Source: Planctomycetota bacterium (GTDB lineage: Bacteria > Planctomycetota > B15-G4 > SIAN01). From it: DNA of 64,000 bases. The stretch's first letter is position 1, and every line of letters starts with the position of its first letter. The notes under the pieces are model-generated. The model ran no database searches, was not told where the DNA came from, and was given only the letters and a program-made list of their open reading frames with translations. Both the position numbers and the translations under genes were made by a program. Positions 1 through 64,000 of the stretch are shown piece by piece. The stretch is taken from positions 1 through 64,000 of the forward strand of contig JANNXA010000027.1 of NCBI GenBank assembly GCA_031409275.1, given 5' to 3'.

Positions 1-32
1 AAGCTCACCATCCGCAGCAACTGCCCCCGCTA

Positions 33-87
33 CCACGTTGGTCACCTTCGCTGACGCGAAGGTTCCGGCCACGTTGGTCACCTTCGC
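33..87. repeat. 19-bp direct repeat (CCACGTTGGTCACCTTCGC, two copies 36 bp apart) overlapping a small hairpin
   Basis: Identical copies at 33-51 and 69-87; ACCTTCGC-tgac-GCGAAGGT inverted repeat at 44-63. Confidence 0.7.
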
Positions 88-481
88 GGCCCGAATCGTC
101 AGGTGCCGCACCGTCGCGCGGCGCATCGCCCGCCTCCAGCCGCGCCCCGAGTTCAGGTCGAACTCCACCTGGATCGGCCGCTCGCCATTGGGTCCCGCTG
201 GCAGAAGTCGCCGCAGGATCTCACGCCGCCGATCGAGTGCCGTCGTCGGGTCGCGCAGCAGCGTCGCCGTGCTCCTCACCACGACATTCCGTTCTTTTCT
301 GTCGAGATCTCGACAGTCCGGGGACGGAGCGGTCCGCTGTGCTCGGCGTCGGCGTCGGCGTCGGCGTGGGCGCGGTGGTCACGGCGTGGTACTCGCGCCG
401 AGTGGAAGTGCTCCTTGGGAATCACGGGCGGCCGGCTCGTGCCGGCGCGCTGGACGGTCGGTGAAGCCTGATCTCCCTAGG

Positions 482-1700
482 TCACGCGCAGACGGCGCAT
501 CGCCCCGCGCGGTTCGCGGCTAGGCGTGCAACGCGAGCGGCCCGTCGCGCTTCGGCGAGCTCGTCAGGGACAGCGTCACCCGTCCCGAAGTACATCTCGT
601 CCGGCGTCTGACCGCGAAACGCTGAGTGGGGGACGCGCGAGTTGTGCTCGGCGTCGTAGAACGCGACAAGCGAGCGGACCTTGGGCATCGAGTCAAGCGG
701 GTGCAGGTACAGCCATTGGTGCTTCAGGCGGCGTCACCACGCTTCGATCATGGAGTTCGAGAAGCGGATCTCGGTCTGCGCGAGGACTCGCCTCAAGAGC
801 CCGAACGCGATGAGCGCATCGACGGAGCCGTTCTTGTTCTCGACGCCGGTGTCGACGAGTACGGTCGGCACGAGCTCGGAACTATGGATCGCTTGTCCGG
901 CCTCGACGAGGACGGCGACTGCGTTGGCAGGATCGAAGCGGCCGAGCAGTTGCCACGCGAGGATGCGGCGCGAGAAGTTGTCGATGACGGCGTGGAGATA
1001 GGCGCGGCTGTGGTCGAGCAGTCGGACTAGCGTCGTATCAATGTGCCAGATCTCGTTCGGCCGCGCGGCGCGAATCCCTACGCGGGGCCGCCCGGGATGG
1101 ACGCGAAGGCGCGGCCGACGCCAATCGCGCCGGACGACGAGTTGCAACCACATCGTCGGGGACGCCAACACGGCGCCGATGCGTTGCGCGAGCACGGCAA
1201 GTCGGCTGGTCGGTACGTGGCGTTAGTCAACCGAGATCACCAGCGCGTCGATCGTCGCCACCTCGATCGGCGTCGACCGCCGCGGCGAGGAGTTCGGGCA
1301 GGAGGACTGGTCCGCGAGTTGGCAGACGACTGCCGCGTTTCTCCAGGCGTGGAGCCGAGCGGCGGACAAGCCGAGCTCGGCGAGGACGCGCTGAAGGCCG
1401 AGCACCGATCCGGTGCGCTCGATCGCCTGCAGTAGCCGTGCTTTGTCGATCGCTGGAATGCGGAGTCGGGAGCGGTCCGGAGCGAGCGTGCGCAGCAGGA
1501 CGAAGCGCACGCGAAGGACAGCGGTCGTTTCGTTCTGCGAGTCGGGCAACGCGACGGCGCAACTCTGCGAGTGGCGCGTCGCCTTCCGCCGCCGTGGATC
1601 GGGGTACGCCGAGCCGGACCGCGATGGTCGGGTCCCCTTTCTCCTGGACGAGTTGAAAGAGGCGATGGTCGTAGCTCCGGAGGTGGCGCTTGAGCTTGAT
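482..1700 (-). pseudogene. DDE (rve integrase-core) IS transposase pseudogene
   Basis: Motifs PNEIWHIDTT, YLHAVIDNFSRRILAW, VDTGVEN, NSMIEAW, HNSRVPHSAFRGQTPDEMY. ORFs 1223..1708, 734..1195 and 482..688 share a frame but are split by TAA (1223-1225, in D*RHVPT) and TGA (734-736, in EAW*RRLKHQW). The N-terminal YDHRL...LGVPRSTA segment is in another frame. Confidence 0.85.
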
Positions 1701-1874
1701 CCCGTCAAAGCCTGCCAGGGAGTGGGCGGAGCGAAGACAGGGCGTGCCGGCCCGGGTCAACTGACGGCGTCGAGTGCTCGACGGAAAACAACAGAATGTC
1801 GTGGTGCGTAGCAGCGGTGCGAATGTTCGGGGGCGGCCGTTCGGTTGCACCCTACGCGCGCAGCCGCGTTGCGC

Positions 1875-2951
1875 TCATGGCGTCGTATGTGGCTGCCAGC
1901 TGGTGTCGATCGGAGTGCGCAGCACCAGGCTTGCGTGGACGCCGGCTGCGGTCGCGAGCGCGCGTTGCTTCGCGGCGGGAAGGACTTCGCCGTAGCCCTG
2001 CAGGACCGCGATCAGCGAGTCGCCTGCGATGGGCGCGCCCTGCGCCGCAGCGCGATCCCGCAGATGGCGCAGCGCGAACTCGATCCAGCCGCCGGGTTCC
2101 TCGTAGCGCTCGAGATCGCGGTCGAACTCGCGGTAGGGGAGCAGGATCGCGGTGGTCTGCGCCGTCCCGCGCACGGCGCGCCACTGCTCGTCGAAGGCGC
2201 GCCAACAGATGCCGTGGTAGCAGCCCACGCCGCAGCAGGCGCCATCGATGCGGGTGTCCGATTCTTCACACTCGGTCACCCAGACAGGGATCACCTCGCT
2301 TCGCGGCAACACGCTCTGCACCTCGCCGCAGAAGCGCGCCGCGGCGTCGGGGCCGATCAGCGTTGCCGTGCGGGTCGGCGGCTTGCCGCCCAGCGAGTAA
2401 TCGGTCGCCCAGCGGCACAACACGTTGCCGCAGCCGCACGCGGAGGGGGAGCCTTGCAGGTCGTTCAAGAACACGACAGACGGCTCGGGCAGGTCTGCCA
2501 ACTGCTTGCGCACCCGCTTCAGATGCGCGGCGAAAGCCTCGACGTAGGCGACCGGCAACCAAGGCCAGCTCTTCACCACCGCGCCGTCGTTCGGGGCGGG
2601 CGTTCCCGGGAAGTGACGTCGCCATTGCGCGTGTCCATGCATGCTCGCCAACCACTCGGGGTGCGCGTCCGCGAGCGCTTCGCAGCGACCGACCTCGAGC
2701 CAGTAACCGAGGCGCAGCCCGGCGGCGCACACGGCGTCGGCGGCCGCGCGGTCAGCGGCCGTCGGTACGCGGTCGTGCAGGGCGAGCACGATCGTGTCGA
2801 CCCCTGCGTCGCGCGCCGCCGCCAGCTTGCTCGAGTCGAGGTTGGCCGGCGCCCACACCTCGCCTCGCAACGGTGCGGCCGATCGGCACGCCGTCAGCGG
2901 AAGCGCGAGCACGGCCAGCCATCCGAGTCGCGCCAGCGTCGTTCCGCTCAC
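1875..2951 (-). CDS. Cys-rich putative lipoprotein, possibly glycoside-hydrolase-like TIM barrel
   Basis: Lipobox-like LALPLTAC. The pattern AGVDTIVL...AAGLRLGYWL...HPEWL...VFLND...CGCGNVLC resembles GHL-type proteins. The start overlaps the upstream stop. Confidence 0.6.
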   Translation of the reverse strand: MSGTTLARLGWLAVLALPLTACRSAAPLRGEVWAPANLDSSKLAAARDAGVDTIVLALHDRVPTAADRAAADAVCAAGLRLGYWLEVGRCEALADAHPEWLASMHGHAQWRRHFPGTPAPNDGAVVKSWPWLPVAYVEAFAAHLKRVRKQLADLPEPSVVFLNDLQGSPSACGCGNVLCRWATDYSLGGKPPTRTATLIGPDAAARFCGEVQSVLPRSEVIPVWVTECEESDTRIDGACCGVGCYHGICWRAFDEQWRAVRGTAQTTAILLPYREFDRDLERYEEPGGWIEFALRHLRDRAAAQGAPIAGDSLIAVLQGYGEVLPAAKQRALATAAGVHASLVLRTPIDTSWQPHTTP

Positions 2952-3937
2952 TTCCCGGGTTCCGTCGTATTGGGCGTCTGGTGGATGGCGCTGTCGGGGT
3001 GTTCAGCCGACCACGCGAACCACTTGCACTGCACGCTGTCGACCCACGCCAATTCGTGGCCGCGCAGGAGGCCATCGATGCCGCGCCCGGCGATCGACCA
3101 GCGCGTGCCGGTGTTGGTGTCGCGGAACGGCGCGACTTCGGGCGCGATCGCTTCCGGCTGCAACGTCAGCAGCGCGCCGTCTTTCACCGCGCGAAACGCC
3201 GTCGCCGAACGGCTCGCGCCGAGCCACAGCACGGCAATCGTCCAGTCGCCGACCTTGTCCTGCAGCACGGCGCGCTCCGGCAAGCCGTCGAGCGGGAACG
3301 CCATGTGGACCGCGCCGACCTTGACGCCCAGCACCCAGGCGTTCGCAGGCAGTCGCGAGTCGAACTCGCCGCGGCTCTGCACGCTGCGCGGATCATCGGC
3401 AGTAGGCAACTCGACGACGGGGTAGCGCTCGCCGTCGAACAGGTCGTAAGCGGTCGACTCGGGGTGCATCCGATACCACGATGCCCACTCCGTCGTCATG
3501 CTCGGCACACGGACGAGACGTTGGCCGCGGCGCGGCCCTTCGAACGCTTCGCCAGTCAGCGCCGAGAAGAGCGTGCCATCGTCGTGGCGCACGACCATGA
3601 CCCCGTTGCGCCAGCCGTGCAGCGAATAGCCGTAGTCCTTCTCGTAGGCGGCGACGTAGCCGCCTTCGGGGTCATAGAAAAAGAGGCCGTAGGTGTCGTT
3701 GACGACGCGCGGCCCGGCGAGGAAGTGGCGCAGCGGCGCGCAACCGCCGTTGTGCTTGCCGCGCAACCAAGCGATCACCCGGTCGTCGTCGCGCACCATC
3801 GACTTCGTCGCCTGCACGGACATGTACGAGCAGGGCGGCTCGTTCAGCGCCTTGCACTCCGGCGCGCGCACCACCGGCGGAGCGATCGGCGGCGAATCTT
3901 GACCGCCGGCAAGGAGGATCAGCAAGAGCGTCCGCAC
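2948..3937 (-). CDS. DUF3179 domain-containing secreted protein
   Basis: Duplicated motifs GTLFSALTGEAFEGP...W..W...HPES and DTNTGTRWSIAGRGIDG...WFAWSAEHPDS; GGAG upstream of the GTG. Confidence 0.8.
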   Translation of the reverse strand: MRTLLLILLAGGQDSPPIAPPVVRAPECKALNEPPCSYMSVQATKSMVRDDDRVIAWLRGKHNGGCAPLRHFLAGPRVVNDTYGLFFYDPEGGYVAAYEKDYGYSLHGWRNGVMVVRHDDGTLFSALTGEAFEGPRRGQRLVRVPSMTTEWASWYRMHPESTAYDLFDGERYPVVELPTADDPRSVQSRGEFDSRLPANAWVLGVKVGAVHMAFPLDGLPERAVLQDKVGDWTIAVLWLGASRSATAFRAVKDGALLTLQPEAIAPEVAPFRDTNTGTRWSIAGRGIDGLLRGHELAWVDSVQCKWFAWSAEHPDSAIHQTPNTTEPGK

Positions 3938-4124
3938 GATCGGGGCTCCATCACCGCGAAGGATCGAGTTCAGGTTCGCAACGTACCGTCCACCGCCGGT
4001 CGAGGCGACGTCTCGTTACGGTGCCGCTTCAACGAGTTGCTCGCGAGCGACCGGATCGTGGTGTCATTTCAGCGGGCAACCATCCACCGGCCGTCCTCGG
4101 TCCGGCGCTGCGCGACGTCGACCT

Positions 4125-4337
4125 TCACGTGCGGCGATAGAGATCCCAGCGCCCTCGCGGGTCGCCTTCCACGCGAACGATCGCGCCGATCGAATCGATC
4201 CCCCATGAACCCGCGAGCTTCTTCGAGAGCTCTCGGTTCTTCTGCGGATCGGTCATGCGGTCTTTTGAGTCGTGAAGCGAGTCGTCGGGCGACCCGAGCG
4301 TTGCAGCGGCGTTCGCCAGTTCCTGTTCAGTCGCCAT
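4125..4337 (-). CDS. Small hypothetical protein (70 aa)
   Basis: ATG lies just after the upstream stop (TGA-AC-ATG), suggesting operon continuation; no recognisable motif. Confidence 0.35.
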   Translation of the reverse strand: MATEQELANAAATLGSPDDSLHDSKDRMTDPQKNRELSKKLAGSWGIDSIGAIVRVEGDPRGRWDLYRRT

Positions 4338-4339
4338 GT

Positions 4340-5281
4340 TCAGCCCCCCAGCTTCGTCCGGACCAACGCGACAAGTTCCGCCACCGCCGGCTCCAGGTTG
4401 ACTCGCTTGGCGAGCTCCTCCTGCAACGCGCGCGAGCGATCGCGGACGTTCCACAGATTGCGGTCGCGCGCGATCTGCTCGGTGATCGGGAGGATCGTGC
4501 GGTTTTCTTCCTGGATCGCGCCCGAGTAGACCGCGCTGCCCTTTTGCGGCAAACAGGCCGAGAGCTTGACGACGGTGTCTCGCAGCTGCGAGTAGTACGA
4601 CAGAAGCGCGCCGAAGTCGGTCACGTTCTTGACCTCTGCGCCGCCTCGGACCGTTCGGAGGAGGCATGGCGCCGGCGCGTCCGGGACGCTTCCGGAGCCG
4701 TACTGATCGACCTCGTAGGTCCTCGGCGCGAATGCGATCAAGGCATCCAGCCGCCGTGCGAGCGCTGAGTATCCGAGGTTCTCGAGGTCACCGTAGTAGA
4801 GGTTCAGGACCGCGAGGTCGGTCTCAGTGAGCGCCCCGAGCGAGATCGCGCTAGCGGCGTTCTGCGCCTGCTTTGGGGTGAGATTGCGCGCCGCGGCGCC
4901 CGTGATGAAGACGGAGCGGATGTTGATCGTGTCGTTGAAGAGGCGATCGACCCCTTTGTCCTCGTACTTGCGGAAGTCGAACGAGGTGATGACCGAGGCT
5001 GCTTCACCCGCCCGCAACCGCCAGCCGTCATCGACCGTGGTCGGCGCGCCGAGGTGGCGAGGTTTCGTGCCTTCGGCAGGCGACAGGCCGGCGCCCGCGT
5101 CGCCCGTCGGGGCGATCAGCACCACGCGCTCCTTCAGTCCGAAGCTGAGCGACACCGGTTCGGCGGAGTCGACCTTCTCTTCGAGCGTCAAGGAGATCTT
5201 GTCGGTCTCGTAGAACATCACCGCGTTCGAGCAGCTCGAGCAGACGGTGATGACGAAGGGCGCAATCCAACACCTGTTCAT
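4340..5281 (-). CDS. Hypothetical lipoprotein
   Basis: AAGGAG RBS before ATG 5281; signal peptide ending VCSSC; shares EAASV and TGAxA motifs with the neighbouring ORF. Confidence 0.7.
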   Translation of the reverse strand: MNRCWIAPFVITVCSSCSNAVMFYETDKISLTLEEKVDSAEPVSLSFGLKERVVLIAPTGDAGAGLSPAEGTKPRHLGAPTTVDDGWRLRAGEAASVITSFDFRKYEDKGVDRLFNDTINIRSVFITGAAARNLTPKQAQNAASAISLGALTETDLAVLNLYYGDLENLGYSALARRLDALIAFAPRTYEVDQYGSGSVPDAPAPCLLRTVRGGAEVKNVTDFGALLSYYSQLRDTVVKLSACLPQKGSAVYSGAIQEENRTILPITEQIARDRNLWNVRDRSRALQEELAKRVNLEPAVAELVALVRTKLGG

Positions 5282-5315
5282 CGCAGGACTCCTTCCGGAT
5301 GCGGGGTCAATTTCG

Positions 5316-5346
5316 TTCACCATTCACCATTCACCGTTCACCGTTC
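5316..5346. repeat. Heptamer tandem repeat (TTCACCR)x4
   Basis: TTCACCA TTCACCA TTCACCG TTCACCG TTC read directly; spans the stop codon of the 5331..5801 gene. Confidence 0.8.
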
Positions 5347-5801
5347 GGCGTTTCGGTGCTGCCACCGGCTGATCGCGCCGGTTCCCGGTCGAACGCCGGG
5401 TCGACGACCGAGCGGCGCAACTGCTCGAGCACCGCCGCGTCCTTCGCGATCTCCTGCGCCGGAGCGCCGGTCGCGATGACGTGGTGGAACTCGATGTCGT
5501 CGACCCCCGAGGTGTGCACTCGGCTGAAGGCCGCGACGGAAGCGGCCTCGATCGAGCCGGTCGACTTGCCGGATGCGTCCGGTTGTGTCGGCTCGTCGAA
5601 ACAAGGGACGATCGCGTAGACCTGACGATCGAATCCGAACGTGAAGCGCGCGCTGCCTTCCGCTGCGGGAGCCAGATCGAGCCCGAGTACGGTGTCGTGC
5701 ACGTAGACGACGTGGGTCGCCTGGCACGCCATCGTCATGAGCGCCAGCGTCACGCTGGCCGACATTGCGGCCACCGCTCGTCGTTCTCGTGTGCATTTCA
5801 T
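5331..5801 (-). CDS. Hypothetical lipoprotein
   Basis: ATGA overlap with the upstream gene; signal ending LMTMAC; EAASV and ATGAPA motifs. Confidence 0.7.
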   Translation of the reverse strand: MKCTRERRAVAAMSASVTLALMTMACQATHVVYVHDTVLGLDLAPAAEGSARFTFGFDRQVYAIVPCFDEPTQPDASGKSTGSIEAASVAAFSRVHTSGVDDIEFHHVIATGAPAQEIAKDAAVLEQLRRSVVDPAFDREPARSAGGSTETPNGER

Positions 5802-6343
5802 CTCTTCGTCTCCCAAACCCCATAGGCGCTTGTGCCGGGGGCGTCCGTGTCGAGGTCAATCAAGGTCACGCCATCGAAGTCGAGCGGGATCGCGAGCTCG
5901 ATCCGGCGGCGGTAGCCCACGCTCACGCCGAAGCGCCGCGGGCTGGTCGTCAGCGAGACGCCGATGGTCGTGTGGCCGTAGGCGATTGGTCCGCCTTCGC
6001 GCGACGTCGGCGAGGCGGCGGTCTCGTCGATCGGCAGGAGCTTGCCCCGCGCGAGCCATTCTTCGACGTCGCCGCTGGGATCCCCGCGGCGCGCGGCTCC
6101 GCCGAGCACGAACGGGTCGGCACCGGCGATCGGGTAGCAAACCAGCAGGTCGGACCAACCGATCACACACCCCTCGACTCCCGCTTCCGTGATCAGGTGG
6201 ACGCCGAAGGTGCGCATCCGCTTGGCGCAGCCCTGCTCGCCCTCGAACCAGTCGACCCAGGCGAGTCCGTGGCCGTTCACGGCGCAGCCGGGCAGCAGCG
6301 TGCAAGCCGCGATCGCGACGGACATCAGCACCCCCGCGTGCAT
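5798..6343 (-). CDS. Hypothetical lipoprotein
   Basis: AGGAG RBS before ATG 6343; signal ending LLPGC; internally repeated T(F/I)GVxL...G(W/Y)...P strand pattern. Confidence 0.65.
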   Translation of the reverse strand: MHAGVLMSVAIAACTLLPGCAVNGHGLAWVDWFEGEQGCAKRMRTFGVHLITEAGVEGCVIGWSDLLVCYPIAGADPFVLGGAARRGDPSGDVEEWLARGKLLPIDETAASPTSREGGPIAYGHTTIGVSLTTSPRRFGVSVGYRRRIELAIPLDFDGVTLIDLDTDAPGTSAYGVWETKR

Positions 6344-6472
6344 GGCGACTCCTGGACGGTCGCGCACCGTTCCGGCACGCGAAAACCCTCCGACCGTTCA
6401 GCGCAGCTGCCGTCGGGCCGTCACCGTGCATGATGCCGCGGCCGGGGTCGCGCCGAGCGGCGCGATCCGCGT

Positions 6473-8629
6473 TCACCGCTCGGCGAGGCGCGCGTCGCTC
6501 CACGGCTGATTGGCTCGGTAGGCCGCAAGACGCTGCTCGATCGCCGTTACGAGCGTCGCGTCCTGCCGATCGCGCGCCAGCTGCAGCGCCTTCTCGGCGC
6601 TGGCAACGGCAGCGGGGAAACGGCCCGAAGCGGCTTGCGCCGCGGCGAGGATGTCGAGCGCGTGCGCGCGCGACTCGTCGGTGGCCATCGAGGAGAGGTT
6701 GCGCGCCCATCGCAATGCATCGGCTGGATCGCGTCGCGCAGCATCGGGATGAGTCGCCAGGATCCACGCCAGACGCTCGGCCGATGGCGGGTCCTTCTTC
6801 TGCGCGAGCACGCGCCGGAAGTGCGCGCATGCTTCGCCGGCGCGGTGGGTCATCTCGAGCGCAAGCCCGAGGTCGAACTCGACGTCGAGCCAGCTCGGTT
6901 CGAGTTCGAGCGCGCGGCGCAGCGGCTTCTCCGCCGCGCTCCATCGGCCGAGCTGCACGAGCGCTCCGCCAAGGCCTCGCTGCGCGCTGGCGTGGGTCGG
7001 GTCGAGTTCGGCCGCGCGCTGGAACGACGCGGCCGCTCGTTCGAGTTCGCCGCGATCGCGCAGCACCAGGCCGAGGCTGTTGTGGGCATTCGCGTTCTGC
7101 GGGTCGCACGCAACGGCCGCCTCGAAGTGGCGCAACGCTTCGTCGACCTGGCCGACACGCACCAGCGTGATGCCGAGGTTGTTGTGCGCCGAGGACATCT
7201 TCGGATCGAGTTCGAGCGCGCGGCGCAACGACGCGATCGCGGGCTCGTCCTGGCCAGCGAGGTAGAGCGCGAGCCCGAGATCGTGATGCGCGATGGCGCT
7301 TTGCGGATCCTCGCGAACGGCGAGTTCGAGGCTTGCGAGGTGCTGCTTGTAGTCGCGCCGCAGGAAGTCGCGTTCGAGCAGCGGTCGCTGCGCGGCGTCC
7401 TTCGGCAGCACCTGGATCCAGAGATCGGCCATCTCGTCGGTGGAGCGCGCGCCGGCGGTGACGCGGACGGGCGGGCTGGTTGGATTGCGCGGATTGCCCG
7501 AGGAGTTGTCGAACACGTAGCGCATCGACAGCTGGGTGCCGGCAGGCAGCGCGATCGGCTGCGCGTACTGGTACTCGTCCTGCCAGTTGAAGTCCCAGTC
7601 GCGGATCGTCAGCAACCGTTGGCGCGCACCGTCGGGAAGGAGCGCTTCGCCGCTCATCTGGCGCGCGAGGTAATGGGCGTGCGGGTAGATGCCGAGCACG
7701 TCGACGTCGATCGGAAGCGTGTAGTGATCTTCGACGACGTACGACGCCTCGCCGGCCGGGATCTCCATCGTCTGCGAGCCGATGCGCAGCAGGAACGGCC
7801 GCTGCGTCGGCGGCGCCTTGCTGAAGTAGAGGCCGATCTGCGGCGAGATCGGCTCCGGCTTGCCGCTCGGAAGCAGGTGCAACTGCAGCAGCAGGTCCGC
7901 TCCCGCCGGCAGCTCCCAGGCGCGTTCCTCGCAGCGCGCGAGCGGAACGCGGCCCGGCGTCCAGCCGACGAAGTGTCCGTCGGGGCTTTGCGCCTCGCCG
8001 AGGTCCATGCCGCCGAATCCCGGCTCCGGATCGGCGGCGTCCTTCACGCGCGCGCGGCGATTCTTGTCGACGAAGAGCACGGCGTGGTGGACGACTTTGG
8101 GATTGCCCGGTCGCAGCTCGACCGCGCAAACGAATCGCGACTCGGTCAACGGAACCTTGACCACGAGGTTGCGGAAGACATCGGTGCCGTCGGCGGCGAG
8201 CGTGTAGGGCTCGTCGAGCGTGAGCACGAGATCGGGCTCGCCGAGGTGCCAGCCGAGCGCGAAGACGGGCGGTGCGGGTCGCAGGGTCGGATCGCCCTCC
8301 AACGCGCCCTCCTCGGCCCAGCGCTTCAGCGTTTCGAGCTCGGCCGTCGTCAGACGGCGTTCGTGCGCGAACCCCAAACCGGGCTCGGGCAGCCACGGCG
8401 GCATGAAGCCGCTCGCCGTCACCTTCACGATCTGTCGGGCGCGCGTCTTTGCGCTTTCGAAGTCCGCCAGCGAGAACGGCGCCGATTGCTCCGGCCGATG
8501 GCACAACACGCAATGGCGGTCGAGGATCGCGGCGACATCGCCGGCGTAGGTGACGGCTTCGCCGCCGGCCCGACTTCCGACCATCGGCAGCGCGACCACT
8601 GCGACCGTCGCGAGGCAGAGCGTGATCAT
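6473..8629 (-). CDS. Secreted c-type cytochrome + copper type II monooxygenase-like (PHM/DBH fold) + TPR protein
   Basis: Signal peptide; CVLCH; MPPW; VVHHA, LQLHL, YPHAH and DEM copper-ligand motifs; C-terminal TPR run (AHNNLG, AHNSLG). Confidence 0.85.
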   Translation of the reverse strand: MITLCLATVAVVALPMVGSRAGGEAVTYAGDVAAILDRHCVLCHRPEQSAPFSLADFESAKTRARQIVKVTASGFMPPWLPEPGLGFAHERRLTTAELETLKRWAEEGALEGDPTLRPAPPVFALGWHLGEPDLVLTLDEPYTLAADGTDVFRNLVVKVPLTESRFVCAVELRPGNPKVVHHAVLFVDKNRRARVKDAADPEPGFGGMDLGEAQSPDGHFVGWTPGRVPLARCEERAWELPAGADLLLQLHLLPSGKPEPISPQIGLYFSKAPPTQRPFLLRIGSQTMEIPAGEASYVVEDHYTLPIDVDVLGIYPHAHYLARQMSGEALLPDGARQRLLTIRDWDFNWQDEYQYAQPIALPAGTQLSMRYVFDNSSGNPRNPTSPPVRVTAGARSTDEMADLWIQVLPKDAAQRPLLERDFLRRDYKQHLASLELAVREDPQSAIAHHDLGLALYLAGQDEPAIASLRRALELDPKMSSAHNNLGITLVRVGQVDEALRHFEAAVACDPQNANAHNSLGLVLRDRGELERAAASFQRAAELDPTHASAQRGLGGALVQLGRWSAAEKPLRRALELEPSWLDVEFDLGLALEMTHRAGEACAHFRRVLAQKKDPPSAERLAWILATHPDAARRDPADALRWARNLSSMATDESRAHALDILAAAQAASGRFPAAVASAEKALQLARDRQDATLVTAIEQRLAAYRANQPWSDARLAER

Positions 8630-9285
8630 TCGCGAGCCTCCGGCGATGGGGAGGACGTGCCGGGAACCGGCGCCGCCGGCGCCAGATCGGCGATCAGGCA
8701 GCCGATCGCGGGGGCGCTGCTCGACGGGAAGTCGCGTCCCTCGAGGAGCGCTTCGACGGCGTCGCGCAGTTCATGGGTGGTCGCCTTCGCGCGCGCCACG
8801 CCGAAGTCGACGAAGCGATCGTCGATCCGGCCGCTGTAGCGCAAGCGGCCGGTGCGATCGAACAGCGCAGCCTGCGGCGTCACCTGCGCGTCCGCGCGCG
8901 CGACCAGCCGATGCGTCGGATCGAGGAGCGCTCCGCAGGGAAGGGCGTACTCCTGCAGATGAGCGCGCACCTCCTCGCAGCTCGAGCGCGGGTCGGGATC
9001 GACCAGCCAGAAGTCGATTCCGCGCGGCCGCAGCGATCGCACCAGTTCCTGGATCGTCGGTGCGTAGCGGTTCGAGATCGGGCAGTCGTTGCGGATGAAG
9101 ATCAGCACCAGGCCGGGACCGTTCATGGTCGCGAACGGGTCGCGCGGCGCTCCGGTTTCATCGAGGAATGCGACCGCGACGTCGGTTCCTTCGGTCGCGC
9201 GGCTGCTCGCGGGTGCGGCAGAAGGCGTGTTCGGGGTCGTCGGCAGCTCGCCGCTCGAACGGCAACCGCCGAGGCACGCGGCCAT
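8626..9285 (-). CDS. Redoxin (AhpC/TSA-like) lipoprotein; start uncertain
   Basis: FIRNDCPISNRY, TPQA, YSGRIDD, AIGC; ATGA overlap with the downstream gene. Confidence 0.8.
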   Translation of the reverse strand: MAACLGGCRSSGELPTTPNTPSAAPASSRATEGTDVAVAFLDETGAPRDPFATMNGPGLVLIFIRNDCPISNRYAPTIQELVRSLRPRGIDFWLVDPDPRSSCEEVRAHLQEYALPCGALLDPTHRLVARADAQVTPQAALFDRTGRLRYSGRIDDRFVDFGVARAKATTHELRDAVEALLEGRDFPSSSAPAIGCLIADLAPAAPVPGTSSPSPEARE

Positions 9286-9433
9286 CGCGAGACCAAGCGC
9301 GCGCGCGCGCCGACGGTCGGTCGACTTGATCGCGCTCTCGAGGGCGTCGTTGCGGTCGATGCGTTCGCTCCATCAGGAACCAAGGCTCGCCGTCGCACGC
9401 GCCGGTACGGTAGCGCGAGGCGGGCGAGCTTCG

Positions 9434-11143
9434 TCAGTGGCCAGGCGGCGGCGTCCGCTCCGGCTCGCGGAGCACGTGGAGCCTTCGCGCCGCCTTGGCG
9501 CCGAACGTCGTCTCCTGTCCGGAGGGCCAGCGCACGCGCACCTCTTCGACCTGCGCGCGCTGGTCGAGCCCGAAGCGCACGACGAGCTCCTGCCATGCGC
9601 CGTAGCTGCTCGACCCGCGCACCTCTTCCATCAGCGTGCTCGTCGCGCCGCCGCTGCCCGCCAAGGTCACCGTGACGCGCGCGCCCATCGCGAAGCGATC
9701 GGCACCGCGCCCTTCGAGCCGGAAGGCGATCCAGCTGCGATCCTGGCCCACGAGGTTCTCGAGCAGGCACGGCGCGCCGTTGTTCACTGCCGCGACGGCG
9801 TCGAGGTCACCGTCGCCGTCGAGGTCGCCGACGGCGAGGCCACGCGCCACGCGCCGTTGCGAGAAGTAGGGACCGGCGCGCGCCGGTTCGACGACGCGGA
9901 AGCGCCCGCCGCCGTCGTTCTCCATCAACAGCGGCGGCTGCTCGAACGTGTGCAGCGGGTTGGAGAGCGCCGCGTCATCGATCACGTGGCCGTTCACGAC
10001 CATCGCGTCGTCGTCGCCGTCGTCGTCCCAGTCGAACAGCTCGCAGCCGAATCCGACGTAGAGCATCGAGGGCGGCCCGATGCCGCTCTCCACGCTCCAG
10101 TCGTCGAAGCTGCCGCGGCCGTCGTTGCGATAGCAGGTGGTGCCTTCTCCGGTGAAGTTGGTGATCACCAGATCGAAGTCGCCGTCGCGATCGACGTCGC
10201 CCCAGTCGGCGCCCATGCACGCTTCGCTCAGGCCGGCGCTGTTCACGGCGACGCCCACGGCAACCGCCACTTCGGTGAACTGCATGCCGCCGTCGTTTCG
10301 CCACAAGTAGTTGGGCAGCCCGTCGTTGCTGACGAAGAGGTCGACGTCGCCGTCGTTGTCGTAGTCGCCGGGCACCACCGCGAGCCCGCTCCCGAGCGTC
10401 TCGCCGTGCAGCGACTCGCGCGTCACGTCGACGAAGAAGCCGCCGTCATTGCGCAGCAGCAGATCGGGCGCGGGGGGGTAGGCGGCGGGCCGGCAATAGG
10501 AACGGACGCTCGCGCCGCCGCGATCGGCGCCGCACCGTTTCAGCGCGCGCGCTTGCAGCAGGTAGTTGCACAGGTAGCAGTCGAGGTCGCCATCGCGATC
10601 GAGGTCGACGAAGGCCGCCGACGCGGTCAGCAGATCGCAGTCGAGCGCGCCCGCTGCCGCGGTCACGTCGGTGAAGCGGCCGCCGTCGTTGCGCAGCAGG
10701 GTGTTGCGGCCGTCATTGCACAGGTAGAGGTCCTGGTCGCCATCGCCGTCGATGTCGGGAGCCATCGCCGCGTAGGTGTAGCCCGCGTCGCTCGCGCCCG
10801 TCTCGTCGGTGACGTCGACGAAACGGAAGTTGCCGTCGTTGCGGTAGAGGCGGTCGCGCAGGTCGATGCCCTGCGCCTCGAAGCGCGGCAGCGCGGCGCC
10901 CTGGCAACAGAAGAGGTCCTGGTCGCCGTCGCCGTCGTAGTCGAGCAGCGACACGCCGCCGCACGTGATCTCGACGATCAGTTTGTCGCCCGCGCCGCAG
11001 TTGCGGTGGATGAAGTCGATTCCTGATCCGGCGGTGCGATCGCGGAAGATCGCGGCCTCGCGCGGAGCCTCACCGCAGCCGCCAAGCCCCAGCCCCGCGA
11101 GCGCCGCGAAGCTCGCCGCGAGCCGCCTGCTGCCTGGCGTCAT
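9434..11143 (-). CDS. CRTAC1-family FG-GAP/ASPIC-UnbV lipoprotein
   Basis: Repeated DxDGDGDxD motifs, LxRNDG motifs, C-terminal GARVTV...FGL...VRWPSG; lipobox LGGC; ATGA overlap. Confidence 0.9.
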   Translation of the reverse strand: MTPGSRRLAASFAALAGLGLGGCGEAPREAAIFRDRTAGSGIDFIHRNCGAGDKLIVEITCGGVSLLDYDGDGDQDLFCCQGAALPRFEAQGIDLRDRLYRNDGNFRFVDVTDETGASDAGYTYAAMAPDIDGDGDQDLYLCNDGRNTLLRNDGGRFTDVTAAAGALDCDLLTASAAFVDLDRDGDLDCYLCNYLLQARALKRCGADRGGASVRSYCRPAAYPPAPDLLLRNDGGFFVDVTRESLHGETLGSGLAVVPGDYDNDGDVDLFVSNDGLPNYLWRNDGGMQFTEVAVAVGVAVNSAGLSEACMGADWGDVDRDGDFDLVITNFTGEGTTCYRNDGRGSFDDWSVESGIGPPSMLYVGFGCELFDWDDDGDDDAMVVNGHVIDDAALSNPLHTFEQPPLLMENDGGGRFRVVEPARAGPYFSQRRVARGLAVGDLDGDGDLDAVAAVNNGAPCLLENLVGQDRSWIAFRLEGRGADRFAMGARVTVTLAGSGGATSTLMEEVRGSSSYGAWQELVVRFGLDQRAQVEEVRVRWPSGQETTFGAKAARRLHVLREPERTPPPGH

Positions 11144-12351
11144 GACCGGTTCCATCGCTGCAGCGTGCTCTCGATGGCGCTGTCGTCGACCGAGGGCACG
11201 CCACGGCGCCACTCCTCGAGGATCACTCGATCGAGGGAGCGCGGGATCTTCGGATCGAGCTTCTGCATCAGCGCGCGCGCCTTCTCGGCTCCCGGCAGAT
11301 CGCCGAGCCCGGCGCGCGCGCGGGCGAGCAGGAAGGCGAGTTCGGGCGTCGGCGGCTCGCGCTTCGAGAGCTGCACGATCTCGCGGGTGGCGTCGTCGTA
11401 GCGCCGCGCCACCAGCAGCGCGCGCAACCAGTTCGAGCGGAACAGGCGGCACTCCGGCTCGAGCTTCAGCAGTTCGGCGCGCAGGTCAGCGCGGCGATCG
11501 GCGTCGATCGGCTCGGCGCGCGGGTCGCTGCCGAGGATCCGGTCGAGCAGGCCGTGGATGCGCAGCTGCAGCGCCGACTCCTCGGCGCGGTCGAGCTTGG
11601 CCAGCAACCGGCCCAGCTGATAGCGCGCCTTGGTGTGCTCGGGGTCGACGGCGATCGCCTCGCGCAGCCGCTTCTCGCCGTCCGCGAGCATGGCGCGACC
11701 GACATAGAGCTCGCCGAGCTCGACGAGCGGTTCGGCGCGGGCGCTGGCGACCGGCTCGAGTGCCAGCGTGCGCTCGAAGCCGGCGACCGCCTGCTCGAAG
11801 CGGCCGTCGTCAGCGTCGAGCCGCGCGAGCGCATGCACGATCTTCGCGAGACGGGCGGGGCGCGTCGCGAAATCGGGAGCCGTTTGCGCCGCTTCGAGCA
11901 GCGGCCGCGCGCCCATCGAATCGCCGCTGGCCGCGCGTGCGATTCCCTCGCCGGCGGCGGCACTCGGGTGGGTCGGTTCGAGCGACGCGAGGTCGAGGAA
12001 GCAGACGAGTGCCGCGCCGGGGTCCTGGCCGACGGCGGCATCGAGCAGGAACCAGCCGAGCTCCTCGAGCGCGGGCGTGCAGGCGGGATCGGCGGCGAGT
12101 GCCTCGTCGAACTCCCGTTTCGCCGTCGTTCGGTCGAACGCCTGCAGCGCGGCCCGCGCTTTCTCCAGATGCAGCAGTCCGAGCGCGCGATCGCCGGGCT
12201 TCGGCGCGGGGCTCGAAAGCGCCGGCGCCGCCGTGGCGCTGGCCGGTGGCGGTGCGGCGGGTGGGTTGCTCTCGTGCGTGCAAGCGGCGTGCGTCACGAC
12301 GCAGGCGAGCAGCGGGAGGGTGCGCGTCGCAAGAGGTGCATTCTTCCGCAT
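11140..12351 (-). CDS. TPR-repeat lipoprotein
   Basis: Signal ending THAAC; TPR-like helical repeats such as AIAVDPEHTKARYQLG. Confidence 0.75.
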   Translation of the reverse strand: MRKNAPLATRTLPLLACVVTHAACTHESNPPAAPPPASATAAPALSSPAPKPGDRALGLLHLEKARAALQAFDRTTAKREFDEALAADPACTPALEELGWFLLDAAVGQDPGAALVCFLDLASLEPTHPSAAAGEGIARAASGDSMGARPLLEAAQTAPDFATRPARLAKIVHALARLDADDGRFEQAVAGFERTLALEPVASARAEPLVELGELYVGRAMLADGEKRLREAIAVDPEHTKARYQLGRLLAKLDRAEESALQLRIHGLLDRILGSDPRAEPIDADRRADLRAELLKLEPECRLFRSNWLRALLVARRYDDATREIVQLSKREPPTPELAFLLARARAGLGDLPGAEKARALMQKLDPKIPRSLDRVILEEWRRGVPSVDDSAIESTLQRWNRS

Positions 12352-12454
12352 GGGCGGACGATAACGCCGCCGCACGGAGGCGGCCATGCACGCCTCGGCG
12401 CGGCGTTGCACCGCCATATTGCGGCTCGCGCTCCGGCTCCTCTACACTTCGGTC

Positions 12455-14689
12455 ATGAGCATCTGGCGCGCATGTCTGTGGTTGGTGTTCTCGCAGAGCA
12501 TCGCTGGTGCGGCGCAGGTGGAGCCGCCCCCTTCGCCGCCGCTGCCAGCATCGAACGTACGCAAAGCCGCGCTGCTCGAACGGCTGGGCCGATCGCTCGA
12601 GAGTTCGACCGCCCCCTTCTCGGGCCGCGGCACGCTCGTCGAGATTCGCGGCAAGCTCGCCGCGCTCCCTCCCGGTGCCGTGCAGAAGAGCTGCATGTTG
12701 CGCGCCTCGCTCGGCGACGCGCTCCTCGGCTTCGGCCAGATCGAGGAGGCGATCGAGGAGTACGGGCGTTGCGTCGAGGATGCCATCGCCACCCGCGCGC
12801 CGCGCGCCATCGCGGCCGCGAATCGCAAGCTCGCGCTCGGCTGGCTGCGGCTCGGCGAACGGAACAACTGCGTCACTCGCCACAACCAGGACAGCTGCCT
12901 CTTTCCGTTGAAGGACGGGGCGCTGCACGTCGATCGAACGGGCAGCGAGAAGGGCATCGAGTTCCTGATGAAGGCGTTGGCGGCGGACAGCAACGATCTC
13001 GCCTCGGTGTGGCTGCTGAACGTCGCCCATATGACGCTCGGCAGCTGGCCCGACGCGGTGCCTGAACCGTGGCGCATCCCGCGCCGCGCCGTCGAATCGG
13101 AGCGCGCCATGCCGCGCATGTTCGACGTGGCGCCGACGTTGGGGCTCCACGCACCTGCTCGCGCGGGTGGATCGGTGGTCGACGACTTCGACGGGGATGG
13201 GCAGCTCGAGGTCGTGATGACGTCGGTCGATTTCGACAAGCCGATGCGCTTCTTCCGGCGGCAGGCGAGCGGGGAGTGGCTCGACGTCGCCGAGTCGCTC
13301 GGGATCGCGAAGCAGGTCGGCGCGCTCAACCTGGTGCAGTTCGACGCGAACAACGACGGGCGACTCGACCTGCTGTTGCAACGAGGCGCGTGGCTAGGCG
13401 ACTTCGGCCGTTTGCCCAATTCGCTCCTGGTGCAGCAACCCGACGGCACGTTCGTCGACCGAACGCAGGAAGCGGGCATGGAGTTCACGGCGCCGAGCCA
13501 GGTCGTCGCGGTCGCCGACATCGAACTCGACGGCGACATGGACATCTTCCTCGGCTACGAGAACGTCGGCGGCGAGCGCGCGATCCGCTATCCGTGCCGT
13601 CTGCTGCGCAATCGCGGCGACGGGACGTTCGAAGAGATCCAGCAGCAGGCTGGCGTGTCGAACGGCCGCTTCACCAAAGGGGCAGCGTTCGGCGACTACG
13701 ACGGCGACGGGTTGCCCGATCTCTACGTCTCGAACCTCGGCGGTCCCAATCGGCTCTACCACAACGAAGGCGGCGGTCGCTTCAAGGACGTCGCCGCGGA
13801 GCTCGGCGTCGAGCAGCCGCGCGACGGGTTCTCCTGCTGGTTCTTCGACTACAACAACGACGGCTGGCTCGACCTCTTCGTCGGGTGCTACGACGCCGGC
13901 GATCGCAGCGCGCAGCTTGCGGCCTACTACCGGGATGGCACCGTCCCGAGCCAGACGCAGAAGCTCTACGAGAACGATGGCCACGGCCGCTTTCGCGACG
14001 TCACCGTGGAGCGCCGGCTCGACCGCGTCGCCTTTCCGATGGGGTCGAATTTCGGGGACATCGACAACGATGGCTTCCTCGACATCTACCTGGCGACGGG
14101 CGATCCCGAGCTCTCGTCGCTGTGGCCCAACGTCCTCCATCGAAACGACGGCGGCCGACGCTTCGAGGAGGTGACGGTGGCCACTGGCACCGGCCACCTG
14201 CAGAAGGGGCACGGCGTCTCCTTCGGCGACCTCGACGGTGACGGTGACCAGGACCTGTTCGTCAAGCTCGGCGGTGCCGCGGCCGACGACGGCTTCGCGA
14301 GCGCGTTGTTCGAGAACCCGACGCAGGGCGCGCACTGGCTCACGGTGCGGCTGATCGGCCGGACATCGAACCGCTTCGCCGTCGGCACGCGCCTCAAGGT
14401 GACCCTCGAGGAAGGGGGCAAGCAGCGCGATGTGTTCCACTTCGTCGGAGCCAACTCGAGCTTCGGCGGCAACAGCTTGCAGGCGGAGATCGGGCTCGGC
14501 GCCGCCGCGCGAATCGTGGCGCTCGAGGCGTCGTGGCCGCAGACCAGACAGGTGCAGCGATTCGTCGACGTCCCGCTCGATCGAGTCGTGGTCCTGGACG
14601 AAGGGCGCGCCGATCTCGAAGTGCTGCCCGTGGCACCCGTGCGTTCGTTCACGCCGCCGGTGCCGCCCGCGTCGGACTCGGGGCACTGA
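12455..14689 (+). CDS. CRTAC1-family FG-GAP/ASPIC-UnbV protein with helical N-terminal region
   Basis: GERNNC...HNQDSCLFP, WLLNVAHMTLG, multiple DxDxDG motifs, GHLQKGHG, SSFGGNSL. Confidence 0.9.
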   Translation: MSIWRACLWLVFSQSIAGAAQVEPPPSPPLPASNVRKAALLERLGRSLESSTAPFSGRGTLVEIRGKLAALPPGAVQKSCMLRASLGDALLGFGQIEEAIEEYGRCVEDAIATRAPRAIAAANRKLALGWLRLGERNNCVTRHNQDSCLFPLKDGALHVDRTGSEKGIEFLMKALAADSNDLASVWLLNVAHMTLGSWPDAVPEPWRIPRRAVESERAMPRMFDVAPTLGLHAPARAGGSVVDDFDGDGQLEVVMTSVDFDKPMRFFRRQASGEWLDVAESLGIAKQVGALNLVQFDANNDGRLDLLLQRGAWLGDFGRLPNSLLVQQPDGTFVDRTQEAGMEFTAPSQVVAVADIELDGDMDIFLGYENVGGERAIRYPCRLLRNRGDGTFEEIQQQAGVSNGRFTKGAAFGDYDGDGLPDLYVSNLGGPNRLYHNEGGGRFKDVAAELGVEQPRDGFSCWFFDYNNDGWLDLFVGCYDAGDRSAQLAAYYRDGTVPSQTQKLYENDGHGRFRDVTVERRLDRVAFPMGSNFGDIDNDGFLDIYLATGDPELSSLWPNVLHRNDGGRRFEEVTVATGTGHLQKGHGVSFGDLDGDGDQDLFVKLGGAAADDGFASALFENPTQGAHWLTVRLIGRTSNRFAVGTRLKVTLEEGGKQRDVFHFVGANSSFGGNSLQAEIGLGAAARIVALEASWPQTRQVQRFVDVPLDRVVVLDEGRADLEVLPVAPVRSFTPPVPPASDSGH

Positions 14690-14772
14690 GTCGAAGCGCG
14701 TTCCGGGTCGCCGCGCCGCGCGACCGGTCACACCGCGCGTGAATTCCACCTGCCGGCTAGTGTCCTCTCGCC

Positions 14773-16596
14773 ATGTTCCTGCTGAAGAGCATCGACCTCA
14801 TCGCGCTGATCAGCCTGTTCGTCCAGACCTTCGTGGCCTGGGTGTTCGTCGCGATCTTCGCGTCGATTCGCCGGCGCGAGCGCTCGACGACCGCCTTCGA
14901 CCGGTTCCTCATCAGCTTCACGGCGCTCGCCTGTGCGCTCACCTTCGTCAGCGTCCGTTTCTTCCGAACGCATGATCGCGGGCCGCCGTCGGCCTACTGG
15001 GCCGACGGAAACTGGCCGGCAACGGTCTGCTACATCGGCTACCTCGGGTGCAAGGCGGTCTTCGCGCTGTTCCTGTTGCGTGGCTGCAACGATCTCGCCA
15101 GCGCGCCCGCGTCGCGCTGGCTGCGGCGGCTGGGATGGCCTCTCGTTGCGGCTCTCGCGCTGGCTCCGCTGTTCGTGCCCGACGTGAACTCGCTGCTGGT
15201 CTTGCAGGCACCGCTGCTTGCCGGCTGCGCCCTGATCGCCCTGCGTGCGCTGGTGCCGTTGCGCACCGAGGGATCGGGTCTTCGCCTGGTGCGCATCTCG
15301 CTGGGCGCGCTGGCCGGAACGTGGGGCATCCACGTCGTCGCGGTCCTGCTGCTGCCGTTGGTGCCGGCGTTCCGGTACTTGCTGGCGATGAACTCGATGC
15401 TCGACCTCGCGGTCCAACTCGCGCTCGGTACCGGCCTCATCATCGGCGTGCTGCAGGAGTCGCAGCGGCGCATGAGTGCCGCCGAGGCCGAGCGCGAGCA
15501 GTTGCAGCGCGCGCTCGATCGCGATGCCAAGCTGCGCGCGCTCGGGACGCTCGTTTCCGGCGTCGCCCACGAGCTCAACAACCCGCTCACGGTGATCCTC
15601 GGCTACGCCGATCTGGTCGGCGATCCGGCGCAGGAGGCCACCGCCGGGCAGATCATCCGCGAGCAGGCGGAACGCTGCCGCGGCATCGTGCGCAACCTCT
15701 CGGCCCTCGCCGGGCAGTCGGTCCATCCGCGCGAGGACCTCGCCGTCGAAGCGCTTTTCGAGCGGGTCGTTCGCGGCATCTCGCCCGCGTTGACGTCGGA
15801 CGGACGCCACCTTCGTTGCACGGCGCCGGCTGGAATGCGCCTGCGGGCCGACCGGATCGGGATCGAGCAGGTCCTGACCAATCTCGTCGTCAACGCGTTG
15901 CAGGCGAGTCCTCGCGGCGGCACCGTGACGTTGGAGGCGACGCTCGACGGTTCCCGCGTCATCCTCAGCGTCACGGACGAAGGTCCCGGCATCGCGGAGT
16001 CGGTGCGGACGCGCCTGTTCGAGCCGTTCTTCACCACCAAGGCGCCGGGCGAGGGGACCGGGCTTGGCCTGTCGATCGCCCATGCGATCGTGCGCGCTCA
16101 TCGCGGGACGATCTCGGTCGACACCGTGCCGCGCGGCAGGGGGGCTCATTTCCGGGTCATGCTGCCGCAACTCGATGACGTCGAGCCGCCGGTCGCGGCG
16201 GGCGCGTCACCGAAAGGCAGGCGTCTGCTGGTGATCGACGACGACCCTGGCGTGAGAGCGGTGGTGCGGCGCCACGCCGAGCAGCGCGGCTGGGTGGTCG
16301 CCGAGGCGGAGTCGGCCGAGGCGGCGCTCGACAGTGCGACGCGTCTTTCGAGCTTCGACGCGACGTTGTGCGACCTGCGGATGCCCGGGATCGGCGGGGT
16401 CGGATTGCACGACCGACTCGTCCGCGAAGATCCGGTCGCGTTGCAGCGGACGATCTTCGTGACGGGCGACCTCACCGCGCCCGACCTGCTCGCTTTCGCG
16501 CGCCGCTGTCAGCGACCATTGATGCAGAAGCCCTTCGATTTCTCGGAACTTTTCGCGGCGGTCGATTCGAGTCAGGAGCAGGCGCGAACCTCATGA
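14773..16596 (+). CDS. Hybrid membrane sensor histidine kinase (multi-TM + HisKA + HATPase + REC)
   Basis: About 7 hydrophobic segments; GVAHELNNPL H-box; NLVVNA, DEGPG, FEPFFTTK, GTGLGL; REC domain LVIDDD...CDLRMPG...KPF. Confidence 0.93.
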   Translation: MFLLKSIDLIALISLFVQTFVAWVFVAIFASIRRRERSTTAFDRFLISFTALACALTFVSVRFFRTHDRGPPSAYWADGNWPATVCYIGYLGCKAVFALFLLRGCNDLASAPASRWLRRLGWPLVAALALAPLFVPDVNSLLVLQAPLLAGCALIALRALVPLRTEGSGLRLVRISLGALAGTWGIHVVAVLLLPLVPAFRYLLAMNSMLDLAVQLALGTGLIIGVLQESQRRMSAAEAEREQLQRALDRDAKLRALGTLVSGVAHELNNPLTVILGYADLVGDPAQEATAGQIIREQAERCRGIVRNLSALAGQSVHPREDLAVEALFERVVRGISPALTSDGRHLRCTAPAGMRLRADRIGIEQVLTNLVVNALQASPRGGTVTLEATLDGSRVILSVTDEGPGIAESVRTRLFEPFFTTKAPGEGTGLGLSIAHAIVRAHRGTISVDTVPRGRGAHFRVMLPQLDDVEPPVAAGASPKGRRLLVIDDDPGVRAVVRRHAEQRGWVVAEAESAEAALDSATRLSSFDATLCDLRMPGIGGVGLHDRLVREDPVALQRTIFVTGDLTAPDLLAFARRCQRPLMQKPFDFSELFAAVDSSQEQARTS

Positions 16597-17141
16597 GCCC
16601 AACGAAGCGAATCATCATCCTGGTGGCCGTGCTCGGCGGCGGCTACGTGGCCGCCACGTCCGGCGTGCGCTGGTGGGTCGATCGCCGCATCGAATCGGTC
16701 GATGGCCGCGTGCTCGACTTCGCGCTGCTCGACACGCAAGGCCAGCTTTGGCGCGCGTCGGAGCTGCGCGGCAAGACCGTGATCCTCAACTTCTTTCGCT
16801 CGCAGTGCGAGGGGTGTCTGGCGGAGCGAGATGCGGTGCGCGCGCTCGCGGAACGACTCGATCCCGAGCGGGCCGTCCTGCTCGGCGTCTGCATGGACCG
16901 CGTCGAGGAGTACCCGGTCGAGATGACCACGGCGACTCTGACGCTCATGGACTACCGCCATCCAGTCCTGTTCGCCGACACCGCGTTCGTCGATACGTTC
17001 CACGGTGCCGGTTGGGCGCACGTGACCCCGATCACCTACGTCGCCGGTCCGGACGGAAAGGTCACCGGCCATCGTCGCGGCCACCAGAACATCGAGGGAC
17101 TGCTCGCGGCGCTTCCCGCGGGGGTGCTGCGCGGGGGGTGA
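16593..17141 (+). CDS. Membrane-anchored TlpA/redoxin-family thiol-disulfide protein
   Basis: N-terminal TM; DFALLD, GKTVILNFFRSQCEGC (CxxC), TPITY; ATGA overlap with the kinase. Confidence 0.85.
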   Translation: MSPTKRIIILVAVLGGGYVAATSGVRWWVDRRIESVDGRVLDFALLDTQGQLWRASELRGKTVILNFFRSQCEGCLAERDAVRALAERLDPERAVLLGVCMDRVEEYPVEMTTATLTLMDYRHPVLFADTAFVDTFHGAGWAHVTPITYVAGPDGKVTGHRRGHQNIEGLLAALPAGVLRGG

Positions 17142-17236
17142 CTCTCGGAACGAATTGGATGGTTCTGCTGGGGGGGGTCGAGGGCCGTGGCGTCATCCCG
17201 ACGAAGCTGCGGCGCCACCCCAGGACAGAGCCTCCG

Positions 17237-17750
17237 ATGTGGATCGCCGCCGCCGCGCTCTTCCGCGCCGCTCGAACGCCGCCCGCAGGCCACGCGGATC
17301 CGACTGCAGCGCCACCCCGCGCTGGCGCGGTGGCGGTCGCGGAGTCTGGGTTTGAGATCGGCCGCAACCTCGCCTTCTTCAAGCTCTTCAACCGCATCCA
17401 ACGCCGTGCAATCGCGATGACCGCGCCGATCGAGATGCGACTGGATGCAGCCGCCGACGATCCGCGAACGCTCGGCGCGGATGGGGCGGTGGCGCTGGTC
17501 GACGACGCGCCGCTCAACATCCTCTCGATCGGCATCTTGGGCGACGACTCGGCGGCGCGTGGAGCGAGGCGCAGAAGCTGCGCGAAGAGCTGACGAAGCT
17601 CACCGGTTCGCGCGCGGTCGGTTCGCCGCGAGCGCGGTACGACAACGGTCCCGATGCCCGCGACGAGGAGCGCTGGGCCGAGGTGCAACTCGTCGTCGAG
17701 CGCCTGCCGGACGAGCGCAAGGCCGATCCCGCCCCGGTGAAGAAGAAGCG
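17237..17750 (+). pseudogene. Degraded SOUL heme-binding family gene
   Basis: AFFKLFNRI...IAMTAPIEM in one frame; the C-terminal GSPR..YDNGP...RWAEVQL part follows after a frameshift near 17560. Confidence 0.6.
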
Positions 17751-17847
17751 TCGGGTGATCTGTGCGACCGATCGCCGGGACGCATCGCCCGATCGAGTCA
17801 CCTTTCCGCCGCTGGCGCGAACCTCGCGGCCTCGGCAAAGTCGCGCC

Positions 17848-19317
17848 ATGGACAACACCGCGCCTCCCGCGACCGGCCGTGCCCCGCGTCTTCCGAGCCT
17901 CGGCGAATGCTGGCTCTTCGTGCTGATCGCCGTCGCGCTGATGTTCTCGATGTTGACCGAGTTCGGGCTCAACCTGAACGCGAAGGCGGATCACCTCGGG
18001 TCGACCGTGCCCCTGTTCGTGCTGCTCTGCATCACGGCGTTGATGACCAAGCGGCTGGGGTACAGCTTCGCCGATCTCGAGACGGCGATCCGCAACGGCA
18101 TCCAGCTCGCGCTGCCGGCGGTGCTGATCCTGGTCGTCGTCGGCGGACTGATCGGCGTGTGGATCGGCAGCGGGACGATCTCGACGCTGATCTCCTACGG
18201 CCTCGACGTCCTGTCGCCGCGTTGGTTCCTGCCGGCCAGCATGGTCCTCTGTTCCGTCGTCTCGCTGGCCTGCGGCTCGTCGTGGACGACCGCGGCGACC
18301 ATGGGCATCGCCCTGATCGGCATGGGCAAGGCGCTCGGTTTGAATGAGGCGATGGTCGCCGGAGCGGTGGTCAGCGGCGCCTACTTCGGCGACAAGATGT
18401 CCCCGCTTTCCGACACGACGAACCTCGCCCCCGCGATCGCCGGAACCACTCTCTTCGCCCACATCCACGCGATGCTCTTCACCACGATCCCGTCCTATGT
18501 GATCGCGCTCGGGCTCTACACCTGGCTTGGGATTTCGGGCACCGCTGCCAACGCCGTGGGCGGCAACGACATCGCGCAGATGCAGGCGACGCTCGCCGGC
18601 ATGCAGCACATCTCGCCGTGGCTCCTGATGCCGCCGGTGGTGGTGCTCGTCCTGGCGGTCTGCAAGCAGCCGGCGCTGCCGTCGCTGGTGCTCGGCGCGC
18701 TCGTCGCCGCGGTGATGACCTTCTTCCTGCAGAAGACGCCGCTCGACCAGATCTGCCTGCAGTTCCTCCAGGGCTTCAAGGCCGAGTCGGGCAACGGCGC
18801 GGTCGACAAGCTGCTCTCGAAGGGCGGCATGGAGTCGATGCTCTACACGATCCTGCTGATCGTGATCGCGACCGGCATGGGCGGAATCCTCGAGAAGGGG
18901 CGCTACCTCGAAGTGCTGATGGCGGCGCTCGAGCGCCACGTGAAGCGGCCGGCCGGCCTGATCACCGCGACGATCGTCTCGTCGGTCGGTGCCAATGTCC
19001 TGCTCTCCGATCAGTACCTCGCCATCGTGCTGCCGGGTCGCCTCTTCAAGGAGGCCTACCCGCGCTTCGGTCTCGACCCGCGCATGCTGTCGCGCTCGCT
19101 CGAAGATGCCGGCACGCTGACGTCGCCGCTGGTGCCGTGGAATTCGTGCGGCGCCTACATGCACAGCGCGCTTGGCGTCGCGACCGTCGCCTATCTGCCG
19201 TACGCCTTCCTCAATCTGATCAATCCGCTGATCGCGATCCTCTTCGCCTGGCTGGGTTGGTTCATCTTCAAGACTCCGCCGACCGCCGCCACCGCACCCG
19301 CCCGATCGACTCTTTGA
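17848..19317 (+). CDS. nhaC: NhaC-family Na+/H+ antiporter / solute permease
   Basis: GSSWTTAATMG, SGAYFGDKMSPLSDTTNLA, LSRSLEDAGT, LVPWNSCG. Confidence 0.9.
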   Translation: MDNTAPPATGRAPRLPSLGECWLFVLIAVALMFSMLTEFGLNLNAKADHLGSTVPLFVLLCITALMTKRLGYSFADLETAIRNGIQLALPAVLILVVVGGLIGVWIGSGTISTLISYGLDVLSPRWFLPASMVLCSVVSLACGSSWTTAATMGIALIGMGKALGLNEAMVAGAVVSGAYFGDKMSPLSDTTNLAPAIAGTTLFAHIHAMLFTTIPSYVIALGLYTWLGISGTAANAVGGNDIAQMQATLAGMQHISPWLLMPPVVVLVLAVCKQPALPSLVLGALVAAVMTFFLQKTPLDQICLQFLQGFKAESGNGAVDKLLSKGGMESMLYTILLIVIATGMGGILEKGRYLEVLMAALERHVKRPAGLITATIVSSVGANVLLSDQYLAIVLPGRLFKEAYPRFGLDPRMLSRSLEDAGTLTSPLVPWNSCGAYMHSALGVATVAYLPYAFLNLINPLIAILFAWLGWFIFKTPPTAATAPARSTL

Positions 19318-19337
19318 CCCTCGCGAGGCTGCACCGA

Positions 19338-22300
19338 ATGCCGCTCCACACGCTCGCGTCGCTGATCTCACTGGCCGTCATCGCGTCGCCGCGCATCGGC
19401 GATGCGCCACCGACCATCCGCTACGACCGCGACATCCGTCCGCTGCTCTCCGATCGCTGCTTCACCTGCCACGGCCCCGACGACAAGAAGCGGCGCGCGA
19501 AGCTGCGCCTCGACGTGGCCGACAGCGCCTTCGCGCCGCGCGAGAGCGGCTTCGCGATCGTGCCCGGCGATCCCGATGCGAGCGAGCTCTACGGCCGGAT
19601 CACGAGCGACTCGCCCAAGCACGTGATGCCGCCGCCGAACAGCAACAAGAAACCGCTCGATGCCGCGGAGCAGGAGCTGTTGCGGCGCTGGATCGAGCAA
19701 GGCGCCGTCTACGAATCGCATTGGTCGTTCACGGCTCCGAAGCGTCCGCGCCTGCCAGCGGTCGCGCGCGGCGATGCGATCGTCAATCCGATCGACACGT
19801 TCGTCGTCGCCAGGCTGGAGGCGGAGGGCGTGGCACCCGGGCCGCGCGCCGATCGATCGGCGCAGTTGCGCCGCCTGTTCCTGGAGCTGACCGGGTTGCC
19901 GCCGACGCTCGAAGAGCAGGACGCCTTCCTCGCCGATGTCCGCCCCGATGCCTACGAGCGGCAGGTCGATCGCCTCTTCGCGCAGGAACCGTGGAAGAGC
20001 CGCTGCGCCGAGCGCCTGGCGACGCCGTGGCTCGACGCCGCTCGTTACGCCGACACCAGCGGCATCCACACCGACGCCGGCCGCCAGATCTGGCCGTGGC
20101 GCGATTGGCTGCTCACGGCGCTGCGCGACAACCTGCCCTTCGATCAGTTCCTCACCGAACAGCTCGCCGGTGACCTGCTGCCCGATGCGACGCTCGACCA
20201 GCGTGTCGCGAGCGGGTTCCACCGCAATCACGTGACCACCGACGAGGGGGGCGCGATCGCCGAGGAGTACCTCGTCGAGTACGCGGTCGATCGCACGGCG
20301 ACCACGGGCAGCGTCTTCCTCGCGCTGACGCTCGGCTGCGCGCGTTGCCACGACCACAAGTTCGATCCGATCACGCAGCGCGACTTCTACGGCCTCTACG
20401 CCTACTTCAACTCGATCGAGGAGCCGGGCCTCTATTCGCAGGAGTCCAATCCCAATCGCGCCTTCGAGCCCGCGATCTCGGTGCCGCGCGCGCCTGAGCT
20501 CGGGCAGATCGCTGCGCTCGATCGCGACCTCGAGCAGGCCAGCGCCGACCTCGACCGCGTCGATCCGCAGGAGCAGGCGCAAGAGGCGCAGTTCCTGGCC
20601 GATCTGCGCCAACGCTCCGAACTGCGGTGGGTCGACAGTCCGGTGGTGAACGCGCAAGCCGACGGCGGCGTCACGTTCACGGCGCAGGACGACGGTTCGT
20701 GGCGCGCCGGCGGGGCGAACCCGGCCACCACCGATTATCGATTCACGGTGCGCACCGACGCGGAGGGGTTGAACCTCCTTCGGCTCGACGTCCTCGCCGA
20801 TCCCGCGGACGGGGATCGGATCGGCCGCGCGCCGAACGGCAACGCCGTGCTGAGCGGCGTTTCGCTCGAGGCGGTTTCGCGTCGCGACCCGACGCAGCGC
20901 GTACCGGTGCGATTCACGTGGGCCTGGGCGGACGTCGAGCAGTCGAACGGCGACTATCGCGTGGTGAACGCGCTCGACGAGGATGCGCTCGGTTGGGCGC
21001 TCGGCGGCCATGAGCAGGCCGGTTCTCGCGTCGCGTTGCTGCACGCGGACCACTCCTTCGGATTCGCGGGCGGCAGCGATCTCGAGGTGACGCTGCAGTT
21101 CCGCTCGATCTATGCGCAGCACACGATCAAGCGCGTACGCCTCTCCTTTGGATCGATCGGCGCTGCCGGCCTGGGGCTGCTTCCGACGGCGGTCAGCGGC
21201 TGGTATCGCGCCGGACCGTTCGTCGGCGTCGGCACCGACGCGCTCTACGACAAGGCGTTCGGCCCCGAATCGGCGACTGCCGTCGATTTCACCCAGCCGG
21301 CGACCCCGGGAGGACCCGCGTGGGCCTTCGACGTGGAGGCGCTCGACGGACGGGTGAACGACCTGCCGGGCGGTACCGGAGCCACCTACGTCGCGCGTCG
21401 ACTGTTCGTGCCGAGCGACCGCTCGCTCGAGGCAAGCCTCGGCAGTGACGACTCGTTCCGCCTCTTCGTCGATGGTGCCGAGGTGGCGGGTCGCAACGTC
21501 GATCGCGGCGCCGCGCCCGATCAGGATCGAGCGACGCTCGCGCTGCGCGCGGGCATGCGCACCGTGATGATGAAGGTCGGCAACACCGGCGGCCCGGGCT
21601 CCTTCTATTGGCGCTCGTTGCCGCGCGAAGGCGAGCTTTCGGGCGACCTCGTCGCAGCGCTGCTGCCCGAGTCGTCGCGCCCGCCGGCGCTCGCCGCTCG
21701 GTTGCACGACGGCTGGAAGCGAGCCTTCGCGCCGGGCTTCCGCGAGCGCACTGAGCGGGTCGCGGCGCTGCGTCGTCAACGCGACGAACTCGTCGCGCGC
21801 GTGCCGCAGACGATGGTGATGAGCGAGCTGCCGATGCCGCGGCCCACCTACGTGCTGATGCGCGGCGAGTACGACAAGCCCGATCGCGACCAACCGATCA
21901 CGCGCGCGATCCCTGCCGCGCTCGGTGCGCTGCCGGCGGGAGCGCCCAACAACCGGCTCGGGCTGGCGAAGTGGCTGGTCAGCCCCGATCAGCCGTTGGT
22001 GGCGCGCGTCGCCGTCAATCGTTGGTGGGAGCTGCTCTTCGGAACCGGAATCGTCGCCACTAGCGAGGACTTCGGCTTCCAGGGCGAGTGGCCGAGCCAC
22101 CCGGAACTGCTCGACTGGCTTGCGGTCGAGCTGCGCGAAAGCGGCTGGAACGTCCAGCACCTGCTGAAGCTGATGGTGAACAGCGCGACCTTCCGCCAAT
22201 CGGCGCAGGCGCGACCGGAAGTGCGCGAACGCGATCCCGGCAACCGCTGGCTGGCATGGTTCCCGCGACGACGCCTCGGCGCCGAACAGCTGCGCGACCA

Positions 22301-22898
22301 GGCGCTCGCGGTCTCCGGCCTCCTCGTCGAGCAGTTCGGCGGGCCGTCCGTCAAACCCTACCAGCCGGACGGGCTGTGGAACGAAGTCGCGATGCCCGCC
22401 TCCAACACGCGCACGTTCGTGCAAGACACGGGCGATGCGTTGTGGCGTCGCAGCCTCTACACGTTCTGGAAGCGCGCCTGCCCGCCGCCGGCGCTCCAGA
22501 CCTTCGATGCGCCGACTCGCGAGTTCTGCACGATCCGACGCACGTCGACCAGCACCCCGCTGCAGGCGTTGGTGCTCTGGAACGACGAGCAGTTCGTCGA
22601 AGCGGCGCGCGTGCTGGCACAGCGGACGTTGAGCGAGGCGCGTGACGACCACGAGCGGGTGGCGCGGCTGCACCGCCGTTGTGTCGGCCGTCCACCGGAC
22701 GAGCGCGAGCGAGACCTGCTGCTCGCGGCGCTGGCGCAGTTCCGCGCGCGCTATCAAGCCGCTCCTGGCGATGCCGAGCAGCTCGTCGGGGTCGGAATGG
22801 CGCCGCGCGACGCGACGATCGCCGTGCCGGAGCTTGCCGCGTGGACGCTGCTCGCGAGCGCGGTCCTGCAACTCGATGCCACGATCGTGGGGAGCTGA
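19338..22898 (+). CDS. Planctomycete cytochrome c / DUF1549 (PSCyt2) / DUF1553 (PSD1) protein
   Basis: [66 protein letters not shown]. Confidence 0.93.
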
Positions 22899-22902
22899 AG
22901 CG

Positions 22903-24363
22903 ATGGATCCGATGCACGATCGCAACCTCTTCCTCACGCGCCGCCGCTTCTTCGCGCGCAGCGCCAAGACGCTTGGCGGAGCGCTCGGGGCCACTGCGCT
23001 CGCGCAGCTCCTCGGGGGACGGGCTGCCGCCGCCACCGGCGAGCGCGTGGGCCGCGGCCTGCCGCACTTTGCGCCCAAGGCGAAGCGGGTGATCTACCTG
23101 CACATGGAGGGAGCGCCGAGCCAGCTCGACCTGTTCGACTACAAGCCGGGGCTCGTCGATCGGTTCGATCAGGACCTGCCCGACTCGATCCGCATGGGAC
23201 AGCGCCTCACTGGCATGACCAGCGGGCAGACGCGTTTCCCGGTCGCGCCGTCGATGTTCCAGTTCACGCGCTACCCCAACCGCGCCGACGGGGCGTGGAT
23301 CAGCGAGCTGATGCCTCATCTCGGCACCGTGGCCGATCGCCTCTGCTTCATCCACTCGATGCGCACTGATGCCATCAACCACGAGCCGGCGATCACCTTC
23401 TTCCAGACGGGCCACCAGCAGCCGGGACGACCGAGTTTCGGTGCGTGGAGCAGCTACGGGCTCGGCTCCATGAACGACAACCTGCCGACCTTCGTGGTCC
23501 TCATCACGCAGGGCTTCGGGAACATGCAGGCGCTGTCGGCGCGTTTCTGGGGCAGCGGCTTCCTGCCGAGCGAACACCAGGGTTGCAAGTTGCGCAGCGG
23601 CGGCGACCCGGTGCTCTACCTCGGCGATCCGCCCGGCGTCTCACGCCGCGATCGTCGCGAAGTGCTCGATCTGGTGGGGGAGCTCAACGCCGGCGAGGCG
23701 GCGCGCACCTTCGATCCCGAGATCGAGACGCGCATCGTGCAGGCGGAGATGGCCTATCGAATGCAGATGTCGGTGCCGGAGCTCGTCGACCTCTCTGGCG
23801 AGGATGCCGCCACGCTCGAGCTCTACGGACCCGAGGTTGGAAAGCCCGGGACGTTCGCGGCCAACTGCCTCCTCGCGCGCCGACTCGCCGAGCGAGGCGT
23901 GCGTTTCATCCAGCTCTACATGCGCGGATGGGACCAGCACGGCAACCTGCCGGGCGAGATTCGCCTGCAGGCGAAGGCGGTCGATCAGCCGATCGCCGCG
24001 CTGCTGAAGGACCTCGAGCGGCGCGGGCTGCTCGACGAGACGTTGGTGATGTGGGCCGGCGAGTTCGGCCGCACGGTCTACAGCCAGGGGACCTTGGCGC
24101 GCGACAACTACGGCCGCGACCACCACCCACGCTGCTTCACCATCTGGCTCGCCGGCGGCGGCATTGCGCCCGGCATCACCTACGGCAAGACCGACGACTT
24201 CTCCTACAACATCCTCGAGAACCCAGTCGAGGTGAACGACCTCCACGCCACGCTGCTGCACCTGCTCGGCCTCGACCACGAGCGCCTGACCTACCGGCAC
24301 CAGGGGCGTGACTTCCGCCTCACCGACGTCGCCGGCCACGTCCTGCGCCCCTTGCTCGCCTGA
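22903..24363 (+). CDS. DUF1501 domain-containing protein (Tat signal)
   Basis: TRRRFF Tat motif; AKRVIYLHMEGAPSQLDLFDYKP, CLLARRLAERGVRF, GEFGRT, GRDHHP. Confidence 0.93.
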   Translation: MDPMHDRNLFLTRRRFFARSAKTLGGALGATALAQLLGGRAAAATGERVGRGLPHFAPKAKRVIYLHMEGAPSQLDLFDYKPGLVDRFDQDLPDSIRMGQRLTGMTSGQTRFPVAPSMFQFTRYPNRADGAWISELMPHLGTVADRLCFIHSMRTDAINHEPAITFFQTGHQQPGRPSFGAWSSYGLGSMNDNLPTFVVLITQGFGNMQALSARFWGSGFLPSEHQGCKLRSGGDPVLYLGDPPGVSRRDRREVLDLVGELNAGEAARTFDPEIETRIVQAEMAYRMQMSVPELVDLSGEDAATLELYGPEVGKPGTFAANCLLARRLAERGVRFIQLYMRGWDQHGNLPGEIRLQAKAVDQPIAALLKDLERRGLLDETLVMWAGEFGRTVYSQGTLARDNYGRDHHPRCFTIWLAGGGIAPGITYGKTDDFSYNILENPVEVNDLHATLLHLLGLDHERLTYRHQGRDFRLTDVAGHVLRPLLA

Positions 24364-24365
24364 CG

Positions 24366-24386
24366 GGTGGCGGGGATCTTTCCACC
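24366..24386 (+). repeat. REP-like repeat, outer left copy
   Basis: GGTGGCGGGGATCTTTCCACC; exact reverse complement of 25652-25672. Confidence 0.9.
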
Positions 24387-24411
24387 ACCGTTTCCGCACC
24401 TCGTTTGCGAA

Positions 24412-24436
24412 CAGGTGGCGGGGATCTTTCGCCCAC
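24412..24436 (+). repeat. REP-like repeat, inner left copy
   Basis: CAGGTGGCGGGGATCTTTCGCCCAC; 24/25 match to the reverse complement of 25591-25615. Confidence 0.9.
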
Positions 24437-24525
24437 GCCGGCGGTGGCGCGGTGGCGTCGGCGTGAGGTGAGTGGGTTTCGAGTCTGAACCAAGGTTCGC
24501 CGGCGCTTGGTGCGTGCCGCCTCGT

Positions 24526-25527
24526 TCAGCCGACGTGGCGATCCGCGTGCGTGACGGCGCGGTCGACTCGGTTCAGCTCGTGATCCAGCGCCGCCATCGC
24601 GGCCCGGGCGATCGATGCCACCGCTGCGGCGTAGCTCTCATCGACCCTCAGTCGGGCGCGGTGACGATTCGCCGCTCGATGCGCGCTCGTTGGAGGGATG
24701 GAAACGAGCTCGGCGATCGCCTTCCAACGGAGCGCGCATAGCTCCCGAAGGAGTCCGCAGCGGAGCTCGATCGCGGTTCTGTGATCCTTCGTGGCGGCAA
24801 GGCGATGTCGGAGGTTCGAGCGCGCTGCGACGTCGAGCGCTCGCTCGAGTGCTCGCGGCGTCGTCGCTGGCAGTAGGGGCGTCGAGCCGTCGGCGATCCG
24901 TGCTCGGCGTCGCATCCAGGCGGCGAGCGCCGGCGCCGATGCCGCCGCCAGTTCGCGCCACGGGTCGATGCCGCTCCTTGCCGAGCGATTCGCGCGCTGC
25001 TCGACCATCCATCTGGCGTCGTGGAGCTCGGCCGCGGAAGGCGCTCGAAAGGCGTGCGGCGGGCTCGCGAGCCATCGGCAGGCGCGTCGACGGGATCTCA
25101 CGTGCGAGCTGCACCAAGGGTGGTCGACCGGACGTGCGACCATCCCCGCGGCGACGGCGTTGTCGGCGATGTAGAGGCGAACCGCCCGCTCGTACTCGGG
25201 GTGATCGACGCGCCGCGAAGTGAACCGCCCGCGAAACAGCGATCCGTCGCGATCCCTGCTGCGGTTGAACCACCGAACGTAGGCGTGCTCGATCCGGCCA
25301 ATGGTCCTCGACAAGTCACCGCGCACGCTGCGCACCAGCAAGTGGAAGTGCGTCGACAGCAATGTGAACTCGTGCAGTTCGATCGCGCCACGGCGCACCG
25401 CGCGGGCGACGAGTGCGAGGAAGCAGCGCTTGTCGTGCGCCGATTCGAACACGGTGCGCCGCGCCAAGCCACGGTTGATGACGTGGTGTAGCGCCCCGAA
25501 GTCGTCACGCCGCTCGGCTCGTGGCAA
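24526..25527 (-). CDS. REP-associated tyrosine (Y1/HUH) transposase with C-terminal HTH-like extension
   Basis: GGAGG then TTG start (MPRAERR); LHHVINRG, THFHLL (HUH), YVRWFN, GSLFRGRF, LYIADN (catalytic Tyr), PWCS. Confidence 0.88.
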   Translation of the reverse strand: MPRAERRDDFGALHHVINRGLARRTVFESAHDKRCFLALVARAVRRGAIELHEFTLLSTHFHLLVRSVRGDLSRTIGRIEHAYVRWFNRSRDRDGSLFRGRFTSRRVDHPEYERAVRLYIADNAVAAGMVARPVDHPWCSSHVRSRRRACRWLASPPHAFRAPSAAELHDARWMVEQRANRSARSGIDPWRELAAASAPALAAWMRRRARIADGSTPLLPATTPRALERALDVAARSNLRHRLAATKDHRTAIELRCGLLRELCALRWKAIAELVSIPPTSAHRAANRHRARLRVDESYAAAVASIARAAMAALDHELNRVDRAVTHADRHVG

Positions 25528-25590
25528 GGCACACCTCCGGTCGAGAGGACGCTCGGCGCTGCGTCGCGGTGACAGCCGCGTGCGGAAGTC

Positions 25591-25615
25591 GTGGGAGAAA
25601 GATCCCCGCCACCTG
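25591..25615 (-). repeat. REP-like repeat, inner right copy
   Basis: GTGGGAGAAAGATCCCCGCCACCTG on the + strand. Confidence 0.9.
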
Positions 25616-25651
25616 ATGTGCAGCCGGGACGACGCTGGCGTCGGGCTCGGC

Positions 25652-25672
25652 GGTGGAAAGATCCCCGCCACC
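25652..25672 (-). repeat. REP-like repeat, outer right copy
   Basis: GGTGGAAAGATCCCCGCCACC on the + strand. Confidence 0.9.
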
Positions 25673-25715
25673 GCGTTCGCCACCGCGTTCGCGCCGCCAC
25701 GTTGGCGCCGCGGTT

Positions 25716-26720
25716 TCAGCGGAGCGCGCGGGCGACGGCGGTCGTTTCGCGGGCGAGCTGCGCGAACTCGGCTGGCAGGAGTGCCTGGTGGCCGTCGCAG
25801 AGGGCCTCTTCGGGCTTGATGTGCACTTCGACGAGGAGACCGTCAGCGCCGGCGGCGATGGCGGCGAGCGCGAGCGGCGCGACGTAGCGACGATGACCGG
25901 TGGAGTGGCTGGGGTCGAAGAGGATCGGCAGGTGGGAGAGGTGCTTCACGACCGGAATGGCGGCGAGGTCGGGCGTGTTGCGCGTGGCGGTCTCGAAGGT
26001 GCGAATGCCTCGCTCGCAGAGGACGACACGTTCGTTGCCGCGTGCGAGGATGTACTCCGCGGCCAGCAGCAGCTCTTCGATGGTCGCCATCATCCCGCGC
26101 TTCAGCAGCACGGGCTTGCCCGCGCGCCCGACTTCATCGAGCAGCGGGAAGTTCTGCATGTTGCGCGCGCCGATCTGCAGCACGTCGGCGTACTGGACGA
26201 AGAGGTCGAGATCGCCGGGCGCGAGGATCTCGGTCACGACCGGCAGTCCGGTGCGATCGCTGACGTCGCGCAGCATCTTGAGCCCCTCCGCCCCGAGCCC
26301 GCGGAAGGCGTAGGGTGAGGTGCGCGGCTTGAACGCGCCGCCGCGCAGAAGGTGGGCGCCGCCCGCCTTGACGGCCACGGCGATGGCCATCAGCTGGGCG
26401 TGCGACTCGACGGCGCAGGGGCCGGCGATCAGCACTGGAGCCGGGCCGCCGATGGCGACCCCGCCGACCTCCACCACGGTCGAGGTGCGGCGGAATTCGC
26501 GGCTCGCGAGCGCGTAAGGCGGCGCGACATCGACCACGCGCTCGATGCCGGGCAGCGCGATCAGTGCATCCTTCAGGCGTGCGGCATCGCGACCGATCAC
26601 GCCGAGGACGGCACGGCCGTCGTCGCGCGATTCGTGCACTTCGAGACCGGCCGCCTCGGCACGCGCGACCACTTCGGCGATTTCGGCGCGATTCGCGCCT
26701 GGCTGCATCACCACGATCAT
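25716..26720 (-). CDS. aroF: 3-deoxy-7-phosphoheptulonate (DAHP) synthase, class I-beta with N-terminal regulatory domain
   Basis: IAGPCAVES, RGGAFKPRTSPY, QIGARNMQNF, LLKRG, LCERGIRTFE, DPSH. Confidence 0.95.
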   Translation of the reverse strand: MIVVMQPGANRAEIAEVVARAEAAGLEVHESRDDGRAVLGVIGRDAARLKDALIALPGIERVVDVAPPYALASREFRRTSTVVEVGGVAIGGPAPVLIAGPCAVESHAQLMAIAVAVKAGGAHLLRGGAFKPRTSPYAFRGLGAEGLKMLRDVSDRTGLPVVTEILAPGDLDLFVQYADVLQIGARNMQNFPLLDEVGRAGKPVLLKRGMMATIEELLLAAEYILARGNERVVLCERGIRTFETATRNTPDLAAIPVVKHLSHLPILFDPSHSTGHRRYVAPLALAAIAAGADGLLVEVHIKPEEALCDGHQALLPAEFAQLARETTAVARALR

Positions 26721-26782
26721 GGGGTGGCAGAGGTTAGCGATGCGCCCTCGAGCGCGTCTCGTCGCTCGCGCCGGCGCCCGGT

Positions 26783-29326
26783 TCAAATCCGGAACGTGCC
26801 GACGAGCTCTTCGAGTTCGCCCGCCATGTGCGTCAGGGCTTCGGCCGCTTGCAAGGTGTCGCCGGCGTCGGTCGTGGTCGTGCCGGCCGCCTTGGCCACG
26901 GTCGCGATGCTCTCGGTGATGGCCTCGGTGCTCTCGGCCGCCTGGGTCGCGCTGCGCGCGATCTCCTTGGTGGTCGCCGACTGCTCCTCGACCGCTCCGG
27001 CGATGGACTGCTGCAGCTCGTGGATGCGGCGGATCACTCCCGTGATCTGCTCGATCTCGCGGACGGAGCTTTGCACTCCTGCCTGGATCGTCTCGATCCG
27101 GTGAGCGATGTCGTTCGTGGCCTGGCCAGTGGCTTTGGCGAGCTGCTTCACCTCGTGCGCCACGACCGCGAACCCCTTGCCGGCGGAACCGGCACGCGCC
27201 GCTTCGATGGTGGCGTTCAGCGCCAGCAGGTTGGTCTGTTCTGCGATGGAGGAGATCAAGGTGACCACCTGGCCGATCGCAACGCTGCCCGCGGAGAGCC
27301 GGGCGATGGTGGCGTTGATGGCGTCGGCGTTGCGGACGGCCTCGGCCGCGATCTGCGCCGCCTCAGCGGCATTGCGCGAGATCTCATGCACCGAGGCGCG
27401 CATCTGGTCGGAGCTGGTCGCCATGCTCTGCACGTTCTGGTTCACCGTCGTCGACGCATGCTGAGCCTGGTCGGCTTGCGTCGAGGTCTCCTTCGAGGCG
27501 CTGCCGAGACGGCGGCTCACCGTTCGCAGCTGCTCCGCGGCGGCGGCGACCCCCTGCGACGTCCGGGCGATCGAGCCGACGCTGACGCGCAGGTCTCGCA
27601 GCAAGCGTGACAGCCCGCTACCGACCTGCGCGATGGCGTCGCCCCCTTCGAGCGCGATCGACTGCGTGAGGTCGCCCTTCGCGGCCGAATCGACCACGGC
27701 GACGATCTGCTCGACCTTGCGTTGCAGCTCGCGGGCCTGTTCGCGTTCGCGTGTCGCGCTCTGCGCGACGCGCCGTTCGTTCTCGACCCGGTCGGTGACC
27801 AGGTCGAAGCTCACCATGCGGCCTTGCGGGCGGCCGTGGTGATCCTGGATTGGGCTCACGGTCACCGCGAGGTGCTGGTCCGCGAGCTCCATCTGCAGCG
27901 TGCGCGGCAGTTCCGCCACTGGCGCGGTGGCCGCTGCGCGGAACTCGGGATGGCCTCCGAAGAGCCGTTCGACGGGTGCGCCGACCTGCGCCTCCGGCGC
28001 CGTCGGCAGCGCTCCTGCGACGATTCGCAGCATGCGTTGCGCGGCCGGATTGAGGTAGCCGATGGCGCCCTCGTGGTCGGCGTAGATCATCCCGAGGGTC
28101 GCGTTGCTGGTCATCGCCATCACGCGCGCCATCTTCTGCTCGGCCAGGCGCTTCTCCGTCACGATCTCGAAGCTCACCATGCGGCCGAGCAGGACACCAT
28201 CGCGGCGGCGGATCGCGCTGACGGTCACCTCCGCCGCTTCGGGGCCGATCTCGATCGCTGCGCGCGTCGGCAACTGCGCGGGGTTGGTGGCAAGCGCGGC
28301 GGCGAACGCGGGTGCTTCGCCGAACATCGTGGCGACCGATTGACCCATCATCCGTTCGCGGCTCGGCAGGTAGCGTTCGAGGCGGCGTAGTGCCGTGCCG
28401 GCCGCGGGGTTCATCGCGCGCACGTGCCCTTCGACATCGACGTAGACCATCGCCGCCGGTGCGCTGGCCGTCATCGCGGTCAAGCGTTCGACCTCCTCGC
28501 GCTGGCGCGCCACGACGACCCAGTCGACGTGGTCGGCGAGGAACGCGTTGCGCATGCCGGCGAGCGCGAGGTCGAGGGCGCTTGCCATGCGGCGGAGCTC
28601 CTCGTCGATCGCCGCCGCGTACGCAAGGTCGGGTGCCGATAGCCTCCCCTGAGCGACGGCCTCGAGCGCGTGCATGGACGCCTCGATCGGGCGCACGATC
28701 GCGTCCGCGCTTCGCCGCGCGTACCGCCACAAGGAGGTCGTTCCGGCGATGACGAGGAGGCAAAGCAGCCACGAGGCGGAGGCGAACGCGCCGCGCGCGA
28801 CTTCCGACTGCGCCTCGGCGAGCGCCTCGATTCGTTCGCCGCACGCGCCGTTGGATTCTGCCAGCGCACGAAAGGCGACCTCGAACGTGGGCAGCTGGGC
28901 GCGAGCGACGTCACGATCGGCCACCGCGAGGTCGCCGATCGACGCGCAGCGATCGAGGTAGGCCTCGAGGGCGGGCTTCACCAGCGCGAGCGCCGCCTCG
29001 ATCTCCGCGCCGAGCGGGCGGGCGGCCACTTCGCCGAAATGGGCGCGCAGTTCGGCGGCGTCCTCGTCGATCGCGCGGCGCGTTTCGCGGCGTTGCGCGG
29101 CATCTTCGCAGACGATCAAGGCGAGGACGTCGGCTCGCAACGTGCCGTGGTACATGTCCATCAACGCGTGGTGGCGCGATGCCGAGCCGACGTCGATGGC
29201 GCGATCGAGCGCTCGATGGTTGCGGTCGAGGGCGACGATGCCGGCGGCTCCGCATGCGAGCGCGAGCGCGATGCCGATCAGGCTCATTCGGTTCAGGCGG
29301 CTGCGGACGGTCCACTTTCCGGGCAC
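26783..29326 (-). CDS. Methyl-accepting chemotaxis protein with two PAS-like domains
   Basis: Two TMs; duplicated M(V/I)YxDxEG..xxNPAA PAS-like units; IAEQTNLLALNATIEAARAGSAGKGFAVVAHEVK. Confidence 0.93.
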   Translation of the reverse strand: MPGKWTVRSRLNRMSLIGIALALACGAAGIVALDRNHRALDRAIDVGSASRHHALMDMYHGTLRADVLALIVCEDAAQRRETRRAIDEDAAELRAHFGEVAARPLGAEIEAALALVKPALEAYLDRCASIGDLAVADRDVARAQLPTFEVAFRALAESNGACGERIEALAEAQSEVARGAFASASWLLCLLVIAGTTSLWRYARRSADAIVRPIEASMHALEAVAQGRLSAPDLAYAAAIDEELRRMASALDLALAGMRNAFLADHVDWVVVARQREEVERLTAMTASAPAAMVYVDVEGHVRAMNPAAGTALRRLERYLPSRERMMGQSVATMFGEAPAFAAALATNPAQLPTRAAIEIGPEAAEVTVSAIRRRDGVLLGRMVSFEIVTEKRLAEQKMARVMAMTSNATLGMIYADHEGAIGYLNPAAQRMLRIVAGALPTAPEAQVGAPVERLFGGHPEFRAAATAPVAELPRTLQMELADQHLAVTVSPIQDHHGRPQGRMVSFDLVTDRVENERRVAQSATREREQARELQRKVEQIVAVVDSAAKGDLTQSIALEGGDAIAQVGSGLSRLLRDLRVSVGSIARTSQGVAAAAEQLRTVSRRLGSASKETSTQADQAQHASTTVNQNVQSMATSSDQMRASVHEISRNAAEAAQIAAEAVRNADAINATIARLSAGSVAIGQVVTLISSIAEQTNLLALNATIEAARAGSAGKGFAVVAHEVKQLAKATGQATNDIAHRIETIQAGVQSSVREIEQITGVIRRIHELQQSIAGAVEEQSATTKEIARSATQAAESTEAITESIATVAKAAGTTTTDAGDTLQAAEALTHMAGELEELVGTFRI

Positions 29327-29412
29327 GGCGATCCTCCGACGGCGCCGCTCGGCGGACGAGCGCGCGTTACGTTGGATCGGCTGGCCGCGAGGTGGGGATC
29401 GACCTCATCCGC

Positions 29413-30786
29413 TCAGGAGATTCCCGCAGGCGTCCCTGCTGCGTGCGGTGTTCGCGGTGGGCTCGCGCGACGCACGTAGGCCTCGGAGAGGCGCTTGCGC
29501 CGCAGCTTTCGCACCAGGACCTGCATCCCGCCGATGTCGATCGTCTCGCCACCGTTGGGCGCGCGGCCGAGCGTGCGTTGCACCCAGTCCGCGAATTGCA
29601 GCGGCCGTTCGCCGGCGACGCTCTCGGTGGCGGGGGCTGGCGCGAGGCCGAGTCGTTGGCGCAGCGTCTCGAGGGTCACGCCGCCGCCCGCGATCCAGCC
29701 CTCGCCGGTCGCGAGCAGGTGGTTGGGCAGGCGGTCGAACTCATCCTCGATGTCGCCGACGAGCTCCTCGATGATGTCCTCGAGCGCCACCAGTCCGGTG
29801 ATGCGCTGCTGCTCGTCGGTCACCAGCGCGATGTGCGTGCGGCTGTGGACCATCTCGTCGAGCGCAGAGGAGATCGAGCGCGAGCCGGGGATGCGCTGCA
29901 GCGGACGCGTGATCGAGCGCAGTCCCGGGCTGCCATCCGCCATCTTGAGCATCGCCACCAGGTCCTTGAACGTGACGTAGCCTTCGATCGTCTGCGGATC
30001 GCGCTCGTCGCGAGCGACGGGGAAGCGCGTGTGCATGTCGAGGTGCGCTCGCACCAGCGCCTCTTCCAGCGTCGTCTCGATCGGCAGCATCGAGATGTCG
30101 GCGGCGGGCAACTCGATCTCTTTGAGATGGCGGCTCGAGAGCTGCGCTGCCGCCGTGACGATGCGCTCTTCGCGGGCGCCGATCAGCTTGGCGGTGCGCG
30201 CCAGCGCAGCGGCCGCGGCCAGCTCATGCAGCGAGGACGCGTCCTTCAGCTGCGGGCCGCGCTGCCCGCGAAGTCGCGTGAGCGTCGCGAGCACCAGCTT
30301 CACCGCCCCCTCGAGCACGGTCACGGCTGGAGCGGCGACCCAGGCGAACGCCGCCATGGCCGGCGACAGCGCGCAGGCGACGCGCTCCTTGTAACGGATC
30401 GCCAGCACCTTGGGCGCCAGCTCGGCGAAGACGATGGTCAATGCCGCAAGCGGCAGCACCGCCGCCGCCAACGCGAGCAGATGGGACGCCCGTGCGGACA
30501 TGCCGAACGCCGCCTCGAGGCGTGGAGCCAGCTCGCTGCCGACGGACGCACCGCCGTAGGCGCCGGTGATCGCGCCCATCAACGTGATGCCCAGTTGCAC
30601 CACGGCGAGGCTGCGCTCGATGTTGCCCTTCATGGCCAGCGCCTTGGCGGCGCCGCGGGTGCCGAGCTTCGCCAACGAGACGAGGCGAGCCGTCGACACC
30701 GCCGAGAGCGCCATCTCGTACGCGGCGAAGAGCGCGTTCAGCGACAGGAGGACAGCGACGACGAGGAGATCGGTCAGGGTCGGCAT
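29413..30786 (-). CDS. CNNM/hemolysin-family protein (DUF21 + CBS pair + CorC/HlyC)
   Basis: NALFAAYEMAL, VQLGITL, FAELAPK, HTRFPV, GLVALEDIIEELVGDIEDEFD. Confidence 0.92.
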   Translation of the reverse strand: MPTLTDLLVVAVLLSLNALFAAYEMALSAVSTARLVSLAKLGTRGAAKALAMKGNIERSLAVVQLGITLMGAITGAYGGASVGSELAPRLEAAFGMSARASHLLALAAAVLPLAALTIVFAELAPKVLAIRYKERVACALSPAMAAFAWVAAPAVTVLEGAVKLVLATLTRLRGQRGPQLKDASSLHELAAAAALARTAKLIGAREERIVTAAAQLSSRHLKEIELPAADISMLPIETTLEEALVRAHLDMHTRFPVARDERDPQTIEGYVTFKDLVAMLKMADGSPGLRSITRPLQRIPGSRSISSALDEMVHSRTHIALVTDEQQRITGLVALEDIIEELVGDIEDEFDRLPNHLLATGEGWIAGGGVTLETLRQRLGLAPAPATESVAGERPLQFADWVQRTLGRAPNGGETIDIGGMQVLVRKLRRKRLSEAYVRRASPPRTPHAAGTPAGIS

Positions 30787-30798
30787 GAGGGGCGGGGA

Positions 30799-32022
30799 TT
30801 ATGCCCGGCGGAACGCCAGGAGGTGCTCGGCGCGGGATCGCCGGGAGAGCGCGGTGGGGGAGCGGGAGGTGCTGGCGGGCGATTCGCGCGTTTGCGCGGC
30901 GGCTGCGACGAAGTGGAGCGGCAGCCCGGCGAACGCTTCGGCGACGAGCGCTGCCGCGTCGAACTCGCGCCCGGCCGCTTCCGAGTCGCCCACCACCAGC
31001 ACGACGAGTCCGCCGGGTCGCACCACCCGCGCCAGCTCGCTGCCGCTCGCTCGCAACGCCGCGACATAGTCGGCGGCGGCGCGCGTCGGATTGGCGTTCG
31101 CCTGCGATCGACGGCCGATCTCGTGCGCCGCCGCGGCGCGCAACGGGATCGCGAGCAGCCGGGCGCGCAGCTCCTGAATGGCGTCGTAGTCGTAGGTGCC
31201 GAGGTAGGGCGGCGAACTCAGCGCGAACTGCGCGCTGCCGGTGCGCCACGGCAACGCGCGGGCATCGGCCAGCACGACCCGCGCCGCCGGGGTCTGGTGA
31301 GCGAGCGTCGCCAGCTCCGCGAGGCCGGAGCAGAGCTCCTCCGTGCGTTGCGCAAAGGCCTTCGCGGTGAAGCCCGGCGCGATGCGCTTCGCCGAGACGC
31401 CGTCGCTGGTTTCGGCCGCGCGCCGCGACACCTTGGTCAGCAGCGACGAGAAGACCAGCAGCAGCGCGTCGTGGACTTCGCGATCCGGCAACTCCTGCAG
31501 CGCGCAGCCCAGCGTGTCGAGCTCCTGCAGCACGTGCGGCTCGTACCAGCGCGCCAGATCGGGCGGGATCCCTTCCACCGTAATCGCTTCGTCGCGGCTC
31601 GAACGCTCGTGCCAGGCGCGGCGCGCGAGTCGATCGCCTGCGGCGAGGAGGCGCTGGCGTCCGGCAGGCGTCGTCGCGGCGGACTTCTGGCGCGCCAGCA
31701 GCAGCGCCAACGCGTTCACGTCGCAGCCCAGCGCCCTCCGGCCCGCGGCGCGCGCCTCGACCAGCACGGTGCCGCTGCCGCAGAACGGATCGATCACCAC
31801 GTCACCGGGTTTCGACCACGCCGCGATCAGGGTCCGCGCCAGCTGCGGATGGAGCCGCGCGGGATAGGGATGGAAGCCGTGGGTCAGTTCGCGACCGTCG
31901 CTGGTGGCCGCGCGCCATGCGGCGGCGAGCGTCGCGGCGTGATTCGAATCGCCGCGCAACGCCAGCGTGCCGTGGTACTGGGCGAGGCTCGTTCGACGCC
32001 GCTCAACCACGCGCGGCTCCAT
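30799..32022 (-). CDS. Orphan amino (N4-C/N6-A) DNA methyltransferase
   Basis: THGFHPYPA; DPFCGSGT (motif I) precedes SSPPY (motif IV). Start uncertain by a few codons. Confidence 0.82.
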   Translation of the reverse strand: MEPRVVERRRTSLAQYHGTLALRGDSNHAATLAAAWRAATSDGRELTHGFHPYPARLHPQLARTLIAAWSKPGDVVIDPFCGSGTVLVEARAAGRRALGCDVNALALLLARQKSAATTPAGRQRLLAAGDRLARRAWHERSSRDEAITVEGIPPDLARWYEPHVLQELDTLGCALQELPDREVHDALLLVFSSLLTKVSRRAAETSDGVSAKRIAPGFTAKAFAQRTEELCSGLAELATLAHQTPAARVVLADARALPWRTGSAQFALSSPPYLGTYDYDAIQELRARLLAIPLRAAAAHEIGRRSQANANPTRAAADYVAALRASGSELARVVRPGGLVVLVVGDSEAAGREFDAAALVAEAFAGLPLHFVAAAAQTRESPASTSRSPTALSRRSRAEHLLAFRRA

Positions 32023-32767
32023 CGGTACGACGGCGCCAGATCACGAAGAGGGCGACCAGCAAGGCCATGACGCCGAGGAAGATCAGCGCCAGTCGCAGCG
32101 CGTGGCGCGGGTCGCTCACGATGGCGGCACCCGCATGGCTGTAGACCAGGGTTGCTGGGAGCTGTCCGAGGCCGGTGGCGAGCAGGAACGGCAGCGCGCG
32201 CATCTTGGTGAGACCGCCGGCGTAGCTCACCACGTCGAAGCTCACGAACGGGATCAGTCGCAGCACCAGCACCGCCAGCAGCCCGTCGCGCGCGAAGAAG
32301 CGATCGGTCCGCTCGAGCAGCGCCGCGCGAAACAGCCGCTGCACGAAGGGGCGTCCGAAGGCGCGGGCCAGCCAGAAGCAAAGCGCGGCCGCCAGCTCGG
32401 CGGAGCTCCAGGAGATCAGGGCGCCAAGCCATGGCCCGTAGATCAGCGCATTCACCAGCGTGAGCGGCACCGCTGGAATCGGTGCGGCGAGCGACTGCAG
32501 GATCATCAGCAGCGAGGTGACGATCCACGCGCGGTCGCCGTAGGGGGCGAGGAAGTCGCGCAGGTCGCCCACGCCTTTGGAGACATCGGGCTGCAGCAGG
32601 AGCCGGCACGCAGTGGCGACGAAGGCGCGCGCGGCGGGCGACAGAGCGAAGAAGAGCGCAGTGGCCACCAGCGCCAGCAGCGCGATGCGGCGCGGCCAGG
32701 GCGGTGGCGCGTCCGCCGCGGGTCGTGCGGCAGCGTCGGGCGCGCGATCGTCGCTTCGGTCGTTCAT
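32003..32767 (-). CDS. TVP38/TMEM64 (DedA/SNARE-associated) membrane protein
   Basis: LQSLAAPIPA, YGPWLGALISW, LRLIPFVSFDVVSYAGGL, ATGLGQLP; ATGA overlap. Confidence 0.9.
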   Translation of the reverse strand: MNDRSDDRAPDAAARPAADAPPPWPRRIALLALVATALFFALSPAARAFVATACRLLLQPDVSKGVGDLRDFLAPYGDRAWIVTSLLMILQSLAAPIPAVPLTLVNALIYGPWLGALISWSSAELAAALCFWLARAFGRPFVQRLFRAALLERTDRFFARDGLLAVLVLRLIPFVSFDVVSYAGGLTKMRALPFLLATGLGQLPATLVYSHAGAAIVSDPRHALRLALIFLGVMALLVALFVIWRRRTDGAARG

Positions 32768-33339
32768 CGAACCTCGAGCGGAGCGGGTGGTCTTGCGGCG
32801 TCGATCCACGCAAGCGCTGCGGCGGGCGCGATCGAATCGGCGAAGTGCTCGCCGTAGTGGAGCGCGACGATCTTGCCATCGCCGCCGATCAGGAAGTCGG
32901 CCGGACTGCCGCCGATGCCGTCGCGCAACGCATCGCGCCAGCGCGGTGCGATGCCGTGGGCACGCGCCTCGCGGATGCGGGCGAGCGCGCGCGGTGCGAA
33001 GAGCGCCAGCAGGCTGCCGCGGATGCCGTACTCGCGGTACACCCGCTTCTGCGGATCGGCCAGCACCGGGAAGGGCAGCGCGTGCGGCCCGAACGCGTGG
33101 TCGCGCAGCGCTTCCGCCGGCGAATGGAAGATGCGCACGACGTTGACGTCGCGCCGCACGAACTCGGCATGGCGAGCGGCAAACTGCCGCGTCGAGAGCA
33201 CGCAAGTCGGTCAGGTGGCGTAGCGATGGAAGCTCAGCAGCCACATGCGTCCGAGCAGGGCGCGCGAGTCGAAGGTCGCCCCCGCGGCGCTCGGCAGCAC
33301 GAAGGGCGGTGCGACACTGCCGACCGAGAGCTTGGCCAT
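32764..33339 (-). CDS. AhpC/TSA (peroxiredoxin-like) selenoprotein candidate; Sec at codon 43 (TGA 33213-33211)
   Basis: GGAG + ATG 33339 gives MAKLSVGSVAPPFVLPSAAGATFDSRALLGRMWLLSFHRYAT-TGA-PTC, in frame with ORF 32764..33201 (FPVLADP, PADFLI, HYG). TGA occupies the first Cys position of CxxC. Confidence 0.85.
33173..33194 (-). promoter_or_regulatory. Candidate bacterial SECIS hairpin
   Basis: mRNA CGA(C)GCGGCA-GUU-UGCCGC-UCG; the apical loop starts with GU, 26 nt after the UGA. Confidence 0.7.
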
Positions 33340-33340
33340 C

Positions 33341-35020
33341 TCAGGACTCCGCGGTGCGCAGCTTGCGCGCGCCAATCGAGACGAGGAAGAGCGCGAGCGC
33401 CACCAGCGCGGTCGCGGCGATGCCGTTCAGCAGTGGGACGCTGCGGGATGGCGAGCCGGCGCTCGATTGCGCCACCTGCGCGAAGCTGCTCCAGGCGATG
33501 CGCATCAGTGCTGCGAGCGTCGTTGCGAGCACGAACAGCAGCGGGGCCAACGCGAAAGCGAAGCGCTTCTTGCTGCGCTTCAGCCACACGGCGAAGGTCA
33601 GCAGCGCCAGCGCGGCGAGCAGCTGGTTCGAGGCGCCAAAGAGCGTCCAGTAGCGCTTGTAGTCGTCGCGCCCGCCGGCCAGCAGCAGCGCGAGCGGAGC
33701 GGCGAGCGTGAGCAGCGTCGCGCCGCTGGCGCCGATCGTGCCGCGCCATCCCAGCAGCTCCTGCACGATGTAGCGGCCGAGGCGCGTGCAGACATCGAGC
33801 GTGTCGAAGACGAAGGTGGAGAAGGCCATCGCGCCGAAGGTCGTCGCGAACGCGAGGTGCTGCTCGCCGACCACCAGCGTCACGAAGCGACCGATGCCGT
33901 CGCCGTAGATCCGTCCCGGCGAGACGCCCGCGCTTGCCGACGGCTTCACGATCATGATCGTGGCCAGCGCGACCAGCGCGACGAACGCCTCCGCCAGCAT
34001 CGCGCCGTAGCCGACCGGCCGCGCGTGGCTTTCGCGGTCGAGCTGCTTGCTGGTGGTGCCCGAGCAGACCAGGCCATGGAAGCCGGAGCAGGCGCCGCAC
34101 GCGATGGTCACGAAGAGGAAGGGCCACGCCGCGCCGGTGGCGCCGCCCGCATCGAAGCCCTTCCAGGCCGGCTGCTCGATCGTGTAGCCGCCGCAGAAGA
34201 GGCCGATGGTTCCGGCGGCGAGCGCGCTGTAGAGGACGAAGCCTCCGAGGTAGCCGCGCGGCTGCAGGAGCAGCGAAACCGGCATCACCGACGCCACGCC
34301 GCAGTAGGCGAGGATCAGCAGCGTCCAGGTGCGATGGTCCAGCACGAAGTGGTCGGCCAGCAGCGTTCCGCTCCAGGTGGCGAGGAACGTCGCCGGCACG
34401 AAGACGACGGTCAGGAGCCACAGCGGCAGGCGCGGCAGGAAGCGTTGCACCAAGCCCAGCAGCAGCGCGAGCAGCAGGTAGAGCACGCTGGCCGCGGCGA
34501 CGGCGCCGCCCTTGTGGAAGCCCTTCGCGGCGGCGAGCTCTTCGCTGCCGTCGACGAAGGTTCCCGCCGTCAGATCCGCGAAGGCGACGATCACGTACAC
34601 CAGCGCGATCGCGATGAAGGCGAGCAGCGCGCGGCCGGCCGGCGCGCCGAGCTGCTCGCGCGTGATCTCCGCGAGGCTCCGGCCACTGTGGCGCACGGAG
34701 GCGGCCAGCGCCAGGAAGTCGTGGACCGCGCCGATCAGCACGACGCCGACGGCGATCCAGACCAGGCAAGGCAACCACCCCCACGCCTGCGCGGCGACGA
34801 TCGGCCCGGCGATCGGACCGGCCGCGGCGATCGCCGAGAAGTGCTGGCCGAACAGATAGAAGGGGCGCGTCGCGACGAAATCGTTGCCGTCGGCGTGCAC
34901 ATGCGCCGGCGTCGCGCGCGCGTCGTCGAGCGCGAGCTGGCGCGCGACGTAGCGGCCGTGCAGTCGGTAGCCGACGACGAGGAGGGCGAGGAACGCGAGC
35001 GCGATCAGTGGCAGAGCCAT
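33341..35020 (-). CDS. cstA: Carbon starvation protein A family transporter
   Basis: FGQHFSAIAAAGPIAGP, GAVHDF, LLQPRGY, PFLFVTIACGACSGFHGL, GYGAMLAE, WTLFGASNQLLA. Confidence 0.93.
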   Translation of the reverse strand: MALPLIALAFLALLVVGYRLHGRYVARQLALDDARATPAHVHADGNDFVATRPFYLFGQHFSAIAAAGPIAGPIVAAQAWGWLPCLVWIAVGVVLIGAVHDFLALAASVRHSGRSLAEITREQLGAPAGRALLAFIAIALVYVIVAFADLTAGTFVDGSEELAAAKGFHKGGAVAAASVLYLLLALLLGLVQRFLPRLPLWLLTVVFVPATFLATWSGTLLADHFVLDHRTWTLLILAYCGVASVMPVSLLLQPRGYLGGFVLYSALAAGTIGLFCGGYTIEQPAWKGFDAGGATGAAWPFLFVTIACGACSGFHGLVCSGTTSKQLDRESHARPVGYGAMLAEAFVALVALATIMIVKPSASAGVSPGRIYGDGIGRFVTLVVGEQHLAFATTFGAMAFSTFVFDTLDVCTRLGRYIVQELLGWRGTIGASGATLLTLAAPLALLLAGGRDDYKRYWTLFGASNQLLAALALLTFAVWLKRSKKRFAFALAPLLFVLATTLAALMRIAWSSFAQVAQSSAGSPSRSVPLLNGIAATALVALALFLVSIGARKLRTAES

Positions 35021-35066
35021 GGAGCGGCGATGGTAGCGCCGCTTCCGGCCCCGATCCGCGCCGCGT

Positions 35067-35700
35067 TCAGGCGGTGACGGCGGCGCTCGCGGCGACCTGC
35101 TGCTCGAGCTCGCCTGCCAGCGAGTCGAGGCTGTCGGCCGCGTTCTGCGTCTCGGTGAAGCCCTGCGCGGTCGACTCGGCCGTCCCGGCGACGGTGGTCA
35201 CTCCGTCGACGATCTCGCTGACTGCGCGCTGCACGTCGGTCTGGATCGCGACGATGCTCGCCTCGATGGTGGCGTTCAGCGCCGGCAGGTTGGTCTGCTC
35301 GGCGACGTCGTGGATGACCTTGATCACGCGGTCGATCCGGGCGCTGCGCTCGTACAGCCGCCCGACCGTCTCGTTGGTGCTCTTCGCCGCGGCAACCGCC
35401 TGCGGCGCGATCGGTCGCGGACATCGCCACCAGCTTCTCGGCGGCGGCGACGTCCGTCGCGATGGCCGCCACGGTGTCGGGACTCTCCGCGACGAGCGCC
35501 GCCAGCACGTCGGCTGGCAGCGCGTCGTGCATCATGTCCCTGTTGGGCAGGTCGACGACTGCGTCGCTCACGAGCCGCTCGCGATCCAGCGTGGCGCCAG
35601 CGTTCTGCAGCGATTAGTAGCCCTCCGTGCCGACCAGCGCCGCCGTGACGGCGCCGGCGAGACGGATGGCGGTGAGCTTCTTGCGTAGCGTCCAGATCAT
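35067..35700 (-). pseudogene. Internally deleted methyl-accepting chemotaxis protein remnant
   Basis: MIWTLRKKL...GY-stop-...DMMHDALPADVLAA, then a frameshift to VAEQTNLPALNATIEA joined directly to SIVAIQ (the ARAG...GFAVVA segment is missing). Confidence 0.75.
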
Positions 35701-35712
35701 GGAGCGGTTCCT

Positions 35713-36564
35713 GTGTCTCGAGATCGACCCAACGACCGACTCGCCGACGATCCGCTGGAAGCAGTTCGGAACCGGAGTGGAGTGGTCGGAACGGCGCGGG
35801 CGAGCTGGATCGTGCTGCCGCCTGCGCACGGAGGCGCCGCGATCGTCCGACCGCTGCTCGAGCGGTTGAAGGCGCAGGTTCGAGTGTGGGCACCGCCGCT
35901 GCCGGCCGACTGCACCGCTCCGGTCGACGTGGCCACGGCGCTCGTCGCGGCGCTCGACGCGGCCGGGTCGGAGCGGGCCGGAGTGATCGGGCTGTCGCTC
36001 GGCGGGCAATTGGCGCAAGCGCTGGTCGAGCATCACCCCCAGCGCGTCGCGGCGCTGCTGTTGGTGGCTTCCGGCGCTCCCGATCGGGCGCGCGGCCGCG
36101 CGTTGGCGCGCAGCGGATGGCTCGCGCGTTGGTTGCCGCGCCGCGTGCTGCTCGCCCGCGCTCGTGCGCAACTGGCGGAGTCGCTGTCCGAAGTCGGAGT
36201 CGCGCGCGGCTCCGAACTTCTTGCCGAGATGGCGGAGGCGACTCGTGCCGAACTGGCGGCACCACGCGCACGACTGCAGGCGAGCGATCGGTTGGGCGCG
36301 GATGCGCCGGCGGCCTTCGCCGCACGACCCGCTCCGGTGCGGCTGATCGAGCTTGCAGCGGACGGCGTGATCGCCGCGTCGGAGTCGGCGCGCTTGCGCG
36401 CGTTGTTCCCGCAGGCCCAGGTCGAGGTGATCCCCGCGCTGCGCCACGCGGCGCTGATCGGCTGGCCGGTGGCGCTGCTCGAGCGCGTCGCCGCCGCGGT
36501 GATGGAGCTGTCGGCGCAGGCGGCGCTTGGACCCGTCAGCGCGGCGCCAACAGGTTCTCGCTGA
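35713..36564 (+). CDS. Alpha/beta-fold hydrolase
   Basis: VIGLSLGG nucleophile elbow, HPQRVAALLL, D(G)VI and C-terminal RH as candidate triad residues. Confidence 0.75.
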   Translation: MSRDRPNDRLADDPLEAVRNRSGVVGTARASWIVLPPAHGGAAIVRPLLERLKAQVRVWAPPLPADCTAPVDVATALVAALDAAGSERAGVIGLSLGGQLAQALVEHHPQRVAALLLVASGAPDRARGRALARSGWLARWLPRRVLLARARAQLAESLSEVGVARGSELLAEMAEATRAELAAPRARLQASDRLGADAPAAFAARPAPVRLIELAADGVIAASESARLRALFPQAQVEVIPALRHAALIGWPVALLERVAAAVMELSAQAALGPVSAAPTGSR

Positions 36565-39100
36565 AGCGCCGCTCGCCATCGAACCAGCGCGTCGCGACCT
36601 CGAAGCCGGCGTTCGCCGCGAGCGCGTCGAGCTCCTCGGGCGCGTACTTCCACGAGTCCTCGGTGTGGATCGACTCGCCCGCGGCGAAGTCGAAGCGTGC
36701 GCCGAGGAGGTCGAGGTGCACTTCCTGTGCGCGCAGGCTTTCCAGGCGCATCTCGACGCGTCCGTCGTTGGCGTGCCAGCAGGCTCGATGGCGGAACGCG
36801 GTGAGGTCGAAGTCGCCGTCGAGTTCCCGATTGAGGCGCGCCAGCAGGTTGAGGTTGAAGCTTGCGGTGACGCCGGCCGCGTCGTCGTACGCCGCTTCGA
36901 GCGTGGCCGCGTCCTTGCGCAGGTCGGCTCCCAGCAGCAGTCGATCGTCGCGCGCGAGGCGAGCGCGCACGCCGGCCAGGAACTTCGCGGCGGCGTCGCG
37001 CGTGAAGTTCCCGACGTTGCTCCCGAGCCACAGCACGAGCTTCCGGCCCGGTGCCACCGCGTCGAGCTGCGCGATGCCATCGCCGTACTCGGCCGCGATG
37101 GCGACCACCTCGAGCGTCGCGAAGCGCTCGCGCAGCGTCGCTGCACTCTGCGCGAGCGCTGTCGGCGAGATGTCGATCATCACGTAGCGCAGCGTCGCGC
37201 GCTGATCGAGCAGCGCGGCGAGCAGGCGCTGCGTCTTCGCGGCGCTGCCGCTGCCGAGCTCGACGATGGTCGCGTCGGCCGGAGTCGCCGCCGCGATCGC
37301 GTGAGCGTGGCTCGCCAGCAACTCGTCCTCGGCGCGCGTGACGTAGTACTCGGGCGTCGCGCCGATCTCCTCGAACAGGCGTGAGCCGACGTCGTCGTAG
37401 AACCAGCGGCACGGCAGCGACTTCGCTTTCGCCGAGAGTCCCGCCACCGCATCCTCGGCCAGGCGCACGAAGGGCGGGCCGCCCATGCCTTCCCGCCAAC
37501 CCGAAGCGGCGAGGCGCGCCGCGTAGCGCTGCAGGCGGTCCGCGAGCGCGCGATCGCCGTCGACGCGGCCGCGCGCGAGCGCGAGCGTGCCGGCGTCGTC
37601 CGCCTCGAACCAACCGGGGAAGGCGCTGCCCATCACCGCCAGGGTGGCAGGCGTGCGCGCGACCAGCACGGGGCGACCGCTCGCGAGTGCCGGCACCAGC
37701 TCGGCGACGTTGCGAGCGATGGCGACCGACGACGCCACGGAAGCGCGATGCGTTGCGGCCTGCGGCGCGGTGGCGTCGGCCGTGTTCGGAACCAGTTCGA
37801 CTTCGACGGTGGCGACTGCAGCGCGCGCGCGCGCGAACGCGGCGCGGCTCGAGTTCGCGTCGCTGGCGAGCACCCACGCGAGATGGGGGAACGTCTCGGG
37901 ATGGGGCGGCGCGTGCATCACGTCGCCCGGCTCGACGCAAAGTCCCGCCGTGAGCGCCGGCATCGTCGCGATCGCGGCGATGCGCGCGGCCGCGGCGGCG
38001 ACGCCGTGCACGGTGTGTTCGCCGAAATGGCAGCGGTAGGCGAGCGCGTGGCGTCGCTCGTGCGGACCGCCCTCGAGGCGGCGGTAGTCGGGCGACTCGC
38101 CCAACGCGACCGCGATGGCGAGCTCGAACGGGTCGCGACCTGCCGCCTGCGCGAAGAGCTGCCAGAGGCCGTGGTCCTCGCCGAGCCGTCCGTTCACCTC
38201 GATCACCTGCGGTCCGTGCGGCGTCGCCCGCAGCTCGACGGAGAACCCGGCGTGATCGAGTCCGAGCGCCGTCACGGCGCGCTCGCCGGTCGTGCAGAGC
38301 GCGCGGCCGCGGTCGAAATCGAGATCGGCGGGGAGCAGGTAGCCCTCGAAATAGAGATGCGGCGGCGGAGTCTGCACCTGTTCGAGCGCCCCGAAGCAGC
38401 GCGCCTTGCCGTTCCCGACGAAGCCATCGATCTCCATGGGCAGCCCGGCGGCGAAGCTCTCGCACAGGAAATGGCGGGTTGGATCGGGACCGAGTTCGAG
38501 GCCGGCGGCGCGCGCGAACTCGACGAGGCGGGCGACGTCGAGCGAATGGGGAAGCGCCGCCTGCAGCCGCTCGACCGCGGCGTCGAGCTCCTGCGCGTCG
38601 TCGACCTTCACGACGAGACGCGCCATGGTCGACGCGAACGGCTTCAAGATCACCGGAAATCCATGCGCGGCGGCGAAGGCACGTGCTTCGCCGCGTCCGC
38701 TGCAAAGGGCGAACGCCGGTTGTCCGACGTTCGTCGCCGCGAGCGCTTCGCGTGTGCGCGCCTTGCTGATCGTGCGCAGGACCGCGGCAGGCGACGGCGC
38801 GGGCCATCCGCGCGGCGCGGCGAACAGCGATCCGCTCGGCAGCGAGGCTTCGGTCTGCAGCAGGATCCCATCGAGCCGCGCCAGCGCCGGCGCCTTCGCG
38901 AGCGCCACCACCACGTCCGCGACCCGTTCCGCCGGCGGCAGGAGCACCGCATCGGCGTAGAGCGAGCGATCGGCCGGCGCGATCCAGTCGTCGCCGAGGA
39001 TCAGCTCGATCTGGTGCGCGGCGAGCCAGGCGCGGTGGCGCCCCAGCAGTTCGCGACGCACGCGCCCTTCGCCCGGGTAGAGATGGAGCAGCCGTCGCAT
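36536..39100 (-). CDS. Fusion protein: ATP-grasp ligase + GT-B-like linker + EgtD-type L-histidine N-alpha-methyltransferase
   Basis: Single ORF, GAGG before ATG 39100. ATP-grasp: SKARTR, FPVILKP, CESF, VELR, IEVNGRLG. EgtD: FYDDVGSRLFEEI...PEYY, ELGSGS, GSNVGNF, AYDDAAGVTASFNLN, VEMRL, IHTEDSWKY. Confidence 0.88.
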   Translation of the reverse strand: MRRLLHLYPGEGRVRRELLGRHRAWLAAHQIELILGDDWIAPADRSLYADAVLLPPAERVADVVVALAKAPALARLDGILLQTEASLPSGSLFAAPRGWPAPSPAAVLRTISKARTREALAATNVGQPAFALCSGRGEARAFAAAHGFPVILKPFASTMARLVVKVDDAQELDAAVERLQAALPHSLDVARLVEFARAAGLELGPDPTRHFLCESFAAGLPMEIDGFVGNGKARCFGALEQVQTPPPHLYFEGYLLPADLDFDRGRALCTTGERAVTALGLDHAGFSVELRATPHGPQVIEVNGRLGEDHGLWQLFAQAAGRDPFELAIAVALGESPDYRRLEGGPHERRHALAYRCHFGEHTVHGVAAAAARIAAIATMPALTAGLCVEPGDVMHAPPHPETFPHLAWVLASDANSSRAAFARARAAVATVEVELVPNTADATAPQAATHRASVASSVAIARNVAELVPALASGRPVLVARTPATLAVMGSAFPGWFEADDAGTLALARGRVDGDRALADRLQRYAARLAASGWREGMGGPPFVRLAEDAVAGLSAKAKSLPCRWFYDDVGSRLFEEIGATPEYYVTRAEDELLASHAHAIAAATPADATIVELGSGSAAKTQRLLAALLDQRATLRYVMIDISPTALAQSAATLRERFATLEVVAIAAEYGDGIAQLDAVAPGRKLVLWLGSNVGNFTRDAAAKFLAGVRARLARDDRLLLGADLRKDAATLEAAYDDAAGVTASFNLNLLARLNRELDGDFDLTAFRHRACWHANDGRVEMRLESLRAQEVHLDLLGARFDFAAGESIHTEDSWKYAPEELDALAANAGFEVATRWFDGERRFSENLLAPR

Positions 39101-39181
39101 CGAGGCCTCACGTCGCATGGGAGAGCTGCGAGGGCGCGATCTTCGGCGAGCGGTCGCTCCACTGCTAGTGTTCCGTTCCTC

Positions 39182-40678
39182 ATGTGGCACCCTACTCCCG
39201 CGATTCGCCACCCGCTGCCGCCGGCGAACTGGCCAACGGCGGAGGAGGCGGCGCGCAGTCGCTGGTTCCAGCCGGTGCGCATCGCCGGCGTGACGCTGGC
39301 GCAGCGAACCTGGGTTCCGGCGATGGTGCCGTGGCGCGCCAGCGACGACGGGATGGTGACGGACGACGTCGTCGATTGGTACGCCCGCTTCGCCGCGGGT
39401 CGTCCCGGCGCGATCGTGGTCGAGGCGACCGGCATCCGCGACGTGCCGAGCGGCCCGCTGCTGCGCATCGGCGACGATCGTTTCGTGCCGGGACTGCGCC
39501 GCCTCGTCGAGGCGGTCCGGGACGCGAGCGGTGGCGCGACGCGGCTGTTCGTGCAGTTGATCGACTTCCTCGCGGTCAAGCGGCGGCCGAGCAAGGAGAA
39601 GTACTTCGGCCGTCACCTCGAATTGACGGCGCGCCATCGTTCTGCGCTGGCCGCGGCCACGGCCGACGATTCCTGGCTCGTCGCGCCGGAACCGCAGCTG
39701 CGCGACTTCCTCGCCCGCGCCGACCTGTCGCTGCTCGAATCGCTGCTCGACGCGCGCGAACTCGAGGCCTACCGCTTCGGCTACCGCGAGCGGGTCACCG
39801 ACACGCACCTAAATCACGTGCGCGACTTGCCGACGACGTTGCCGCCGCTCTTCGCCACGGCGGCGAGTCGTGCGCGTCGCGCCGGCTTCGATGGCGTCGA
39901 GCTCCACTACGCGCACGCCTACACCATGGCGTCGTTCCTCTCGCGGCTGAACACGCGCAAGGACGGCTACGGCGGTTCGCGTCCGGAGCGCGTCCGTCTT
40001 GCGCTCGAGGTGGCGCGCGCGGTCCGTCGCGCCGTCGGCAGCGACTACGCGATGGGGGTGCGCTTCCTCGGCGACGAGGGGATCGAGGGAGGCAGCCGGA
40101 TCGACGATGCGACGTGGTTCGCGCTCGAGTTCGCGCGCGCCGGCTTCGACTTCCTCTCGATCAGCAAGGGCGGCCGCTTCGAGGACGCCAAGCAGCCGGC
40201 GGTCGGCGTCGCGGTCTATCCCTACACCGGTCCGAGCGGCTACGAGTGCATGCCCACCGTGCTCTCCGACGCGCAGGGGCCGTTCGGCCGCAACGTGCCG
40301 CTCGCGGGCGCGATCCGTCGCCGACTGCGTGAAGTCGGCTACGACACGCCGGTGGTCACGGCGGGGGGCATCGCCACCTTCGAGCAGGCCGAGCAGATCC
40401 TCGCCCACGGCGACGCGGACATCGTCGCCGCCGCTCGCCAGTCGCTCGCCGATCCCGACTGGTTCCTGAAGATCCGCCTCGGCCATGGCGCCGCGGTCCG
40501 TCGCTGCGAGTTCACCAACTACTGCGAGGGGCTCGACCAGATGCACAAGCAGGTCACCTGCAAGTTGTGGGATCGGATCGACCGCGACGGTGCCGACGTC
40601 AAGCGGAGCCTCGATGGCCGCCGCCTCATCGCGCCGGCGTGGGTGCCACCGCCCGAATTGGCGCGTCCGACGAACTGA
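39182..40678 (+). CDS. NADH:flavin oxidoreductase (Old Yellow Enzyme-like)
   Basis: VPAMV, IVVEATG, AGFDGVELHYAHAY, NTRKDGYGG, AGGI, ARQSLADPDW; C-terminal CEFTNYC...C. Confidence 0.9.
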   Translation: MWHPTPAIRHPLPPANWPTAEEAARSRWFQPVRIAGVTLAQRTWVPAMVPWRASDDGMVTDDVVDWYARFAAGRPGAIVVEATGIRDVPSGPLLRIGDDRFVPGLRRLVEAVRDASGGATRLFVQLIDFLAVKRRPSKEKYFGRHLELTARHRSALAAATADDSWLVAPEPQLRDFLARADLSLLESLLDARELEAYRFGYRERVTDTHLNHVRDLPTTLPPLFATAASRARRAGFDGVELHYAHAYTMASFLSRLNTRKDGYGGSRPERVRLALEVARAVRRAVGSDYAMGVRFLGDEGIEGGSRIDDATWFALEFARAGFDFLSISKGGRFEDAKQPAVGVAVYPYTGPSGYECMPTVLSDAQGPFGRNVPLAGAIRRRLREVGYDTPVVTAGGIATFEQAEQILAHGDADIVAAARQSLADPDWFLKIRLGHGAAVRRCEFTNYCEGLDQMHKQVTCKLWDRIDRDGADVKRSLDGRRLIAPAWVPPPELARPTN

Positions 40679-40687
40679 GCCGGTCGC

Positions 40688-43600
40688 TCAGCTCGACTCG
40701 TCGGTGGGCGCCAGCGCTTCCTGCGCCGACTTCCACCACGCGCGCCAGCGGGCGACCGCCTCCTTGCGCAGCCGCTCAGCGGCGTTGGCGTCGAACGCCT
40801 GGCTGCGTCCGGCGAGTGCGACCAGGAGCTCGTCGGCCCACGCGCGCGCCTGCGCCTCTTCCAGTTCGAGGCAGACCAGCAGCAGCGGCACCAAGGCGCG
40901 GCGACCGTTCTCGCGCAGCGCGGCGAGGACGGCGGCGTAGCGCTCCGGCTCGCTCGCCTTCGCCGCGGCGATCCGTGCCGGCAGCGCATGGGCATCGAGG
41001 AGGCGCAGCCCTTCGCGAACATCCGCCCGTCGCGCCGGCTCGGTGGAGAGGAAGCCCGCCTCGTCGAGCAGCATGTCGATGGCGCTGCGGTTCGACAGCG
41101 CGCGCATCGCCCGGGCGATCTCCTCCTTCACGCCGCCGTCCGGCTCGATCGTCTGGCGCGCGATCAGTGGAGCGAGAGCGGCGATGCTGCCGAGCTGGCC
41201 GAGCGTGCGTGCGGCGAAGCGGCGCACGTGGACGCGCTCGTCGGCGAGGCGGTGGGCGAGATCGGGGATGCAATCGGGGTGAGCCGCGCGGCCGACGGCA
41301 CGGAAGAGGCGCTCCTGCACCGTGGCATCCGGTTCGTCGAGCAGGCCGAGCAGGTCGGTGAGGATCGACGAGGTGGCCACGTGGGCGAGGACCTCTGCGG
41401 CGTCCTGACGCGCGACGAGGTCGCCGCTGCTCCGGAGCAGCTGCATCAGCGGCGCCTGCGCGGAGGTGCCGAGCTCCTCTTCGATGCGGCGCATCGCCAC
41501 CGCGCGCTCGACTTCGCTGCCACCACCGCCGAACTTGGCGAGGAGCGGCTTGGCGAGGTCCGCGAGCGAGCCGGTGACCGAGAGACTGCGCACGTCGGGG
41601 AACTTGTCGTAGCGGTAGTTGACCTCGAGCATCAACGCGCTCATCGCGGTCGCGTAGACGCGGCCGCCGTACTCCTGGTGGGCTCCTTGCGAGTCGAATG
41701 AGCCGCGCTTGCAGCCCTCGTTCTGCTTGTGGATCCGCTGCAGCAACGCCGGCACCAGCGCGTCGTTCCAGCGCTGCCACGAGTCGCCTCCGATCTGGAA
41801 GAGCGCCAACGTCGCGTAGTAGGCGAAGTAGAGGTCGGTGTACTCGGCGCGTGGCAGCTGCCGCAGGCACCACTCCTTGCCGACGGTGAGAGCGGGGTGG
41901 TTGCTCGGTGTGCCCAGCGCCTGGCGGCAGACCATGCCGACGGCGGTGAGGCGCGGCTCCTGCGTCGCGAAGTCGAGCGGCTGCTGGTAGCCGACCCGGT
42001 AGTAGGCCGGTTCCGTGACGCGCTCGATCCACTCGCGCGCCCCGCGGAAGCCGGCGACCTTGAGGCGGGCGTCGTGCGCAGCGACCAGCGCGAGCACCAC
42101 CCAGCCGGTGACCGAGGTGTCGGCGTCGGTGCGCGCCTCGTAGCGCCAGCCGCCGAGGTCGGGATGCTGCGCGAAGATGAGGAAGTCGACGGCGCGCTGC
42201 GCGGCCTGCTTCAGGAACGGGTCGCCGCTGGTGCCGTAGCCCTCGGCCAGCGCCTGCGTGGCGAGCGCGTGCTGGTACATGTACCAGCCGCTGGTCGTGG
42301 TGAACTTGCCGTGGTCCTGCAGTCGCGAGACCAGGAAGTCGAGCCCTCGTTTCACTGCGTCCTGGTGCGGACCGAGTTCGATGGTGCTGCCGCCATGGAT
42401 CAACGCCAGCAGCGACATGCCGGTCAACCCGACGTCGAAGTCGTAGGCGCCGGCGCCGCTGCACGCTTCGCCGCGGCAACGGGTCGCGAAGCCCTGCGCG
42501 CCGAAGCTCCCGTTGGCGGATTGATGGCGGACGAGCCAGTCGAGCGCCTGGGCGACGGCCGCCTCGGTCTGGCGACTGCCCCCCAGCCGTCGCGCCAGTG
42601 CGAAGCGCTCCTCGGGCGAGAAGACCTTGATCGGCGCATCTGGCGACTGGCGCTTCTTGCCGCTGGCGAGCGGAGAGGCGGCGTCGAACGCCTCGATCTC
42701 TTCTGGCTTCGTTTCGAGGCGCGGGGTGAACTCCTCGCGCGCCCCTTTCCACCAGTCGCGCCACCGCTTGACGGCTGCCGCGCGCGCGGGCGACTCGAGG
42801 TTGGCGCCAAAGCCGAAGCTCTTCGCGGTGACGTGCAGCAGCGCGAGGTTCGCCTCGCCGCGCACCACGCTCGAGGAATCCTCGAGCAACTCCAGCAGCG
42901 TTTCGACGGCAAGGTCGCTCGCCTGCGGGATCCCCTCCGTGACCGCCGAAACCGCCAACGCGCGCGCGAGCCGCGTCGCGTAGCCGCGCTTCTCGGCGGC
43001 GACGTCGGTGCGTGCCGTCGTGAGCGCGCGACTGATGGCCGGCAACGCCTTGCTGCCGAGCTCGAGCAACGCTTCGAGTTCGTCGCGGCAAGTGTCGTGC
43101 TTCGTGCGTGCCAGCTTCGCCAGCGCGGTCTCGATCGCCTGCTGCTGCTCGAACGTCAACGTCGGGAACCAGCGGCGCCACCCCCAATCGGTGCCGGCGA
43201 AGTTCTGCGTCCAGAGTCCGTGCGTCGTGTCCGCACCGACACCGAGGTGCGGCCCTGCCGAGACCATGCCGCGATGGTGGCCGGGGCTGTGGTACCACGC
43301 TTCGAACGCGCCGCGTCCGCCGCCTCCGCCCGCGTAGCAGTTCTCGCCGGCGCCGCCGCCGTAGCCGGCGACGCGCACCCGATCGGAGGGGGTGCGCAGC
43401 TTGTCGGTCGGTGAATCGTGGCCGAAGTATTGGAGGTCCTTCATCTCCTGCGAGTGGCCGCGCGCTGCGACCACGAGGCGCTCGTCGAGTTCGAAGGGGG
43501 CGAGCAGCAGCGTGCGGCGGTACTCGTTGGTCGCGACGTAGTTGGCGTACTCCTCCGGATCGGCGCTCGTCAGCGCGCGCGCGTTGTAGAGGTCGAGCGC

Positions 43601-44983
43601 GTCCCACTCGAAGTCGCGCAGCACGATCCGCTCCCACGGCGAGAGGTCGGCGCGCAGCAGTTCTTCGGCGCGCTGCAGGAACGACAGCACGCGGCCCGCT
43701 TTCCAGTGAACCAGCGCGAAGAGCACCTCTTCGAGGCCGGCGCCCGTGCGTCCGGGCAGCACGTGCACCTTCGCGCCTTGCGGCGAGACGGCAGGGAACG
43801 GATCGGCCACCTCGCCGTGCCAGGCGCGCCGGTAGTCGAGCAGTGCCGCCAGCGCCGGTTCGAGCCGCTCGAAGCGAGCGAGCAGCGCCTCGGCGGCGCG
43901 CGGATCGAGGCGCGCGAAGGCGATCTCGTCGTTCTTTCGCAGCTGGGCGTAGAGCTTCGCCTTCTCGGCCAGCTGCTTCCTGAACTCGTCGACCTGCGGC
44001 TGTTGCGGCTTGTCGTACTTGGAGATCAGGTCGAGCGCTGCGGTCGCGATCGGCTGCCAGGCGTCGATCTGGAACAGTCGCTGGCGACGCAGGCTGCTGC
44101 TTTGCCGGTAGGACTGGAGCCAATCGCGCGGCTCCTCGTAGAGCTGCGCGAGCTCGACGACGACGCGGTCGGTCGCCGTCGCGAGGCGCGGTGCGAAGGC
44201 GTCGATGGCACCCGCGGGCGCCGCGATCACCTCGTCGAGCCGCAGCGGAGCGCCGTCGGCGAGCGCCTGTTCGAGGCGCACCGCCAACGCTTCGAGCGCG
44301 CGCCGACGATTGACTTCGGCGGCCGGCAGGAAGGCGGTGCGATGCCATTCGTAGCCACCGTTGGGAGTCGCTTCGCCGCGCTCCTTCGCCAGCAGCGCGT
44401 CGATCCGCTCCTTCTGCGCCGGGTCGGCCATGAGCGCGACGTGGAGCTGCTCGATGGCGGCGGGGTCGAGGTCGCGCCAGAACGCGAAGCGCGCCAGCTC
44501 GACGCGTTCGCCGGGTGCGAGCGGCAGGGTGACGAGGAACGGGAACGTGAGCGATGGCGGGAAGCTCGCCCACGGTTTCTTCGCGACGACGCCTTCGCGC
44601 GTGAGCGTGACGCCGTCGAGGTCGGCGCCGCTCACCACCAGGTCACCGTCGGGCCATCGCAGCGGCTGACCCTGGTGGGCGGCGTCCTCGATGCGTGCGA
44701 CGAGCTGCGAGAAGAGGCTCGCCTCGGCGAGGAAGTCGGCGGCATCGCTCGCCAGCTGGCGCGCGAGCGCTTCATCGGTGATCCGCGCGACGAGTGTCGC
44801 GAGCTCCGCCTTCGCCGGCGCGAAGGCCAGCGCACGCCGCGCCTCCTGCAGACGGAGCTGCAGCGCCGCGGTCTCTTCGGGGGTGACGGGTGCCGTGGCG
44901 GCGACCGGCGCTGCGACCGGCGGCGCGGGGGCCGCTGCCTCCTGAATCGCCAGGACGACGAGGCTGAAGATCAGTTCGAACAT
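40688..44983 (-). CDS. Large secreted CAP-domain + HEAT + prenyltransferase/squalene-oxidase-repeat protein
   Basis: Signal peptide; CAP motifs NEYR...AARGHSQEM...FGH...GEN...WYHSPGH...WTQNF; ALDWLVRHQ, GGWRY, DTSVTGW, YYATLALFQ, GGRVYATA; C-terminal HEAT repeats. Confidence 0.85.
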   Translation of the reverse strand: MFELIFSLVVLAIQEAAAPAPPVAAPVAATAPVTPEETAALQLRLQEARRALAFAPAKAELATLVARITDEALARQLASDAADFLAEASLFSQLVARIEDAAHQGQPLRWPDGDLVVSGADLDGVTLTREGVVAKKPWASFPPSLTFPFLVTLPLAPGERVELARFAFWRDLDPAAIEQLHVALMADPAQKERIDALLAKERGEATPNGGYEWHRTAFLPAAEVNRRRALEALAVRLEQALADGAPLRLDEVIAAPAGAIDAFAPRLATATDRVVVELAQLYEEPRDWLQSYRQSSSLRRQRLFQIDAWQPIATAALDLISKYDKPQQPQVDEFRKQLAEKAKLYAQLRKNDEIAFARLDPRAAEALLARFERLEPALAALLDYRRAWHGEVADPFPAVSPQGAKVHVLPGRTGAGLEEVLFALVHWKAGRVLSFLQRAEELLRADLSPWERIVLRDFEWDALDLYNARALTSADPEEYANYVATNEYRRTLLLAPFELDERLVVAARGHSQEMKDLQYFGHDSPTDKLRTPSDRVRVAGYGGGAGENCYAGGGGGRGAFEAWYHSPGHHRGMVSAGPHLGVGADTTHGLWTQNFAGTDWGWRRWFPTLTFEQQQAIETALAKLARTKHDTCRDELEALLELGSKALPAISRALTTARTDVAAEKRGYATRLARALAVSAVTEGIPQASDLAVETLLELLEDSSSVVRGEANLALLHVTAKSFGFGANLESPARAAAVKRWRDWWKGAREEFTPRLETKPEEIEAFDAASPLASGKKRQSPDAPIKVFSPEERFALARRLGGSRQTEAAVAQALDWLVRHQSANGSFGAQGFATRCRGEACSGAGAYDFDVGLTGMSLLALIHGGSTIELGPHQDAVKRGLDFLVSRLQDHGKFTTTSGWYMYQHALATQALAEGYGTSGDPFLKQAAQRAVDFLIFAQHPDLGGWRYEARTDADTSVTGWVVLALVAAHDARLKVAGFRGAREWIERVTEPAYYRVGYQQPLDFATQEPRLTAVGMVCRQALGTPSNHPALTVGKEWCLRQLPRAEYTDLYFAYYATLALFQIGGDSWQRWNDALVPALLQRIHKQNEGCKRGSFDSQGAHQEYGGRVYATAMSALMLEVNYRYDKFPDVRSLSVTGSLADLAKPLLAKFGGGGSEVERAVAMRRIEEELGTSAQAPLMQLLRSSGDLVARQDAAEVLAHVATSSILTDLLGLLDEPDATVQERLFRAVGRAAHPDCIPDLAHRLADERVHVRRFAARTLGQLGSIAALAPLIARQTIEPDGGVKEEIARAMRALSNRSAIDMLLDEAGFLSTEPARRADVREGLRLLDAHALPARIAAAKASEPERYAAVLAALRENGRRALVPLLLVCLELEEAQARAWADELLVALAGRSQAFDANAAERLRKEAVARWRAWWKSAQEALAPTDESS

Positions 44984-45279
44984 GGGCCCTGAGTTAGCGC
45001 ATTTCCTTCGTTTCGTCACGCGCGCGACGCCATCGACCCGCGCATCGGCGATCGCGGGCTAGCCCGGCTTGTTCATGATCCCCGTCGCGAGACGACGGGA
45101 TGTCGGCGCTGGACGAGGAGGGGACGTGCGACTTCGACGATGCGGGTTTGCTGACCCGCTGAGGAAGAAGCGCGCGTTCTCGACGAAGTACGGAGTCGGC
45201 AGACCGAGCCGCAGCAGGGGTTTCATGAAAAAGACGGGCTAGAGTCTTTGCCCGTTCTGAACTCGGTGGGGCGCGCGAC

Positions 45280-48200
45280 GTGAAACGAGACTGGCCGTTG
45301 TTGCTGGCGTTGACCATGACCGGGCTGGCCGCGTTGGCGCTCGAGGTGCTGTGGTCGCGAGCGATGATCCCGTGGGTCGGCGGCACCGCGTTGTCGCAGA
45401 TCACCACCGTCGGGATCTACATGGCCGGCCTCTTCGTCGGCTCGGCCTGCGCGGTGCCCCGCCTGGCCAAGGTCGCCGATCCGCGGGCGACCTTCTTCCG
45501 GACCGAGCTGGCCGCCGCGCTGCTGTCGCTGCTCGCGGTGCTGTGCATGCCGCTCGCCGACCCGCTCTTCGCCCTCTTCTCGCGCGGCGAGCTGCTCGGC
45601 AGCGCGACCGGTTCGGTGCTGCGCGGGCTGGTGGGCGCCGGGTTGATGATCCCGGCCACCATCTTGATGGGCTACTCGTTCCCGCTCGCCATCGCCGCCT
45701 TCGAGAAGAGCCAGGGCGGTCGCGGCAATGCGGCGCTCGCCTATGGCGTGAACACGGTGGGCGCGACGCTCGGCACGTTGATCGGCGGCTTCCTGCTGGT
45801 GCCCAAGCTCGGCGTCGTGAACGGCGCGCTCGCCGTCGTGATCGCCGATGTCGTCGCGCTGGTGGTGTTGATGCGCCTGCCGCCGCCACCACCGGTCGAC
45901 GAGCGACTCGCGCGGCGCGACGATCCGCAGCGCCGCGAAGCGATGCCGGCGAGATCGGGCGCGGCCGGGCCCGCTCCCGCTGCGGCGACCAACGATTGGC
46001 CGATGCTGCTCTCGATCTTCATCGGCGGCATGGTGTCGCTCGGATTGCAGGCCGTGCTGTTCCGCGTGCTCGGGTTGCTGCTCGGCCCCACGGCCCGCGC
46101 CTTCACCGTCGTGCTCGCGGTCTACGTGGGCGGGCTTGGTCTTGGGTCGCTGCTGGCCAAGCGCTTCGTCGAGCGCGGCACGCGCAGCGCGAGCGCGCTC
46201 TACCTCGCCTGCTGGTGGATCGTCGGCCTGTGGGGAATGCTGGTCCTGATGCGCGTCGAGGCGCTGACCGGGATCGTCTCCGATCGCCGCGGCGCGGGCA
46301 CCTTCTCGCTGTCCGATCAGCTCCAGCTGCGCGCGCTGATCGCCACCGTGGTCCTGCTGCCGATCACGGCGGCCTTCGGTGCGTCGTACTCGGCGGCCGT
46401 CGCTGCCGCACCCTCCGGCGATGCGCGCCGCGCGAGCCGCCTCTACGCGGCGCTCACGCTCGGCAACATCGTCGGGCTCGGGATCGTGGCGTGGGGCGTG
46501 CTCCCGAACTTCCGGCTCGATCGCGCGCTGCTGCTGGTGCTGGCCGTGGCGTTGGTGACACCGCTGCCGGCGCTGGTCCGATTGCCGCTCGCGCGCGCCA
46601 CGCGCGTCGCGGCCGCGGTGGCGGGCGTCGCGATGGCGCTCGCCGCGTGGCTCGCGCTGCCGGGTTGGCCGCTCAAGGTGATGCACACGGCGGCCTACAT
46701 CCCGGGCTATGCCGAAGGCGCGCCGCGCCAGACCAAGGAAGTGGTCCGCTTCCATCGCTCGGCGTTCGAGACCTCGGTCACCGTCGTGCAGGTGGGGGAG
46801 GACCGTTTCCTGCAGCTCGACGGCAAGACCACCGGATCGACCGACGTGGACGACCAGTCGACGCAAGGGCTGCTCGGCGCATTGCCGACGGCGCTCCATC
46901 CCGACCCCAAGCGCGCCTTCGTCATCGGACTCGGCACCGGCCACACGCCGGCGGAGGTGCTGCGGTACGCCGCAGTGGAGCACGTCGATTGCGCCGAGAT
47001 CAGCCCGGAAGTCGTCGACACCATGTCGCTGTTCGCCGCCGTGAACCGCCGCTGCGACCGCGATCCGCGCTTCCGGATGCTCGAAGCGGATGGCCGGACG
47101 GTCCTGCGTTACGGCGGTGATCGCTACGACCTCGTCATCTCCGAGCCGAGCAACGTCTGGATCCCGGGAGTCGCCCACCTCTTCACGCTCGAGTCGTTCA
47201 GCGACGTGCGTGGCTGCCTCGATCCCGAGGACGGCCTGTGCCTGCAGTGGGTGCAGGGCTACGGCATGCAGATCGACACGCTGCGCACCATCGTGCGCAC
47301 CTTCCTGACCGTCTTCCCGCACGCGTCGCTGTGGTTCTCGTCGTTCGGGCAGCCCGACATCTTCCTGCTCGGGTCGATGGCGCCCTTCGCGATCGACTTC
47401 GACGCGCTCGAGAAGCGGTTGGCGGCGGCGCAGGTGCCCGACGCCATCGCGGGCGGCCGACCGCTCGACGCGATCGAGCTGCTGCGCCATTTCGTGGCCG
47501 GCCCGGCGACCTTGCGCGCGTTCGCCGGCGATGGCCCGCTCACGACCGATGCGCGGCCGAGTCTCGAGTACGCAGCGGAAGAGGCGCTGATGGGCAACGG
47601 CGAATCGCCCGGCACCAACCTCATCGCGAACCTCGCCAAGCCGCCCTTCGAGCTGCTCGCCGACGGCGGCGCGTCGTTGCCGGCGGCGACGCGGGCGACG
47701 ATCGAGCGGCGCGCGGCGGCCAATCGCGAGATCGTGCTGCGTCTCGCCGACACCTCGCGGGCTGCGGCGTTGCTGTCGTCGCGCGGGCTTGCCGAGTGCG
47801 AGGCGCTGCTGGCCCGTTTCCCCGACGATCGTGCGGCGCGCTACGCGATGGTCGGGGCGCTGATGTACGGCTTGTCGCTGCAGTTGCAGCAGGGCGAGAG
47901 CGCGGAGCTGCTTGGCCTGATGAGCCGCGCGGCGAAGCTCGATCCGGACCATCCCGAGTCGCTCAAGTTCGAGGCGATCCGCCGGCTGCCGGAGCGCGAC
48001 GCCGCGCCGGTGCTCGCGTTGATGGACCGCCATGCGGCGGCGCTCGAGCCGTGGCGGCAGATGGCGCAAGTCGATCGCGCGCGCTGCCTCGTCCAGCTCG
48101 GCCAGATTCCGACCGCCATTGTGCAGCTCGAGGAAGTGGTGGCGCGCGACCCGTGGTTCATGTCGGCGTGGCGCGAGCTCGAGAACGCCGCGACGCAGGC

Positions 48201-48342
48201 CGGTCGTCTGGCGCTCGCCGCGAAGGCACGCGCCCGCCTCGACGAGCTCGGCGACGAAGGCCGCAGCCGAGCCAGCCAGGAACGGTTGGAGGCGGAGATG
48301 GCGGAACTCGCGGCCGCGGAGTCCCATCCAGCCGAGCGTTGA
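45280..48342 (+). CDS. Fused MFS-like membrane / spermidine-synthase-like protein with helical C-terminal tail
   Basis: LEVLWSR, LMGYSFP, YGVNTVGATLG; IGLGTGHT, CAEISPEV, DGRTVL, YDLVISEPSNVW, CLQW. Confidence 0.88.
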   Translation: MKRDWPLLLALTMTGLAALALEVLWSRAMIPWVGGTALSQITTVGIYMAGLFVGSACAVPRLAKVADPRATFFRTELAAALLSLLAVLCMPLADPLFALFSRGELLGSATGSVLRGLVGAGLMIPATILMGYSFPLAIAAFEKSQGGRGNAALAYGVNTVGATLGTLIGGFLLVPKLGVVNGALAVVIADVVALVVLMRLPPPPPVDERLARRDDPQRREAMPARSGAAGPAPAAATNDWPMLLSIFIGGMVSLGLQAVLFRVLGLLLGPTARAFTVVLAVYVGGLGLGSLLAKRFVERGTRSASALYLACWWIVGLWGMLVLMRVEALTGIVSDRRGAGTFSLSDQLQLRALIATVVLLPITAAFGASYSAAVAAAPSGDARRASRLYAALTLGNIVGLGIVAWGVLPNFRLDRALLLVLAVALVTPLPALVRLPLARATRVAAAVAGVAMALAAWLALPGWPLKVMHTAAYIPGYAEGAPRQTKEVVRFHRSAFETSVTVVQVGEDRFLQLDGKTTGSTDVDDQSTQGLLGALPTALHPDPKRAFVIGLGTGHTPAEVLRYAAVEHVDCAEISPEVVDTMSLFAAVNRRCDRDPRFRMLEADGRTVLRYGGDRYDLVISEPSNVWIPGVAHLFTLESFSDVRGCLDPEDGLCLQWVQGYGMQIDTLRTIVRTFLTVFPHASLWFSSFGQPDIFLLGSMAPFAIDFDALEKRLAAAQVPDAIAGGRPLDAIELLRHFVAGPATLRAFAGDGPLTTDARPSLEYAAEEALMGNGESPGTNLIANLAKPPFELLADGGASLPAATRATIERRAAANREIVLRLADTSRAAALLSSRGLAECEALLARFPDDRAARYAMVGALMYGLSLQLQQGESAELLGLMSRAAKLDPDHPESLKFEAIRRLPERDAAPVLALMDRHAAALEPWRQMAQVDRARCLVQLGQIPTAIVQLEEVVARDPWFMSAWRELENAATQAGRLALAAKARARLDELGDEGRSRASQERLEAEMAELAAAESHPAER

Positions 48343-48401
48343 CTTGCGTAGCGACCGCTCCGATCGTTCGCCGCATCGACCTCCAGGAGAACTTGGGTTC
48401 C

Positions 48402-49394
48402 ATGACCGCCGAATCGATCGATGCTGCGAGCGACGCCCGGCGCGAGGCCGTGCGCGACGTCTACGCCCAGGCCGCGCTCGAGCCCGACACGAGCCTCTGC
48501 TGCGTCGATGGCGGCACGTGGACGCTGCCCGACCTCGTCTTCCCGCCGCGCATGCTGGAGATGAACTACGGCTGCGGCTCGACCGTGAACCCCTCCGATC
48601 TTTCCGGGACGCGGCCGATCCTCTACGTCGGCGTCGGCGGCGGCCTCGAGGCGCTGCAGTTCGCCTACTTCCGTCGCCAGCGCGGCGGCGTCATCGCCGT
48701 CGACCCGGTCGGCGAGATGCGCGCGGCCGCGCGCGCCAACCTGCTCGAAGCGGAACGGCTCAATCCGTGGTTCAAGAGCGAGTTCGTCGACGTGGTCGAT
48801 TGTCGCGCCGAGGAGCTGCCGGTCGCCGACCACACCGTCGACGTGGTGGCGCAGAACTGCCTCTTCAACGTCTTCGTCGACGGCGATCTCGCCAAGGCGC
48901 TCGCCGAGGTCGCGCGCGTGCTGCGCGTCGGCGGTCGTTTCTCCACCAGCGATCCCGTCACTCCGCGCCCGATCCCGCAGGCGCTTCGCGATGACCACAC
49001 GCTACGGGCGCGCTGCGTGTCCGGCTGCGTGCTCTACGACGAATACCTCGCGGCGATCCATGCCGCCGGCTTCCAGCAGATCGTGGTGCGGGCGCGGCGG
49101 CCGTATCGACTCCTGACGCCGGCCGAGTTCCCCGCGCTGCGCGAGGAGCTGCTGCTCGAGAGCCTTGAAGTGCTGGCCATCAAGGGGCCGCGCCTCGAGG
49201 CGAAGCCCGACCTCTACACCGGTCGCTGCGCCACCTTCGTCGGCGCGGGCACCTGGTATCGCGACGACAAGTTCCCGTTCCCATCCGGGACGCCGATGCA
49301 GGTCTCCGATCGAGTCGCGCTCGAGCTCGGCGCGCGCGCCGACTTCCGCGTCACTCCGCCGACGTTCCACGCGCGCGGGCCGGGGTGCTGCTGA
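48402..49394 (+). CDS. arsM: Arsenite S-adenosylmethyltransferase, arsenosugar-associated type
   Basis: LCC, EMNYGCGSTVNP, YVGVGGGLEALQFAYF, VAQNCLFN, RARCVSG, RARRPYRLL, terminal GCC. Confidence 0.82.
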   Translation: MTAESIDAASDARREAVRDVYAQAALEPDTSLCCVDGGTWTLPDLVFPPRMLEMNYGCGSTVNPSDLSGTRPILYVGVGGGLEALQFAYFRRQRGGVIAVDPVGEMRAAARANLLEAERLNPWFKSEFVDVVDCRAEELPVADHTVDVVAQNCLFNVFVDGDLAKALAEVARVLRVGGRFSTSDPVTPRPIPQALRDDHTLRARCVSGCVLYDEYLAAIHAAGFQQIVVRARRPYRLLTPAEFPALREELLLESLEVLAIKGPRLEAKPDLYTGRCATFVGAGTWYRDDKFPFPSGTPMQVSDRVALELGARADFRVTPPTFHARGPGCC

Positions 49395-50509
49395 TGGCCG
49401 GCGACCCGAAGCGAGTGCGTTTTCACGTCATCGGCGGCTTCCTCGGCGCCGGCAAGACGACCGCGCTGCTGCGCCTCGCCGCGGAGTTCCAGGCGCAGGG
49501 GCTGAAGGTCGGCCTCATCACCAACGACCAGGCCGCGAACCTCGTCGACACGGGGGCGGCGCGCGCGGGGGGCTTTCGCGTCGAGGAGGTCGCCGGCGCC
49601 TGCTTCTGCTGCAAGTTCGATGACCTCGCGCGCCTTGCCGAGAAGCTGCGTGTCGAAGATCGCCCCGACGTGCTGATCGGCGAGCCGGTCGGCAGCTGCA
49701 CCGATCTCGCGGCGACCGTCGTGAAGCCGTTGCAGCGCCTCTACGGCGACCGCTACTCGCTCGCGCCCTACTCGGTCCTCGTCGATCCGACGCGCGCGCG
49801 GCAGATCGTGCTCGATCGCGGATTCGGCGGCTTTTCCGCCAAGGTGGCGTACGTCTTCCAGAAGCAGCTCGAGGAGGCCGACCTGATCGGCCTCAACAAG
49901 ATCGACCTGCTCACGGCTGCGCAGCGCGACGAACTGCAGGGCGCGCTCGCTCGCGAGTTCCCGAAGGCGCGCGTGCTGCCGCTTTCCGGCCTCACCGGCG
50001 CCGGCTTCGCGGAGTGGCGCGCTGCGCTCGCCGAGCCGGTCGCGTCCGGCGGCAACGCGGCCGAAGTCGACTACGACCTCTACGCGGAAGGCGAAGCGGA
50101 ACTCGGTTGGTTGAACCTCGCGTTCGATCTCGCGGCCGCGCGGCCGTTCGCGGCCGAGGTCCTGGTGCGCGATGCCGTGACCGCGTTGCAGCGGGATCTG
50201 CAGGGCCGCGGCGAAGTCGCGCACGCGAAGGTGCTGTTCGAATCGAACGGCGCGACGGTGATCGCCAACCACGTGGGCGGCGGGACGAGCGTGCGCGTGT
50301 CGCGGCCAGGTGCCTTGCTGGCGAGCACGGGGCGATTGGTGGTGAACGCTCGTGTCCACCTTGCGCCCGAGCTCCTGCGCGCCGCAGCGGACCGCGCGCT
50401 CGCCGAGGTCCTCGCGGCGCACGGTGCCGTCGCCACCTTGATCGAGGCCGCGCAATTTCGGCCGGGGCGGCCGGTTCCGACCCACCGCGACCTGCCGGTC
50501 GAGGGATGA
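49394..50509 (+). CDS. CobW/COG0523-like (G3E) metallochaperone GTPase
   Basis: GGFLGAGKTT Walker A, ITNDQ, GACFCC (CxCC), EPVGSCTD, NKID; TGATG overlap with arsM. Confidence 0.88.
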   Translation: MAGDPKRVRFHVIGGFLGAGKTTALLRLAAEFQAQGLKVGLITNDQAANLVDTGAARAGGFRVEEVAGACFCCKFDDLARLAEKLRVEDRPDVLIGEPVGSCTDLAATVVKPLQRLYGDRYSLAPYSVLVDPTRARQIVLDRGFGGFSAKVAYVFQKQLEEADLIGLNKIDLLTAAQRDELQGALAREFPKARVLPLSGLTGAGFAEWRAALAEPVASGGNAAEVDYDLYAEGEAELGWLNLAFDLAAARPFAAEVLVRDAVTALQRDLQGRGEVAHAKVLFESNGATVIANHVGGGTSVRVSRPGALLASTGRLVVNARVHLAPELLRAAADRALAEVLAAHGAVATLIEAAQFRPGRPVPTHRDLPVEG

Positions 50510-50559
50510 CTCCGTAGAGTCGCGCGCGAGGCCAGCCCCGAGTTCGGGAGTCGACGCGC

Positions 50560-53500
50560 GTGGTGGATCCGGATCGACCTGCGAGCGACAGCGAAGGTGC
50601 GGCCGCGCTGCGCGATCTCGTCGCCGAGTGCGTCAAGCGCTACGAGGCGGAGGGCGATCGGGCGCTCGAACTGCTGTGCGCCGCGCACCCCGCGCACGCC
50701 ACGTCGCTGCGCCGCCGCGTCGACCGGTTGCGACTCCTCGGCCTCCTCGGCCGTGGACCGAAGAAGCCGGAGTTGCCGACGCAGCTCGGGGACTTCCGGC
50801 TGCTCGAGCGGATCGGCGAAGGCGGGATGGGAGTGGTCCACCTCGCCGAGCAGCAATCGTTGCAGCGGCGCGTCGCGCTCAAGCTGATCCGACCCGAGCT
50901 GCTCCATTTCGGTCACACGCGCGAGCGCTTCCGTCGCGAGATCGAGTCGATCGCGCGACTCCACCATCCCGGCATCATCACCATCCATGCGGTCGGCGAG
51001 GATGCCGGCCTGCCGTGGTACGCGATGGAGCATGTCGCCGGCGCCACGCTCTCGGCGGCGCTCCTGGCGCTGCGCGGACGTGATCCGGCAACGCTCGCCG
51101 GCTCCGACCTCGCCGCCGTGGTGGCCCAGCGCGCGCACGCCACGATGCCGGCCGCCGGCCGCGAAGAGACCGACGGTGACGCGAGCTGGCTCTTCGAGGG
51201 CAGCTACGCCGAGTGCTGCCTGCGCATCGCGCGCCAGGTCGCCGATGCGCTCGACCACGCGCATCGGCGCGGCGTGCTGCACCGTGACGTCAAGCCGTCG
51301 AACGTGATGCTGACTCCCACCGGCCGCGTGCTGCTGCTCGATTTCGGGCTCGCCGTCGGCAGCGGCTCGGAACGGCTCACCCGCTCGCAGAGCTGGCTCG
51401 GCTCGCTCTCCTATTCGGCGCCGGAGCAACTGCGCGGTGATGGGGCGGCGATCGACGCCAGGAGCGACGTCTATGCGCTCGGCATCACCCTCTACGAACT
51501 GCTGACGCTGTCGTTGCCGCACGTCGGCAAGAGCGTCGAGGAGCTGGCGCGCGCCATCGAGGCGGGGCGGCCGCCTTCGCCGCGCCAGCGCCATCGCGGG
51601 CTGTCGTGGGAGGCGGAGACGGTCTGTCTCGCCGCGATGGAGCTCGACCCGGCGCGGCGCTACGCCAGCGCCGCCGACTTCGCGCGCGATCTGGGCAACG
51701 TGCTGCAGCACCGACCGATCGAGGCGCGCCGTCCGGGGCTGATGCTGCGCGCCCGGCGCCTCGCGCAACGCCATCCCGCGCGTGCCGCGGCCGCGATCTT
51801 CGGGACGCTGCTGCTCCTGGTGGCGCCGATCACGTGGGCGCTGGCGGAGCAGGAGAAGCGGCGCGAACTGACTGCGGCGTTCGTTCGCGAGTCGGCGGCG
51901 CACAACCAGTCCGATCGCGAACGGCGTCGCGGCGACGGGCTGCGCCTCGCGGCGCTCGCGCAGAGCCTCGCCAGCAGCGATCCGACGTTGGCGCTGCTGC
52001 TGGCCATCGAAGCGGCGCAACGCACTCCCGGCGCGCTCGCCAATGACGCGCTGCTGGCCACGCTGGCGACCTGCCACGAGGAAGCGGCGCTGATCGACCG
52101 CGAGAGCGACTGCCTCGACGTCGCCTTCAGCCCCGACGGCACGCTGCTCGCCACTGCCGGATCGAAGGGGTTGGTGCGCCTCTGGTCGGTCGAGTCACGG
52201 CGCATCGTCTTCACCCTCTCGGGTCACGACGATGCCGTGCGGTCGCTCGCGTTCTCGCCCGACGGCAGTGCCATCGCGACCGCCGGCGATGACCGGGTCG
52301 TGCGCCTGTGGAGCGTGGCCGATGGCGTCCTGCGTGGCCGCGTCGAGGGGTTCGCCGGCGCGGTGCGTGGAGTGGTCTGGCTCGATGCGCAGCGCGTCGT
52401 GGCGTGGGGCGCGGAGCCGCTGCTCTTCGTCGCCAGCGCGGCCGACGGGGCGCTCGAACGCACCATCGACCTGGCCGTCGACGGCGCTCCCGCCCAGCCA
52501 CTGGCGGTGCGCTTCCATCCTCGCCAGCCACTCGCCGCCATCGCCACCGACAGGGGAGCGGCGCTGGTCGTCGACCTCGCGCGCGCGGCCACCGCGGCGC
52601 CGCGACGATTCGGGCGGCATGAGGGTTCGCTCAGTGCGGCGGAGTTCCATCCGTTGCAGCCGCTGCTGCTGACGGCTGGCCGCGACGGTCGCGCGGAACT
52701 GCACGACCTCGAGAGCGCAGCGTTGGTGAGCGAACTGCAGAGCAGCGGCGTCGACCTGCTCGCCGCGCAGTTCGCGCCCGATGGCAGCGGGATCGCGACC
52801 ATGTCCCTCGACCATCGCTTGCGCCTCTACGGCATGGCTCGCGCGGAACCGCGCGTCGAGCTGGTGGCGTCCTGGAAGTCGGCCGCGAAGATGGCGTGGT
52901 CCCCCGACAGCCTTCAACTTGCCGTCGGTGGCACCGACGAGTCGACGCGCCTGGTGCGGGCCGAGGATGGCGCCGTCGTCGCGACCTTGACCGTCCACGA
53001 GCGCGACGTGCAGGCGGTGCGATTCAGCGCCGATGGCCGGCGGCTGGCGACCGCGACGCGCGATGCGCATCTCTGGAGCACGCCCGCTCTGGCGGTGCGC
53101 CCGGAGATCGAGGGGCATCGCGATCACGTGGTCTGGGGCACGCTGATCGCCGACGGGCAGCGCTTCGTCACCGTGTCGACCGACAGCGCCGCGATCGCTT
53201 GGGATGCCGCGACGCGGCGCAGCGTCGCGCGCTTCCATCACGACAAGGGCTACCCCAGTCGCGTCGCCGAGAGCCGCGACGGGACGCTGCTGGCGACCAG
53301 CGGCAAGGATGGCGCGGTGCGGGTCTTCGCCGCGCGCAGCGGCCTCCTGCTGAACCGTTTCGAGCCCGGTGGCAACGTGCGCATCATCGAGTTCGCCCCC
53401 GATGGCGATCACGTCGTCATCGACGATCCGACCCACGTGCCCCGCCTCCTGGAGTGGAAGAGTGGTCGCCTCGCGGCGATGCCGGCGAAGGGAGTGCGAG

Positions 53501-54636
53501 GCCATGACGCGTCGATCATGCAGTTCGTCTTCGATCCGAGCGGGCAGCGGCTGCTGAGCGTGGCGCGCGATCACATGCCGATCGTCTGGAGCGTGCCCGG
53601 CTTCGAGCGGCAGTTCGTCCTTGGCGGTCCCGGCAACGCACCGGACGAAGATCGCGGTCACACCGACCAGGTGCACTGCGGAGCGTGGAGTCACGACGGC
53701 AAGCTCCTCGCGACCGGCAGCTTCGACACCACGGTGCGACTCTGGGACGCCGCCACCGGTGCGGCCCGTGCCGTCATCAACGCGCACGACTTCGCCCTCA
53801 CGTCGCTCGCCTTCTCGCCCGACGACACGCTGCTCGCCTCCACGGGCCAGGACGGCGTGGGGAAGCTCTGGCGTGTCGCCAGCGGCGAGCGGCGGATGAC
53901 CTTCTCGGGGTTCGACGAGCTGGTCTGGTCGACGTGCTTCACCCCCGATGGGGCGACCGTCGTCGTCGCTGCCGCAGACGGCAAGGTGCGCCGCTTCCCG
54001 ATCGATCCGCTCGCGCAGGCGCAGCGCCGCCGACCGCGCGACTTCACCGCCGCGGAGCGGCAGGCGTGGGAGCTCGACGGTGCCGCCGACTGGATCGCCG
54101 CCGCCTCGCTGGTGGAGCGCCTCGCCGCCACCCACGTGCGTGCGCAAGAGGTCGCGGTCGCGCTCGCCGCCGACACCTCGCTCTCCGCGGCTGTTTCCGC
54201 CGCGGCGCTGACGCTCTGCGCGGAGCTCGCCGATTCGCCGCGGGATCTGTCGCGCCGCGCCTGGGCCGTCTTTCGCGCGCCGGGTGCAGCCGCGGATCCG
54301 CTGAACCTGCAGCGGGCGGAACTCGCAGTCGCGCTGGCGCCCGACGCGACCGACCATGTCCGCAGCCTTGCCGTCGCCAGGCTTCGCTGCGGCGATCCCG
54401 CCGGCGCGCAATTGCTGCTCGAGCGCAAGGATGTGCTCGACGCGCGCGGCGACCTGCTCGAGGCGCTGACGAGTCGCGCGTTCCTCGCGCTCGCGTTGTG
54501 GCAACAGGGCGCCCGGCCCGCCGCGCGCGAGCGTCTCGCCGAAGCGCTTGCGCTGCGCGCCCAGATCGCGGCCCAGAGCTCGCTGCGTTGGGCCGACTAC
54601 TTCCTGGAAGAGCCGCTGGCCACGGTCACCGAGTGA
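50560..54636 (+). CDS. Ser/Thr protein kinase with TM segment and WD40 repeats
   Basis: IGEGGMGVV, VALK, HRDVKPSN, DFG, APE; many GH...AFSPDG...LAT...VRLW repeats. Confidence 0.93.
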   Translation: MVDPDRPASDSEGAAALRDLVAECVKRYEAEGDRALELLCAAHPAHATSLRRRVDRLRLLGLLGRGPKKPELPTQLGDFRLLERIGEGGMGVVHLAEQQSLQRRVALKLIRPELLHFGHTRERFRREIESIARLHHPGIITIHAVGEDAGLPWYAMEHVAGATLSAALLALRGRDPATLAGSDLAAVVAQRAHATMPAAGREETDGDASWLFEGSYAECCLRIARQVADALDHAHRRGVLHRDVKPSNVMLTPTGRVLLLDFGLAVGSGSERLTRSQSWLGSLSYSAPEQLRGDGAAIDARSDVYALGITLYELLTLSLPHVGKSVEELARAIEAGRPPSPRQRHRGLSWEAETVCLAAMELDPARRYASAADFARDLGNVLQHRPIEARRPGLMLRARRLAQRHPARAAAAIFGTLLLLVAPITWALAEQEKRRELTAAFVRESAAHNQSDRERRRGDGLRLAALAQSLASSDPTLALLLAIEAAQRTPGALANDALLATLATCHEEAALIDRESDCLDVAFSPDGTLLATAGSKGLVRLWSVESRRIVFTLSGHDDAVRSLAFSPDGSAIATAGDDRVVRLWSVADGVLRGRVEGFAGAVRGVVWLDAQRVVAWGAEPLLFVASAADGALERTIDLAVDGAPAQPLAVRFHPRQPLAAIATDRGAALVVDLARAATAAPRRFGRHEGSLSAAEFHPLQPLLLTAGRDGRAELHDLESAALVSELQSSGVDLLAAQFAPDGSGIATMSLDHRLRLYGMARAEPRVELVASWKSAAKMAWSPDSLQLAVGGTDESTRLVRAEDGAVVATLTVHERDVQAVRFSADGRRLATATRDAHLWSTPALAVRPEIEGHRDHVVWGTLIADGQRFVTVSTDSAAIAWDAATRRSVARFHHDKGYPSRVAESRDGTLLATSGKDGAVRVFAARSGLLLNRFEPGGNVRIIEFAPDGDHVVIDDPTHVPRLLEWKSGRLAAMPAKGVRGHDASIMQFVFDPSGQRLLSVARDHMPIVWSVPGFERQFVLGGPGNAPDEDRGHTDQVHCGAWSHDGKLLATGSFDTTVRLWDAATGAARAVINAHDFALTSLAFSPDDTLLASTGQDGVGKLWRVASGERRMTFSGFDELVWSTCFTPDGATVVVAAADGKVRRFPIDPLAQAQRRRPRDFTAAERQAWELDGAADWIAAASLVERLAATHVRAQEVAVALAADTSLSAAVSAAALTLCAELADSPRDLSRRAWAVFRAPGAAADPLNLQRAELAVALAPDATDHVRSLAVARLRCGDPAGAQLLLERKDVLDARGDLLEALTSRAFLALALWQQGARPAARERLAEALALRAQIAAQSSLRWADYFLEEPLATVTE

Positions 54637-56440
54637 GGCCGCTGCCCTTCGGCGCGTCGATCGGCAATTCGAGACTCAGGTAGCCCACGAGCATCTCGTC
54701 GAACGTCTGCTCGCCGAAGCGCACCCTCGCGCTGGGGTCGGGGTTGCTCGGGTTGGCGGCCGAGTTGTCGAACACCGCCGTCACGCGCACCGTGTCCCCG
54801 GCGTCGAGTTCGATGGGGTGCTCGAACTGGTAGGTGTGCTGCCACTCGAAGTCGTAGCGCGGCACGTCGAGCAGGATGCGCGCGACGCCGGCGCGTTCGA
54901 GCTCGACACGGAACGACTTGCCGCGCACATGCAGATGCGGCATCAACGACAGGAGGCGTGTCGGCGCGCGGAACGTCGAGCTGGCGGAGAACTCGGCCGC
55001 CTCCGCATGCGGCGGAATGACGAAGCTCATGTTCATCACGGCGCGCGCCGCGACTTCGTGAGTCGGCGTCTGGCGCGCGAAACGGAGCGCCATGCGCGTG
55101 CGATCGCGAGTCGCCTTGCCGTTGGGCGTGTAGTGGAGCTGGAACAGGAAGCGAGCGCCAGCCGGGACTCGCTTGGCGCGACCGTCGGTGAGTTCGATGG
55201 CGCGACCGCCCGGCACGAGCTGCGCGAAGTGGTTCGTGCCCGACTGCGCTTCAGGGCCCGCCAGCGCCTGCTGGGCGGTCTGGCCCGGGCCGATCAGGAA
55301 GACCATCACGTGGTGGGTCACCGCCGGCGCGGTCGGTTGGATCTCGACGCCATCGACCCAATGCTCCTGCGTGAAGCCCGGATCGACGACCACGTAGCGA
55401 TAGGGGAGGACGCCGGTCGCGGCGATCTCCTGCGGCTCGGGAAGCTCGACCACCGCGTCGGGCGCGCCGATCGCCCAGGTCGCATCGGCGAAGGTCGGCT
55501 CCCGCGGCGCGTCGGCCCGATCGCCGAGTTTCGCGCCGCTCGCCGCCCACAGCTCGAGCGTGCGAATCTCGGTCTCGGTGAGGCGTCGTTCGTTGCGGAA
55601 GTGGCCGAAGCGCGGGTTCGCGTGCCATGGCGGCATGCGGCCCTCGCCGGTCACCTCGGCGATCATCGGCGCGAAGCCCGCTGCCGTCTCGGCATCGAGC
55701 AGGCTCATCGGGCCCGCCTGGCCGGGGCGGTGGCATTCGCCGCAGTTCGTCCAGAGGATCGGCGCCACGTCGCGGAAGAAGGTGACGTCGGCCTGCTCCG
55801 GTTTGCGGTTCACCCGGCCGACGAGGCAGCCTGGCGCCTCGGTGCGGACCGGATCGATCGTCTCGCCCGCCAGCGCCGCTTCGAGCGCGTCGATCAGGAA
55901 GTCGTTCAGCGGTTGCGGGCGCGACGCGCCGACGGAGTACTGGTCGTCGACGGCGCCGCGGTAGAGCAGGCGGAACTCCGCGTCGAGTACGAAGACTTCG
56001 GTGGTGCGCTCGACGCCGAGGCGATCGGTCACCACCTGCTGCGGATCGAGCAGGATCGGGAAGTCGATCTGCGCGTCGCGCGCGAACTGCGTGACCTCGT
56101 CGGCGTCATCCTGCAGGTTCGGGTCGATGCCGAGGAAGCGCACGCCGCGGTCGCGGTAGTCGCGCTCGAGGCGGCCGAGTCGCGGCGCGAGCTTGCGCGT
56201 GATCGGGCACTCGACGCCGGTGAACGCGAGCACGGTGAGCGTGCGCCCCTCCTGCTCGACGACCAGCGAGCGGCGGGAACCATCCGCGGCGTCGAGGAGG
56301 AAGTCGTCGAGCGGGATGGGAGAGGCCATGACCTCGAGATCTTCGGGAAGCGCCTCCATTCGGCACGGGCGGTCACCGAGGGGCGCCACCTCCTGAACCG
56401 GCGGCAGCGCCAGCAGCAGCGCGAGCGCGGCGGCGGTCAT
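54626..56440 (-). CDS. Redoxin + cytochrome c + copper type II monooxygenase-like protein (paralogue 3)
   Basis: Signal; FTGVECP, YRGAVDDQY, APGC; CGECH; THHV, FQLHY, MPHLH, DEM. Confidence 0.87.
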   Translation of the reverse strand: MTAAALALLLALPPVQEVAPLGDRPCRMEALPEDLEVMASPIPLDDFLLDAADGSRRSLVVEQEGRTLTVLAFTGVECPITRKLAPRLGRLERDYRDRGVRFLGIDPNLQDDADEVTQFARDAQIDFPILLDPQQVVTDRLGVERTTEVFVLDAEFRLLYRGAVDDQYSVGASRPQPLNDFLIDALEAALAGETIDPVRTEAPGCLVGRVNRKPEQADVTFFRDVAPILWTNCGECHRPGQAGPMSLLDAETAAGFAPMIAEVTGEGRMPPWHANPRFGHFRNERRLTETEIRTLELWAASGAKLGDRADAPREPTFADATWAIGAPDAVVELPEPQEIAATGVLPYRYVVVDPGFTQEHWVDGVEIQPTAPAVTHHVMVFLIGPGQTAQQALAGPEAQSGTNHFAQLVPGGRAIELTDGRAKRVPAGARFLFQLHYTPNGKATRDRTRMALRFARQTPTHEVAARAVMNMSFVIPPHAEAAEFSASSTFRAPTRLLSLMPHLHVRGKSFRVELERAGVARILLDVPRYDFEWQHTYQFEHPIELDAGDTVRVTAVFDNSAANPSNPDPSARVRFGEQTFDEMLVGYLSLELPIDAPKGSGLTR

Positions 56441-56444
56441 TGGC

Positions 56445-58187
56445 TCACTCCTGCGCGCCCGCCGGCGGCGGCGCGGTCGGGTCGTACCAGTCGAAGTAGC
56501 CGATCATCATCTCTTCGAACGACTGGTCGCCCCAGGTGACCGTCTTGCTCGGATCGGGGTTGTGGGGGTTCTCCTTCGAATTGTCGTAGATCGCGGTCAG
56601 GTGGATCTTGTCGCCACGCTTGAGTTTGATCGGGACGAGCGGCTCGTAGGAGATCTGCCAGTTGAAGTCGTAGCGCGGCACGTCGAGCAGGATGCGCCGC
56701 TCGCCGTCGCGCTCGAGTTCGTAGCGCATCGACTTGCCGCGCACGTGCATGTGGGGCGTCATCTCGAGCAGCAGCCCGTCCTGCTCAACCTTGCGGATCG
56801 CGGTGAAGGTCGCCTCCCCGTCATGCGGCTTGATCCGGAAGTCGAACTTCATGACGGCGTCGTTCTTCAACTCGGTCGTCACCGGCACGCGCGTGCGCCG
56901 GAACGCGACGCGAGTGCGATCGGTGGCGGCGGTGCCGTTGGGGTTGTAGTGCAGCTCGAAGAGGAGCGTCGACCCCTTGGCGATGCGGATCGCCTGGCCG
57001 TCGGGGAGGTTGAGCGGGTCGGTGCCGGGCGCCCAGCCGGCCAGCGCGCCGAGCGAGAGGACGCCGATCGGGTTGCTCAGCACCTCGCTCGCCTTCTTGC
57101 CGGGCGGCAGCACGTAGGCGATCACGTGGTGAGTCTGCTTGCGGGCGGTCGGGGCGCAGTCGGAAGCCTGGATCCACTGATCTTCGGTGAAGCCCGGGTC
57201 GACCTCGGCGTAGCGGTACTGCACCACGCCCTCGGCCGGGATCGGCTGCGGCTCGGGCAGCTCGACGACGACGTCGGGCGACTCGATGCGCCACTCCGGA
57301 TCGGCGAAGGTCGGTGGTGCGGGCGCCTTGGCGAGGTCGCCCTTGGGCGCACCCTGCGCCGCGAAAAGTTCGAGCGTCTTCTTCTCCGTTTCGGTCAGGC
57401 GGCGCTCGTTCTTCCAGTGGCCGTGGCGCGGGTCGGCGAACCACGGCGGCATCCGGGTCGACGCCGTCACCTCGGCGATCATGGGCGCCCAGCTGGCCGC
57501 GTCGTCGTAGTCGAGCAGTTCCATCGGCGCCGGCTGCCCCGGCCGATGGCACTCGGCGCAATGGCGGTGGAGCAGCGGCGCGACGTGCTCGGCGAAGTTG
57601 ACCGCGCGCGGCTTGGCGCTGGCCCAGAGGTCGGCGCCGTTCTCCGCCACTCCGGCGGGATCGATCTCCTCGCCGGCGAGGAAGGCGTCCAGCGCGTTGC
57701 CGAGGTAGTCGTTGTTCGCCGTCGCGGCGAGGCGCTTGCCATCGAAGCGGTCGTTCGCCGGGCCGCGGTAGACGACCGTGAAGTCACTGTCGAGCAGCAG
57801 GAGCGTGCCCGCCTGCTTCACGCCCGCATCCATGGCGACCACGAGATCGGGATCGAGCAACACCGGCACCTGCGCTTTGGCGAGTTCGGCGAAGAGCGGC
57901 TCGCTGCCGCCCCGCGCGCTGAGCGCGAGCCAGGTGATCTCGCCGCTGCCCCGTTCGACGGCGGCGGCCGCCAGTGCTTCGATCGCGGCGCGCGACGCGG
58001 GATCGTCCGGCTCGATGAAGGCGAGCACCGTCGCAAGGCGCCCAGCGCGTTCGGAGTAGAGGCTGTGGCGCGCGCCGTTGCCGTCGGCGAGCAGGAACTC
58101 GGCGAGCGTGCGGCCTGCCGGCGCGGCGTCATCGCCGGCAGAGGAGGAGAGCGTCGCGAGCGTGAACGCGTGGAACAGGAAACTCAT
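56445..58187 (-). CDS. Cys-less redoxin-like + cytochrome c + copper type II monooxygenase-like protein (paralogue 2)
   Basis: FIEPDDP (no Cys), YRGPANDRF; CAECH; THHV, FELHY, TPHMH, EEM. Confidence 0.87.
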   Translation of the reverse strand: MSFLFHAFTLATLSSSAGDDAAPAGRTLAEFLLADGNGARHSLYSERAGRLATVLAFIEPDDPASRAAIEALAAAAVERGSGEITWLALSARGGSEPLFAELAKAQVPVLLDPDLVVAMDAGVKQAGTLLLLDSDFTVVYRGPANDRFDGKRLAATANNDYLGNALDAFLAGEEIDPAGVAENGADLWASAKPRAVNFAEHVAPLLHRHCAECHRPGQPAPMELLDYDDAASWAPMIAEVTASTRMPPWFADPRHGHWKNERRLTETEKKTLELFAAQGAPKGDLAKAPAPPTFADPEWRIESPDVVVELPEPQPIPAEGVVQYRYAEVDPGFTEDQWIQASDCAPTARKQTHHVIAYVLPPGKKASEVLSNPIGVLSLGALAGWAPGTDPLNLPDGQAIRIAKGSTLLFELHYNPNGTAATDRTRVAFRRTRVPVTTELKNDAVMKFDFRIKPHDGEATFTAIRKVEQDGLLLEMTPHMHVRGKSMRYELERDGERRILLDVPRYDFNWQISYEPLVPIKLKRGDKIHLTAIYDNSKENPHNPDPSKTVTWGDQSFEEMMIGYFDWYDPTAPPPAGAQE

Positions 58188-58188
58188 C

Positions 58189-59964
58189 TCAGCGCTCCTC
58201 GATGTAGTCGATGTAGCCGATCATCATTTCCTCGTACGTCTGGTCGCCCCAGCTCACCGCGGTGTCGGGATTGGGATTGAAGGGGTTGCTCTTCGAGTTG
58301 TTGTAGGCGGCGGTGCAGAAGATCGTCTCGCCAGCGGCGAAGCGGACCGTCTCCTTCGGCAGATAGAAGTTCTGCCAGTTGAAGTCGTAGACGGGGACAT
58401 CGCACAGGACGGTGCGAACTTCGTCCTCGCCCTTGGCCGAGAGGCGTTCGAACTTGAAGGCGGTCCCGCGCGTGTGCATGTGCGGGAACATCGAGATCAG
58501 ACGCGTCGCCTTCGGGAAGGTGAACTGCGCGGTCGTCTCGTAGCGCGGGGTATTCGCCGGGATGCGCAGCTTGTAGGAGAAGACGCCGCGCGTCTTCACC
58601 TCGTCCTTCGGGGGGCTCTTGCAGAACTTGAGCCCGAGCATGGTCTGGTCGCTGGTCGCCTTGCCGTTGGGCGTGTAGTGCAGCTGGAAGAGGAACTTCG
58701 CCCCCTTCTCGATCTTCTTGCCGGCCCCCTCGGGATAGAGGTTGGGTCGGCAGCCTGGCACCTGCACCGCGAAGTAGCCGGCGCCAATGATCGAGCCATC
58801 CTGCAATCCGGTCAGCGCCGACATCGGCGTCTTGCCGGGCGGGATGTAGAGCGCGAGCACGTGGTGGGTGGCGTCGCGCGCGGTCGGACGGATCTCGCAG
58901 GCCTGGACCCAGCGATCTTCGGTGAAGTGCGGATCGACGAGTTCGTAGCGATAGTCGAGGTAGCCGTCTGCCGGGATCGACTGCGGCTTGTCGAGCTGCA
59001 CGATCAGGTCGGGCGTGCCCATCGCCCAGCCGTCGTCGGCGAAGGTCGGAGGCGCCGCCTTCCTGGTGGCGTCGCCCGCGGGCGCCCCTTCCGCCGCCCA
59101 TCGGGTGAGCAGCGCCTTCTCGGTGTCGGTCAGGCGCCGCTCGTTCTCGAAGTGGCCGTAGCGGGGATCGGCGTGCCAAGGCGGCATGCGGCCGCTTCCG
59201 ACCACCTCGGAGATCTGCGGTGCCCATCCCTGCGCGTCGTCGAAGTCGAGCAGCGCCATCGGTCCGACCTGGCCGGGCCGGTGGCACTCTGCGCATTGCG
59301 TGTGCAGGATCGGCGCGACTTCGCCGTGGAAGGTCACCTTGCGCTTGCTGCCGGCGAGCGGCTGGCCGGGCGCCGGCGTCGTCGCCGTGGCAGGCGCCTC
59401 TTCGATCAGCAGCGCTTCGAGCGCATCGGCCACCCATTCGTGGCTGGCGTGCGCCGCGCTGCCGCTCGCCGTGTGGCGATCGTCGATTGCTCCGCGATAG
59501 ACCGGCACGAGGTGGCGATCGATCACGACGGCGGCCGCTCCGCGGTCGAGCTCGAAGCGCGGGGCGACCACGTTCTGCGGATCGAGCAGCAGTGGCTGCG
59601 GCAGCCCGAGGCGCTTGCCGAAGGTAGTAGCGGACGCTCGGTCGCAATCGGCGGTCGCGTCGATGAAGAGGAAGGTGAAGCCCTGGTCGACGTAGTCGGC
59701 GGCGAGCTTCGCGAGGGTGGGACCGTACTTCGCGCTCACCGCGCAGCGCTCATCGAGGAACGCGACGACGGTGCCGACGCGACCCGGGCGCTCGGCCCAG
59801 AGCGAGACGTGCTCGCCGGCCGACGACTCGAGCACGAATTCGGGCGCGATGGCGGGCGGCTCCGCTTCGTTGGCCACCTCTCCGACGCTGGCGACGCGCG
59901 CGAAGGCGGTTGCTGCAAAGCCGCAGAGCGCGAATGGGGCGACGAGGCGGGTGCGAAGGGCCAT
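58189..59964 (-). CDS. Redoxin + cytochrome c + copper type II monooxygenase-like protein (paralogue 1)
   Basis: Signal from MALRTRL; FLDERCA, YRGAIDDR; CAECH; THHV, FQLHY, FPHMH, EEM. Confidence 0.87.
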   Translation of the reverse strand: MALRTRLVAPFALCGFAATAFARVASVGEVANEAEPPAIAPEFVLESSAGEHVSLWAERPGRVGTVVAFLDERCAVSAKYGPTLAKLAADYVDQGFTFLFIDATADCDRASATTFGKRLGLPQPLLLDPQNVVAPRFELDRGAAAVVIDRHLVPVYRGAIDDRHTASGSAAHASHEWVADALEALLIEEAPATATTPAPGQPLAGSKRKVTFHGEVAPILHTQCAECHRPGQVGPMALLDFDDAQGWAPQISEVVGSGRMPPWHADPRYGHFENERRLTDTEKALLTRWAAEGAPAGDATRKAAPPTFADDGWAMGTPDLIVQLDKPQSIPADGYLDYRYELVDPHFTEDRWVQACEIRPTARDATHHVLALYIPPGKTPMSALTGLQDGSIIGAGYFAVQVPGCRPNLYPEGAGKKIEKGAKFLFQLHYTPNGKATSDQTMLGLKFCKSPPKDEVKTRGVFSYKLRIPANTPRYETTAQFTFPKATRLISMFPHMHTRGTAFKFERLSAKGEDEVRTVLCDVPVYDFNWQNFYLPKETVRFAAGETIFCTAAYNNSKSNPFNPNPDTAVSWGDQTYEEMMIGYIDYIEER

Positions 59965-60035
59965 CGAGCGATCCTCAGAAGTCGGCGGCGAACCGGGATC
60001 GCGGCGTTCTAGCACACCGCGAACCGCAGTCGGAG

Positions 60036-60506
60036 TCAGCTCGACGCGTCTGCGCTGGCGGAGTCGTCCGACGCGGAGAGGGTTGGAATCGGCTCTTTCG
60101 GTGCGGGTCGCTGCCAGCGGCCGAGCCGCCGGTCGCGCATCGCCTTGGCGAAGCGCTGCTCGGCGTGGCAGGCGACTGTCGCAACGCGCCCGCACCAGCC
60201 CGGCCAACGGGAACTCGCCCGAAGCAACAGCTTGCCGCGCGTGCGAAACCAGCGGATCACTGGATGGTGGCGCCCGATCAATGCGACGCCGCATGGGATC
60301 ACGATCACCGCCGGATTGAGCGGCATCACGATGCCGAGCAGGCCGACCCCCAGCACGATCCAGCCGGCGATTGCGCGCAGTTGCGCCAACACGGTGCGCC
60401 GCGCGTTCGCATGGACGCGCAGCCGAGGCGGCAGCGAGCGCGGGTGGCCGCCGGTCAGAAGACGCGGCAGCGAGGCGCGCCGATGGCAACGCGGCGCGGC
60501 CCTCAT
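60036..60506 (-). CDS. Small membrane protein (PGPGW-like hairpin)
   Basis: IAGWIVLGVGLLGIVMPLNPAVIVIPCGVALI; ATGA overlap with mqnD. Confidence 0.55.
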   Translation of the reverse strand: MRAAPRCHRRASLPRLLTGGHPRSLPPRLRVHANARRTVLAQLRAIAGWIVLGVGLLGIVMPLNPAVIVIPCGVALIGRHHPVIRWFRTRGKLLLRASSRWPGWCGRVATVACHAEQRFAKAMRDRRLGRWQRPAPKEPIPTLSASDDSASADASS

Positions 60507-61336
60507 GTTCCGAGCACTTCAAGTGGCGGGGACGTTGCCGCCACGACGCCCGCGCTTCGCAACGCCGTAGCGAAACGGTGGAGCGCGTCGGCGCCGCGTG
60601 CGCCGAGCGTGTGGGTGAGTTCGTTCACGTAGAGATCGACGTGTTGCCAGATCGCCGCCGGCGCGAGTTCCTGCGCGTGACGCTGCATGGTCGCGAACGC
60701 GGCGTCTCGATCGGCGTGCGCCGCCGCGAGCGACGCGCGCAACGCTCGCGTGAGGCGCGCGTGCACGTCGGCTCCCAGATCGCGGCGCGCCAGCAGTCCG
60801 CCCAGCGGCTGCGGCGCGCGCCACTGCTCCTCGTAGCGCGCACCGAGGTCCGCTCGACAATGAAGTCCGCGCTCGCGATAGGTGAAGCGCCCTTCATGGA
60901 TCACGACTCCGGCGTCCGCCTCGCCGCGCAACAGCGCCGGCATGATCTGCGCGAAGTGGACGTGACGCACGTGGGTCACTTCTGGCAGCAGCAGGCGCAG
61001 CAGTGCGTTCGCCGTGGTGCCGCCACCGGGAGTCAACACCTTCGCGTCGGCAGCGGGGGGCGGGCCTGGCGTGCGCGCCACCACCAGCGGCCCGACTCCG
61101 AGTCCGATCGCCGCGCCCACCGGCAGCACTCCGAAGAGGTGCGCCAGATGGAACGCCTGCGCGAAGCTCGCCTTGCCGACCGCCAGCGCGCCGCTGGCGA
61201 GCTGCAAGTTCAACTCCTCGATGTCGAGCAGTACGAACTCGAGGTCGAGGCCGGCGCGATCGCTGGTTCCGGAAAGGAGGCCATGGAACGCGAAGGTGTC
61301 GTTGGGGCAGGTCGAGAGGCCGACGCGCAGCTTCAT
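60503..61336 (-). CDS. mqnD: 1,4-dihydroxy-6-naphthoate synthase
   Basis: STCPNDTFAF, DIEELN, GVGPL, TTANALL, GVVIHEGRFTY, PLGG, HVDLYVN. Confidence 0.93.
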   Translation of the reverse strand: MKLRVGLSTCPNDTFAFHGLLSGTSDRAGLDLEFVLLDIEELNLQLASGALAVGKASFAQAFHLAHLFGVLPVGAAIGLGVGPLVVARTPGPPPAADAKVLTPGGGTTANALLRLLLPEVTHVRHVHFAQIMPALLRGEADAGVVIHEGRFTYRERGLHCRADLGARYEEQWRAPQPLGGLLARRDLGADVHARLTRALRASLAAAHADRDAAFATMQRHAQELAPAAIWQHVDLYVNELTHTLGARGADALHRFATALRSAGVVAATSPPLEVLGT

Positions 61337-62015
61337 TGCGGCAGCGCCTCGATCCAGGCGTCGAGCGCGCGCCGGCAGGCTGCGAGCGCCGGCTCCATGC
61401 GCCAGCCGGAATGGTCGCGATCGCCCGCCTCATTGCTGGCGCCGCGCAGGATGGTCAGCGGCACGCGCGCGACGCGAGCGGCCAGCGCGACGGCGTAGCC
61501 CTCCATCTCTTCGGCGAGCGCTTGGGGATGGCGGCGTCGGCGCGCCTGCGCTTGCGAGCGCGAGCCGGCGGCCGCAGCAACCGAAAGCAGGGCGCCGTGC
61601 ACGAGATCGCGTCGCGTCGGCGTCGTCAGCGCGATGGGCGCGAGCGATCCATCCCCAGCCAACGCCACCGGCAGCGGCGGCTCGGCGAGCGGCGCGAAGC
61701 TTTCGCCGTCGCCGGCGCCGATCCCGTCGCAGGCGACGCTCTCCGCCACCATCACGCGGCCGATCGGGAACGCTTCGGGGTCGAGCGTGCCGGCACTGCC
61801 GACCAGGAGCGCCGCGTCGGGCGCCAGCTTCGCGAACCAGCGGCCGCAGGTCGCGCCGGCGGCGGCGAGTCCGCAGCCGCTCAGCGCCACGCGCACGCTG
61901 CGGCCGGCGAGGGTGGCGAGTCGCGGTGCCCCGAGTCCTTGGCCGAGGTTGCCCAGCAGCAGCTCCGCTTCGCGAAGCGTCGGCACCAGCACCAGCAATC
62001 GCGAACGGCGTGCGC

Positions 62016-62019
<4 letters not shown>
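61333..62019 (-). CDS. mqnB: Futalosine hydrolase
   Basis: LVPTLRE, SGCGLAAA, LVGSAG, EEMEGYAVALA, LRGASNEAGDRD..W; coupled to mqnD. Confidence 0.85.
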
Positions 62020-63107
<1,088 letters not shown>

Positions 63108-63122
63108 GCGCTCTCCTTCGCG

Positions 63123-63680
63123 TCAGGCGCGCGGCGCCAGGAACTTCGCTCGGTAGTGCTTGAGCTCGATCAGCGAGGCGCGGATGTCATCGAGCGCGCG
63201 GTGGGTCTCGGGCTTCTGCGGGGCCGAGCTCGCGATCTCCGGTCGCCAGCGCCGCGCGAGCTCCTTCAGCGTGCTGACGTCGATGCAGCGGTGGTGGAGG
63301 AAGCGGTCGACGGCGCCCATCTGGCGATTCAGGAAGAGGCGATCCATCCAGATGGAGTTGCCGCACAGCGGTGCGGTGCGCTCCTTCAAGTGCTGCTGGA
63401 AGAAGCGCAGCGTCTCGAACTCCGCCTGCGATGGGCCGACGGTCGCGACGCGGCAGCGTTCCGTCAGGCCGTTCTTCGCATGCATGTCGCGCACGATCGG
63501 CTGCATCGAGTCGAGCACCTCGGCCGACCGCGCGATGGCGTGGCAGGGGCCCTCGGCGACGATCTCGAGCGAGTTGTCGGTGATCAGCGTGGCGATCTCG
63601 AGGATCACGTCCTTTCCGGGGTCGAGCCCGGTCATCTCGAGGTCCATCCAGACCAGCAGATCGTCGCGCGGTGGTGCCAT
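63123..63680 (-). CDS. orn: Oligoribonuclease
   Basis: WMDLEMTGL, ILEIAT, GNSI..DR, DVSTLKELARRW, HRALDDI. Confidence 0.95.
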   Translation of the reverse strand: MAPPRDDLLVWMDLEMTGLDPGKDVILEIATLITDNSLEIVAEGPCHAIARSAEVLDSMQPIVRDMHAKNGLTERCRVATVGPSQAEFETLRFFQQHLKERTAPLCGNSIWMDRLFLNRQMGAVDRFLHHRCIDVSTLKELARRWRPEIASSAPQKPETHRALDDIRASLIELKHYRAKFLAPRA

Positions 63681-63708
63681 GGCGCGGGATTGTAGCCCGC
63701 GCGCGACC

Positions 63709-64000
63709 TTAGCTCGCGGACGCTTCGTCGCGGCTGACCTGCCAGCGCGCGGGCAGCCAGCTCGCGAGCAGCGCCGCCGCCGGCACGACGTAGAGCGCCG
63801 CGTCGGCGTCGCGAAAGCGGATCGAGCCGTAGAAGAGCAGCGCGGTGAGCAGCGTCGACGCCACCGGCGCGAGCACGACGACCAGCGCCGCTCGCCGACG
63901 CCACCAGCACCAGAGCAGCCCCAGCAGTGCCAGCGGCCCGACCACTAGCCAGCTCGCCGCGAAGCTCCAATAGACCGCGCGATTGGTGGTAGTCCGAAAC
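63709..64000 (-). CDS. 3' end of an integral membrane protein (GT-C/PMT-like C-terminus), truncated by window edge
   Basis: Hydrophobic helices with LFYGSIRFR; frame open to the window end. Confidence 0.55.
   Translation of the reverse strand, partial: FRTTTNRAVYWSFAASWLVVGPLALLGLLWCWWRRRAALVVVLAPVASTLLTALLFYGSIRFRDADAALYVVPAAALLASWLPARWQVSRDEASAS

Follow-up and report, generated by a model that had tools for sequence, protein, structure and literature searches.

The window, a stretch of 64,000 nucleotides from a Planctomycetota bacterium (contig JANNXA010000027.1), carries on its minus strand one long gene, in which three protein segments of different origin are recognized:

36536..39100, minus strand: complete 854-aa ORF made up of ATP-grasp ligase, SenB remnant and EgtD (translation, Pfam, NCBIfam)
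37796..39100, minus strand: ATP-grasp domain of the L-amino-acid-ligase type, residues 1-435 (profile, model, structure match)
37730..37795, minus strand: brief connecting segment of predicted disorder, residues ~436-457 (pLDDT <50 at 441-457)
37496..37723, minus strand: C-terminal remnant of SenB (selenosugar synthase), about residues 460-535 (TIGR04348, identity to SenB::EgtD, PDB)
36539..37474, minus strand: EgtD histidine N-alpha-trimethyltransferase domain, residues 543-854 (TIGR03438, PDB, residue check)

The original prediction described a single uninterrupted ORF of 854 aa with an ATP-grasp and an EgtD domain, and both the translation and the Pfam/TIGR03438 matches agree with it: there is no internal stop across 39100-36536, Pfam ATP-grasp_4 covers residues 147-307 (E 2.5e-8), Methyltransf_33 covers residues 548-851 (E 7e-105), and the named motifs VTASFNLN, VEMRL and TEDS are all present. 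The reading frame stays open upstream to 39808; since this upstream stretch overlaps a divergent flavin-oxidoreductase gene starting at 39182 and the same Met opens the homologous proteins, 39100 is likely the start. A promoter and terminator scan found none. About 0.8 kb past the 3'-end of the ORF lies a chemoreceptor gene that has decayed through deletion.

The assembly chimera that had been allowed for at the junction is ruled out by sequencing-run contigs that cross it and by independent homologues of the same build. Contigs from two runs cover the entire ORF and a contig from a third run covers 37182-38139, all with zero differences, in a check of four runs from one study, of which two may have supplied the DNA assembled here. 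The search for homologues of the same architecture found five further protein clusters at 58-61% identity, and the fusion including the SenB remnant is common to relatives at 69-78% identity. That the domains came together by accident only recently, one of them now decaying, is ruled out as well by this shared fusion and by a dN/dS below 0.5 for both domains in the pair formed with G004. The ligase is under purifying selection, with dN/dS 0.23-0.41 in four of four pairs; EgtD has 0.46-0.50 and the SenB remnant 0.65, all of them rough estimates on GC-rich DNA. In the full-length model (mean pLDDT 90.5, pTM 0.57) the domains are confident and their relative position is not fixed.

For the N-terminal domain, the best PDB match of the profile is BL00235 (3vot, E 2.3e-25), and the domain model (pLDDT 94) gives a VIA Z of 33.4 against 3vot, with an rmsd of 2.9 over 380 residues, followed by 4dim and BacD (both 30.8), RizA (29.8) and PurT (29.3). 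The modelled three-domain fold thus appears closest to the L-amino acid ligases, with a modest lead over other ATP-grasp enzymes. Residues K113, K153, E214, E289, E301, N303 and R305 show 95-100% conservation across 63 rows of the family. Six of them (K113, K153, E214, E289, E301 and R305) align with 3vot; in ATP-grasp enzymes such residues serve ATP/Mg binding and catalysis. Although BL00235, BacD/YwfE and RizA are the best sequence and structure matches, the identity to them is only 14-19%, and E84, S157, R161, D188, R191, Q241, Y254, D309, P405 and H406 are invariant in the ligase family unlike in these enzymes. The RimK family score is 28 against a cut-off of 143, which speaks against a RimK-like TgiB. 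The ATP-grasp half belongs to an unnamed L-amino-acid-ligase-like family.

EgtD uses S-adenosylmethionine (SAM) to convert histidine into the trimethyl-histidine hercynine, and EgtB then adds the sulfur of cysteine on the way to ergothioneine. The C-terminal domain scores 351.9 bits with TIGR03438 (cut-off 290.9) and matches EgtD in the PDB with E 6e-67. In the mycobacterial enzyme F216, N217, M252 and K286 presumably have their roles in the active site. Of the 14 His/SAM-site positions checked, 13 are identical to mycobacterial EgtD, which bears out the original call of a His-specific enzyme; the exception is Thr163, which is Asn here and in all 11 canonical EgtD rows checked, SenB::EgtD included. 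PMC8593015 describes the roles of Y39, F47, Y56, D113, T163, N166, Y206, T213, E282 and S284. The carboxylate binders Tyr56, Tyr206 and Ser284 are retained, so the domain should act on free His, and this intact EgtD domain likely makes hercynine.

It had also been noted that no egtB lies nearby, with an implied separation from ergothioneine synthesis. The contig of the fused gene indeed gives no match to egtB or senA; a type II egtB that passes the TIGR03440 cut-off (523.9 against 360 bits) nevertheless lies on another contig (G000:C14:327799-328971), and its best PDB match is the Chloracidobacterium type (E 6e-115; type I, E 2e-33). As the fused EgtD is the only EgtD in the genome, the implied separation is not supported, and the EgtD domain most likely also feeds ordinary ergothioneine synthesis. 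The genome resembles the known pathway of EgtD and type II EgtB (Mycobacterium EgtD, Chloracidobacterium EgtB) in that both enzymes are encoded with the expected motifs, and differs in that EgtD is fused to a ligase on a contig other than that of egtB. In the 93%-complete genome no match over the cut-off was found to senA or to most of senB, of which there is only the remnant, and no GCS2-family glutamate-cysteine ligase was found; a selenophosphate synthetase gene (senC/selD) over the cut-off, with one in-frame TGA, is unlinked on contig C40.

The SenB fragment between the two domains (about residues 460-535) was missed at first reading. It matches positions 230-292 of the 310 of TIGR04348 (E 7.5e-5), it is 36-41% identical to four intact SenB::EgtD proteins over 61-89 aa, and among the seven PDB matches listed, the four with E <0.001 are every one of the SenB family. 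Such a remnant cannot have glycosyltransferase function. A match on contig C22 was considered as the lost front of senB and rejected, since it scores 59 bits against a cut-off of 300 and belongs to a full-length glycosyltransferase-like ORF. The intact operon ATP-grasp, senB::egtD, senA persists in relatives, and because the linker is a SenB C-terminal remnant, we read the gene as a collapsed form of this selenoneine operon produced by deletion. With such an origin the fusion alone is weaker proof of a shared reaction; a fusion arising through senB loss can be a tolerated accident, an observation that speaks against a joint reaction at the carboxylate. A quick IQ-TREE search with SH-aLRT support only indicates at least two independent fusions, the EgtD fusions and that of P0038 on a distant branch, and possibly three.

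That members of the ligase family lie with egtD, senA and egtB is seen directly in the sequences. The following gene orders were found (two colons mark a fusion):

ligase-senB::egtD-senA: L055, L062, L063
senB::egtD-senA-ligase: L112
ligase-egtD-senA: L113
senA-ligase: L053, L064, L065, L070
egtB-ligase::egtD: L052, L060
ligase-egtD, genes separate: L051, L061 (sister genomes)

Four of seven ligase junctions examined have a stop/start overlap or a 1-nt gap, and an egt/sen-type gene adjoins the ligase in 16 of 23 metagenome loci, several of which are near-duplicates. L062, L063 and L112 have SenA, SenB and EgtD over the NCBIfam cut-offs as in the selenoneine cluster senA-senB-senC with egtD (PMC11030361), from which they differ by the extra ligase and by SenB being fused to EgtD, and this genome in that neither senA nor most of senB was found. 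The SenA-like genes of L120 and L121 are below the cut-off and without the metal-binding histidines, and they were not counted as linked senA. Other neighbours are a glutamine-synthetase-like gene (L117, L128) and an FAD oxidoreductase (L122, L123); no conserved neighbour hinting at the acceptor amine was found.

In a sample of 251 genomes of a neighbouring class, six candidates per genome were scored in the ligase search, by which carriers may be missed, and 25 carriers in 14 genera were found. Canonical EgtD occurs in 22/25 carriers versus 89/226 non-carriers and SenA in 17/25 versus 48/226 (Fisher p ~3e-6 for co-occurrence, which is overstated as kin are not independent). The ligase lies within 3 kb of senA in 12 of these 25 carriers, and in the other 13 it is not beside an intact senA. 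A PF10017 protein, that is an EgtD-family methyltransferase, is present in 32/32 carriers of the two classes. In the three carriers that lack canonical EgtD there is a divergent PF10017 protein sharing 46-48% identity with the ligase-fused domain of P0038, and EgtB and SenA give no match there; this suggests that the methyltransferase is the constant partner rather than the sulfoxide synthase. This divergent methyltransferase is without the His-binding residues, and its branch likely uses another substrate. Conversely, the ligase is absent from 89 of 111 EgtD-bearing genomes and 48 of 65 SenA genomes; given its absence from most EgtD genomes, it is optional.

Our favoured reading, held tentatively and at somewhat less than even confidence, is that the substrate of the ligase is hercynine, ergothioneine or selenoneine, whose carboxylate it would activate and amidate. 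This agrees with the original idea of ligation through the carboxylate of the betaine, which now has comparative support. The EgtD domain would make hercynine from His and SAM, EgtB would convert hercynine with cysteine sulfur to ergothioneine, the ligase would form with ATP an acyl phosphate on the betaine carboxylate, and an amine would attack it to give hercynyl-X or ergothioneinyl-X, with X an amino acid or amine; in relatives keeping senA and senB, the product would be selenoneinyl-X. We know of no L-amino-acid ligase with a quaternary-ammonium acyl donor. The broader proposal, somewhat more doubtful still, is that this ligase family may be the first in the hercynine branch to tailor a carboxylate, leading from a trimethylammonium acyl donor to ergothioneinyl- or selenoneinyl-amides and peptides, with the sister branch doing the same on a non-histidine betaine from the divergent EgtD-like methyltransferase.

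The nearest published case is that of AshB and TgiB, the ligases of NHISS-ATP-grasp clusters which make actinothioneine and thioglutine by acylating the free amine of 2-thiohistidine (Abbott et al. 2026, PMC13674229). These clusters are alike in combining an ATP-grasp gene with a sulfoxide/selenoxide synthase and in the proposed peptide tailoring of a thio-imidazole, and the AshB sequence is of the same broad ligase type, judged by eye only. It is conceivable, though improbable, that our ligase likewise acylates the free alpha-amine of His, or that of 2-thio/2-selenohistidine lacking methylation, and so produces dipeptides of the X-His type (AshB makes Phe-2-thiohistidine) in a side branch competing with EgtD; many loci have the ligase with senA and no adjacent egtD. 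However, all synthases of the published network belong to the OvoA branch, and those tested used histidine (PMC13674229), whereas the partners here are EgtD with hercynine-type SenA or type II EgtB, over their own cut-offs and far under that of OvoA, and so without the ash/tgi trait of an OvoA-branch synthase taking free His. In 12/12 linked SenA proteins inspected, the Asn-Phe motif for hercynine binding (PMC11030361) is retained, and linked EgtB carries the hercynine motif too; the SenA products would hence have no alpha N-H, that is no free amine, and the ligase could not acylate them as AshB and TgiB do. Moreover, EgtD is enriched among carriers, it would be awkward for the ligase to be fused to the very enzyme that blocks the amine, and one short AshB motif had zero matches among the proteins compared.

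A more serious competitor, still unlikely, is that the product of the ligase is a dipeptide with no bearing on hercynine chemistry, the ligase being merely co-expressed with egt/sen genes and the fusion a harmless by-product of senB deletion. The SenB remnant, the separate genes in the sister genomes, the chemoreceptor gene likewise decayed by deletion, the 13 carriers away from intact senA and the unfixed domain arrangement of the model (pTM 0.57) would all fit this. Yet the linkage is kept through six or more gene orders and also where egtB has taken the place of senA, the methyltransferase family accompanies every carrier, a separate fusion joined the ligase to a different PF10017 subfamily, and in G001, a 94%-complete genome of the same genus, ligase, EgtD and EgtB are all without a match. 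That the ligase would supply a thiol/selenol carrier, e.g. a gamma-glutamylcysteine-like peptide, to the sulfoxide/selenoxide synthase is suggested by the missing GCS2 ligase and is quite improbable, considering that the Chloracidobacterium type of EgtB uses plain cysteine (PMC13645936), that the SenA substrate is a selenosugar, that most SenA genomes are without the ligase and that three carriers have no such synthase. Slightly less probable again is a route that starts with His-X from the ligase, whose N-terminus the fused EgtD would trimethylate afterwards. Such a route would lead to a product of like kind, account for the fusion and fit the Asn at 163, but this Asn is common to the canonical rows, the three carboxylate-binding residues are retained, and the fused EgtD is the only one available to EgtB.

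Regarding novelty, ATP-grasp tailoring of thiohistidines is already published, with a peptide orientation opposite to that proposed here, while enzymatic tailoring of thio/seleno-imidazoles is called "exceedingly rare" (PMC13674229). The sole characterized ligases of thiohistidine clusters act on a free amine (PMC13674229), so that ergothioneine and selenoneine themselves are excluded as their substrates. The papers screened, with most subscription journals outside their range, have no mention of ergothioneine amides or conjugates, hercynine amides, trimethylhistidyl compounds or selenoneine derivatives, and no paper on selenoneine in Planctomycetota was found. The locus is a clear record of the passage from a selenoneine operon to an ergothioneine-only state in which the ligase was kept. 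If the carboxylate-amidation reading is true, the association of this ligase with EgtD, SenA and EgtB would bring the two best-known thio/seleno-imidazoles within the range of such tailoring. It could then yield the first selenoneine conjugate, and Planctomycetota would have a new class of metabolites containing sulfur and selenium.

The 854-aa open reading frame runs without a stop from an N-terminal ATP-grasp domain into a full EgtD domain. It stands alone, and the features around it and elsewhere in the stretch are as follows:

39100-36536, minus strand: ligase-EgtD fusion
from 39182, divergent: flavin oxidoreductase, with a convergent alpha/beta hydrolase on the other side of the fusion
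35068-35700, minus strand: chemoreceptor gene that has decayed; relative to a 657-aa orthologue in locus L050 it shows an early stop, a changed frame and a large internal deletion
32003-35020, minus strand: CstA transporter, AhpC/SelL-related redox protein and DedA-family protein; in L050, L051, L061 and L062, too, cstA is found downstream of the ligase-egtD locus, which may be plain synteny
48402-49394, plus strand: match to arsenosugar arsenite methyltransferase ArsM just under the cut-off (379.7 against 400 bits), with Cys-Cys at its end
49385-50509, plus strand: CobW-family GTPase, directly after the ArsM-like gene

Domain matches and the unbroken frame establish that the fusion put forward in the original prediction is real. 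Contigs from two of four sequencing runs span the whole stretch and a contig from a third crosses the junction, all with 0 differences, which rules out the assembly chimera considered there, the runs belonging to one study and two of them being possibly the source of this DNA. Homologues with the same two-domain build were recovered as five protein clusters (P0002-P0006, 745-782 aa, 58-61% identity), the window protein being about 95 aa longer, and its named close relatives are Planctomycetota, which points to that phylum for this DNA.

Both enzyme domains look functional from their sequences and the structural model. The ligase is modelled with a pLDDT of 94, and its nearest structures are L-amino acid ligases, with PurT-like enzymes only about 4 Z units lower. 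Its usual ATP/Mg residues, whose roles we assume from ATP-grasp enzymes in general, show 95-100% conservation across the 63 rows of the family, which include a few duplicates. By the Nei-Gojobori method, which is rough in GC-rich DNA, dN/dS is 0.23-0.41 for the ligase (four pairs), 0.46-0.50 for EgtD (two pairs), 0.65 for the additional piece discussed below and 0.28 for the neighbouring oxidoreductase. In the EgtD domain 13 of 14 checked positions are kept, among them Tyr56, Tyr206 and Ser284, described as carboxylate binders (PMC8593015); the one exception, Asn in place of Thr163, is shared by all 11 canonical EgtD rows checked. The fused domain is the only EgtD of this genome (5.6 Mb, 93% complete). 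The lack of a neighbouring egtB holds for this locus yet says little, for the same genome encodes on contig C14 an EgtB of the Chloracidobacterium type, reported as cysteine-using (PMC13645936).

The extra piece of the window protein resembles the end of the SenB model. Its alignment to four intact SenB::EgtD proteins (36-41% identity, 61-89 aa) continues into their EgtD start, and among its seven listed PDB hits the four under E 0.001 are all of the SenB family. SenB::EgtD proteins with both domains over the cut-off occur at L055, L062, L063 and L112; in the first three, namely a locus of the same genus (genome G002) and two metagenome loci, the order is ligase, SenB::EgtD, SenA. The senA of L055 is truncated at the contig end, and a second G002 contig has a SenA over the cut-off at its end. 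The fusion with the SenB tail is common to genome G004, ligase and egtD are separate neighbours in G003 and L061, and neither SenA nor SenB over the cut-off was found in G000 (the present genome), G003, G004 or G005. The simplest history, with an inferred order of events, would be that an in-frame deletion removed the senB front and so fused the ligase with the SenB tail and EgtD, and that senA was lost. In a quick tree, tail-bearing fusions cluster with the split loci (support 99), tail-less fusions form a separate group (support 92) and P0038, a ligase fused to a divergent PF10017 domain, sits on a distant branch, which gives at least two and possibly three fusion events. In a neighbouring class, one in-frame TGA occurs in several of the SenB matches (e.g. 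G215:C334:49429-50358 and G121:C16:17842-18765), which are possibly selenocysteine-containing SenB.

A profile search gave 63 representatives of the ligase family at E up to 1e-30, most of them stand-alone proteins, the named ones including proteins of Planctomycetota and a single protein each from Dehalococcoidia and Melainabacteria. Within the organism's own class 7 of 42 genomes were found to carry the family, and in the neighbouring class 25 of 251. At least six different gene orders place it with egt/sen genes, frequently with overlapping stop and start codons, and 16 of 23 metagenome ligase loci have an egt/sen-type neighbour, a count that includes near-duplicates and in which NCBIfam classification covered only some neighbours. 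Within the 251-genome sample, EgtD occurs in 22 of 25 carriers against 89 of 226 other genomes, SenA in 17 of 25 against 48 of 226, and senA lies within about 3 kb of the ligase in 12 of 25. The SenA enrichment is weak among EgtD-bearing genomes alone (17/22 against 46/89, p 0.03 uncorrected), and such p-values overstate the association because related genomes are not independent.

A PF10017 domain was found in all 32 carriers among 36 chosen genomes, of which four were non-carriers. The three carriers that lack canonical EgtD gave no match to EgtB/SenA, and their divergent PF10017 protein, encoded apart from the ligase, is 46-48% identical to the fused domain of P0038. These methyltransferases (L132:2410-3339, L133:6163-7176, L134:5562-6500) are without His-binding residues, and each gene lies divergently next to a pair of genes, one MNIO-like (DUF692-type), the other a small partner. 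Elsewhere, SenA-like genes with loss of iron-binding histidines stand a few kb from the ligase (L120:2427-3704, L121:2903-4189). Upstream of senA-ligase, or of a lone ligase, a VIT-family membrane protein is seen repeatedly (L053, L064-L068, L074, L075, L114, L119, L125, L127, L130), often with thioredoxin-like, rhodanese and MoaA-like genes near.

As for the chemistry, the published ATP-grasp enzymes work beside sulfoxide synthases on 2-thiohistidine and make Phe- or gamma-Glu-2-thiohistidine (PMC13674229), whereas the SenA and EgtB linked here keep the Asn-Phe pair that, by the motifs of PMC11030361, binds the trimethylammonium group (all 12 of the linked SenA proteins examined, and the linked EgtB proteins). 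Their products have no alpha N-H, and therefore the published orientation of ligation is impossible for them; an AshB-like branch acting on an unmethylated substrate is improbable to us. The supplement text of PMC13674229 contains 0 occurrences of EgtD, SenA or Planctomyc-, and its network figure or further parts of the supplement could still include a member of the family. If the ligase takes the products of these operons as its substrates, the carboxylate is the handle left to it, and we tentatively favour, at a little under even odds, that it acts there. Judging by its fold, by its gene linkage and by exclusion, the enzyme would form an ATP-dependent acyl phosphate on the carboxylate of hercynine, ergothioneine or selenoneine, which an amine would then attack.

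Some counts speak against strict linkage: in 13 of 25 carriers the ligase does not have an intact senA beside it, unrelated genes flank some copies, and the ligase is missing from 89 of 111 EgtD genomes. A ligase that was a mere passenger caught in the deletion we regard as rather unlikely, yet as the foremost alternative to carboxylate activation. Supply of a donor by the ligase seems very unlikely, and methylation after ligation is given a marginally smaller chance. The literature searched, which left most subscription journals out of reach, gave no description of the ligase family or of ergothioneine or hercynine amides. In sum, the locus is a real and conserved variant of thio/seleno-imidazole tailoring, seemingly one not yet described, whose origin can be traced and whose chemistry is as yet only predicted.
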